Below the pieces are notes generated by a model. The model was not told where the DNA came from. It saw only the letters and a program-made list of their open reading frames with translations, and did no database searches. A stretch of DNA of 64,000 bases from the NCBI GenBank assembly GCA_951406725.2, contig OX597814.1:64604001-64668000 (forward strand), in the 5' to 3' direction. Position numbers and translations under genes: made by a program. The stretch comes from Octopus vulgaris (lineage: Eukaryota). Shown piece after piece: positions 1-64,000 of the stretch. Each line of letters begins with the position of its first letter. Within the stretch, counting starts at the first letter, position 1.

Positions 1-809
1 GTTGTGCTCTTGGAAGCTGTAGGGTTACCCGAGCATAAAAGTTGAGCATTTTTTCTAATTCAATGGTACAACAGTGTAACAGTTTGCTTTGACATACACT
101 TACATTGTGATTTCTGCAATGTGCTGCATAAATTGTGAAGTAAATGATAGGCATATTTGCCTCCACTGATTCAGTTGCAAAGTGTTGAGTAAAGTTATTT
201 GATTGCAGACCTCCTTTCAGTCTTTTTATTATCACTGGGTCACACATAGTCCCCAGATGGTAACATTGATTTCAAGGCCTTCCCAGATGAGTGACTGGTT
301 ATTCAAAGACGATTATAGATTGTAAATTTATTCTGTCCAGTTACATATCAGTATAGTGGTCATTTGCAAAATCCAGAGGTGACACTTTAATTAACCCTCA
401 CGTCACACAGTTGTTAATGTTGACTTCAGTTGGCTCACGCCCTTCCAATCGCTATAGATTCGTAATGCATCTTTACGGCTGTGCATGTCACCTGGATGGT
501 GGGGAATCCTACATTGGGAGTGGTACCGACTAGGGGAGGGTAACTGACTGCTTATTGTGATCATTCGCCTTTCGGTTTCCTGTAGCTTTGCTCTCTTTTA
601 CAAACACAGTGAACATATATTTCCTATTTCAAAGAAATTCAAACAATAGATATAAGACCCAAGTTAAAATGATTCTCAACAATTCAACTTCTCTGGTTGA
701 CATTAAGATGCCCACCCCCAACAGGAGCCTTAACTCTCACATTTTAGAGCTCCATGACCTTCATTTTTCAGGAGCAAAATCTTTTTAACAGGTTCAATAA
801 GACTGGAAT

Positions 810-1016
810 TTTAGAATATGCGCATAAAAATCAGTAGTATGGGATACATGTGGCACAATTACAACTTTTTTAGGGTGTGTAAAGAGGGAAATAACCCTCA
901 GCTGCAATTTTGATGAAATTCGAAACACAAATATTCCAGTTCATTATTGAAAATACAACAGAAAAGTCTAATTCTTCGATTGAATGTAACCGGGCAACGC
1001 CGGGTATCTCTGCTAG
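810..1016 (+). mobile_element. Helitron 3' end fragment
   Basis: Subterminal GC hairpin ccgggcaacgccggg, a short spacer, then CTAG|t at 1013-1016; same end motif as the Helitron ending at 25064. 5' boundary uncertain. Confidence 0.55.
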
Positions 1017-1514
1017 TAATATCATAAAATTTGTGTCGAGGAGAATAACAAACGTCAACTCCAGTAGAGACAGCACAAGAAGAAAGGCAGAGAAAGTGTG
1101 AGAGAGAAGACAAAGAGAAGAAGAGAGAAAAGAAAGACAGAGAGAGGGGGAAAGAGAAGTGAGAGAACTAGTGACATGTCCTACACGCATCTATATAGAC
1201 AAGTTGATTACAGTTGAAATGCATTTGATCGTAACCTAACTCTAAACAACGACGACGACGACGACGCGGCGGTAATGTTATTTGATATTTATACGTTTAC
1301 AGATATAAACGAAAATAATATTAGCAAAATGGAGGAGACATGTTGGGCCACCATTAATAAAAAGCAATAGGTTCGAACTGATCTTGACTCTTGTAAACAC
1401 AGCAATAAGAGCCATATATTAGTACAGACCATGTCATAGTGAAATTGATTCAGTTAAGGTTGAGCTTAATGGTGATATAGTCTACGAAGAGGAATTACAG
1501 AATTTGAAATATGT

Positions 1515-1670
1515 TATGGCTGTGTTGTTCAGAAGCTCTCTTTGCAAACACGTGGTTTGGGTTCAGTCCTGCTGCGCGGCCCTTACAGGAAGTGTCTGCT
1601 ACTATAGTCGATCAAGGCCTTCTAAGTGAATTTGGTAGACGGAAAATGAATGGAAATCCGTCGTACTTAT
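1515..1670 (+). mobile_element. tRNA-derived SINE, family A, degenerate 5' part
   Basis: Matches other copies (gggttcagtcc B-box-like segment, gtgaatttggtagacggaaa). Confidence 0.65.
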
Positions 1671-2447
1671 GCGTGTATGTGTGTGTGTAAGTAATAAATA
1701 TTCAAGCGAGGAGTATACCGAGGGCTACTCTTCAAGCCAAAGGTGTCTTGATTAATGAAGTTTACATTGTTGTATGGAGTTTCATGTTAACACACGAACT
1801 ATTCGATCCTTGGATCTTACATTTATATATATATAAATACATAAATACATATACGCGTGTGTGTGTGTGTGTGTGCATTTTTGTATCTATGTGCTAGTCC
1901 TCACCCCACAATAACTGAGCGATTCCTCATAAAGAGACTGTTGGATTATGAACCAGGCTTTAAAAAAAATAAGTACTAGGGTCGACTCAGTACTTCAAGA
2001 CGGTAACCTAGCAAGGCCGCAGTCCAATGACTGAAACCAGTAAAAGTAAGAGTTGAGTGCTGGGGAGGGGGAATAATGTAATCACCTCCCTCCCCTCAAA
2101 GTTTCAGATCATGGAGCTGTAGTCGAAAGGATTATTATTCTATGCATTAAACTTATTGATGAATACCAAAATTATTGATGAATATTGCCAACGTTATAAT
2201 TATGTATAAATTGAGATTTTCTCGCGAAAATATCTTCACAATTCTTGGATACGTTTTTGCCTGTATTTTCTTTTTATTTACTTTTAACCTCATTGTAGTT
2301 AGGAAGTTCTCTTTGCTGTTATGTGCGTGCGTATGTGTATGTTTCATCTATATTTTAATTATTATAAATCTTCCGATGAGGAGGAAGCCGGTTTCCAACA
2401 AACAAGCCCGTTGTATATGTATATCAATATGTATGTGATCTTTTTTT

Positions 2448-2668
2448 GCATGTGTTTGTCCCTCACCATCGCTTGACAACCGGTGCTGGTGTGTTTACGG
2501 CCGTATAACTTAGCGGTTTGGCAAAAGACGCCAATAGAATAAGTACTAGGCTGAAGAAAAAAATGTCCTGGAGTCATTCGTTCAACTAAAGCCTCCTAAA
2601 AGGCGGTGCTCTAGCATGGCCGCAGTCTAATGACTGAAACAGGTAAAAGATAAATAAAAGTAAAAGAT
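2448..2668 (+). mobile_element. SINE family A 3' module
   Basis: catcgcttgacaacc...aataagtactaggct...ggcggtgct..agcatggccgcagtc..atgactgaaaca, repeated many times in the window. Confidence 0.8.
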
Positions 2669-2876
2669 ACATGCATGTATAACAGTTTACAGACCTGTCT
2701 ACTTCATGAACGGACGGGGAAAAAACTCCCAGAATCGAATCGTATGAATAATTGATGGAAGTTTTAATTGCCTTTATGCTTGCGAGAGAGATATAGAGAG
2801 ATAGAGATAGAAAGGGAGAGGGGGCGAGAGTATATGTGTGAGCATGCATGTTTGTATGTATTACGTATTTGGAAGG

Positions 2877-2886
<10 letters not shown>

Positions 2887-2946
<60 letters not shown>
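2887..2946. repeat. (TG)n microsatellite (representative of dozens)
   Basis: Direct observation. Confidence 0.97.
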
Positions 2947-2948
<2 letters not shown>

Positions 2949-3340
2949 TGTGTGTGTATGTGCGTTTGTGTGTATGTATTTATGAGGCATATGCACGTTG
3001 TTCGCGATATCGCGATAGGGGAGGGAGAGAATGGCGGGAAGTTTCGTCATTATACGCCGTAGAGAAACAGAATCTTTTTTGTGCTTGAGTGTTTTTTGTA
3101 TGCGGTTCAATCTCTGTGAGTGTGTGTATGTTTGCGAGACAGAGGAGGTGGGGAGAGAAAGAGAGCAAGAGTGAGAATGTTTGCGTGTTGTATGTCAGGA
3201 AATAGTGTGACATATGTTGGCTTCAATGCGGTTTTTGCGGTACAAGTACATAGAGGTGACAGTATTATTGAATCGTGGCATATAATGAGCCTACATCTGT
3301 CTGATATATATGTGTGTATATACATATGTGTATATGTGTG

Positions 3341-3412
<72 letters not shown>
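3341..3412. repeat. (TATC)n microsatellite
   Basis: Direct observation; similar (GATA)n tracts at ~4310-4395, 10700-10772 and 59768-59846. Confidence 0.97.
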
Positions 3413-4309
3413 AATCTCTACTATGTATGCATGTATATAAGGGTATTTTTATATCTTCGTTGTTTTATACTATAGTTTTTGTTTTATTTTGTTTATTGTT
3501 ATAGCCAAGGTATTGTTACACCTCCTCTACCATCACCCCAACTTTTGAATTTGGTAATTGTACTGGTGATTCTGGTGCCGATATTGTGACAGTGTTGCGG
3601 ACCAGAACAACAACAACGACAACAACAACAACAACAACAACAGCAGCAGCAACAACAACAACAACAACAGCAGTAGCAGCAACAAAAACAACAACAACAA
3701 CAACAATAATAACTGTGTAAAGACATCGAGCAATACAATAACAGTGGTGCAGAATTTACATAGAAAAGATGCATATAGGAATATTATATACCAAGAAAGG
3801 TAACAAAAAATTACAAAAATTTCCAATACGGGTATACGTTACCGAAGGTAAATCAAGTAACCTTGCATATCGTTGATAAGTTTGACCACCTCGGACAATT
3901 GCATCGTTCTAAATACCTTTTCTTCGTCGATAGTCACATGTTTAGAATAGGCCTGTTGATTCGGGCTTTACTTGCCACTCTTACTTAAATGAGGAGAAGT
4001 CAGTACTTCTCTCTTTTCCCCTTATTTACCCCAAGCGATATTTGGAAAAGTTGATGAGGGGGTTGACTGAAGTGGAAAATGGCTATCTTTATTTCTTTCT
4101 TTCGTGTTCAATATGCAACCACTTTCGCCATAGCCACCAGACAGTGGAAAACTGCCTACCTTTTTTGCCAATAAAATGAGAGGGAGAAGACGATTTTCAT
4201 AGTCGGTGTGCCGATAAGAATGGTCAAATATATACAAATACTCTTTAAAAAAAGAAAGAAAACACACACACATGCACGAACGCACACACACACACACACA
4301 CAGATAGAC

Positions 4310-4408
<99 letters not shown>

Positions 4409-4468
4409 GATTTAATATATCGAACAATGAAAATGAGTACTTAACACCGCATTAGTGGATATAATTTA

Positions 4469-4523
<55 letters not shown>

Positions 4524-5024
4524 AAATATACATACATATATACATATATGTATATATATATACATATATGTATATATATACATATATGTATATATATACA
4601 TATATACATGTATGTATGTATGTATGTATATATGTGTGTGTGTGTGTGCGTGTCTGTACATACATTTTGACCAAGAAGAATTGATGTCACCACATGGTAT
4701 ACAACGATCATTAGGTCTTTCCTCTCTGATCCATAACAACCTCTCGCTGGAGGGTCAGCAGAGATGATCAAATCACTGCTCGTCTCTTCTTGGATTCCAG
4801 CTTAACTCCTTCCTCTTGTCTCTTAACTAGCAACCAGCTCTTGCTGTTGACTTTCTCTTCCCATGCAGGGATACATTTTGCTATCATCTTTTTATTCCAA
4901 TGGCTGTAAACATTATCCATACTGAGTAGCAGGAAATTTCTTACAGCCAACTTCGACGATGGATATTAAGTTGCTGTTTGAATCGGCATATAAGTGGTTT
5001 CATACATAATTCTCAAACCGATAT

Positions 5025-5430
5025 AGCAGAAACGTTAAGCCAGCCGGGCGAAATACTTAGCGGTATTTTATCTGCCGTTACGTTGTGAGTTCAAATTCCG
5101 CCGAGGTCGACTTTGCCTTTCATCCTTTCGGGGTCGATGCATTAAGTACCAGTTACGCACTGAGGTCGATGTAATCGACTTAATCCCTTTGTCTGTCCTT
5201 GTTCGTCCACTCTATGTTTAGCCCCTTGTGGGTGGTAAAGAAATAGGTATTTCGTCTGCCGTTACATTCTGAGTTCAAATTCCGCCTAGGTCGACTTTGC
5301 CTTTCATCCTATCGGGGTCCCTAAATTAAGTACCAGTTGCATACTGGGGTCGATCTAATCGACTGGCCCCCTTCTCAAGAAGGCCCCTTTCCAAAAAGAC
5401 CCCCTTCCCTTGTGCCTAGAATAGAAAAGT
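5025..5430 (+). mobile_element. Two tandem tRNA-derived SINEs, family B (MetaSINE-like core)
   Basis: gagttcaaattccgccgaggtcgactttgcctttcatcctttcggggtcga...aagtaccag occurs twice; B-box GTTCAAAT; the core resembles the MetaSINE domain (from memory). Confidence 0.8.
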
Positions 5431-5617
5431 AAAGAATTCTTAGACCGAACCAGCATAGCATAGTGTGCTATGAGCTATCCTTTTGAATTACACGCAAAGT
5501 CCATCCAACAAATTTCTATTCACATCCCTCTCACTCACAAACGAAGGGTCTACTTAAACTTGCATAGAATGTCACTGATTTTAGTGATCACTGCACCTGT
5601 GCGTGCATGAGTGTGTA

Positions 5618-5678
<61 letters not shown>

Positions 5679-5876
5679 TTGTGTGTGTGTGTAGATTTAT
5701 AAATTACAAAGGAACGGGAACTTAGGCAAAGAGGTCCATTAGCTTATAGCAATTTCTGCTCAAAGACGCACTGCACTCAGAGTTGAGTGCATGTGCATCA
5801 CCGTGTAGGTACCTCTAATACCAGATTATTAATATCACAATTTTCAAAGTGACAAGTTATATATGTATGCATTATG

Positions 5877-5911
<35 letters not shown>

Positions 5912-5918
5912 GTATGTG

Positions 5919-5969
<51 letters not shown>

Positions 5970-6037
5970 GCATATGCATATATACATACATACATACATA
6001 CACACGCGTGCGCACACGCACACACACACACACACAC

Positions 6038-6237
6038 AGTTAATCCAAACATGAAAACACAACAACACGAGGACGTGGAACAAGCATAGTGTTATTGGAC
6101 GCTCAGGCAAGGAAAGAAAAATGGAGGATATTAACGTTTCTAGCGGAGCCCTTCATCAGAAACATATAAAAAGGAAAGGTCCAAGGAAGGGAAGACGGAG
6201 AAAGAAAATCGCCAGCGATACACACCCAGTCACATAT
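6038..6237 (-). mobile_element. Penelope-like pLTR relic with degenerate minimal hammerhead (6128-6164)
   Basis: Minus strand gttt-CTGATGA-A-gggc-tcc-gcta-GAAA-CG-T-T-aata; between microsatellites; second copy at 51846-52050. Confidence 0.65.
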
Positions 6238-6267
6238 TGAAATCATATATATATATTTATATATATG

Positions 6268-6420
<153 letters not shown>

Positions 6421-6439
6421 TGAAATCACACACACACAC

Positions 6440-6477
<38 letters not shown>

Positions 6478-6483
<6 letters not shown>

Positions 6484-6550
6484 CATCGATTCTCGTCAGA
6501 TTACCCAAGTTAAGCAACGCCAAGCCTAGTTAGTACTTAGACGGATGACT
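6478..6550 (+). pseudogene. 5S rRNA-derived fragment (pseudogene or SINE3-like head)
   Basis: ttctcgtcagattacccaagttaagcaacgccaagcctagttagtacttagacggatgac matches the central 5S rRNA including the A box (agttaagcaac) and C-box region; truncated at both ends. Confidence 0.8.
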
Positions 6551-6863
6551 ATATCTCACACTTTTACTGGCGGAGCTCCAGCATGACCACTGCTTTAGGC
6601 CTGAAACGTATGAAAGAATAAAAGAATGAACACAAGTGTGTGTATGTGTGCGTGTGTATTTGCATGTGAAGAAGCGACATTGTCATAAAATAGGTCATAC
6701 ATCATCTCACTCGGGGCGAATATCTCAGGTGATGAACTGCACGAGATTTTGATATAATGCATTCATTATTTTTAGTAACACAAAATAAATTCCCTTTAAG
6801 AAAAAGAACACAGCAACCAAGCTCACTCACATAGATATCCTTCCATATATGTATACAAACATA

Positions 6864-6904
<41 letters not shown>

Positions 6905-6909
<5 letters not shown>

Positions 6910-7270
6910 CGGTAAGAAGGTTGCTTCCTAACCACATGGTTCCATGTTCAGTCCCCCTGCGTAGCACCTTGGATAAGTGTCGACCAAAGCCTCGTGAATG
7001 GATTTGTTAGACGGAAACTGAAAGAAGCCCGTCGTATATATATATATGTATATATATTTATGCGTGTGTCTTTCTGTTTGTGTTTGCCCCCCACCTCCAC
7101 CATCGCTTGACAACCGATGTTGGTGCATTTATTTCAACGAAACTTACCGCTTTGGCAAAGAGACCAATAGAATAAGTACTAGGCTTAGAAAGAATAAGCT
7201 CTTCCACAAAAACCCTTTAAGGTGGTGCTCCAGCATAGCCGCAGTCAAATGACTAAAAGAATAAAAGAAA
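6905..7270 (+). mobile_element. SINE family A, near full length
   Basis: tRNA-like head (gtaagaaggttgcttcctaaccacatggttccatgttcagtccc), accttggataagt CORE-like segment, 3' module. Confidence 0.85.
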
Positions 7271-7293
7271 AACATAACAAAACAATATATATG

Positions 7294-7347
<54 letters not shown>

Positions 7348-7529
7348 TATGAAACAGTATAATATAAACCAGTGTAACTTGGATGGAACCATCCCTGTTA
7401 GAAGTTTATATCTTCAAATTGACTGAACACACACACATACACACATATATATACATAGACATACATATACATACATACACATACATACATACATACATAC
7501 ATACATACATACATACATACATACATACA

Positions 7530-7560
<31 letters not shown>

Positions 7561-8092
7561 GAGAATCTTTGAGAGAAACGGTTGGAGATTCATACCTCAT
7601 CTTGTAACACCGTAACGTGGATTAAACTTTGAGTATTTTCAAACGGCACACGAGAAAAGCACACAAAGAAACAGGAGATAAAATATGTCATTTTCTTATC
7701 ATTCCGGTTAAAGAGCAAGCAAGAAAGTATCAACTTCAGATCTCTGAGTAAATTGTTCTGGTGGGCAGTTCTGTTGAAGATAAAAGTTCCTTTTCTTGTC
7801 ATAGTTCTTGGTTATAACTACTTGTTTTAGTTCACTCCTTAGTAATGTAGTCAAGATGATAGAATTTCACGAAGGAGTGTCCTTGGGAAAATCGGTTGAT
7901 AGGTGATAAAATAAGTCATATTTAATTAAGCTCCTTTACGCTCTGAGTTCAATTTTTGTCCAGCGCAACGATGCCAATAATCTTTCTGGAAAAAGTGGTT
8001 GAGACAATATATTTGACTAAAACTTTGCAGGAGATGCATCTGCACGGTCGCTTATCATAAACTGAAACCATTAAAATATAAGTTTAGTCATG

Positions 8093-10196
8093 TTCAATTC
8101 AATTTTTATTGGCTCAAAAAGCAAAAGCAAGGCCATGTAGGGGGACAGGGAGGGTGGTCATATAAAGAGTTCAGGCCATTTCTGGTCAAGAGAGACTTTG
8201 AACCGAGCGGTCGTCGGTATCTTCACTATCTCGTCCGGCAGCTTATTCCACGGATCAGCAGCCCGGACGGAGAAAGCCCCTCTCCTTCGATTGAAATGAA
8301 ATCGTCGTAGATAAAGCTTTCCAGAGTGACCCACTAGCCCACGCTCTGGAGCAGGAGTGAAGAACAGCTCTTTCGAGAGGTTACACTTTCCGCTTATGAT
8401 GTTGTGAGCGAGAATAAGATCATCACGGCGTCGTCGTTTTTCGAGAGAACAAAGGTCGAGCGTCTTCAGCCTTTCTTCATAAGACAAATGCTTGAGACCA
8501 AGAACCATGCGGGTAACCAGCTTCTGGACTCTTTCGAGATGATGCATGTCTTTGAGGAGATAAAGAGAAGAGGCTTGAATCCCGTACTCCAATATGGGTC
8601 TCACCAGCGTGACATAGAGCGGAAGGAACATGGCTGCTGTGAGCATTCCGAATGACCGTCGAATCAAAAACAGAACTCTGCGTGCTTTGTTTGCAGCATG
8701 GACGCATTGGGTCGAAGGCGAAAAGGAAGAATCCACCAAGATACCCAGGTCCTTTACTTGGTCGGTCTTCTCCAGCAGCAGATGACCCGGCTCTAAATCA
8801 AGTTGAGTTGCAGGAGAGGAGCCAACAGGCAGATGACAGCACTTCGACACGTTCAGACACAGGTCCCATTCGTTTGACCATCTCCAAACTTGGTGGATGC
8901 ATCGGCGAAGATCATCTATATCATTGCGAGGAGCAACCAGTTTGACATCGTCGACAAATAGAATGGTATGTTGCGTGAGGTCGTCGGGTTAGGGTTAGGG
9001 TTAGGGTTGATGAAGACTAAAAACAATAACAGCCCAAGCACTGAACCTTGAGGCACGCCACTGCTCGCACTGGAGACGTCGGACAGCGAACCATTAACTT
9101 GGACTTGGAAGGAGCAATCTGAGAGGAAGGCACCAACCCATCGTACAATATCCGGATGGAAACGATATGCTTGAAGCTTGACAAGTAATATGCGGTGGTT
9201 AACTGAGTCAAAAGCTTTGGCAAAGTCCAATAAAACGATGTCAACAGCATCACCATCATCCAGGATACGCGTCACCAATTCTTCCATTACCAGTAAGTTG
9301 GTCAAGCATGATCTCTTCGGCACGAAGCCGTGTTGGGAATCAGAGATAGAAGCTGTGTTTTGGAGGTGGAGCAACATACTTTTTTTGAGGATGGTTTCGA
9401 ACATCTTGCTGATTATTGAAGTAAGGGAAACCGGTCGATAGTTAAGCGGGTCTTCGCGCCTCCCTTTCTTGAAAATCGGGCAGATTATCGCTGTTCTCCA
9501 GTCCGCAGGTACAACACCCGTCGCCAATGACATATTGAATAGAAGTGTTAAAGGTTCGCAGATGACCGGAGCCAACGCTTTGATAACCTGTGGGTGTATG
9601 CCGTCAGGGCCGTGACCCTTGTTGACATTGAGGCCTTGAATAACGCGTTCGACTTCGTCACGAGTGATGACCAATCTAGGCATAGGAGGTACCGATCTAT
9701 TAAATGGAGGGGGTTCACGACTATCATCCTGATTGAAAATTGTCGGAAAAGCCTCGGCAAATAACTGACTCTGCTGATAAGGGTCCTCAATCGATACGCC
9801 TGTTGAGTCTACTAACGTTGCAATTTGGTTGTTCAATCGGGAAATCCGTTGGACATGGGCAATGAAAGTTTTTAGATTGCGACTGGCATTTGCCGCGATT
9901 CTGCATTTATATCTGAAGCGTTCTTCCTTTTCAATTTTCACGGCTAGGTCTCGTTGAGTTTTGTACACCTCAAAAGCTGCAGTCGAATCTTGATTTTTGA
10001 ATTCAGCCCAAGCAATATCTGTGAGTCGAAGTTCTCGTTTAACCTTCTTCGTCACCCAGGGCTTGTGTTTTTCCTTCTTGGGAAGCCCAACGGGAACTGC
10101 TTGGTCAGTCAACCAGTTTACATATGCTTTGAGGGACGACCATAGTTCGTCAACTGAGGACATCGTCATCAGAGATCGCCAGTTGTACCACGTCAT
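8093..10196 (-). mobile_element. 5'-truncated CR1-type LINE; ORF2 reverse transcriptase pseudogene
   Basis: ORFs 8916-10196 and 8158-8850: NYRPVSLTS, QHGF, DFAKAFDSVNH, GVPQGSVLG, shifted FVDD, KDLGILVD, CR1-type C-terminus (LERVQK...WNKLP); short 3' UTR ending in aattgaattga. Confidence 0.93.
8986..9008 (+). repeat. Interstitial telomeric repeat (TTAGGG)n inside LINE RT
   Basis: gggttagggttagggttagggtt interrupts the FIN|DL motif. Confidence 0.9.
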
Positions 10197-10344
10197 ATGT
10201 AAATTGTGATTGATTCTCGTCTTATGATTAATTCGTTATACACAAACTGTACGGAATCATATGTGTGCGAGTAAACATGCGCATATCCATGTGTGTGTTG
10301 TGTGTGTGTGTGTGTGTGTATGTTTATGTATATATATATATAAC

Positions 10345-10487
10345 ATTCTTTTATTTGTTTACTTGTTTCAGTCATTTGCCTGCGGCCATGCTAAAGCACC
10401 GCCTTTTTAGTCGAACAAATCGATCCCAGGGCTTATTCTTTGTAAGCCTAGTACTTATTCTATCGGTCTCTTTTGTCGAACCGCTAC
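10345..10487 (-). mobile_element. SINE family A 3' module
   Basis: Reverse complement of the family A tail. Confidence 0.8.
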
Positions 10488-10560
<73 letters not shown>

Positions 10561-10564
<4 letters not shown>

Positions 10565-10685
10565 GGAGTAAACACATAAATGTGAAACAAGGTGGAAAAA
10601 AGAGTACTAGAGTAATATGCTTTATTTAAAGCAGCAGAAAATTCAACAAAACCTGTTACTCTGAGTTTCCCCTTGCCGTTCATCA
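10561..10685 (-). mobile_element. Penelope-like pLTR relic with truncated hammerhead (10652-10685)
   Basis: Minus strand TGATGA-acggcaaggg-GAAA-ctc-a-gag-TA-acagg, cut off by (TA)n. Confidence 0.5.
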
Positions 10686-10698
10686 TATATATAGATAT

Positions 10699-10773
<75 letters not shown>

Positions 10774-10800
10774 TGTATATGTATATAGAGATATACATAT

Positions 10801-10985
10801 ACTGTTGTGTCTGGAGAGAGTCATTTTCTTTTTGTGTCTTATAATTTAACACACTCACCGGTAAAATTTCCACTTATTTCTTATTTGAAAATAAAAATAA
10901 AAATAAGAAATAAGTGGAAATTTTACCGGTGAGTGTGTTAAATTATAAGGCACAAAAAGAAAATGACTCTCCCCAGACACAATAG
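10801..10985. repeat. Inverted repeat, ~85-bp arms, 14-nt spacer
   Basis: 10801-10886 is the near-perfect reverse complement of 10901-10985; adjoins GATA/TA microsatellite. Confidence 0.9.
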
Positions 10986-11248
10986 AATATGCTTCAACAC
11001 ACGAACTCACATGGAGAAAGAAAACAGTATAGAGAAGAAATTTGCATCTCACTTAAAACTCACTTAAAAATAGATGCGTGGCGCTCGGTTAAATAATAAA
11101 TAGTAAATAATATATCCTATTTTCAGAAAAATTTATTTACTGATCACCGAAATTAGAAATATGAGACATGAGCGGTGGTGGAGCGATATAGTGGTCGTAT
11201 ACTGTCAACTCAATGTGACAGTCCCGGAAGGGAATAATTACACCACCG

Positions 11249-11365
11249 CAGGCTCGAAACGTAAAAGACTTGTTTTATTTATATTCCTGAGCGCCATACT
11301 AAAACAATTGTTTGTTTGTACTCCACCTGCCTTCGTCTTTTGTTTATTTTCATAAAGCTTCCCGT
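11249..11365 (+). mobile_element. Truncated copy of the pLTR family at 57205-57385
   Basis: ggctcgaaacgtaaaagacttgttttattt...ttcccgttatata shared with 57270-57385; only the 3' half of the hammerhead remains. Confidence 0.7.
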
Positions 11366-11591
11366 TATATATATATATATATATATATATATTTCGACGA
11401 CAATATGAGTCTTCAAAGACAGTTGCTCCCATGAATTCTAAAATAAAATTTAGGATTTATGGAAGGTCAAATTTGGAAACGGTGGAGGCATACAAGGAAA
11501 CTGAACGAAAACAAACATTGAGGGTCGTTCAAAAGAACGGACACAGGTCACAATATATATATAAAACACCCAGACACCCACCCACCCACGC

Positions 11592-11628
<37 letters not shown>

Positions 11629-11639
11629 TACACACACAC

Positions 11640-11800
11640 ACGATCGGTTTCCGCACAGTTTCTGTCTACCTAATTCCATTGACAAGGTACTGAGCAGCTT
11701 GAAGCTTTAATAGAATACATTTGCTTGAGACGCCGGGCAATCTAACTGAACTTAGGACTGCATGTTTGCAAAGCGGATTTACTAACCACAGAATCAAACC
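11640..11800 (-). mobile_element. Degenerate SINE family A
   Basis: cagtttctgtctacctaattcca...aactgaac...catgtttgcaaagc matches the family A head. Confidence 0.55.
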
Positions 11801-12714
11801 TATGCTTTCTCCTATTGGTAAAAATAGGGTCTGCTTTGAGGAAGGATTGCTTGTTAGTTCATTCTGCTGTTTTGCCAGAACGAAAAAACATCTGTCATCG
11901 CAGGTTGTCTATCAGTGACCATCCCCAGCAATACTGTATTCATTGTATTTTTCTTTATCTGAATAGAGAGACTGCGAATTAAAGGCGGTTTGGTTGTTAT
12001 ATATAGCAGATTGAGCGGTGTCTTCTATAAGGCCGGTAGAAGTTGACATACTGGTATTTCTAGCAGGTCATGCAACTGGCGTGACAGATCTTTCGTTCAC
12101 TCAAATTCTCGTCGTCCTTCTGGTTGTTATTGCGTTCATTTTTGTTATTATTGTTGGCCTAATTCTTAGTGCCTTTGTACCTATTTGGTTTTGTAGTCTG
12201 ACCACACCCACAGAGATTGCTCTGACAGCACTAATATATATTATCTACAAGACTAAGATGTGTACTGGTTGAAACCCGTATCATATCTGTAGAAGTTCTT
12301 GCTCTTTCTACACGTTCACCAACCCACGCCTCTCTCTTTCTCTGTTTCCCACCTACCCCTCTCTCACACAACCAGATCTTTCTCTCTCTCTGTACCTCTC
12401 CCTCTCTGTGCCCCCCTTTCTCTCTCTCTCTCTGTCTTTCTGTCTGCCTCTCCCCCACTCTCTGTTCATTTGTACCATAATCGCTTCTCCCATTAGTCCT
12501 TTTCTGTTTCTCTCTTTTTGTTTCATTTGATTCTTTGAACTTTCCGTTCACCGCACCCCAAATATATGTATATATATATGCTTGTGTATGTATGTGTGAG
12601 CGCGCGCGCGTGTGTGTGTGTGTTGATGCATACAAATACAGTTGAATGTAAATATATATACATGTGTATACATGTGTATATATGTAAGAATCATACGCTA
12701 AATTCTAGTTAATG

Positions 12715-12755
<41 letters not shown>

Positions 12756-13886
12756 TGTTTGTGTGTGTGTGTGTGTGTTTTTATGTGTTTGTATGTGTGA
12801 TGTATATAGTTTAACACTATTTCACCTTGGAAACAAATCGACCGCCTCCTTTCATGCTTATCAACTTTTATTTTGGCTTTTAATACTCTGATCCGCCACT
12901 TGTAGGAGGGTGCGGGGTAACTTCTCCACCTATTTACTTCGGCTTGGTTTGATGATGACGATGATGATGATGACGGTTGTGTTGCTGTATTGTTGTTGTT
13001 GTTTGTGGTGGTGGTTGTCAAAAGTACTAATGATAAAGATGAAGTTGTTTGTGATTATGATGATGATGAGATGTAGCTATTATCACCTTGTTTGTAGTTG
13101 TTATTATTCTTATTCTGTGTTATATGTTGTTCCTCTCCGCGTCGTCCTCTTCCTCCCCCTCACTCTATTCTCTCACCCTTCCTCTGTCTCTTTCGTTCTA
13201 TCTTCATCTTGTGTATGACATCAAGGAAAATGTCTTGTTTCTAGTAAAAAGCAAAAGAAAAAGAAGCACTCGCGCACACAACGCCTCCACCGACAGCAAC
13301 AACAACAACCACAAAGACAAACAAGATTACACAAAGCAACCATAACTACAACAACAACAACACAGCGAGACTAGTTTGTTGAAACATGCCTTTGATGCTC
13401 TACGTTATCACTTCGTGAAACATATGTAGTATTTCTGAATTTAGGTGGAATCATGGAAGGTATGTGTGTGTGTATGTGTGTGTGTATGTGTGCGCGTGTG
13501 TGTGCGTGTGTGTGAATGTGTCTATATATGTGTATATCTCCAGTTATATGCCTTTGTGTGTGTATATATATGTATATGCGTGTTTTCATGTGTGTGCTTG
13601 TTTGTGTGTGTATGTTTGTGTGTATGTATGTATGTGTGTTTGTGTTTGTGTGTGTGTGTTTGTGTGAGTGTTTGTGGATGTGTGTGTTTGTGTGTGTGTG
13701 TGTGTGTGTTCATGTAAGGATGTGTTTATATTTGTCTATGCAACTATGTGCGTATTTGTCTATGTGTGTTCGTGTATGCATTTATGTTGTGTGTGATATG
13801 AAAAGGGGAGTCAGTGTTAGAAGGAGGTTGGACAAGTTTAACTTATACACACACACATACACACACACGCACACACACACACACAT

Positions 13887-13933
<47 letters not shown>

Positions 13934-14345
13934 CAGAGACTGACAGAGACTGAGACAGAGAGAAAGACAGAGATAGAGAGAACAAAAATGAGGTAAGAGA
14001 AATATCTCAGTGGCCAGTGGCATGCATTTGAGCCAAATAGTCAACTACATGTATATCAAATACTATATAATATACATTCTAGATTTATCAAAATTAACTC
14101 CGCTTCTTGAGGATGTGTATCAGTTACCAAGTGGCAACTGGTATGAGATGGGGAAATGATTTCAACAACCAGGAATTGTTCGAAGCTGACATGCCTTTAA
14201 TAATGGAAAGGTTTATAGTCTGCAACATAATTGTCGTTCCCTATCTCAGGTAGTCAAGGGACAAAGGTAGAACACATTTAGAGCCAGGTTAATAAGCCAA
14301 TTTGTATAATTTAAACAAAAGTGAGTTTAGGAACATTTTTATATA

Positions 14346-14438
<93 letters not shown>

Positions 14439-15242
14439 TGTATACATACACACACACATACACAACAGAGACGCGTGCGCTTGCACACACACACACACAC
14501 ACGTACACACATAATAAAAGTCATTGGCATGAAACAATGTGAGTTGAATATATATAAAACAGGATTTCTTTTTTCTTTTGATTAAGCTTATAGTGACTTT
14601 TATAAGGATAGGACGGAATGGAGTCGATTAACTCTGTCCCCTGTATCTTACTAGGCTCTTTTTTTCTTTTTTACTTATTCTTCGACACCACCCACTGAAG
14701 AGATGAAAGCAATAGTCAAGCCCATGAATCGAAACAGATATCTCAACATACTCACCCTCTTCAACACTCTGTTGATAATAATAAATTCTAATAAAGTCAC
14801 AAAGCGAGAAGGGCGTGTTCTGGAAGATAACTCTCGATTATAATAACTCAACTAGTAACTAACTTGGCCGGTATTTATTTAATCCACTACAAGAAGATAA
14901 AATTCAATATTGAACTGGAGGAAGTTGTACTCAAGACGTGATGGGCTGGGCCGCAACTAACTATCACAATATATTTCTTCCGCCAGTCAATCCTATGCCT
15001 TAACCATGAGAAATATTATTAGAGTTTCTCTTGTCGAGATAAGATCAGAAATCTTGTGGTAGAAGAATAGCCGATTATATTAACTCCAATATATGACTGG
15101 TACTGTATGTTATCAACCTCGAAAGTATGACAGGCAAATTCTCCTTCGAGAGGATTTGAACTCTTGACACAATATGCCACAGAGCTGTTTTTCATTTCTC
15201 CTAATCTAATACTCTCATTAATAATGATTCTCTTATTTTTAA

Positions 15243-16488
15243 CTAGCTTCAACGCCATACTCTGTGCGGACTTTTAAGCTAGTATGAAGAGATCGTTGCC
15301 ATTTCCAACTTTGGAACAACCATGGAAAAAGCACTGGTGCATGAGGTGATGTCTAACAATTTTCAGTGATTGTCCTTGACTCTTGTTAATTGACATTGCA
15401 AAACTAACTCTTACTGGAAATTGAAGTCTCTTGAATTTATAGGGCGTACATTCTGGAATCAGTAGAATTCTTGGAATAACTACATTTTATCCCTTTCCAT
15501 GTCCAATGAAGATTGTTGCTTCCAAAAGATGTGGATGCATTTGCCTGACAATCAATATTGTTCCGTTGCCCAGGTTTGGCGGATCCAGATTTCTCAAGAG
15601 CATGATTGGAACTCCTTTATTCAATGCCAGTTTGTGCGAAGGCATTCCAGGATGACCCAAAGAGTTAAGAAACTAAGTAGGATAATTCACAGCCTTATTC
15701 CCTACAGTATCAATTGAGAAATAAAATTTTTCCTCGGTATTGATTGATTACATAAGTTTCCAATTAACAACCTGGACAGCTTCATTCATTGATACAATTT
15801 CCAGTAAGAGCCAATCATGATCTTGAAAATTATATTCAATGTTTGGGTAAATCTTGGTAGTCAACTCGTCTACAATTTACATCAAAAGGCTACAGCCGTT
15901 TGGAAAAGTGATGTCCCGTTTTGTTTTGCTGAATGATTCCATTTCCCAGATCCAGTAGCTGAGCTGCAAATCTTCAGTATGAAAATCTCTAAATGAACTG
16001 ACTCCACCGAAAATCCGATCTTGCCAAAAGTTCGATTTGGGCCGAAAGTCCGATTTGAGCCGAAAGTTAGAGTTCTTCAGTATCTCCTTCCGAGCATTTC
16101 AGTTCACAAACTCCGTGGTACTTAGAAACCTCACAAACATGAAACCTCTCACTGTAACTTGGATCTACTGTTAAATGAGCTAAATTCGAAATATTTTTGA
16201 AATTCACAAAGTTTTGGTATTACTTTAAATTTAGTTTAAATGAAAAATTTGTGAGTTTGCAAATTTTTGGAGTTGTCTTAAAATTTGAATTTTCAACTGT
16301 TACCATATAACAAATTCTCATCCAGACATGATCCCAATGCTGGATGTTCAAGAAACAAATAAAGGGCAAATTTTCAATCCCGGGGGTCATCCTAATTCTT
16401 AAAAGATATATGTCTATGTAGAACAAATGTAGACTGAAATACAGGGGTTCCTAGCGGACAGACAGAATTTCTCGTTTATTATAATAGA
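15243..16488 (-). mobile_element. Internally deleted Helitron with PIF1 helicase relic
   Basis: Minus strand begins a|TCTATTATAATAAACG (16488) and ends in a degenerate hairpin plus CTAG|t (15243), an A|T target; internal RVSFAMSINKSQGQSLK (PIF1 motif) at ~15362-15412. Confidence 0.85.
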
Positions 16489-17679
16489 TTTACTCAATTA
16501 AAACTGTACGCAATTAGTTCCTCATTCTATCGATATTGACAATCGACAATCTTCTAATGATATCAAACAATGACAGAGGGGAACTGTAATTTGGAAGGTG
16601 ATAACATCGATAATATCGGCATTAATATTTGTATTTTATCGATTACCAAAGATTAAAAGGCAAACTTGATCGCAAGGCGATAAAACTGAAAAACTTCAAG
16701 TGTTTTGACCAATCTAACGAATCGTCCAGTTCATCACCCTCACCATTGTAAATAATAGTAGTTATTGTTTTGTTTTTGAGTGGAAAGGAACGATCGCAGA
16801 ATTGTTTATTATGAGATATAATACAGCAAGGGGGGTGATAAAAAGAGGAACTTGTGTATTAAGTGGGTTTATGAAGAAGTGTTACACAACATGCTATTCC
16901 TGAGCAGCTGAAGTTATGTCGTTCGTTATACATCGAAAAATCCAAGGAGGACCGGTTTAAGGTGACCCAGTTGTTGTAATGTATTGGTGAACGGACATTA
17001 GATGATTATTTGCATGACTACATCGAACCGAATCGGGAACATTATTAGAGCGCGAGGTAAAGAATGCTATGTCATTGATTCACTTTTCGTTCTTGGTTCG
17101 AGTACCAGCAAGTTAAACCAACACCCGGTTATTTTCTCTCAGAGACTATAAACTAGCAGTACAATAATGATTTACATTTTTGTCTCTCAGTCCACTCTCT
17201 CACTCTTTCTCATGAAGGCCATCGGCCTAGAGAGCCAGGTTTTAAAATAATCTGCATATTACAAAATACTCTGAATATTACAGCGGTGGCCATATGGTTC
17301 CATCAAGAATAGAGACAGGCACCGTAATGTAGGTTTCACCCGAATGTTAGTAAGGATTACTGTGCACATCAACAACAGTATTCCAGATATATGAGCAATA
17401 AACCAATTTTGGTTTCGCTTGGGACATATAATAATTTAGCCACTAATCTGACTAAAGTATTATCTGTCCATGGCGATGACAAAACCTATTCCTTAGAATG
17501 GAGTTTTGATACTATTATATATGTAATGCTAATGATATATAAGACGAAAATTGTGAAGATTAACGTTTATAGTAACCGAGAGAAGTTTATTATTGTTTTG
17601 TTCCTGAACAGCGAGATTGTATTTCCAGATTGTTTATTTGATGAATGTAACAGCTTTACTACTGCGAAGTAGTGTGTTT

Positions 17680-17960
17680 CGATTGAAGGATCTTTCAGAC
17701 ATTTCTGTTAACAGAGGGAATATGTGACATGAGGATTTCTGTGGAATGTGTAATATATTCAGAACGTAAATACGTATACGCTACATAAGAGTGGATATTG
17801 TTAGAAGAAACTGCAATTAGGCATTTGATGTACGAAGAAAAGCGTGGAAAAACTTTGCGGGTGGTGGGAAGGGCATAAGTATCGTTAGAATAATGTCAGA
17901 ATTTTCTGAAACGTAACAAGGGTTAGAGGTGGGGAGGTAGAGATTTGGGATACTTATACA
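17680..17960 (+). mobile_element. Highly degenerate RTE-type LINE 3' fragment
   Basis: Remnants resembling the post-RT motifs (EMR..R.MC, W.GH, GRG); heavily frameshifted. Confidence 0.3.
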
Positions 17961-18654
17961 TTAGTAACTGGTGGTATGGAGTCTCAAGCTTGAACATATG
18001 TCCATAGATATATATGCAACAAGAGAAGAAATTTCTAGCAGATAACGTCTGTGTTCTCTTTAGGACATTTTAGTAACTTAGCTCAGTAGATCTCTTAGAG
18101 AAGCTCAGCTGAAAATTAGTAGCCTTCTCTAAGAACTGTACTCGTAACAGCATTAGTGCCGGACCAGGAAATATTAGGACATGAGATAATGCGCAATTGA
18201 TAAAGAATAATTTCTGTCAATGGGATTCTAGAGGCAACGCCGTTACTGGATGCTGACTAGTTGATATTACCGACCAGTGACGGCGTTTTGGAAGGATAAA
18301 TTCTGTCAAGCGCAAAATTGTCAAACTCGCCGAACTATTGGATATCGAACAAATGGAACTTCACTGTATAACAGAGAGAGCGAGAGAGAGGGAGAAAGTG
18401 AGAGAGAAAGAGAGAGAGGGAAGGAAGGAAGGAGAAAAAGAGAGAGAGGGAGAGAGAGACGGGTGAACCGGATTATTGCTACCAGATTGATTTCACATGA
18501 CATGAATGTCCTCCCCTATCATCTGTTATGCTGACATTGAGAGTAATCAGCTGAAATAGTTTTACACTGCCAAGCCTCTCAATTGTCCTTCCCCGGTGAG
18601 ACGCGGCGGATGTGAACTCAGAGCTCCCACTAAAAAGCTACTCAAATAACTTTT

Positions 18655-19082
18655 TAGGTTTTACTTGTCTTAGTCATTTGGCTGCAACCATGCTGGGGCA
18701 TGGCCCCGAAGGGTTTTTGTCATACAAACTGAACACAGGACTTATTTATTTAAGCCTAGTACCAATTTTATCGTTTTTTTTTTGTCGAACCGCTCATTTA
18801 CAGGGACGTAAACACACCAACACCAGTGTCAAGTGTGTATGTGTCTATGTGTCTGTGTGGGACAAACACAAACACAAAGATACACACACACGCATACACA
18901 CACACACATGTACATATACGACGTGCTTCTTTTAGTTTCCGTCTACCAAATCCACTCACAAGGTTTGGTCGGCCCGAAGATAGAGTAGAGGACACTTGCC
19001 CAAAGTGCCACGCAGTGGGGCTGAACCAAGAAACATGTTGTTGAGGAGCAAGCTTCTTATTACGCAGCCGCATCTGTGCCTA
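18655..19082 (-). mobile_element. SINE family A, full length
   Basis: Head, CORE-like cacttgcccaa, internal (CA)n, 3' module. Confidence 0.85.
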
Positions 19083-20009
19083 TTAAAGTGGCCAGTAAGC
19101 TACTACATAGGATCAAGCTTCACACCTCTCAAACTCCGGTTAAGTGTGCTGTGCCATTAAGCTAAGCAACCTATCTACGAATCATAAGTGTAATTCTGCA
19201 TAATTAATACGCGTTATTTTTTCCTGGCACAGATTAAAATCAGTAGGTTCTTAGGCACTTCGAATATATAAAGATTTTCCCAGCTCCGTTCTACATAGTC
19301 GCTCAGTTTGATAGAAATATCAGAGAAGTTCCTTTCAAACCACATCTTACTATTTTGAGAAAGGAAGAACTGCTGACCAGATTATTTGAAAATAAGATGA
19401 AAGGTTTATGGTTCGAATCTTTTGATCGTATGTGTGTGCTTCAGCAGAGGTACATCAACCATAACTACAATAAAAACAATACCCTCACCACCAACAATCT
19501 TTCAGCACAAAAATATAAAACAGAAGACACATCACTTCTACCATATCACACTTATTCTTATCAAGCCTTAGATTATTGACACCGGAAGGATGAGAGATAA
19601 AATCAACCTCGGCGGCAATTCAGCTCTGAACTTAAAGCAATGTAACTGAACACCGCGAATTATTTTGTCCAGGGTCCTGCTGATTCTGTCATCCAGCCAC
19701 ATTATTAAAATCAGTTCTATCTTGTGGCAGAACATGACTGCCCATTTTATTAGTGGTGATGGTGGAGAGCTACTGTCGAGTCTATTTTATTTTATTTCAT
19801 CGACTCCGGAAGGATGGAACACAAAGCCATTTCGGATCTATTTGAAATTAGAACACAAAATGGTTAACTCAATGCATTTTGTATTCCGTTCTATGCATTA
19901 TATTATAACATTTTTAGTCAGAGCAACAACAAAAACAACGATAATAATAATAAGAACATCAACAGCAACGACGACAACTATAGCAGCGTTAGTCTATTTC
20001 ACCGACCAC

Positions 20010-20128
20010 AGTACACAACTGGCACTTATTTGATCGACTCCGAAAGGAGGAAAGACAAAGTCAACCTCGGTGGAGTTTCAACTCAGAATGTTGTCCGGTG
20101 TGCTAACGATTCTGCTAGCTTGCCTCCC
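20010..20128 (-). mobile_element. SINE family B
   Basis: cgaaaggaggaaagacaaagtcaacctcggtggagtttcaactcag; a similar degenerate copy lies at 19575-19700. Confidence 0.7.
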
Positions 20129-20383
<255 letters not shown>

Positions 20384-20385
<2 letters not shown>

Positions 20386-20999
20386 GTCGGCATTACAATA
20401 TCAAAACTGCCGACAAGTGGTATAATCACCACCCTGAGGCTGTAACTGAAGGAGAAAATGTAACCATTCTGTGGGACTTTCCAGTACATACAGACCGAAC
20501 CATCAAGGCCAATAAACCAGATATTGTTGTGAAAGACCAAAACAATAAAGTTTGCTTATTGATCGACATGAGCATCCCCTGTGATCATAATATCTCAGCG
20601 AAAGAGTTTGACAAGCTCAGAAAATATAAAGACCTACTCATTGAAATTGAGAAAATGTGGCATCTCAAGGCGGTTACAATACCAGTGATCGTAGGAGCAC
20701 TAGGAATGATCAAGAAGGGAACCGAAAATTATATGAGAATGATCCCTTGCTTACCATCCCTGCAAGAAGTGCAAAAGATTGTCTTAACTGGTACATCACA
20801 CGTATTGAGAAGAGCATTGTCGATGTGAGAACTGTTGCTGCTCATGTATTTTAATTTATCTTAAAAAAAAAAAAAAATATCAACGAACTACTGAGTTTGG
20901 TTTAATGGCCTACCAATATACACTATGAGTTTCTTTGCCCTAGGAGTCGGGAAGACACTCGGCAAGAAATGGAAGAAAATTTGAAAGAAGAAAAAAAAA

Positions 21000-21000
<1 letters not shown>
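20384..21000 (+). mobile_element. 5'-truncated R4/Dong-type non-LTR element, RLE endonuclease C-terminus
   Basis: KWYNHHPE..ILWDFPVHTDRTIKANKPDIVV..LLIDMSIP..KLRKYKDL..PVIVGALG, stop at 20828; flanked by (TAA)n on both sides. Confidence 0.9.
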
Positions 21001-21057
<57 letters not shown>

Positions 21058-21058
<1 letters not shown>

Positions 21059-21480
21059 TTCCCAATTCAAACAGATCAGGTGCTAGAGCACAACAAATCG
21101 GACCCAGTTGATGTGGCTTACCTCTTTCACTCACGAATTATCAAGAAGGAAGGCGAACGAAATAGAACATCTTAAGAACGAAATAGCCCGGCTATGGAAA
21201 ATGAAGAAGGTGAAGATAGTGTCAAGTATTGTTGGATATTTGGGGACAGTATCAGAAAGCATCAAAAGGAATATAAAAGAAATCTGAATAGAGTGCCTAG
21301 TAGTAGATCTGTTATAAAAGTTTTGCCCCCCCCCTGACACGGCAAGAATAACCAGGAAAGTATTAGATAGTTGAAAAGAACAGATAGCATGGTACCATTG
21401 GCTGCAGGCAGCAAGCCCGTTATGCATACAAGATTCCAGGAGTTTCAACAAAACCTGAGATAAAAAGAAAGATAATAGTA
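21058..21480 (+). mobile_element. Second, degenerate R4/Dong-type 3' fragment
   Basis: FPIQTDQVLEHNKSD, NEIARLWKMKKVKIV, TARITRKVL in shifted frames; starts in (TAA)n. Confidence 0.75.
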
Positions 21481-23565
21481 ATAATTTTGGCGCAATGTCA
21501 GCAATTTTAGGAGAAAAATTTGTTGCAAAAATTTGCCTAAGCTCATCAGTTGCAGTAAAAGTTGTACCAGTTATAATCTAGGCATTATATTTAATCCCCG
21601 CCAAATATCGTATCACCTGGAACGGCTGTACATCAAGACAAACATTCGAGTGCGCCAACTATCTGACCTCTTTGGAGGAGTTCATGTTATTAGAAAACTA
21701 CTTTGTCTAAATTCTTTTGTTAAGGCTTGAGTTTTTTGTCTGAGAAAAATATCCAGCATTTTCTTCTCTTACTTTGCAATGATGTAATAATAATAATAGT
21801 TTGTTGTTTATTGGTTCCAAGGACCGTAAATACAATAGAAAGCCTGTCAAGCAAAAAGAGGTTGCAAAACAAGTATGGATGTACATACATACAAACACAT
21901 ACAAAAACGAGTGTGCGTGTGCATGTGTGTCCATTATCTCTTCACCTATTTTTTTTTTGTTTAAAGCTATTGTTTGTATGTTGTCTGTTGTCATATTTTA
22001 CTGTTTTCTCTTCCAACTTTTAAGCTTTATTGTTTCCAATGTTCACCCCACTCTTTCTCTCTCTCTCTCTCTTTCTCTCTATCTCTCACTCACTCACTCA
22101 CTCACTCACTCACTCACTCACTCACTCACTCACTCACTCAGTCGCTCACTCTTTCCCTTTCTTAAGTCTCTCATTGTCTTCTTGTTCTATATTCACTTAT
22201 ATCATATTATTAACAATTCTTTTAACATTGCATCCTTTCTTTCCTGGGTGCTTTACATTTCTCTTCTTACCACTCGTATTCTACGTTATTCTAATCTTTT
22301 AAACTTATACTTCTGCACTCTCATACTATTATATAATATGTAGTTTTCCCTTCTATTCTCAATTCGCTACTTATAAACATAAGCGCAAGTGAGAGCAAAA
22401 TTATTTGTAAAATCATTGAAGAAACGTTATTTTAAAAATGAAGAAATGAAATTGAAGAAAAGCTATTTTTTTAAAATACTATGGTATTGAAGTAGTTTTA
22501 ATGAATGAGAAAAGCAAAATGCTCCAAAAGGCATGATTTTGCGAGGTATTTTCATTACTGGAATTGAATAACTTCAGTGCAGCTGTTTTGCTTCATTAGA
22601 GCAATTGCTTTCGCGTCACATCTGTTAACAGATGTTCAGAATCATGCGACAAACCTCCTTATATTGCAAAATTAATGTGTCTATGAAATATAATGAAGAG
22701 AAGCATTAGGGAACTATCTTTTTGTTGTCAATTTCATGCTGTGCAAGCAAATAAGGTCTGAATATTTCGGTTCTCTGCTGCATTTCTTGTGTAAAAGAGA
22801 TAGCTATCATTATCTGTCAGTATCTCCGCAACAAACTGACTTGGACATATTTTGATGCATTTGTTTTCTTCCATGAAAGATTCATTGCTTTTGCGACTAT
22901 CACAGACCAAAACCAATCTAAGTTTTAATAATGTCAATGAGCGATTTGTCCTCGTCAGTTTCTGAAAGCCCAGTTGATATTATCTGTTAGTAAATGATAT
23001 ATAAAAATTTAAGTTAAAGTGAAATTGAAATTCATGAAATATTTTTAAAATGAAGTGATTTGGGGCATCTTTCATGAATGAAGGAGTCGAAATGCACCAG
23101 AAAGAGTGAATGCTGGTAATCAACTGTTTCAAGTATTTATTGTTGCAGACAATTCTGGATATTAGCCATACGTACAATTCGATAGGGACTGTTAACAATC
23201 AGGTAGAATAAACCCCTATAATGCAAAATTTTAAAATCTTTGATGTCTTTAGCTAAACATTTATCTCACTGGTTGCTGTGCAGAGGCACAGGATTAATAG
23301 TAAAAAGACCATGTCAGATCCAAATATTGATATACGACTCCTATAGAAGTTTGACAAATGATGTCAGAATATTAAGGACTTGTAGGGACGCTGTATTTCA
23401 TTATACAACGGTAATATATCATAAAGTATGTTAAATGTTTTTATAAGTGAATAACACATTCTAAGTTGATAGCGGTGCGCTTTATATCATTTGTTAAGTT
23501 TATCTCGACAGATATTCTATAGAAATTATAGCTAGAACTTATTTTTGTTATGGCGTTTACGCACG

Positions 23566-23655
<90 letters not shown>

Positions 23656-24679
23656 CACAAACACACACGGACAGCAACTGCTCTAGCATTAGATATCTTA
23701 TCGAAAATTTCTTATCGACATGTGCGATGGGATTGCTTATATAGCAAACTACCATTATATATATCTGTCTGTGTGTGTTTGTGTATGTGAGTGTGTGTGT
23801 CTGTGTGTATGTATGTATATGTACATGGATATATGCAAATCCATATGTGTATGTATATGTATATATGTACATATGTATATATGTGAATGTTTATGCACAC
23901 ATACACACACTGACACAGACATGCATAATTATAGGTCAGACTTCTTTCACTTTCCGTTTATCAAATCTACAGAAAAAAATCTTGGTCGGCTGGAGGCTTC
24001 ACCAAGGGGCCAAGCAGTGGAAATAAAACTGAAATCAAATTTCACGCCACACCGCCACGCTTGCGCTTATAAACTGTGCTTTATATATATATATGTATGT
24101 ATTTGTGTGTGTAATATATATAATACACACGCGCATGCGCACACACACACTCATTTGCCTTACTCTACACTTGCCTGTCTGCTGGCCTATGGCTTTTTTG
24201 CTGTATTTGTATTATTATTTTTTGTTGTTGTCTTCACCTGGTCCTAAGGCCATATTCTGTTTATTTATTTCGATTTTTTGTTTGTCCCTCGTCCGTCCAC
24301 TAACAGTCTCGTATCCATTTTCTTATGTTCATCTTCGTATTTCTAGTTCATCCTTCTCTATCCATCTCGTTTTGTTTTGTTATGTTTTGGTTGCATTCCC
24401 AGCAAGTTCTTTTGCTGGTTGCCTCCAGAGTGGAAGCAATATTATCGACAATGGCACGAAATTGCGCTCGGCGCCTTGGCTGATAACTGATGAGCAGTTG
24501 GTGACTTCCTGTGTTTGTTCTCCACTCGTCTGTGCATTTAGTATATATTTTTCAACTTGACCTTTTGTGTCTTTTTTGCGTTCTTTTCTTTAATATTTTA
24601 TGTGTTTGACTTTTGAAAATATTATTCACCTAACGCAACGCACTCGTTATTTTTTTACCTATATATATATATATATATA

Positions 24680-25064
24680 TCTATATCTATATATAAACGG
24701 CAGTTTGTCTGTGCGTGTTTCTGTGTGTCTGTTTGCTTTTACCCTCACCCTGACCACGGCTTTCAACCGATTCTGATGAAACTTGACACACACATAACCC
24801 AATGTCATAATTCAAAACTAACGCAGCGAAAATTTTGAAAAGTTCCCCCAGTTCTGAAAAAATCGATAAATTCGACATGGGGTCGAGAATCAGAAACACA
24901 AACCACAAACTGTCTAGGGGACGCAACTCCACCTTTTTTAAATCTCAAAAAAAATTTACCATCATTTTTTTCCATTTTTTTGCTATTTTTTGGCTATAAC
25001 TCTCTAAAAATGCTTTATAGTTATTTCCCTTACAAACCTGAGCAACGCCGGGCGATACTGCTAG
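24680..25064 (+). mobile_element. Non-autonomous Helitron
   Basis: a|TCTATATCTATATATAAA start; 3' hairpin cctgagcaacgccggg followed by CTAG|t. Confidence 0.85.
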
Positions 25065-25072
25065 TATAAGAT

Positions 25073-25161
25073 ATAGGTGAATCTAGCTGATGGAGAATAG
25101 TCAAATTTACGTTAACAAACGTATTTTGGAAAGTTCGAAACTCGCGTCCTAGGTTATCTAT
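25073..25161 (+). ncRNA. Type I hammerhead ribozyme with extended stem II (pLTR relic)
   Basis: Stem I ataggt-g-aatctag/ctaggtt-atctat; core CTGATGG-A (A9>G); stem II gaat...gttc with inner tacgtt/aacgta; GAAA; ctcgcg; GUC cleavage site at 25146-25148. Confidence 0.7.
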
Positions 25162-25405
25162 TCTAGGAAGTCCATTTTCCAATGTTCTTCCGAGAGGTAA
25201 GACGAATATTTTTAAGTTCGCTGCCCGCTTATTTCTTTGCCAGTATACATTTCAGTGAAGCTTTACATAGCGTCGTATCGTTATCGTCTTCTATTTCCAG
25301 CAAACATTGGTGCCTCGTTGTACCACTATTTCTTATTCATCGTTCTACCTTTATATTGCTTGCTGGAAAGTAATATTATTGCATTGTATTGCAATGATAT
25401 TTAAA

Positions 25406-25466
<61 letters not shown>

Positions 25467-26294
25467 CATACATATATACATACATACATACATACATACA
25501 TACATACATACATACATACATACATACATACATTCATATATATGCACACATACATGCATGTGTGCACTGCCACATGCGCAGATTTTTCTATATTTTTCAC
25601 AGCAAATTTCCCATAGTGGTATGGAAAAATAGATCTGAGCCAGACTTATTGAAGCAATGTTTTACTGTTAGATGTCCTTCCTAACCACAACCCATTTTAT
25701 CACCTCCTATAATACATAAATTGTGTATTTGAGTGTATTTCTAAACTTAAAAGAAAATTTTCAAACTATGATATTTATATGATATATGATATAATAACAT
25801 TTAATCTTTCATGGGAGATTGATTATTAATTCTTTAAATGTCGGTGGATGGCATCGGAAACTTGCCGATTTGGTCGATTTGTTTGACTAAAGGCGGTGCT
25901 CTTGCATGACCGCAGTCAAATGACTGAAACAAATAAAAGAGTAAAAGAATAGAAATGTGTTTTTTCGTCTTAAAATGGTAGAGTGCTTGGGCAGGAGAGA
26001 TAAACGATGGTCAGTGATAGAAGAAATGTTTATATAATTTGGGAGCCCACAGAAGATCATTATCATCAGTATTGTCGTCGCCGTCGTCGTCGTTGTCATC
26101 ATCATTGACGTCCTTACCGTCCCCATTTCCATAATCAGACGACGACGACGACGATATTGATGATAATGATTTTCTGGTGGCTCCCAAATTAAGATACAAA
26201 GCAGCTGCATACATAAATTAATACTTTGACTTATCGACCACAGAAGAAATGTAAATTTGAATCTGGCGTGGTTTAAACACAGGTTGCAAAGGCA

Positions 26295-26515
26295 ATCCTT
26301 TTCTGCTCTAGGCACAAGGCCCGAAGCTTTTTGGGGGAGGGAAGCAGCCGATTAGATCGATCCCAGTACGCAACTGGTACTTAATTTATCGATCCTGAAA
26401 GGATGGAAGGCAAAGTCGACCTCGGCGGAATTTGAACTCAGAACGTAGCGGCAGACGAAATACCGCTAAGCATTTTGCTCAGCGTGCTAACGTTTCTGTC
26501 AGCTCGCCGCCTTAG
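26295..26515 (-). mobile_element. SINE family B, full length
   Basis: Reverse complement of the 5025-5430 units; another copy at 26668-26875. Confidence 0.85.
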
Positions 26516-27238
26516 GTAGCAAAGGCAATCATACAATTCCAAGAACTTAATACTAATGAATATAATGTTCCTTTATTAATCACTTAGGATATGCAAGAAG
26601 TTTGAGAAGGGTCCAATACGATACAATACTATGCGGGATTACATAAAAACTTGTAAACAGTAAAATTATCCTTTCAACTAAAGGCACAAGGCCTGAAATT
26701 TTAGGGGGAGGGGATTAGTAGATTACTTCGACCCCAATACTTCACTGGTACTTAATTTATTGATGAAAGGCAAAGTCCACCTCAGCGGAATTTGAATTCA
26801 GAACATAAAGACGGACGAAAACCGCAAAGCATCTTCCCCGGCGTGTTAATGACTCTGCCAGCTCACAGCCTTGTACAAGCAGAAAAAAAAACTCAAACTA
26901 GGAACATTTCACCCAAAAGGAAATAAATATATGTGGAAATCTCATAAAACCACGACACTCTCCTCACTTCAGTCTATTGACGCATGCTAACAGATGAACG
27001 CTTAAATATGACTTCATCGGGATTTGGACTTCGGAAGTAAAGCACCTTACTTAAATAACCATACTACTAATAAAGAAATATTCTCTTCCTGTTTCTCTTA
27101 CTCTCCACTTCTCCACTTCTCACAATATATATGTGAGTGTATGTGTGTGTATACGTACACGCACATAACTGTAATGTGTATATGTCTATATCTCCCTCTC
27201 TCTTTCTTTCTCTTCCTTGTTTTGTGTATATACACACA

Positions 27239-27328
<90 letters not shown>

Positions 27329-27492
27329 TACATACATACCTTACTCTTCCGGTAAAAGAGTGCATCTTTCTTTATTCAGTCGCATCAGTACTTTTCTACA
27401 TCTCTACATATCTTCCTTGTAGGACACTTCTTTCTTAACTCACTGGCTACTTCTACTACTACTACTACTACTCTCTCTATATATATATATCA

Positions 27493-27528
<36 letters not shown>

Positions 27529-28219
27529 TAATGAGATTTATGGTCAATAAGCAAATAAATCTTGTTTGTGTAGATAAAGATTATTTAATCCGTTACAATA
27601 TATACAGAGTCGTCCGGTTTCACTTGGTTAATCATGACTCAATATTATGAAATCATATTAAGTTTTAGATTTAATCTTGTGTAGAAGGTATGAAAGTTTT
27701 ACGTTTATACAAGAGAGTTTAGCTGTAGTCTCTATGCTAATTCCCATAAAACTTCTCTTCCCATGGTTTCATCGAACGAATCCGTATACTACACTACAAT
27801 ACCACGTGATTGTCTTGACTTTTTCTTCATTTTATATTATTCATTTATTTGATATTATTATAATTATAATTATTTTATTTTTCATTTTTTGACGAGCCTA
27901 TAAGTTTGAAAATCTAAAAAAATTAATTTTACTTTAACCTTATTCATCTACCTAACATGTTCTTTTCGGTATTAAGGAATTTATAAAAGCTATGGGCATA
28001 CACCTTCTTCCATAAAACAAAAAGCAAAAGCGTCAACCACTGGCTTTCCATCTGTATCTTTGACTCTATTCCTATTTGTTTTCCAAATTCTGCACTCAAT
28101 GAAGATACCGTATATTTCCACATCCTCATTTTGCTTGTTCCGTTTGATGCTGTTGTTGTAGTGGTTTATTCTTCTTCTTCTGCTGCTGCTGCTGCTGTTG
28201 TTGTTGTTGTTGTTGTTGT

Positions 28220-28292
28220 TGTTCTTCTTCTTCTTCTTCTTCTTCTTCTTCTTCTTCTTCTTCTTCTTCTTCTTCTTCTTCTTCTTCTTCTT
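28220..28292. repeat. (CTT)n within a compound trinucleotide tract
   Basis: Direct observation. Confidence 0.95.
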
Positions 28293-28910
28293 TATCTTCT
28301 TTTCTTTCTCCTCATTCTTCTGCTTCTCCTCCTTCCACTTCTACTCCACTACCTTCTCTTCCGTCTTCTCTTACGTTCTTCTTTTATTTCACATACAATT
28401 ATTATCTTATCAATTATATTTTGCTTCTTTGCCTCCTCTAGATTCATTCCCAACACCTGCTCCCCTTTTATTTATGGACATTTATTGCTCCCCACTATCA
28501 GAAAAGTTGAAGCTAATGTCAAATTTACAAGCCTCAAAAACAATCTCACTCTCTCAGAATAGTCATTGACATACACCATAGCTCTTCAACACACAAAACC
28601 CAAGCGCTAACAACCAGGCAGCACATTACACAAAACATTGGGCTGCACTACAGTTCAGCTCGCACACTTACATACACCCATATATATGCATGTGTATACA
28701 TACATACATACATACATACATACATACATACATACATACATACATACATACATGCATACATACATATACATATATATATATATACACGTTCACTTAAGCA
28801 TGTACACGATCATATATTGCATTCACAAGTATATATATGTATGTATATAAATATAAATTCATATATATATTTATAGCGTACGCATATATATATATATATA
28901 TATACATGTT

Positions 28911-28960
<50 letters not shown>

Positions 28961-28966
28961 CATGTT

Positions 28967-29005
<39 letters not shown>

Positions 29006-29185
29006 GGATGTATATTACAACGCAACTATATAAACGTATAATTTCATGCCTACGCACATACGCATACACACACACACACACACACAAACACACACCAACA
29101 CACATAGCTTGTACTTTATGTGTGCGTACGTGTGTAGGCGTGTTACCTTTGCTCGTTCATTACTTTGTTTTGTATACGCGCATAG

Positions 29186-29233
29186 TTAAAATTACATCTG
29201 GTTTCGCCACTTAAATCGCTCATCAGACAATAA
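29186..29233 (-). ncRNA. Degenerate type I hammerhead motif
   Basis: ttattgt-CTGATGA-gcgat-ttaa-gtggc-GAAA-ccagatg-TA-attttaa; intact core, mismatched stems. Confidence 0.55.
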
Positions 29234-29519
29234 TGAATGTATGGGTAATAATTCAGAATGTATTGTATAGATGAGCACCTTTCAAGTAAATCTGCTGCAC
29301 CAAGAATATGATTATTGTTATTCAGTTCGGTGCATAAAGCACCGATTTCTTTCTTAGTAGAGTTATTGAGAATTCGTTTTGCAACAACGCCAGAAATATA
29401 ATACAACAATCACACAACCATCTACGAGAGATCTCATTTTAATTTGAATATTTTTGATTTGTCTTGCAAAGAGATATTAGTACAAATATTACCAAGGTAT
29501 ATTACCCCCCTACACACAC

Positions 29520-29617
<98 letters not shown>

Positions 29618-29644
29618 AGATAGATAGATAGATAGATAGATATA

Positions 29645-29965
29645 GGCGTAACTGTGTGGTAAAAAGATTGCTTCCCAACCATATGGTTCCGGGTTCAGTG
29701 CCACGGCGTGGAACGTTAGTCAAGTGTCTTCTTTTATCGCCTCAAGCTGACCAGAATCTTGTGAGTGGATTTGGTTGACGGAAACCGAAAGAAATTTGTC
29801 GTATATATGTATATATAAATGTGCGTGTGTGTGTGTGTTTGAGTCTATATTTGTCCCCCACTACCACTTGACAACTGGTGTTGGTGAGTACAAGGCATAA
29901 CAAAATATAACTACTATGGTCAATTCATTCCTCTAGAAAAATTGTTCAGCGGTGTCCCAGTATGG
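29645..29965 (+). mobile_element. SINE family A
   Basis: ggcgtaactgtgtggtaaaagattgcttcccaaccatatggttccgggttcagt head plus decayed 3' module. Confidence 0.8.
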
Positions 29966-30508
29966 CTACAATTTAATAACTGAAACGCGCCCGCGCACAC
30001 ACACACACGCATGCACGCACACACTTGATGTCACTGACATACATGTATTTATATTGTGGTTTGTCTGATTTATATGTATATATATATATATATAAATATA
30101 TACATATAAATCCCCCCCCCCCAAAAAAAAAAAAAACGGAATAAGAACGTAACGAACGATAATAAAAACATACGGACAGATAGCCGATACAAAGACGGAC
30201 AGGGAAAACCATGGTCGAATCATTCGTGGCCTTCTGTTCATCAGTCAAGCTTCCAGTTATTACAATTTCGGCCTGATACACTTAAGACTTTTCAACATTT
30301 TGGGAAGAAACCAAGCGAATATGTACGACAACACAGACAAAAAAAAAAGAAGAGTCCAGAAGTGTTGCAGGATATTCCGGGGTCGTCTCAAGGCCGTAGT
30401 TGAAGCCAATGGCAATTCTATTGAATAAATTTACTCTTTAATATTTTAAGATATTTTTATATAATTTGGGCAAATATATCTGTTAAAATGAGATGTTAGT
30501 GTTATTTT

Positions 30509-30580
30509 CATTAGTTCACGCGGATAGCCGAGCTCTTCATCGACTGACGAGCCGAGTGATCCCCCTCCCCGTCCAGGGTT
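30509..30580 (-). pseudogene. 5.8S rRNA 5'-half fragment
   Basis: Minus strand aaaccctggacg...ggatcactcggctcgtcagtcgatgaagagctcggctatccgcgtgaactaatg contains the conserved GGATCACTCGGCTCG and CGATGAAGA motifs. Confidence 0.9.
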
Positions 30581-31000
30581 TCGGTATTTGCTACCACTGT
30601 TACCGATGACCACGAACTGAAAGGGACTCAGCGCGGCGCGATGCCGCGCGTTGGCCGCTAAGGAAAAAAATGAATCGAAATGGAAACCGAGCAACGGCGG
30701 CATCAGCGGAACAGCCGGCCGCCGGCGGACGCGGGAGATGAAGGAAAACTGAGAGAGAGCGCGGATCATGGAGCCTCAAAATGTACAGCACCGTCGGCCG
30801 AGCGCTCTGGTTGTCGGGCGGGCGCCGGCTGGATGAGACTTGCGCGGTCGGCAGCGAGCGCGCGCAGCATGGGAGCGGGCCGCCGCACTGCTGCTGTTGC
30901 ACTGTTAGAGTGCCGACGAGATGAAGTCGAGGTCCCCGGCCGCGGCGTAGGAATGGGGCGGTTCGCCGGTTTATCGTGCGTTCAACACCACCGCGTTCGC
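30581..31000 (-). other. Probable ITS1 fragment (GC- and CpG-rich)
   Basis: Contiguous with and upstream of the 5.8S 5' end; far more GC-rich than the flanks. Confidence 0.7.
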
Positions 31001-32609
31001 GTGAATTAGACGACAATTTATTCACCGCACTCTGTATATACATACTCACACATACATACGTAGAGAATATTCAAGGGAGGCAACACACATACATACACAG
31101 AGAATATACAAGAGAGACGTTTTCATGAACTGACATAATGTAATAGGTTTAGATTATGAGTACTCAGTTTGGTTTACCACCAAAACTACGGCTTGAACAA
31201 CAGCTAAAAAGTGTGATGTTGAGATTGCCTATCAAAGATGACGAGAAGAGGTTTCTTCTTGAGCGGGTGGATATAGATTAGAAGAAAATGAAAAGACAAA
31301 ACATTTGTCATCACCCAAAAGAAGCATTTAATTTAGGTAGGGAATATAAACATATAATCTCTTACAGCTGTTTCTAGAATAGTCACGCCTATGGACTATG
31401 GTATTGAATAAGGATTCCGTAAGCTGGATAACCCATTATCCGAGAGGGAGAAGGCAGGGAAATGTAATGATGAATAAATATCCCTTATCGAGGATATTAG
31501 TATATTCCAGTTGACAAAAATGAAGGGAAGATCAGGGTAAAATAAGTAGGAGTTATGCAGTTCAATGATCAAATGAATAATAAAGTTATAGGTGAGGTCC
31601 ATTAGCACGTTCAAATGAGAATGCACGATGATAATCCAGGATAGGAATAGTGGAAGTTCCATTTTTGAACAGAATTAATGTAAACGACTTGCCCGCTCCC
31701 CCGAAATTGCTGGCCTTGTGCCAAAATTTAAAACCAATATTCGTTAGACATCTGTTACTTTTGTTCTTCTTTGGTCTCATTTATTTCTTTAACGAAAATG
31801 TGCCCCATTTCCACGTCTATCAGTCATATCAGTGTTTCTCAACACTAGTTATATGATTGTTTTAGTTGCTTACTCCAGTAGCTTTATACTTTCCTATCAT
31901 CCGATGGTGAACTTTCTTCTAGGGCAGACGTCTTTTCAAGCTGAAAAAGCCATATTTAATAATTAAAAAACAAAAGCCGGAGTCACATTAATCCTATTTA
32001 ACAAAAATATTTACAAGAAAACATGGATTTGACTAATTTTTTTCTTAATGTGACGTTTTTGTTTTGAACCTTATCTGACATTTTCCACGACTGAGTAATT
32101 AGTCGGGGCATTTACTTAAATTCTTGATTGCAGGCTTCTTCTTGCTTTTCGTCCTTTCTCTTTCCCCCCTTCTTTCATTTATTCATTCATCGATTCATTT
32201 CTTCACTCATTTCTTCATATCCCTTTATCTTTCCTTTTCCCATGATTTTTAGTGTCTCTTTTCCTCTTCTTCAGTTCTATATTTGATCTTCGATTCTGAA
32301 CACCTATTACATCTTTCCGCCTCCATCTTCTTTCATCTATGCAGAAAGACTTTCTCCTTGTGTTTGTTTGTTTCCTTCTTTTTCTCTCCTACCCGTTCCT
32401 TCTCTTTCTCGCTCTCCTTTTCTCTCTATCTTTCTGGCCAAACGTTCCTTGAACTAACAGTGAAAACCCCTATCGAACTCTCGTACTCTTGTCTTTTATC
32501 ACCGCTACCACTACCATCACATTCACCGCATGTACCGCAAACTTAAATACAGAAACCACAAACATCACTGCCACAGCCGCCGCAATCATCCCCACTACAG
32601 CAACAATAG

Positions 32610-32765
<156 letters not shown>

Positions 32766-34709
32766 TTGCTGCTACTACCCCTACCACTAGTACTATGCCG
32801 ACGACGACCACCACCACCATCATCAATACCACCACCAGCAACACCACCGATTTCACCACCGTTCAACCCCACCAAAACAAAAAAAAAAACATCACCACAG
32901 TAGCATCACAAAAATGCTCCCAGCCCCCTTATTACTTTAATCCTTACAAAGAAACACAACTACGACTCCCACCTCCACTTCTCTTCGTGCTACCCTTATC
33001 ATTTTACAACCTAAAATCACACCATCACCATCGCTTCCACCCCCAACTGTGTGAGTACTACTACCTCTATAACACTTTCCATGTCAATCATTACATCACC
33101 AGCATCACCACCACCACCACTACCAACACCACCACCGCCACTACCATAAAGGGAACCTCTACATCGTTGTGACACTTGAAAGAAATAGAAATCATATATT
33201 CCTAAATCTTTGAAAAAACAAAGTCGAATAAAGTAATTGTGAGCTTTCTGCACATAGGAAAAAAATTGGATAGATAGTCACGGCTGGAATGCTTTTGATC
33301 AAAGACTTGTTCAATTGGGTCTGAGACGTGGTTTAAATAACAAGAACCGACGTTTATGTCACTACTTTCAAAAACAACAACATAATTCCAGTACTGAAAA
33401 CCTCTAGCTCTACAACCTCCTCTACCATCATCATCACAACTAACTTAGCACTATTATTATCCCTGCTGCTATTACCACCACCATCTCACCAATAGTAACA
33501 CGAACTAATGACAAGGCCTCGACATAGTCGCTAGACTTAATAAATATACTTGCCCAATGTCCATCAAATCATATTTAGCTAACTTTCTGTAGTAAAAAAG
33601 GAGAGTATACTGGGTTGTGTTAACCAAGTAAAATTTTCTGAATGAAAGATAGGATAGTCATAGATGGAATGTGCTTGAACATAGGATAATATAAAGAGCG
33701 ACAACAACAACAACAAAATTAAAGCTCGATCTGGTAGTAGTAATATACGTTAATGAAAACGGGATGAAACCGGTTGGGACGTCTTTGATGTTAGCTTTGC
33801 TAAATCTGGTTCTAAACACGACTAGCGATCGCACACCACCAACACCACCATCACCACCACTACCACCTTCATCATCATCGGTATCATCATCATCATCATC
33901 ATCATCATTATCATCGTCGTCGTCATTTTATCCTCATCATCCTCATCAACCTCCTCCACCTCCTCATCCTCATCCTCCTCACTTTCATTATCATCGTCGT
34001 CGTCACAGCCGCTGCCGTCGGTGTGGTTGAAACAAATGTCACCTCTCGTCATATCAGTTCCATCCTCATCATTATCACCATCATCACTACAACCATCTCC
34101 ATCCACACCATCATCATCATTATCACCTTACTCAATCCCCACTTTCGTCCCAATCACTACTGGTACTACCTCCAGCACTACCATTACCATCACCGCTGCC
34201 GCCGCCGTCGTCGTTATCATCATCAACATCAACATAATGGTTACTTTGAAGACAAATCTCACCATCAGCACCATCACCATAACACCATGACTATGTTCAA
34301 CACTATTCCTTCGCCACCATTACAACTGCTACGATTTCTGCTGCTACCATCACCACCACCACCGCCGCAACCACCTCTGCCACCACTTCTGCCACCATCA
34401 CTACCATTATTATTGCATTAATGTTTCCAATACCATTATGGTTGTATGAGAGTAGTGGAAAAAATTGAACTACACTTATTACGATAACGATCCCTTATTC
34501 CTGAGTTCGAACAGCGCTTCCGTCAGTCATTGTGTTTGAGAGTAGAGGGTCAACTACTACCAGCAGAACAGCAACACTTCTTTGAAATAGCTACGGCAAC
34601 TACAATACTAGAATAGCGATAACTCTAAAACAGAAACAACAATAACCACCGCCAACACCACCACCACCACCACCACCACCACTACTTCTACTACTACTAC
34701 TACTACTAC

Positions 34710-34757
<48 letters not shown>

Positions 34758-35225
34758 CCCGCAGCACGATATAAACCATATGCGTCACCATCCCCACCAT
34801 CCTCACCATCACCGGCATCATTTTATCCAGCCATATTTCAAAGTCTCTTATCGCAATATCAAGTATGTACAGATAAAGAGAGGGAAGGACGAAGAGGCTA
34901 ACAGTGAGAGGGGTCAAGACAAAAATTGAGAGAGTGAGAGAAAGTGAGAGAGAGAGAGAGAGCGGGGGCAGTGCGACATAGGCACATACACTCACAAGCA
35001 CACATAAATCAGAGCCATACACACACATATGCAGCACTGCATGCGCTTGACTTGGTTGATTTGCCCTAAGTCAACGTCAAAACACCTGATCCTCGTTTTC
35101 ATATAACGTTATGAATATGGTTAGCGGGTTGAATGTGTGATCTGCCTTGTTTCACATTCAGAAATTTCTAGCGAACAAGCATTTTTCAAAATGGTCTATA
35201 GTGTTCAGTAATAATAATAATAATG

Positions 35226-35327
<102 letters not shown>

Positions 35328-35417
35328 ATAGTAATGATAATAATTAAAATAATAATAATAATAATAATAATAGTAATAATAATAATAATAATAATTATAA
35401 TAATTAAATAATTATTA

Positions 35418-35462
<45 letters not shown>

Positions 35463-35615
35463 GTTCAGTAAAATTTAGATTCAGTTGAATATGGTACTTA
35501 AGTTAAAGGCACCAGAATTTAGTATGGTATTATCCATACTTTCATATTATCAAAATGGGGTGATTATAATCAAAATAAGCAACAAGGATATCCAGATATC
35601 CTCTGGATATCCTTG

Positions 35616-35658
<43 letters not shown>

Positions 35659-35668
<10 letters not shown>

Positions 35669-36168
35669 GAGGGCATTATACATACATGCCAGAAAGCATT
35701 ATATATACATGCCAAACGCTAAGAGGGACAATTAGTCATTTCTACCAAAAATATTACTAATCCCACCGAATGCAATTTTTCAAAGTAAGACATTTAAAAA
35801 AATATAGACCTGTATCACAGTGATTTCATACTTACGTACTCATCAGCAGGCCTGAATGCATTATAAATAAACAACGACCCTGCCCCGCTTAAGTCGATCA
35901 GCTAACTGTTCAACATCAACGAAGCACATGGGTGGGTTTACATATATTACATCCTGTCAAATGGCAAACTTTTACGAATTGCATTTCGGGAGAGGAAAAG
36001 TTTTTTCGGAATAAAAATTTAGCAATTAAGGACAACTACTTAATAAGGAAAACTTAACAAGAAATTGTCAGGTAGATAGCGTAAAAACCTCATAAGAGAA
36101 AAAATTTCGAAAATAATTATTTCTTATTGAACATATTAATTTATATATAGAGGGCATTATACATACAT
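35659..36168 (-). repeat. Inverted arm: one 481-bp unit plus ~29 nt
   Basis: Reverse complement of the array unit with two private substitutions; merges into (TA)n at 35618-35658. Confidence 0.96.
35806..35853 (-). ncRNA. Type I hammerhead ribozyme (inverted arm)
   Basis: Same motif as in the array units, on the opposite strand. Confidence 0.85.
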
Positions 36169-36172
36169 AAAG

Positions 36173-39100
36173 GCCTTCTGGCATGTATGTATAATGCCCT
36201 CTATATATAAATTAATATGTTCAATAAGAAATAATTATTTTCGAAATTTTTTCTCTTATGAGGTTTTTACGCTATCTACCTGACAATTTCTTGTTAAGTT
36301 TTCCTTATTAAGTAGTTGTCCTTAATTGCTAAATTTTTATTCCGAAAAACTTTTCCTCTCCCGAAATGCAATTCGTAAAAGTTTGCCATTTGACAGGATG
36401 TAATATATGTAAACTCACCCATGTGCTTCGTTGATGTTGAACAGTTAGCTGATCGACTTAAGCGGGGCAGGGTCGTTGTTTATTTATAATGCATTCAGGC
36501 CTGCTGATGAGTACGTAAGTATGAAATCACTGTGATACAGGTCTATATTTTTTTAAATGTCTTACTTTGAAAAATTGCATTCGGTGGGATTAGTAATATT
36601 TTTGGTAGAAATGACTAATTGTCCCTCTTAGCGTTTGGCATGTATATATAATGCCTTCTGGCATGTATGTATAATGCCCTCTATATATAAATTAATATGT
36701 TCAATAAGAAATAATTATTTTCGAAATTTTTTCTCTTATGAGGTTTTTACGCTATCTACCTGACAATTTCTTGTTAAGTTTTCCTTATTAAGTAGTTGTC
36801 CTTAATTGCTAAATTTTTATTCCGAAAAAACTTTTCCTCTCCCGAAATGCAATTCGTAAAAGTTTGCCATTTGACAGGATGTAATATATGTAAACTCACC
36901 CATGTGCTTCGTTGATGTTGAACAGTTAGCTGATCGACTTAAGCGGGGCAGGGTCGTTGTTTATTTATAATGCATTCAGGCCTGCTGATGAGTACGTAAG
37001 TATGAAATCACTGTGATACAGGTCTATATTTTTTTAAATGTCTTACTTTGAAAAATTGCATTCGGTGGGATTAGTAATATTTTTGGTAGAAATGACTAAT
37101 TGTCCCTCTTAGCGTTTGGCATGTATATATAATGCCTTCTGGCATGTATGTATAATGCCCTCTATATATAAATTAATATGTTCAATAAGAAATAATTATT
37201 TTCGAAATTTTTTCTCTTAGGTTTTTACGCTATCTACCTGACAATTTCTTGTTAAGTTTTCCTTATTAAGTAGTTGTCCTTAATTGCTAAATTTTTATTC
37301 CGAAAAAACTTTTCCTCTCCCGAAATGCAATTCGTAAAAGTTTGCCATTTGACAGGATGTAATATATGTAAACTCACCCATGTGCTTCGTTGATGTTGAA
37401 CAGTTAGCTGATCGACTTAAGCGGGGCAGGGTCGTTGTTTATTTATAATGCATTCAGGCCTGCTGATGAGTACGTAAGTATGAAATCACTGTGATACAGG
37501 TCTATATTTTTTTAAATGTCTTACTTTGAAAAATTGCATTCGGTGGGATTAGTAATATTTTTGGTAGAAATGACTAATTGTCCCTCTTAGCGTTTGGCAT
37601 GTATATATAATGCCTTCTGGCATGTATGTATAATGCCCTCTATATATAAATTAATATGTTCAATAAGAAATAATTATTTTCGAAATTTTTTCTCTTATGA
37701 GGTTTTTACGCTATCTACCTGACAATTTCTTGTTAAGTTTTCCTTATTAAGTAGTTGTCCTTAATTGCTAAATTTTTATTCCGAAAAAACTTTTCCTCTC
37801 CCGAAATGCAATTCGTAAAAGTTTGCCATTTGACAGGATGTAATATATGTAAACTCACCCATGTGCTTCGTTGATGTTGAACAGTTAGCTGATCGACTTA
37901 AGCGGGGCAGGGTCGTTGTTTATTTATAATGCATTCAGGCCTGCTGATGAGTACGTAAGTATGAAATCACTGTGATACAGGTCTATATTTTTTTAAATGT
38001 CTTACTTTGAAAAATTGCATTCGGTGGGATTAGTAATATTTTTGGTAGAAATGACTAATTGTCCCTCTTAGCGTTTGGCATGTATATATAATGCCTTCTG
38101 GCATGTATGTATAATGCCCTCTATATATAAATTAATATGTTCAATAAGAAATAATTATTTTCGAAATTTTTTCTCTTATGAGGTTTTTACGCTATCTACC
38201 TGACAATTTCTTGTTAAGTTTTCCTTATTAAGTAGTTGTCCTTAATTGCTAAATTTTTATTCCGAAAAAACTTTTCCTCTCCCGAAATGCAATTCGTAAA
38301 AGTTTGCCATTTGACAGGATGTAATATATGTAAACTCACCCATGTGCTTCGTTGATGTTGAACAGTTAGCTGATCGACTTAAGCGGGGCAGGGTCGTTGT
38401 TTATTTATAATGCATTCAGGCCTGCTGATGAGTACGTAAGTATGAAATCACTGTGATACAGGTCTATATTTTTTTAAATGTCTTACTTTGAAAAATTGCA
38501 TTCGGTGGGATTAGTAATATTTTTGGTAGAAATGACTAATTGTCCCTCTTAGCGTTTGGCATGTATATATAATGCCTTCTGGCATGTATGTATAATGCCC
38601 TCTATATATAAATTAATATGTTCAATAAGAAATAATTATTTTCGAAATTTTTTCTCTTATGAGGTTTTTACGCTATCTACCTGACAATTTCTTGTTAAGT
38701 TTTCCTTATTAAGTAGTTGTCCTTAATTGCTAAATTTTTATTCCGAAAAAACTTTTCCTCTCCCGAAATGCAATTCGTAAAAGTTTGCCATTTGACAGGA
38801 TGTAATATATGTAAACTCACCCATGTGCTTCGTTGATGTTGAACAGTTAGCTGATCGACTTAAGCGGGGCAGGGTCGTTGTTTATTTATAATGCATTCAG
38901 GCCTGCTGATGAGTACGTAAGTATGAAATCACTGTGATACAGGTCTATATTTTTTTTAAATGTCTTACTTTGAAAAATTGCATTCGGTGGGATTAGTAAT
39001 ATTTTTGGTAGAAATGACTAATTGTCCCTCTTAGCGTTTGGCATGTATATATAATGCCTTCTGGCATGTATGTATAATGCCCTCTATATATAAATTAATA

Positions 39101-42100
39101 TGTTCAATAAGAAATAATTATTTTCGAAATTTTTTCTCTTATGAGGTTTTTACGCTATCTACCTGACAATTTCTTGTTAAGTTTTCCTTATTAAGTAGTT
39201 GTCCTTAATTGCTAAATTTTTATTCCGAAAAAACTTTTCCTCTCCCGAAATGCAATTCGTAAAAGTTTGCCATTTGACAGGATGTAATATATGTAAACTC
39301 ACCCATGTGCTTCGTTGATGTTGAACAGTTAGCTGATCGACTTAAGCGGGGCAGGGTCGTTGTTTATTTATAATGCATTCAGGCCTGCTGATGAGTACGT
39401 AAGTATGAAATCACTGTGATACAGGTCTATATCTTTTTAAATGTCTTACTTTGAAAAATTGCATTCGGTGGGATTAGTAATATTTTTGGTAGAAATGACT
39501 AATTGTCCCTCTTAGCGTTTGGCATGTATATATAATGCCTTCTGGCATGTATGTATAATGCCCTCTATATATAAATTAATATGTTCAATAAGAAATAATT
39601 ATTTTCGAAATTTTTTCTCTTATGAGGTTTTTACGCTATCTACCTGACAATTTCTTGTTAAGTTTCCTTATTAAGTAGTTGTCCTTAATTGCTAAATTTT
39701 TATTCCGAAAAAACTTTTCCTCTCCCGAAATGCAATTCGTAAAAGTTTGCCATTTGACAGGATGTAATATATGTAAACTCACCCATGTGCTTCGTTGATG
39801 TTGAACAGTTAGCTGATCGACTTAAGCGGGGCAGGGTCGTTGTTTATTTATAATGCATTCAGGCCTGCTGATGAGTACGTAAGTATGAAATCACTGTGAT
39901 ACAGGTCTATATTTTTTTAAATGTCTTACTTTGAAAAATTGCATTCGGTGGGATTAGTAATATTTTTGGTAGAAATGACTAATTGTCCCTCTTAGCGTTT
40001 GGCATGTATATATAATGCCTTCTGGCATGTATGTATAATGCCCTCTATATATAAATTAATATGTTCAATAAGAAATAATTATTTTCGAAATTTTTTCTCT
40101 TAGGTTTTTACGCTATCTACCTGACAATTTCTTGTTAAGTTTTCCTTATTAAGTAGTTGTCCTTAATTGCTAAATTTTTATTCCGAAAAAACTTTTCCTC
40201 TCCCGAAATGCAATTCGTAAAAGTTTGCCATTTGACAGGATGTAATATATGTAAACTCACCCATGTGCTTCGTTGATGTTGAACAGTTAGCTGATCGACT
40301 TAAGCGGGGCAGGGTCGTTGTTTATTTATAATGCATTCAGGCCTGCTGATGAGTACGTAAGTATGAAATCACTGTGATACAGGTCTATATTTTTTTAAAT
40401 GTCTTACTTTGAAAAATTGCATTCGGTGGGATTAGTAATATTTTTGGTAGAAATGACTAATTGTCCCTCTTAGCGTTTGGCATGTATATATAATGCCTTC
40501 TGGCATGTATGTATAATGCCCTCTATATATAAATTAATATGTTCAATAAGAAATAATTATTTTCGAAATTTTTTCTCTTATGAGGTTTTTACGCTATCTA
40601 CCTGACAATTTCTTGTTAAGTTTTCCTTATTAAGTAGTTGTCCTTAATTGCTAAATTTTTATTCCGAAAAAACTTTTCCTCTCCCGAAATGCAATTCGTA
40701 AAAGTTTGCCATTTGACAGGATGTAATATATGTAAACTCACCCATGTGCTTCGTTGATGTTGAACAGTTAGCTGATCGACTTAAGCGGGGCAGGGTCGTT
40801 GTTTATTTATAATGCATTCAGGCCTGCTGATGAGTACGTAAGTATGAAATCACTGTGATACAGGTCTATATTTTTTTAAATGTCTTACTTTGAAAAATTG
40901 CATTCGGTGGGATTAGTAATATTTTTGGTAGAAATGACTAATTGTCCCTCTTAGCGTTTGGCATGTATATATAATGCCTTCTGGCATGTATGTATAATGC
41001 CCTCTATATATAAATTAATATGTTCAATAAGAAATAATTATTTTCGAAATTTTTTTCTCTTATGAGGTTTTTACGCTATCTACCTGACAATTTCTTGTTA
41101 AGTTTTCCTTATTAAGTAGTTGTCCTTAATTGCTAAATTTTTATTCCGAAAAAACTTTTCCTCTCCCGAAATGCAATTCGTAAAAGTTTGCCATTTGACA
41201 GGATGTAATATATGTAAACTCACCCATGTGCTTCGTTGATGTTGAACAGTTAGCTGATCGACTTAAGCGGGGCAGGGTCGTTGTTTATTTATAATGCATT
41301 CAGGCCTGCTGATGAGTACGTAAGTATGAAATCACTGTGATACAGGTCTATATTTTTTTTTAAATGTCTTACTTTGAAAAATTGCATTCGGTGGGATTAG
41401 TAATATTTTTGGTAGAAATGACTAATTGTCCCTCTTAGCGTTTGGCATGTATATATAATGCCTTCTGGCATGTATGTATAATGCCCTCTATATATAAATT
41501 AATATGTTCAATAAGAAATAATTATTTTCGAAATTTTTTCTCTTATGAGGTTTTTACGCTATCTACCTGACAATTTCTTGTTAAGTTTTCCTTATTAAGT
41601 AGTTGTCCTTAATTGCTAAATTTTTATTCCGAAAAAACTTTTCCTCTCCCGAAATGCAATTCGTAAAAGTTTGCCATTTGACAGGATGTAATATATGTAA
41701 ACTCACCCATGTGCTTCGTTGATGTTGAACAGTTAGCTGATCGACTTAAGCGGGGCAGGGTCGTTGTTTATTTATAATGCATTCAGGCCTGCTGATGAGT
41801 ACGTAAGTATGAAATCACTGTGATACAGGTCTATATCTTTTTAAATGTCTTACTTTGAAAAATTGCATTCGGTGGGATTAGTAATATTTTTGGTAGAAAT
41901 GACTAATTGTCCCTCTTAGCGTTTGGCATGTATATATAATGCCTTCTGGCATGTATGTATAATGCCCTCTATATATAAATTAATATGTTCAATAAGAAAT
42001 AATTATTTTCGAAATTTTTTCTCTTATGAGGTTTTTACGCTATCTACCTGACAATTTCTTGTTAAGTTTTCCTTATTAAGTAGTTGTCCTTAATTGCTAA

Positions 42101-45100
42101 ATTTTTATTCCGAAAAAACTTTTCCTCTCCCGAAATGCAATTCGTAAAAGTTTGCCATTTGACAGGATGTAATATATGTAAACTCACCCATGTGCTTCGT
42201 TGATGTTGAACAGTTAGCTGATCGACTTAAGCGGGGCAGGGTCGTTGTTTATTTATAATGCATTCAGGCCTGCTGATGAGTACGTAAGTATGAAATCACT
42301 GTGATACAGGTCTATATCTTTTTAAATGTCTTACTTTGAAAAATTGCATTCGGTGGGATTAGTAATATTTTTGGTAGAAATGACTAATTGTACCTCTTAG
42401 CGTTTGGCATGTATATATAATGCCTTCTGGCATGTATGTATAATGCCCTCTATATATAAATTAATATGTTCAATAAGAAATAATTATTTTCGAAATTTTT
42501 TCTCTTATGAGGTTTTTACGCTATCTACCTGACAATTTCTTGTTAAGTTTTCCTTATTAAGTAGTTGTCCTTAATTGCTAAATTTTTATTCCGAAAAAAC
42601 TTTTCCTCTCCCGAAATGCAATTCGTAAAAGTTTGCCATTTGACAGGATGTAATATATGTAAACTCACCCATGTGCTTCGTTGATGTTGAACAGTTAGCT
42701 GATCGACTTAAGCGGGGCAGGGTCGTTGTTTATTTATAATGCATTCAGGCCTGCTGATGAGTACGTAAGTATGAAATCACTGTGATACAGGTCTATATTT
42801 TTTTAAATGTCTTACTTTGAAAAATTGCATTCGGTGGGATTAGTAATATTTTTGGTAGAAATGACTAATTGTCCCTCTTAGCGTTTGGCATGTATATATA
42901 ATGCCTTCTGGCATGTATGTATAATGCCCTCTATATATAAATTAATATGTTCAATAAGAAATAATTATTTTCGAAATTTTTTCTCTTATGAGGTTTTTAC
43001 GCTATCTACCTGACAATTTCTTGTTAAGTTTTCCTTATTAAGTAGTTGTCCTTAATTGCTAAATTTTTATTCCGAAAAAACTTTTCCTCTCCCGAAATGC
43101 AATTCGTAAAAGTTTGCCATTTGACAGGATGTAATATATGTAAACTCACCCATGTGCTTCGTTGATGTTGAACAGTTAGCTGATCGACTTAAGCGGGGCA
43201 GGGTCGTTGTTTATTTATAATGCATTCAGGCCTGCTGATGAGTACGTAAGTATGAAATCACTGTGATACAGGTCTATATCTTTTTAAATGTCTTACTTTG
43301 AAAAATTGCATTCGGTGGGATTAGTAATATTTTTGGTAGAAATGACTAATTGTACCTCTTAGCGTTTGGCATGTATATATAATGCCTTCTGGCATGTATG
43401 TATAATGCCCTCTATATATAAATTAATATGTTCAATAAGAAATAATTATTTTCGAAATTTTTTCTCTTATGAGGTTTTTACGCTATCTACCTGACAATTT
43501 CTTGTTAAGTTTTCCTTATTAAGTAGTTGTCCTTAATTGCTAAATTTTTATTCCGAAAAAACTTTTCCTCTCCCGAAATGCAATTCGTAAAAGTTTGCCA
43601 TTTGACAGGATGTAATATATGTAAACTCACCCATGTGCTTCGTTGATGTTGAACAGTTAGCTGATCGACTTAAGCGGGGCAGGGTCGTTGTTTATTTATA
43701 ATGCATTCAGGCCTGCTGATGAGTACGTAAGTATGAAATCACTGTGATACAGGTCTATATTTTTTTTTAAATGTCTTACTTTGAAAAATTGCATTCGGTG
43801 GGATTAGTAATATTTTTGGTAGAAATGACTAATTGTCCCTCTTAGCGTTTGGCATGTATATATAATGCCTTCTGGCATGTATGTATAATGCCCTCTATAT
43901 ATAAATTAATATGTTCAATAAGAAATAATTATTTTCGAAATTTTTTCTCTTATGAGGTTTTTACGCTATCTACCTGACAATTTCTTGTTAAGTTTTCCTT
44001 ATTAAGTAGTTGTCCTTAATTGCTAAATTTTTATTCCGAAAAAACTTTTCCTCTCCCGAAATGCAATTCGTAAAAGTTTGCCATTTGACAGGATGTAATA
44101 TATGTAAACTCACCCATGTGCTTCGTTGATGTTGAACAGTTAGCTGATCGACTTAAGCGGGGCAGGGTCGTTGTTTATTTATAATGCATTCAGGCCTGCT
44201 GATGAGTACGTAAGTATGAAATCACTGTGATACAGGTCTATATTTTTTTTAAATGTCTTACTTTGAAAAATTGCATTCGGTGGGATTAGTAATATTTTTG
44301 GTAGAAATGACTAATTGTCCCTCTTAGCGTTTGGCATGTATATATAATGCCTTCTGGCATGTATGTATAATGCCCTCTATATATAAATTAATATGTTCAA
44401 TAAGAAATAATTATTTTCGAAATTTTTTCTCTTATGAGGTTTTTACGCTATCTACCTGACAATTTCTTGTTAAGTTTTCCTTATTAAGTAGTTGTCCTTA
44501 ATTGCTAAATTTTTATTCCGAAAAAACTTTTCCTCTCCCGAAATGCAATTCGTAAAAGTTTGCCATTTGACAGGATGTAATATATGTAAACTCACCCATG
44601 TGCTTCGTTGATGTTGAACAGTTAGCTGATCGACTTAAGCGGGGCAGGGTCGTTGTTTATTTATAATGCATTCAGGCCTGCTGATGAGTACGTAAGTATG
44701 AAATCACTGTGATACAGGTCTATATTTTTTTAAATGTCTTACTTTGAAAAATTGCATTCGGTGGGATTAGTAATATTTTTGGTAGAAATGACTAATTGTC
44801 CCTCTTAGCGTTTGGCATGTATATATAATGCCTTCTGGCATGTATGTATAATGCCCTCTATATATAAATTAATATGTTCAATAAGAAATAATTATTTTCG
44901 AAATTTTTTCTCTTATGAGGTTTTTACGCTATCTACCTGACAATTTCTTGTTAAGTTTTCCTTATTAAGTAGTTGTCCTTAATTGCTAAATTTTTATTCC
45001 GAAAAAACTTTTCCTCTCCCGAAATGCAATTCGTAAAAGTTTGCCATTTGACAGGATGTAATATATGTAAACTCACCCATGTGCTTCGTTGATGTTGAAC

Positions 45101-48100
45101 AGTTAGCTGATCGACTTAAGCGGGGCAGGGTCGTTGTTTATTTATAATGCATTCAGGCCTGCTGATGAGTACGTAAGTATGAAATCACTGTGATACAGGT
45201 CTATATTTTTTTAAATGTCTTACTTTGAAAAATTGCATTCGGTGGGATTAGTAATATTTTTGGTAGAAATGACTAATTGTCCCTCTTAGCGTTTGGCATG
45301 TATATATAATGCCTTCTGGCATGTATGTATAATGCCCTCTATATATAAATTAATATGTTCAATAAGAAATAATTATTTTCGAAATTTTTTCTCTTATGAG
45401 GTTTTTACGCTATCTACCTGACAATTTCTTGTTAAGTTTTCCTTATTAAGTAGTTGTCCTTAATTGCTAAATTTTTATTCCGAAAAAACTTTTCCTCTCC
45501 CGAAATGCAATTCGTAAAAGTTTGCCATTTGACAGGATGTAATATATGTAAACTCACCCATGTGCTTCGTTGATGTTGAACAGTTAGCTGATCGACTTAA
45601 GCGGGGCAGGGTCGTTGTTTATTTATAATGCATTCAGGCCTGCTGATGAGTACGTAAGTATGAAATCACTGTGATACAGGTCTATATTTTTTTAAATGTC
45701 TTACTTTGAAAAATTGCATTCGGTGGGATTAGTAATATTTTTGGTAGAAATGACTAATTGTCCCTCTTAGCGTTTGGCATGTATATATAATGCCTTCTGG
45801 CATGTATGTATAATGCCCTCTATATATAAATTAATATGTTCAATAAGAAATAATTATTTTCGAAATTTTTTCTCTTATGAGGTTTTTACGCTATCTACCT
45901 GACAATTTCTTGTTAAGTTTTCCTTATTAAGTAGTTGTCCTTAATTGCTAAATTTTTATTCCGAAAAAACTTTTCCTCTCCCGAAATGCAATTCGTAAAA
46001 GTTTGCCATTTGACAGGATGTAATATATGTAAACTCACCCATGTGCTTCGTTGATGTTGAACAGTTAGCTGATCGACTTAAGCGGGGCAGGGTCGTTGTT
46101 TATTTATAATGCATTCAGGCCTGCTGATGAGTACGTAAGTATGAAATCACTGTGATACAGGTCTATATTTTTTTAAATGTCTTACTTTGAAAAATTGCAT
46201 TCGGTGGGATTAGTAATATTTTTGGTAGAAATGACTAATTGTCCCTCTTAGCGTTTGGCATGTATATATAATGCCTTCTGGCATGTATGTATAATGCCCT
46301 CTATATATAAATTAATATGTTCAATAAGAAATAATTATTTTCGAAATTTTTTCTCTTATGAGGTTTTTACGCTATCTACCTGACAATTTCTTGTTAAGTT
46401 TTCCTTATTAAGTAGTTGTCCTTAATTGCTAAATTTTTATTCCGAAAAAACTTTTCCTCTCCCGAAATGCAATTCGTAAAAGTTTGCCATTTGACAGGAT
46501 GTAATATATGTAAACTCACCCATGTGCTTCGTTGATGTTGAACAGTTAGCTGATCGACTTAAGCGGGGCAGGGTCGTTGTTTATTTATAATGCATTCAGG
46601 CCTGCTGATGAGTACGTAAGTATGAAATCACTGTGATACAGGTCTATATTTTTTTAAATGTCTTACTTTGAAAAATTGCATTCGGTGGGATTAGTAATAT
46701 TTTTGGTAGAAATGACTAATTGTCCCTCTTAGCGTTTGGCATGTATATATAATGCCTTCTGGCATGTATGTATAATGCCCTCTATATATAAATTAATATG
46801 TTCAATAAGAAATAATTATTTTCGAAATTTTTTCTCTTATGAGGTTTTTACGCTATCTACCTGACAATTTCTTGTTAAGTTTTCCTTATTAAGTAGTTGT
46901 CCTTAATTGCTAAATTTTTATTCCGAAAAAACTTTTCCTCTCCCGAAATGCAATTCGTAAAAGTTTGCCATTTGACAGGATGTAATATATGTAAACTCAC
47001 CCATGTGCTTCGTTGATGTTGAACAGTTAGCTGATCGACTTAAGCGGGGCAGGGTCGTTGTTTATTTATAATGCATTCAGGCCTGCTGATGAGTACGTAA
47101 GTATGAAATCACTGTGATACAGGTCTATATTTTTTTAAATGTCTTACTTTGAAAAATTGCATTCGGTGGGATTAGTAATATTTTTGGTAGAAATGACTAA
47201 TTGTCCCTCTTAGCGTTTGGCATGTATATATAATGCCTTCTGGCATGTATGTATAATGCCCTCTATATATAAATTAATATGTTCAATAAGAAATAATTAT
47301 TTTCGAAATTTTTTCTCTTATGAGGTTTTTACGCTATCTACCTGACAATTTCTTGTTAAGTTTTCCTTATTAAGTAGTTGTCCTTAATTGCTAAATTTTT
47401 ATTCCGAAAAAACTTTTCCTCTCCCGAAATGCAATTCGTAAAAGTTTGCCATTTGACAGGATGTAATATATGTAAACTCACCCATGTGCTTCGTTGATGT
47501 TGAACAGTTAGCTGATCGACTTAAGCGGGGCAGGGTCGTTGTTTATTTATAATGCATTCAGGCCTACTGATGAGTACGTAAGTATGAAATCACTGTGATA
47601 CAGGTCTATATTTTTTTAAATGTCTTACTTTGAAAAATTGCATTCGGTGGGATTAGTAATATTTTTGGTAGAAATGACTAATTGTCCCTCTTAGCGTTTG
47701 GCATGTATATATAATGCCTTCTGGCATGTATGTATAATGCCCTCTATATATAAATTAATATGTTCAATAAGAAATAATTATTTTCGAAATTTTTTCTCTT
47801 ATGAGGTTTTTACGCTATCTACCTGACAATTTCTTGTTAAGTTTTCCTTATTAAGTAGTTGTCCTTAATTGCTAAATTTTTATTCCGAAAAAACTTTTCC
47901 TCTCCCGAAATGCAATTCGTAAAAGTTTGCCATTTGACAGGATGTAATATATGTAAACTCACCCATGTGCTTCGTTGATGTTGAACAGTTAGCTGATCGA
48001 CTTAAGCGGGGCAGGGTCGTTGTTTATTTATAATGCATTCAGGCCTGCTGATGAGTACGTAAGTATGAAATCACTGTGATACAGGTCTATATTTTTTTAA

Positions 48101-51100
48101 ATGTCTTACTTTGAAAAATTGCATTCGGTGGGATTAGTAATATTTTTGGTAGAAATGACTAATTGTCCCTCTTAGCGTTTGGCATGTATATATAATGCCT
48201 TCTGGCATGTATGTATAATGCCCTCTATATATAAATTAATATGTTCAATAAGAAATAATTATTTTCGAAATTTTTTCTCTTATGAGGTTTTTACGCTATC
48301 TACCTGACAATTTCTTGTTAAGTTTTCCTTATTAAGTAGTTGTCCTTAATTGCTAAATTTTTATTCCGAAAAAACTTTTCCTCTCCCGAAATGCAATTCG
48401 TAAAAGTTTGCCATTTGACAGGATGTAATATATGTAAACTCACCCATGTGCTTCGTTGATGTTGAACAGTTAGCTGATCGACTTAAGCGGGGCAGGGTCG
48501 TTGTTTATTTATAATGCATTCAGGCCTGCTGATGAGTACGTAAGTATGAAATCACTGTGATACAGGTCTATATTTTTTTAAATGTCTTACTTTGAAAAAT
48601 TGCATTCGGTGGGATTAGTAATATTTTTGGTAGAAATGACTAATTGTCCCTCTTAGCGTTTGGCATGTATATATAATGCCTTCTGGCATGTATGTATAAT
48701 GCCCTCTATATATAAATTAATATGTTCAATAAGAAATAATTATTTTCGAAATTTTTTCTCTTATGAGGTTTTTACGCTATCTACCTGACAATTTCTTGTT
48801 AAGTTTTCCTTATTAAGTAGTTGTCCTTAATTGCTAAATTTTTATTCCGAAAAAACTTTTCCTCTCCCGAAATGCAATTCGTAAAAGTTTGCCATTTGAC
48901 AGGATGTAATATATGTAAACTCACCCATGTGCTTCGTTGATGTTGAACAGTTAGCTGATCGACTTAAGCGGGGCAGGGTCGTTGTTTATTTATAATGCAT
49001 TCAGGCCTGCTGATGAGTACGTAAGTATGAAATCACTGTGATACAGGTCTATATTTTTTTAAATGTCTTACTTTGAAAAATTGCATTCGGTGGGATTAGT
49101 AATATTTTTGGTAGAAATGACTAATTGTCCCTCTTAGCGTTTGGCATGTATATATAATGCCTTCTGGCATGTATGTATAATGCCCTCTATATATAAATTA
49201 ATATGTTCAATAAGAAATAATTATTTTCGAAATTTTTTCTCTTATGAGGTTTTTACGCTATCTACCTGACAATTTCTTGTTAAGTTTTCCTTATTAAGTA
49301 GTTGTCCTTAATTGCTAAATTTTTATTCCGAAAAAACTTTTCCTCTCCCGAAATGCAATTCGTAAAAGTTTGCCATTTGACAGGATGTAATATATGTAAA
49401 CTCACCCATGTGCTTCGTTGATGTTGAACAGTTAGCTGATCGACTTAAGCGGGGCAGGGTCGTTGTTTATTTATAATGCATTCAGGCCTGCTGATGAGTA
49501 CGTAAGTATGAAATCACTGTGATACAGGTCTATATCTTTTTAAATGTCTTACTTTGAAAAATTGCATTCGGTGGGATTAGTAATATTTTTGGTAGAAATG
49601 ACTAATTGTCCCTCTTAGCGTTTGGCATGTATATATAATGCCTTCTGGCATGTATGTATAATGCCCTCTATATATAAATTAATATGTTCAATAAGAAATA
49701 ATTATTTTCGAAATTTTTTCTCTTATGAGGTTTTTACGCTATCTACCTGACAATTTCTTGTTAAGTTTTCCTTATTAAGTAGTTGTCCTTAATTGCTAAA
49801 TTTTTATTCCGAAAAAACTTTTCCTCTCCCGAAATGCAATTCGTAAAAGTTTGCCATTTGACAGGATGTAATATATGTAAACTCACCCATGTGCTTCGTT
49901 GATGTTGAACAGTTAGCTGATCGACTTAAGCGGGGCAGGGTCGTTGTTTATTTATAATGCATTCAGGCCTGCTGATGAGTACGTAAGTATGAAATCACTG
50001 TGATACAGGTCTATATCTTTTTAAATGTCTTACTTTGAAAAATTGCATTCGGTGGGATTAGTAATATTTTTGGTAGAAATGACTAATTGTACCTCTTAGC
50101 GTTTGGCATGTATATATAATGCCTTCTGGCATGTATGTATAATGCCCTCTATATATAAATTAATATGTTCAATAAGAAATAATTATTTTCGAAATTTTTT
50201 CTCTTATGAGGTTTTTACGCTATCTACCTGACAATTTCTTGTTAAGTTTTCCTTATTAAGTAGTTGTCCTTAATTGCTAAATTTTTATTCCGAAAAAACT
50301 TTTCCTCTCCCGAAATGCAATTCGTAAAAGTTTGCCATTTGACAGGATGTAATATATGTAAACTCACCCATGTGCTTCGTTGATGTTGAACAGTTAGCTG
50401 ATCGACTTAAGCGGGGCAGGGTCGTTGTTTATTTATAATGCATTCAGGCCTGCTGATGAGTACGTAAGTATGAAATCACTGTGATACAGGTCTATATTTT
50501 TTTTTAAATGTCTTACTTTGAAAAATTGCATTCGGTGGGATTAGTAATATTTTTGGTAGAAATGACTAATTGTCCCTCTTAGCGTTTGGCATGTATATAT
50601 AATGCCTTCTGGCATGTATGTATAATGCCCTCTATATATAAATTAATATGTTCAATAAGAAATAATTATTTTCGAAATTTTTTCTCTTATGAGGTTTTTA
50701 CGCTATCTACCTGACAATTTCTTGTTAAGTTTTCCTTATTAAGTAGTTGTCCTTAATTGCTAAATTTTTATTCCGAAAAAACTTTTCCTCTCCCGAAATG
50801 CAATTCGTAAAAGTTTGCCATTTGACAGGATGTAATATATGTAAACTCACCCATGTGCTTCGTTGATGTTGAACAGTTAGCTGATCGACTTAAGCGGGGC
50901 AGGGTCGTTGTTTATTTATAATGCATTCAGGCCTGCTGATGAGTACGTAAGTATGAAATCACTGTGATACAGGTCTATATCTTTTTAAATGTCTTACTTT
51001 GAAAAATTGCATTCGGTGGGATTAGTAATATTTTTGGTAGAAATGACTAATTGTCCCTCTTAGCGTTTGGCATGTATATATAATGCCTTCTGGCATGTAT

Positions 51101-51240
51101 GTATAATGCCCTCTATATATAAATTAATATGTTCAATAAGAAATAATTATTTTCGAAATTTTTTCTCTTATGAGGTTTTTACGCTATCTACCTGACAATT
51201 TCTTGTTAAGTTTTCCTTATTAAGTAGTTGTCCTTAATTG

Positions 51241-51243
<3 letters not shown>
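36173..51243 (+). repeat. Tandem array: 31 full ~481-bp hammerhead-containing units plus ~159-bp partial unit
   Basis: Unit starts (gccttctggcatg) at 36173, 36653, 37134 ... 51085; near-identical units, no ORF; ends in (TA)n at 51242-51296. Confidence 0.98.
36497..36544 (+). ncRNA. Type I hammerhead ribozyme (first of 31, one per unit)
   Basis: Stem I aggcctg/caggtct; CTGATGA 36504-36510; stem II gtac-GTAA-gtat; GAAA 36523-36526; palindromic stem III atcac-t-gtgat; predicted cleavage after A36537 (AUA). Confidence 0.88.
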
Positions 51244-51300
<57 letters not shown>

Positions 51301-51304
<4 letters not shown>

Positions 51305-51621
51305 GAAAGGATCACAAAAGTACAGCAGAGCTTAAGGAGCACCCTGAGAACCCAGTTTCAACAAAAACTGTTCGCCGGCTGCTGCACAAAGCCGGATTTC
51401 ACGGGAAAGCTACTATTAGAAAACCACTATATTCAGAAACAAACGTTGCAAAGCGTTTAGAGTGAAGTAAAAACCTACAGAAATGGTCCCAAGAGCTGTG
51501 GCAGTATGTCATTTTCTCGGACGAGTCATCTTTTACCTTATTTCCGGCCACCAGCCAAGTATACGTGTGGAGGCAGCCAAAAGAAGCATTTGACCCAGAA
51601 TGCCTTCTTCCAACTGTTAAA
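51301..51621 (+). mobile_element. Tc1-type transposase fragment
   Basis: VSTKTVRRLLHKAGF..RKPL....RLE*..WQYVIFSDESSF..VWRQPKE..PTVK: second HTH region plus first catalytic Asp; one stop codon. Confidence 0.9.
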
Positions 51622-51775
51622 CTGACCCCACTATACTGTGTAGTCGAATAAATCAAAACAAACAATGTGCATGTGCGACCAAAGCCTTCTGAGTGGATTT
51701 GGTAGACGGAAACTGAAAGAAACCTGTTATATATATATATATATGCATGTATGTATGTGTGTATATATATATATG

Positions 51776-51845
<70 letters not shown>

Positions 51846-51849
<4 letters not shown>

Positions 51850-52050
51850 ATCCAAACAAGAAAGCACAAAAAAACACAACAACCCGAGGACGTGGAACAA
51901 ATATAGTATTATTGGACGCTCAGGAAAGAAGGAAAGAAGGAGGGTTTAACGTTTCGAGCGGTGCTCTTCGTCGGAAACATAGGAGAAGGAAAGATCCAGA
52001 GAAGGGAAGACAGAGGAAAAAAATCGCCAACGGTACACACGCGGTCACAT
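51846..52050 (-). mobile_element. Penelope-like pLTR relic with minimal hammerhead (51944-51978)
   Basis: Minus strand gttt-CCGACGA-A-gagc-acc-gctc-GAAA-CG-T-T-aaac; abuts (TA)n; homologous to 6038-6237. Confidence 0.7.
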
Positions 52051-52069
52051 TACATACATGTATATGCTT

Positions 52070-52270
52070 GTGTTTCTGCATTTGTCCCCCTACAATCGCT
52101 TGACAACCACTGTTGGCGTGTTTACGTCCCCGTAAGCTAGCATTTCGACAAAAAGGAGTGATAGAATAAGTACTTGGCTTACAAATAATAAGTCCTGGGG
52201 TCGATTTATTCGACTAAATGCGTTGCTACAGCATGGCCGCAGTCAAATAATTGAAACAAATAAAAGAAAT
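52070..52270 (+). mobile_element. SINE family A 3' module (5' part at ~51675-51728, separated by TA tract and pLTR)
   Basis: Family A sequence resumes after the inserted material. Confidence 0.75.
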
Positions 52271-52306
52271 ATATAAATAGAAATAAAATATGTATATATA
52301 TATATA

Positions 52307-53320
52307 TTTCCGTGAGAGTTAGAGGTTGAACTAAGGGTAGTACCCATCCAATATACTGCGGGTAGTGTGCCCAATTATTGATACCAAAGTGCTGCTTATT
52401 TCGTGGCAATTTCGCAGTCGAGTGTCATATATAGGCGGGAGTAAAAATTGGTTTACTCTTAATTCATACGGCAAAAAGAAAATGGAGGGGATACAAAAAT
52501 GACATACATCAGTCGGTAGACATTCTATTATGTCTATTTATTCCAAAACAAAAGGGAGTATTATACGAATACATACACATGCAAAAACTGTGCTACAGAA
52601 ATATATACTAGTAATTCATAAAAGCGTAAAAGATTAAAATATCAGTTCCTTACGGCCGTTTCTGCTAAGAGGCCACGATAACCTCCACGATAACTTCAGT
52701 GTTCTGTAGGGATGGGTAGATAGAGTTTGGATGTTGAGTGTGCCTCTAGGCTTCATCAGAGACTCTTAATGGTTAGGAGACCCGATACGTACAAGAGTCA
52801 GTTACTAATAGGTACAGTATATTTTTCTTATTAAAGGGGGCATAAGAAGAATAGGAGCAAAACTTAGAGTGTGAGAGGAGTAAAATTTAGTAAAATGGAT
52901 TAGGTAAAGAGAAATAAGTCATAGACTTCAAGTGTTGCTTTCCAAGATTCATGTTATTTTATACAGTGGTGGATAGGTATGCATATTCGTTCTAAGGATG
53001 AGTTTTTTTTCAGAGGGTAAGTTTAGGCAGTTGTTCTTATTTTATTTACAAACACGTTATGTTTGTGTTTACAGAGGTGAGTTTGAAAGTATGGGTTGAA
53101 AGTATGGTCCGCGTTTCGAAGGTGGAAGTTTATATGTAGGATGCTAGTTGGTACTAAAGAGAGTATGGCACCAGGTGGTGACCAAATTACGGTGTTCCTT
53201 GTGTGCAGTGGTTATGGTCACTTCTGCAACCTTATTGGTCAGCTATTTTTTTTTGAAAACTATGAATGTCTACTGGCTGATGTATGTCATTTTTGTATCC
53301 CCTCTATTTTCTTTTTGGCA
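52307..53320 (-). mobile_element. Penelope-like remnant with inverted pLTR segment and long-stem-II hammerhead (52644-52765)
   Basis: ~55-bp inverted repeat (52471-52525 vs 53264-53318); minus strand CTGATGA-A-gcctagaggc...gcctcttagc-a-GAAA-CGGCCG-TA; (TA)n at both ends. Confidence 0.7.
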
Positions 53321-53444
53321 TATATATATATAGAGAGAGAGATAAAACTTACTTGGAATAGGATGCGCGGCGTTCGATCATATGATATAAAATAATATAA
53401 CATACCTACATATATATGTATATATACATGCATACATGGGTACA

Positions 53445-53762
53445 GGACATGAAATAAAACGTAGATACAATGAGAAACGAAAACATAAAAACAAAAACAT
53501 AGAAAACGAACTTTTTTCGAACAAAAACAAAAAACAAACCGAGAAACGAGACATGCAACATAAAGAACATTCCCTTTATCAGTTGTCCCTGTTTCATTTA
53601 CTCCGCGTTATGAAAAAGGGGACAACTGATGAAGGGAATGTTCTTTATGTTGCATGTCTCGTTTCTCGGTTTGTTTTTTGTTTTTGTTCGAAAAAAGTTC
53701 GTTTTCTATGTTTTTGTTTTTATGTTTTCGTTTCTCATTGTGTCTACGTTTGTTTGATGTCC
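53445..53762. repeat. Inverted repeat, ~145-bp arms, ~29-nt spacer
   Basis: 53445-53589 vs 53619-53762; flanked by TA-rich microsatellite. Confidence 0.92.
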
Positions 53763-53772
53763 AGCATGCATG

Positions 53773-53805
<33 letters not shown>

Positions 53806-53811
53806 GTGTGT

Positions 53812-53851
<40 letters not shown>

Positions 53852-54004
53852 GTATGTACATATATGTATGTATATATGCAGATATTTATATATTATATAT
53901 ATATAAATATGTATATATATATAGTATAAATAGTATATATATGCATATATACACATACATGTACATACCTACATATATATGTATATATACATGCATATAT
54001 GGGT

Positions 54005-54342
54005 ACAGCACCGACTTTAGTCGAACAAATCGACCCCAAGACTTATTCTTTGTAAACCTAGTACTTATTCTATCGGCCTCTTTCCCGAACCGCTAAGTTA
54101 CAGGGACGTAATCACACCAGCATCGGTTGTCAAGTGGAGGGACAAACACAGACACATAGACACACATACTCACTCATATACACACACACACATATATGTA
54201 CACGATTGGCTTTTTCAGTTTCCGTCTACCAAATCCACTCAAAAGACCTTGGTTGGCTCGGGCTATAGTAGAAGGCTCTTGCCCAATGTGCCACACAGTG
54301 GGACTGAACCCGGAACCATGTGGATGGTAAGGAAGCTACTTT
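54005..54342 (-). mobile_element. SINE family A
   Basis: cagtttccgtctaccaaatccactc...gggactgaacccggaaccatgtgg. Confidence 0.85.
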
Positions 54343-54450
54343 ATTAAAAAAAAATTTGCCATAAAAACATGATACATAGTAGCTTGCGGGCTAGACAATT
54401 ACATTGATGATGGGAGAAGACAAAAAACGCCCGCCGATTTTTTGCTTGCC

Positions 54451-54640
54451 TAAAACATTATTTTTTACACAAAAATCAAACCGAGGTATTGAACCTCTTA
54501 CTTCCGTTTTTACAATTATTGGACTTAATACTCCATTTACAAATTAAAACATTGTTATTTTTACACAAAAACCAAACGAGGTATTGAACCTATTACTTCC
54601 CTTTTTACAATTTTTGGACTTAATAGTCCATTTACAAAAT
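54451..54640. repeat. Diverged ~95-bp tandem duplication
   Basis: taaaacatt..ttttacacaaaaa..gaggtattgaacct..tccatttacaaa occurs twice. Confidence 0.8.
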
Positions 54641-55179
54641 GAGGCACTGAGCCTCTTACACACTTAAACATTAAACACTGAGGCTTTTCAACCTCTTGTT
54701 AGTTTTCCTCCTCAACATCGCTTGTGCCCGTATACTCCACCATTACCCACGCCTCGTTTAAAACTAAAGCGGGGACCACAAGTAATCCGCAAATAATCTA
54801 CTGGTAATCCTCCAGAATATCGCTTCACGCAGGTACTCCAGTTCACCGTAGCAGCAAAAACAATTCCTTCCCGAATAGGTCGAATTTTTAAAACTTTTCA
54901 AATTTTGGTAGCGAGACACGCCCACCAAAACAAAACAGTTCTCATTGCTAAGTGAGTTACTCAGTGCGACTGCAGTAGGCAAATGTTCGAGACCCATTGG
55001 GGATTTCTTATATGAAAAAAGGAAAAACAATGTCATACAACAAATTCCCCATTAAATTCTCCTTAAAAAAAAATAAGTGCCTACCTCGCAGTCGCGCCTT
55101 CAACGGTTCTTTAATTCAAGACGGTTTCCAAGCACGTCTTGACAACGTTCACTCACGTAAGTGACTGACAAACTCACGT

Positions 55180-55527
55180 ATGGAAAGTGGTTCCCACATA
55201 AAATTCAAGAGCGGATCCCTTTTCAAAATAAATGCAGATATGAACTACAAAACGCAAAACCTCATATACTGCATTACCTGCCCAAACCGCAAAGAAAATT
55301 ACATCGGCGAAGCAAATACTTCCCTCTGCCAACGAGCAAGAATCCACAGGCAACATATCCGAGAAGAAGAATTACGCAAGATTCCATTAAGTAAGCATCT
55401 GGAAATATGCGACAACGGAAAATTCAAAATTTTTCCTTTTTACAAATCTGCACGGGACGATCCGCAATACTGAAAAGCAATGGAACTACATTTCATCAAA
55501 AAATTCTCTCCAAAGTTGAATCTCTGA
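55180..55527 (+). pseudogene. Penelope-like GIY-YIG endonuclease C-terminal remnant
   Basis: NLIYCITCPNRKENYIGE...L.QR..IH..HI....PLSKH..C...*KAMELHFIKKFSPKLNL*: LIY..YIG with conserved R, H, E, N; one premature stop. Confidence 0.88.
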
Positions 55528-55869
55528 AAGAAAAGCAGAGATAGTACGTTTTCTAAGTGTTATACTAATGTTCTCTAACGCAAAATCATGGAATTGAAAG
55601 AGGCGTGATCGACGTTACACAGTATAGACATGGAAATATTCCCAACCATACACATACGCGCTCGCACACGTACACACACGCGCACGCACACACACACACA
55701 CACACTCATACACACACACATACACACACGCTTCATCAAGGAATCCTCCCTAAAATTGAATGTTTGGGGGTAAAGTGGTGAATTGTGAATTTTTTAATCC
55801 AAATGTGGCTCATCTCTACAAGTGTTCAGAGATATATATATGTGTGTGTGTATGTGTGTGTGTGTCTTT

Positions 55870-56930
55870 GTAACTATGGCAAACTACACCATTAGTAGTC
55901 CTCATGTCTTCAAATGATGTAGCTCCTGTTATATGAAAGCACTCAGATAGACTCACTCTTGTTCCTTTGGTGAAACAAAGTAGATACGTCCAATTGAGTG
56001 TGTAATATTTTTTCTGAGATGCATATTCCATATGTAAAATTCAGGGAAATCAGTATAGTGTAATGTACGAGCAAATGAGTTAGCTGGTGATTCCCGGTTA
56101 ACTCATATCAATGAGAGTGGACCAGTCATGTGTGTGGATAACATGTTCAATATTATCATCGTCATTAAAGTAAATGTATTGCTGATGGGATACATGAACT
56201 GTAAGCTTTTGGACTGCAGGATATGAACCATGTAATTTGGACCCTAAAATCCTCCAGACTGCCTCTAATGTGGATACATAGCGGTCATTGATATAATTTT
56301 CAATTTCATCTTTGTGTGTTTGTCATGCTAATGTGTTTGTCCACTAATATTGATTATCACCCGATCATGACCTTTATGAATATATTTGCTAATATATTTA
56401 TCTGATTTTACAGATGCACATATCACTATATTACAATGACCTCCATATTTGATTAAAAAGAAGGGGGGAAATGGTACTATTAGACGAGTATCTAATTCAA
56501 TATTAGACTTTGTAAATATTTCGACGTCGGTAAAGTGGATAGCCATTATAACTGTGTAACGTATTTTCTTGAAAGTCTTTAAGGAAATGATTTTTACATT
56601 TCCCATCAACCATACATGTTGCTCTGGGTTTCTCTTCCACATGGTCCATGTAGCACGCTTTTGGTTGTGTTTGTGAATGTGGAAGTTCTGTATAAACAAA
56701 TTTATCATAATGTTCTGGATCTTTTTTTAATATGAACAACATATGACAACGGAGTAGTCCACATTTTTGAAACTCTATAGTCCACATGTACCCTGCAACC
56801 TCTCACAAAACAGTCTTCTCAAAAATATCATGCAAGAGTTCCCTAAGTTACATATTAAATACTCTGTCAGTTAAATCTGGTCCCTCAGCTGGTGTCTGTC
56901 CTGGATAAAGTTCGTCTGTGATACCGGTCG
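55870..56930 (-). mobile_element. Helitron Rep (HUH) domain pseudogene
   Basis: GPDLTDRVF, IEFQKCGLLRCHML (HUH motif, degenerate), HCNIVICASVKSDKYISKYIHKGHDR (catalytic Tyr motif), GATSFEDMRTTNG; frameshifted. Confidence 0.9.
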
Positions 56931-57153
56931 AGCAACGAATATTCTGACATAAATGAAAAATCAAATTACGGAGATGTACTTGCATAGCAAGTGACTTGAT
57001 GTAAAATCGTGTGCTAAAAAAAAAAACAATTGCAGCGTGGAAGATGATTGTCAGTGAACAGGTCGCAATTTCAGAACGACGAAAATAATTTGACACAAAT
57101 TGAACTTAAATGCTGAAGTGAATCTAACGGTTTTCCTTGAATGGCTAACAAAT

Positions 57154-57200
<47 letters not shown>

Positions 57201-57204
57201 TTAG

Positions 57205-57382
57205 CTCCTACACGCAATTTTTTTTCTCTCCTTGTTTCTTTTCTGTGTATCTTTCTGTCGAAGAGCGTAGGCTCGAAACGTAAAAGACTTGTTTTATTTC
57301 TATTCCTGAGCGCCATACTAATACATTGTTTATTTGTACTCCACCTGCCTTCATCTTTTGTTTATTTTCGTAAACCTTCCCG

Positions 57383-57385
<3 letters not shown>
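57205..57385 (+). mobile_element. Penelope-like pLTR relic with minimal hammerhead (57250-57287)
   Basis: tcttt-CTGTCGA-A-gagc-gtag-gctc-GAAA-CG-T-A-aaaga; (TA)n on both sides. Confidence 0.72.
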
Positions 57386-57448
<63 letters not shown>

Positions 57449-57766
57449 TCAACTTCATCATAAAGAAAAAAAAAACGAGAAATTGCAGAATCGCAGCTCT
57501 CCTTGTAAAATGCACCTTTTTGAAAAACTTTTTTCGGATTCCTAGGTTGTAGATGTCGGAAATTACGAACATGCAAAAAAAATATAAATAAATAAAAAAC
57601 ACCTTGTCCCCACACACCGCCCAACTTAAAACTTTGAACTCTTTCGGAATTTTTTTAAAACACCTTTTCCAAATTTAAAATTCCCACGTCCACCTCTCCT
57701 TCTCCCAAATTAACATTTTTTCAAATTTCGCCCCGACTCTCCGCACATACGCACATACGCACATAC

Positions 57767-57833
<67 letters not shown>

Positions 57834-58458
57834 CGAGAGATATCAATAAACGGTAGGGATAGATAGATGGACAAATAAATAAATGGATGAATAAGTTCAA
57901 AATTTAAAATTGGGGATGGGTGAAATTTGAGCCCCTTATTAAACTTTATAACACTAAGTATTAAATATATTAATGTTTGTTTCTTATTATTTACGATTAA
58001 GGCAAACACAACAAAAACGCAAATTCGTTTCACTTAAACGTGTTTGTCTATATTTAAATTCAATTTACATATGTTCGTCAATTTGCTACGATCTTTTTAA
58101 AGTAAACAAAATCAAAGTTTTAAACTGGGGGTGGGGGTGAAATCTGAAAAGGTGTTTTTTTTTTTGGCATATTCGTAATATCCGACGTAGAGTAAACACT
58201 ATGCAATAAATATTTCTAGATGCCTTACATCACAAAAGCAAATCAAATTGTATGAATAGAACGTAAGATTGATACGCGAGGAAAAAATTTTAAATAGCCT
58301 TGACTGTAATTTCTGTCTTCGGGCATGAGCATAGACATGTACTCCGGCCTGGAAAACGCGATAACCGGTTAATGTGTATCACTGGGCATGCGTAACAGGA
58401 CATACAGAGAAACACCTTTTCTGTTAAATATATTACTCATGATCCGATACATACATAC

Positions 58459-58509
<51 letters not shown>

Positions 58510-59483
58510 TATATAATGTTACGTACACACACACACTCATACACATATATTCTTTTATTCTTTTACTTGTTTCAACCATTTGACAGCGGCTATGCTGCAG
58601 CACCACTTTAAAGGGGGTTAGTCGAAAAACTCGACTCCCACATATACATATTATATCATGTATATATACCTACATATATTATATATCATAACTATATCGA
58701 TTCTACATATAGATTCCACAGATTGATACCGACCAGCAGAATTCGAAATTTGAACGCAGAGATATCACAAAACACCACATGCCATTTTTATATAAAACCT
58801 ACCCGATTCTTCTACCCACTGCCATGATACAGAATAAATACATAACCATTACGACCATGACTATCATCACCTCCGCCAATAGTCCTTATATCCTCTTTAA
58901 CTTCAACAACCGAAGCAATATCCCAGGTGGCGCTATAGACAGTTGATGTCACTCATCTGTAATAAATGGACATAAGCTAACTATATATTGAAAAGAAAAG
59001 ATAAAATAAAGCATGAACAATAAAAAAATAACAAAAATATTAATGATAATAATAACAACAACAACAATAACACATCATGAACTAACTAAAAATAAAAAAA
59101 AAACAGATTAACATCATAAGGCGGAGTAAGAGAAGGAAGAAAGCAGAAACGAAGCTGTGATTTCTGCGAATTCTCTTTGAAGGTCAAATAAGGTCAAGAG
59201 GTATTTCTTGTTCTGCCGTGTATTTCTTTCTCTTTTCCCCTTTTCTTTTATTTCAGTGAAGTAAAAGAAGTAGGACCTGAATGCCAACGCCTTGTCATGG
59301 TTTGGAGTTGACCACCACCCGCCCAGAGGCGAATGACGGCGACGCTCTTCAACCCGCAATGGCCCTTCTAGCAGTTTTCATGTAACCTCCCTTGTCTACA
59401 AATAGATTCGCCGTTAAAGAGTAATGCTGACGTTGGTTTCCAGGATATATATATATGTGGATAGACATATATATATATACATA

Positions 59484-59590
<107 letters not shown>

Positions 59591-59694
59591 TATGTATATA
59601 TATATATATATATATACACATATATATGTATATATATATGTGTGTGGGTGTGCCTGTGTGTGTATGTGTGTATGTGTACTCTCGTGTATTACAT

Positions 59695-59739
<45 letters not shown>

Positions 59740-59767
59740 ATATAGTAGATGTGTGTACGTATTGGTC

Positions 59768-59846
<79 letters not shown>

Positions 59847-61149
59847 GGATTCAGAAATATACATGTATATATGCAAGAAAACTTTGTGCGTGTGTTTATG
59901 GATTATTACGTTGTGACAGTGCCCAGACAATGTTTTGTTTCCCGGGTGTAATAATATATTATAAGGTAGTATAGTGCAATGTAAGAATGATATAGAAACA
60001 TACTAGAATGTAGTATAGTAGTTGGAGTGGTTCCAATATGTTCGTGCTTCAATGTGTTTCATTATTTCCACGTAAACTGTTTAGGTTTTGTTATTCTCGA
60101 TTGAGATTATAGAGACCACGTGGATGTCGTTCCATGGCTAGTCTGTTGTTAAAGGAGTGTCAAAGGAAAATACTGGATCAGCTCTCCAAACACACAGTGT
60201 CTTGCACATATACAGTCTCACACACGCATGTTCAGGTCCTGTCGTTCTGTCTCTACCACATAAACGTAGGGAGGCAACCCTCCTTTTCTCTCTCTTATGC
60301 TCACACACACACATGTAAACGTACGGACAGTCGCGTGCGCAAGCACGTTCGACATTCACATCGCACAGGCATCGACAAACGACTAAAAATATAGCCAGAG
60401 GCCTTCTGGATGGACATCAACCGAAAGGAAGGGCAGCGGTAGGTAGTAGGCAATAGACCTCATATCAGTCATGCCAGGTGAGGGAGCGGCGTGGAGGAAG
60501 GTAGAACAACGACGTGAGGAGGTAAGGACAACACTGAACGCTGTGGGAGTGTTGGTGTAGATGAGACTGAACAAGCAATGGTGGGTGAGGGGAAAGTGGA
60601 GGCGGGTGACCGGGTAGGGAGTCAGTGAGAGAGAAAAAAATGAACGGAAGGGTCGTTGGGTAAGGACGGTTAGATATAAGGAGGGTTAGGTAGGTATTAG
60701 GAGGTAGGCGGTATAGTGAATGGAGCGATGATGGGGCATGTAAGAGAAAGCCTCTTGTTACTTTTCGATTTCAAGTCATTGTACACAGCTTCCCTGCTGG
60801 TTGATAAGACACAAGAAAAGATTCTTCACATTTCTCTCCTCCTCTTCCTCCCACTCTCCCCACACCCGCCATTCAATATTACGGATGCCATATTGCTTTC
60901 AGTAAAGCATTCTTTTTGTTTGTCTGTTCTTGCTTCTCTTTAACGTACTTCATTTTTTTTTCCATTTGTAAATCCGCCTCCTACCATCCCTTCCAACGTA
61001 CGCTCTATTTATTCTACTTTTGATCTGGTTAACAATTTTTATTTCAATCTATTACATTTGATTGCAGAAACTATAATAGTAGTAATATTAACAATAAAAA
61101 CAGCAGGAAAATAATATCAATAACAACGACGCCAATAATAACGATCATA

Positions 61150-61340
61150 ATCCTTTCTGCTAAAGGCACAAGGACTGAAATTTTGTGGTGAGAGGACTAG
61201 TAGGTTACATCAAACCCAGTGTTTCACTGGTACTTAATTTATTGACCCCGAGAGGATGAAAGGCAAAGTCGACCTCGGCGTAATTTGAACTCAGAACTTA
61301 AAGATTTTGCCCGCCGTGCTAACGATTCTGCTACTCACAG
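61150..61340 (-). mobile_element. SINE family B
   Basis: ggatgaaaggcaaagtcgacctcggcgtaatttgaactcag; another degenerate copy at ~63365-63505. Confidence 0.8.
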
Positions 61341-61342
61341 TC

Positions 61343-61410
<68 letters not shown>

Positions 61411-61476
61411 TAAAAATAACAACAACAACAACAACAATAATAATAATAATTGTTATCATCATCATCATCATCATCA

Positions 61477-63150
61477 TTTTCTTTGCACAGCTTCTAACGC
61501 TGGAGATGTATTACGGTATCAGCTGTTCACTACCAGTGAACTAAGAAAACACCTCTTATTTTTCGAGCACCTTCCGGAGTATTCGAGCGGTTCCAAGCAG
61601 TGCTGTTTTCTGCAAGTGCTCCACCTTTATTGCAGCCCCTGTTTGTTCCGTGTACTTCTCAAGATTTTTACTCACTGTTCTCGGGGCTCCCACAAATATT
61701 GGTACTACTACCACCTTTTTCATCAACCACAACTGCTTAACCCCCACCCAAGCTAACCTGTCATGTCTATCGACTTTTCTTTCTTCCTTATCACATACCT
61801 TGTTGTCAGCTGGGCATGCTATATCTATGATCCCGCATAGTTTACTTTCTTTCTCAATTAAGACTATGTCTGGCTTCTTATTCTCTATCTCATGGTCGCA
61901 CTGAATCAGAAAATCCCACAGGATCTTTGCATTATCATTTTCGATGATGCCTTCGGGTTTGTGGTCGTACCAATTTTTTGCTCTGTCAAGTCCATACTTG
62001 TTGTAAAGTGTCCAATGGACAAACCTTGCTATATTGTCGTGGCGTCTCTTATACTCCTTCTGGGCTAGCGGCGTATATTATTTGGTAATATGCCATACAG
62101 TTTCACTATTTTGTCCACAGATTCTGCACTTATCACTTTCTGATGTGTTGTATATTCTGTATTTTATGTAGTTTGGTCTTAGCGCTTGGTCTTGGGCAGC
62201 ACAGTTAGAGCCTCTGTTTCCGGTTTTAAATCACTTTTAGTCATCCGCAGCCATCTTTTTTCTCAGTCTTATCTTCAACATCCCTATGAAATTATCCATG
62301 TATTCTTTTCTTTACCCACTTGTTTTCAGTTTCATTCGTTTTCAATTTCTTGCATAGTGCTTTATCTTTTGTAATCTTTCATTCTACGCAAGCCTGACCT
62401 TCTTACTTCTAACAATAACGGTTCTGTGGCATTTTTTACATACCATGCTATGCTGTTACCTTCTGCTCTAGTGCGGTGTTCGCATCCAATAAGTCCACTT
62501 CCCCATCTTTTTCTTGGTACATATAGTCTGTATGTGTCACTTTTTGGGTGGAGTGTCCCATATCTAGTTTGCAACTTCCTTGTCTTTCTGTCTAAGCTGT
62601 TTAGTTAGCCTACTGTCCATGCGATTACTCCTGCTCCATATCTAAGGAGTGAAACCGCCCAGGTGACGATAGCTTCAATCTTATTCCGTTCGTTTAATTT
62701 CGACTTAAGGATCAGTCTCAGTCTGCAAAAGTACTCCGCCTTAAATTTTTCTGTCATTTCTTTCTCCATTGCCAATATCCCCAAGTACTTATAGCCCGTC
62801 TCTTTTATCTGCTTCATAACCTCCCCCGACGGTATCGATAGCCCGTCCATACATTTGATTTTGCCTCTCTTCAAGACTAACAGACCTCACTTTCTCAGTT
62901 CGAACTCCACTCTGATATCAGTACTGAATGTATACACCGTACCAACGAGGGAACTGACTTGGGTTTCATCTTTACCATAAAATTTGAGGTCATCTATGAA
63001 TAACAAATGGTTGACGTTTTCTTAGCGGCTCTTGAATACATTGACAGCCTTTGCTTTCCTCAGAATCAGTATTAGTGGTATCAAGCACAGTACAAAGATC
63101 ACTGGGGACAGGCAATCCCCTTGGAAGATGCCCCTCCTAATTTCTACTGT
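61477..63150 (-). mobile_element. 5'-truncated R4/Dong-type LINE (RT C-half plus RLE), degenerate
   Basis: RRGIFQGDCLSP, NHLLFIDDLK, YKYLGI, RHDNIA, ILWDF..KPDIV..IDIACP, LQKTALLGTARILRKVL; flanked by (TAA)n/(CAT)n. Confidence 0.92.
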
Positions 63151-63165
63151 CATTATCATCATCAT

Positions 63166-63216
<51 letters not shown>

Positions 63217-63227
63217 CATCATCATTG

Positions 63228-63342
<115 letters not shown>

Positions 63343-63589
63343 CATTATTATTATTATTATTACTTCAAACTATGGTACGAGGCCAGCAATTTTAGGGGAG
63401 GAGATTAGTCTATTGCTGCAATCCCAGTATTTAATGAATATATTATTTTATCGACACCGAAAACATGAAAGGCCCAGTTGACCTCGATGAAGTTTCAACT
63501 TAGGGCATAATAATGATGATAATAAAATAACAATAATGTCAAAAATAATTTAAAATATCTGAGTTAGGGCGGTACAATACATTGTACTA

Positions 63590-64000
63590 TGGGGTTACAG
63601 AAACGCATGTAAAGATTAAGATAACAAAATCAAACAAACAAACAATGCAAACAAGAAATAATTCCTCGAAATAATTTCTGGTGGTGGGGTTCTGGAAGAT
63701 GTGCACATCCCATAGAACCATGGTTAAAATGATCACCAAGATAAGTGGCTTTTCGCTCTCTTTCTCCACTAATCTATAAACACTTTCTCAGGGTAGGCTC
63801 GCTCACTCTGAACACTCTTGTCATGCCTCATGTACCTTTTAACAAATTTGCTGGAAGGCAGCACTTAATCTCTCCACTGTCACTTTCATTTTCAATTGAA
63901 ACTTGAAAAACTGATTAGGGCCAGGCGAAAGAGGACGGTATTTGTCTTTCTACCTGGTCCACCACAGAACCTCTTTCGCTAAGACCAACTGACAGAAAAA
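63590..64000 (-). mobile_element. Tx1/L1-like LINE ORF2 3' end
   Basis: Minus strand LAKEVLWWTR...FFKFQLKMKVTVER resembles the Tx1/L1 C-terminal region, followed by a T-rich 3' UTR. Confidence 0.5.

Follow-up and report, generated by a model that had tools for sequence, protein, structure and literature searches.

Two-ended, two-armed insertions of a hammerhead-bearing repeat family in Octopus vulgaris, probably copied by Penelope-type machinery and possibly from circular RNA

Tandem hammerhead repeats form ribozyme satellites in newt, schistosome and Dolichopoda, where stem III is typically 1-2 bp. In LINE-1 twin priming, two target 3' ends prime on one RNA, the second of them at a variable internal site, and the microhomology-joined cDNAs give an inversion whose two parts do not overlap. 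The closest described systems to the octopus repeat reported here are the non-LTR retrozymes, ORF-less tandem units of low GC with a type I hammerhead in each, a highly self-paired monomer, co-occurring autonomous Penelope-like elements and copy numbers from dimers to long arrays (PMC7229834; bioRxiv 10.64898/2026.07.22.740005), all of which holds for the octopus family as well. The family is also like the EN+ Penelope-like elements of the Neptune/Naiad type (PMC8557442, PMC3846280, PMC11167929) in its 5'-truncated tandem copies with an inverted 5'-truncated copy, a tail frequently confined to one end, (TA)n targets in which target-site duplications are hidden, a hammerhead in the repeat and two internal reverse transcriptase (RT) start sites. 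Chlamys elements such as MRC1 (PMC8557442) are likewise non-autonomous, Penelope-type and inserted as multicopy head-to-tail arrays, but they resemble autonomous partners at the 3' end and most are described as lacking canonical hammerheads, whereas our unit has a hammerhead and no partner was found.

Two questions run through this literature. Synthesis of tandem cDNA by a Penelope RT on circular RNA has been proposed, not demonstrated (PMC7229834, PMC4209133), and the process by which Penelope elements come to have inverted copies and a tail on one side has been called undefined (PMC8557442). In vitro work reports that both target strands are nicked and extended, with two internal start sites and a predicted dimer (PMC11167929); in the same account the start sites were the same on both strands and insertion did not need cleavage.

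The window, the whole 64,000-nt stretch of Octopus vulgaris contig OX597814.1 analysed here, contains a tandem array that TRF places at 36173-51243 (period 481, 31.3 copies, 99% matches). Divided at an anchor, the array yields 31 full units, 478-484 bp long, with 10 distinct sequences and 14 units identical; GC is about 0.33, and the longest stop-to-stop frames of the 481-bp unit are 43 aa (plus) and 54 aa (minus), so that the original prediction of 31 near-identical, ORF-less units of about 481 bp holds. It was also correct in embedding the array in (TA)n, for which TRF finds tracts on both sides (35617-35668 and 51242-51297). The left flank and presumed cut target is 35617-35657, the last bases of that TA tract being part of the element, and the right flank is 51244-51297. 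Between them lie two arms. The inverted arm (35658-36168, minus strand) is 1.06 units long and its outer, 3' end, which we call site A, falls at unit position ~40; a 4-nt insert (36169-36172) separates its 5' end from that of the head-to-head direct arm (36173-51243, plus strand), whose 31.3 units end at site B, at about unit position 160. Positions refer to the reference unit at 36653-37133 (plus strand, position 1 = 36653, predicted cut after 366). A small hairpin predicted in both families (see below) stands just upstream of site A (35672-35690, minus strand; consensus columns 33-43 paired with 69-76), and a conserved hairpin just upstream of site B (51194-51232, plus strand; columns 169-185 with 191-207) differs between the families by one two-sided and two one-sided changes. 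The mechanistic information sits in the inverted arm and these two fixed end sites, neither of which figured in the original prediction.

Plus-strand copies of the 32-nt hammerhead core number 31, from 36504 to 50936, and a single minus-strand copy lies at 35839; 30 of the 31 plus copies are exact, and in unit 24 the stem I pair that adjoins the core carries G>A. The first plus-strand hammerhead spans 36497-36544, with others every ~481 bp to 50936, and that of the inverted arm, placed by alignment, spans 35806-35853 on the minus strand. Each comprises, as first described from the letters, a type I arrangement of stem I (7 bp), CUGAUGA, stem II (4 bp with a GUAA loop), GAAA, a palindromic stem III (4 bp) and a UA cut site, with cleavage predicted after 36537. 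The core elements CUGANGA, GAAA and UH lie in a three-stem junction, 97% of cells are paired across the alignment, and none of 3000 dinucleotide shuffles of the unit satisfied the full descriptor. Rfam hammerhead models, the Infernal-type check proposed with the original prediction, gave no match in the window at gathering thresholds. The canonical G10.1-C11.1 closing pair of stem II is missing, being G-U in family 1, A-U in a subfamily and U-U in family 2, which sets the unit apart from the non-LTR retrozymes; natural U10.1-U11.1 hammerheads have been reported, U-U being the best-tolerated mismatch there (PMC3088659). Locally, the minimum free energy (MFE) structure differs from that of the hammerhead (z -0.24). 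Palindromic stem III helices are considered suited to dimer cleavage (PMC4209133). The octopus unit shares tandem hammerhead repeats with the newt, schistosome and Dolichopoda satellites (PMC7229834), but has a 4-bp stem III, and its family consists mostly of dispersed short insertions, only the window locus being satellite-like.

Genome-wide BLASTN places the array in a dispersed family, as the original prediction had proposed to check, with 219 matches at 39 loci on many contigs, these being the ones scored out of 975 candidate places; the hammerhead 32-mer has 327 exact matches in the genome and its reversed control none. Extrapolated from these matches, the two families (see below) would together have some 150 young loci. 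The end analysis covers 60 loci, among them the 39 BLAST loci and 20 more found through hammerhead matches, and this sample leans to long, similar copies because 39 of the 60 are best BLAST hits. Copies have fixed 3' ends and scattered 5' ends. A sister family (family 2) is ~72% identical to family 1, with a period of 481 in both. Two stem I pairs are changed on both sides between the families, a covariation that amounts to two pairs across essentially one family split; stem III, being invariant, is uninformative in this respect. These compensatory changes, and a period of 481 kept at 72% identity, indicate that the putative ribozyme is kept under selection. No RT plus GIY-YIG ORF was found inside the unit, and of 89 locus stretches only 5 have RT/EN fragments nearby, none of these within an arm. 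The haplotype of the window array was seen at none of the other 59 loci, and the array was accordingly rejected as a master locus. The family is a young, non-coding jumping element carrying a type I hammerhead that is predicted to cut itself.

Both orientations, an inverted 5'-truncated copy beside direct copies, are present at 46 of the 60 loci, and the two outer ends follow a strict rule: 42 of the 46 loci are A+B (39 assigned by script, 3 by hand), none is A+A or B+B, and four have another end, the chance of 42 A+B being 0.5^42 = 2e-13. The sister family is A+B in all six loci with both ends scored, of 19 examined. The A-B distance, which constitutes the tail, is ~120 nt, (TA)6 or longer follows 93 of 99 A/B ends, and no difference in length separates A arms from B arms (p 0.33). 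Neptune/Naiad-type elements differ in having an ORF and a tail of 30-40 nt, and where the papers call the tail optional or often one-sided, short and long ends are paired in 42 of 42 loci here with both ends defined. Head-to-head A+B insertions were not found in the retrozyme literature consulted; the word 'inverted' is absent from the main text of PMC7229834. Searches confined to openly readable papers brought up no octopus or cephalopod retrozyme and no strict two-end rule.

At insert-free junctions between the arms, an overlap of at least 3 nt is found in 14 of 27, against 6.7% by chance (p 3e-10; nine complex loci set aside), and the 3' ends of the two arm cDNAs are joined by short microhomology. 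The arms are also closely matched in sequence: over 10131 bp from 29 loci there are 27 differences between them (0.27%), whereas shuffled pairings gave 0.88 +/- 0.06% and none of 10000 was as low (six chimeric alignment pieces left out). This indicates that the arms of one insertion come from one template. Shared haplotypes and junction microhomology would also be explained if one arm were cDNA and the other a self-primed fold-back DNA copy, or antisense-templated, as suggested for rotifer Penelope elements, where palindromes at inverted junctions were read as self-priming (PMC3846280); L022, L042 and L052, whose A arm is the longer, fit this. We give it very little credence, and it is largely excluded by seven A+B loci in which neither arm can contain the other, L048-L050 among them sharing rare variants on both arms; nor would folding back explain why the two ends should be one A and one B regardless of which arm is the longer (p 0.33 for arm length). 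Twin priming at two fixed sites on one template is, in our judgement, the likely origin of the arms. It departs from that of LINE-1 in having two fixed sites and the whole unit repeated on each arm.

Protein and GIY-YIG searches of the genome found four intact Penelope-like families, with frames of 775, 784, 781 and ~1000-1200 aa, two of which also have a (TA)n target. In the intact 784-aa element a short end is paired with a long one, the two lying 34 nt apart, at seven of seven loci with both ends scored (12 loci fetched; six scored by script, L182 by eye), and the 775-aa element follows the same rule at the single locus available (1/1). The tails of the intact elements are 34-38 nt, a third of the A-B distance of the unit. 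BLASTN of the unit against the four families gave no significant similarity, pLTR homology included; the absence of Penelope pLTR homology contrasts with 24 of 57 Xenopus retrozyme families with TE matches (bioRxiv 10.64898/2026.07.22.740005). Shuffle tests of terminal regions, three families in six comparisons, gave 6 to 136 of 200 shuffles as high. The 781-aa family, best at 6/200, was rejected as partner, this being unconvincing for AT-rich DNA after six tests. A 220-bp element at 51846-52060 was rejected as a partner end, being solo and without RT/EN sequence in 25 loci. Dispersal, (TA)n targeting and the short-end/long-end head-to-head anatomy favour the original prediction of a retrozyme-like element that a Penelope-type RT copies in trans, apart from the 15-kb length as it was framed, and we are confident that Penelope-type machinery mobilised the family.

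Arm lengths bear on the form of the template. Window array aside, 100 arms have a mean length of 769 nt and a maximum of 3551; 86 cross the cut site, 44 of them twice or more, and 27 exceed two units, with a smooth decay of length and evenly spread 5' ends. The unit, at 481 nt, is longer than the 170-400 nt given for invertebrate retrozymes, within the 51-972 bp of the 2026 survey (PMC7229834; bioRxiv 10.64898/2026.07.22.740005), and short enough, compared with Neptune/Naiad-type elements, to be read for up to seven laps. A linear cut monomer was rejected as template, there being no pile-up of 5' ends at the cut site (2 of 100 against 2.3 expected; 2 of 74 after alignment correction). In 20 arms with at least two full units, comprising 13 haplotypes, 51 substitutions are fixed in all units and one is partly shared. 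Eleven variants present on both arms were called private among 40 loci; six of these recur in a second sample, and are thus haplotype markers. Fixation of A-to-I edits was rejected, the 64 inherited variants having no A>G excess (6 A>G, 14 T>C; four loci excluded from the spectrum).

Uniform laps would also arise if insertions landed as about one unit per arm and were later amplified by unequal crossover or slippage, the inverted arms being homogenised by gene conversion. Such a local-amplification route has been proposed for vertebrate retrozymes (bioRxiv 10.64898/2026.07.22.740005), and it fits the 31 copies of the window and L047. As a general account it is very improbable: a starting unit-length repeat already requires copying across the unit junction, rare variants are common to arms of which neither contains the other, and 27 of 100 young arms exceed two units with the length decay and even 5' ends just described.

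A more serious alternative, which we nevertheless consider unlikely, retains the same element and twin priming but has an uncut or partly cut multi-unit transcript as template, the hammerhead being dispensable and long arms deriving from DNA-expanded source arrays. A single uniform monomer fails to account for six of the 34 A+B loci in the lap test, from which five loci, the window locus among them, were left out. At L035, L047 and L051 the arms differ from each other, and at L022, L042 and L052 the two arms have lap-specific variants in common, all in the same register, a pattern expected from a multi-unit template or from hairpin gene conversion. With the anole element in vitro, the main substrate was uncut RNA (PMC11167929), multimeric RNAs have been seen in axolotl (PMC7229834), the 10.1-11.1 pair is non-canonical, and the window array itself attests that DNA-level expansion occurs. 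Against this, a uniform long source array would be needed for each of at least 13 haplotypes, whereas among the first 100 hammerhead matches listed (C1 to the start of C5) only the window array exceeds five copies, and that single long array has no daughter among the 59 other loci. The ratio of one partly shared to 51 fixed substitutions, and the retention of stem I through compensatory change, point the same way. On balance we lean towards a circular monomer as the usual template.

Folding of the unit is compatible with such a circle. The circular monomer has an MFE of -128 kcal/mol (z -6.5 against 40 shuffles), from which the hammerhead fold costs 3 kcal/mol. The whole-circle fold of family 1 is without support from family 2, 21 of 50 changed pairs being kept against a null of 20.7, and the helix closing A to B in that MFE was rejected, not being recovered in the two-family consensus. 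Linear permutations of the unit reach -127 to -135 kcal/mol, a range too narrow for the cut-to-cut form, ranked second among 42, to stand out. Among assembled contigs from four runs of unrecorded type, one of 510 nt spans the whole unit, and the joint going back 481 found in all four runs fits a circle and a tandem array equally, contigs of this kind being unable to show RNA ends, strand or circles. As for cleavage, eight of nine Xenopus retrozyme dimers did not cleave in vitro (bioRxiv 10.64898/2026.07.22.740005). Self-cleavage of the unit RNA, and monomer circles made from it, are predictions from its sequence.

The 31-copy length appears to have a separate origin. The direct arm of 15070 nt compares with a mean of 769 (exponential tail 3e-9), and variant units recur within it as repeated blocks; together with retrozyme arrays of up to 300 units already published (bioRxiv 10.64898/2026.07.22.740005), this means that the 15-kb length is not the notable feature that the original prediction had made of it. 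The length, though not the family, could instead be an assembly artefact, an over-expanded repeat whose true insertion has few units: it is an extreme outlier, and several of the recurrent variants lie in one homopolymer run. Yet substitutions and a 3-nt deletion recur in block patterns, the window contains no N, and both ends and the junction match normal family members, and we regard such an artefact as improbable. Very likely the 31-mer is a later local expansion, after insertion, that accounts for most of the arm length. On this reading the locus shows a satellite born from one arm of a retrotransposition.

We therefore lean, if not strongly, towards a non-autonomous Penelope-type retroelement, or non-LTR retrozyme, whose RNA, probably a circular monomer, is copied in trans through twin priming at two fixed positions. 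Tandem copies would be transcribed and the RNA cut by the hammerhead into 481-nt monomers that close into circles. A Penelope-type RT/GIY-YIG protein, probably Neptune-like, would nick both strands of (TA)n, the target that is observed, and each 3' end would prime cDNA on the same RNA, one at A and one at B, just 3' of the hairpins; one A and one B end per insertion is what is observed. Each cDNA would then run for up to about seven laps of the circle, through the cut site, and stop at random, in keeping with the observed arm lengths, and the two 3' ends would join by short microhomology into the head-to-head arms seen in the genome. Local duplication would later have lengthened the B arm of the window locus to 31 copies. 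Nothing points to a host function.

While retrozyme circles are known, their use as templates for new genomic copies, and the enzyme that would use them, are still at the stage of proposal (PMC7229834, PMC4209133, bioRxiv 10.64898/2026.07.22.740005). The octopus family is informative here, since it is young and its unit short, so that the two start sites can be read from each insertion, along with how many laps were run and which haplotype served as template. It also offers a small, defined substrate, namely a 481-nt RNA with sites A and B and a TA target, alongside several intact candidate enzymes in the same genome. There is in our estimation an even chance that these insertions record, in an animal genome, the rolling-circle reverse transcription of an RNA circle made by a ribozyme. 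A Penelope RT complex with two active sites, on one 481-nt circle, would use the two ends of cut (TA)n for one start at hairpin A and another at hairpin B, and continue in laps until the cDNAs meet. If that reading is true, the rule of one short and one long end would explain in general how the Penelope tail and the inverted pLTR arise.

The tandem array called in the original prediction is real, extending from 36173 to 51243 of the window with a period of 481 bp, 31.3 copies, 99% identity and 10 distinct unit sequences. The prediction also held in that the unit contains no ORF and that a hammerhead core occurs in 31 of 31 plus-strand units of the array. One further core lies on the minus strand; the 32-nt core is exact in 30 of the plus-strand array copies, and the full hammerhead descriptor was satisfied by 0 of 3000 shuffled units. 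An Rfam search at the gathering score returned no hammerhead match and the local minimum-free-energy fold at the hammerhead differs from the ribozyme fold, so the hammerhead call is based on motif and covariation. Stem III is palindromic, a property tied to dimer cleavage in the available text of PMC4209133. The G10.1-C11.1 pair is missing both from the family of the window array (family 1, G-U) and from a sister family (family 2, U-U), and the accessible part of PMC3088659 gives natural examples of U-U at 10.1-11.1. An inverted arm (35658-36168) lies head-to-head with the direct array; (TA)n is found outside each arm of the insertion, and this surrounding (TA)n had been described.

The family is dispersed in the 2.8-Gb assembly (227 contigs). 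A BLAST search with a single unit yielded 219 matches across the best 39 of 975 candidate places, and the hammerhead 32-mer occurs 327 times in the genome; among 100 of these matches listed, 69 fall at 35 loci other than the window, for an extrapolated total of about 150 young loci. We examined the 39 loci from BLAST and 20 of 22 new ones from the 32-mer list. An 18-nt stem III variant occurs 368 times, and the 22 distinct places among its listed matches comprise 19 of the sister family and three of a close subfamily. The sister family likewise has a period of 481, is 72% identical to family 1, and differs from it in stem I by two pairs changed on both sides; this is modest evidence that selection maintains the hammerhead fold, because one family split underlies both changes. 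The hairpin that precedes site A (one of the end sites described below) has been duplicated over 23 bp in family 1, at unit positions 466-30 (for example window 36636-36682), and not in family 2. The period is nevertheless 481 in both, suggesting that unit length is under constraint; three loci have ends within the extra copy. At one locus (L031:128-1096), a young insertion is adjoined by older copies with 71-81% identity to both families; these copies probably represent a third, older subfamily together with reuse of the same TA-rich site. Contigs from a sequencing run with a second organism label (X19, organism D) span 29 of 29 unit bins, with 90% likeness or better in five of six; thus the family extends beyond one species label.

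Both orientations are present in 46 of 60 loci, with 5' ends inward and meeting and 3' ends outward. The 3' ends of arms map to either of two positions in the unit, site A (~40) or site B (~160), and are paired as A+B in 42 loci (39 scripted, three assigned manually) and never as A+A or B+B; the other four of the 46 have one end that is neither. The sister family (19 loci, 13 with a single scored end) is A+B in all six with both ends scored. (TA)n adjoins 93 of 99 A or B ends, and a hairpin is predicted immediately upstream of each site in both families, the B hairpin differing between them by one two-sided and two one-sided changes. Head-to-head junctions contain inserts in 10 of 37 cases, and 14 of the 27 insert-free junctions overlap by at least 3 nt, versus 6.7% by chance.

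The two arms of an insertion differ by 0.27% in 29 two-armed loci, versus 0.88% in shuffled pairings (0/10000). Rare variants are common to both arms in three of seven loci where neither arm is able to contain the other; these seven rule out a simple fold-back copy as the origin of the second arm. We read the arms as cDNA primed from two target ends, for which twin priming on one RNA, by analogy with L1 twin priming, would be the simplest account.

Among Penelope-like families in the same genome, at least four are young and retain intact RT/GIY-YIG frames (loci L181-L193, L090-L099, L208-L211 and L198-L207). A CX2-5CxxC linker, assigned to Neptune/Nematis in the available text of PMC8557442, is present in their 775-, 784- and 781-aa proteins. 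In the Neptune-type families a long ORF lies upstream and overlaps the RT frame, and hammerhead-like motifs whose cores are non-canonical occur in two of these families. The 784-aa family, of which 149 of 150 scored copies are identical across a 103-105-aa probe, lies head-to-head in (TA)n with a short and a long end, 34 nt apart, in 7/7 loci scored at both ends, from a sample of 12 mostly chosen as two-armed (L182 scored by eye); the 775-aa family has the same pairing at 1/1 locus. Overall, autonomous elements (L182-L192, L098) pair short with long in eight of eight scored two-armed insertions. Given this shared anatomy, the 481-bp element bears the footprint of Penelope machinery, and short-plus-long pairing may hold for Penelope elements in general. 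Penelope-like elements were already known to have inverted copies and, on one side, a tail of 30-40 nt (PMC8557442, PMC3846280, as available), the tail being the distance separating two internal RT start sites in the accessible text of PMC11167929; our searches of the literature on these elements turned up no rule strictly pairing one short with one long end. The unit has no sequence match to the four intact families, and so no partner enzyme is assigned among them.

The predicted cut site (after unit position 366) is crossed by 86 of 100 arms, twice or more by 44, and 5' ends show no accumulation at it among the arms examined; the template was therefore not a cut linear monomer. A circular monomer is somewhat the better bet, uniform units within arms being its direct outcome: 20 arms with at least two full units represent 13 haplotypes, in which 51 substitutions are fixed across units and one is partly shared. 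The circular monomer fold is unusually stable (z -6.5), and family 2 changes give no support to the global circular fold. Against a circle count six non-uniform loci among 34 A+B loci, the in vitro preference of an anole element for uncut RNA (PMC11167929, available part), and frog retrozyme dimers, eight of nine of which did not cleave according to the accessible text of bioRxiv 10.64898/2026.07.22.740005. That anole preference, and three of the six loci, which fit a multi-unit template or hairpin conversion, speak for an uncut multimer; we consider such a template less likely, as it requires a long uniform source array per haplotype, and only the window array exceeds five copies among the hammerhead matches listed. 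The circular monomer is thus the template we moderately favor; contigs assembled from public runs do not discriminate between the two. Separately, a low-depth contig (run X3, contig 13; window 45663-45782) has 14 differences, with A>G changes clustered on the hammerhead strand, as would be given by RNA hyper-editing of an inverted-arm duplex or by a diverged DNA copy, the run type being guessed.

At 15070 nt, the window direct arm is far outside the range of other arms (mean 769 nt, maximum 3551). Its variant units recur as blocks, its haplotype is common to both window arms, and no daughter of that haplotype was found among 59 other loci. The 15-kb array is best read as a B arm locally expanded after insertion; over-assembly of its 31 copies is a less likely account. 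Retrozyme arrays of up to 300 units are already known from the available text of bioRxiv 10.64898/2026.07.22.740005.

Nearby, a ~220-bp solo element (51846-52060, minus strand) is flanked by (TA)n, has fixed ends and carries a degenerate minimal hammerhead. It has 475 genome candidates, with 93-98% identity among 39 other scored copies and no RT/EN sequence nearby at 25 loci, and looks like another non-autonomous, monomeric Penelope derivative. Near-perfect palindromes, short and long, adjoin (TA)n at window ~35581-35618 and in the flanks of locus L151, and may be very small insertions, head-to-head, of further elements of Penelope type. The window also holds a decayed GIY-YIG fragment (55165-55470, plus strand; Pfam E 2e-4), frameshifted motifs that we take to be a LINE-like RT (8158-10235, minus strand), motifs presumably of a Tc1-like transposase fragment (51298-51620), and a 184-bp repeat (5062-5404) that is probably an octopus SINE, which would agree with the cephalopod host assumed in the original prediction.

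The 481-bp element would work like a non-LTR retrozyme and, by sequence criteria, is one, and to this extent the proposed retrozyme-like identity stands; comparison with the four intact Penelope-like families showed no pLTR homology, in contrast to non-LTR retrozymes that have it. No cephalopod retrozyme was found in the literature, and one may be present in supplements, Repbase or Dfam. The novelty lies in the anatomy: a tail of ~120 nt, versus 30-40 nt in Penelope-like elements (PMC8557442, PMC3846280, available text), a strict A+B rule, arms sharing a haplotype, and countable laps. The insertion footprint links a retrozyme to Penelope machinery, and the insertion anatomy puts the circRNA-template proposal within reach of testing.
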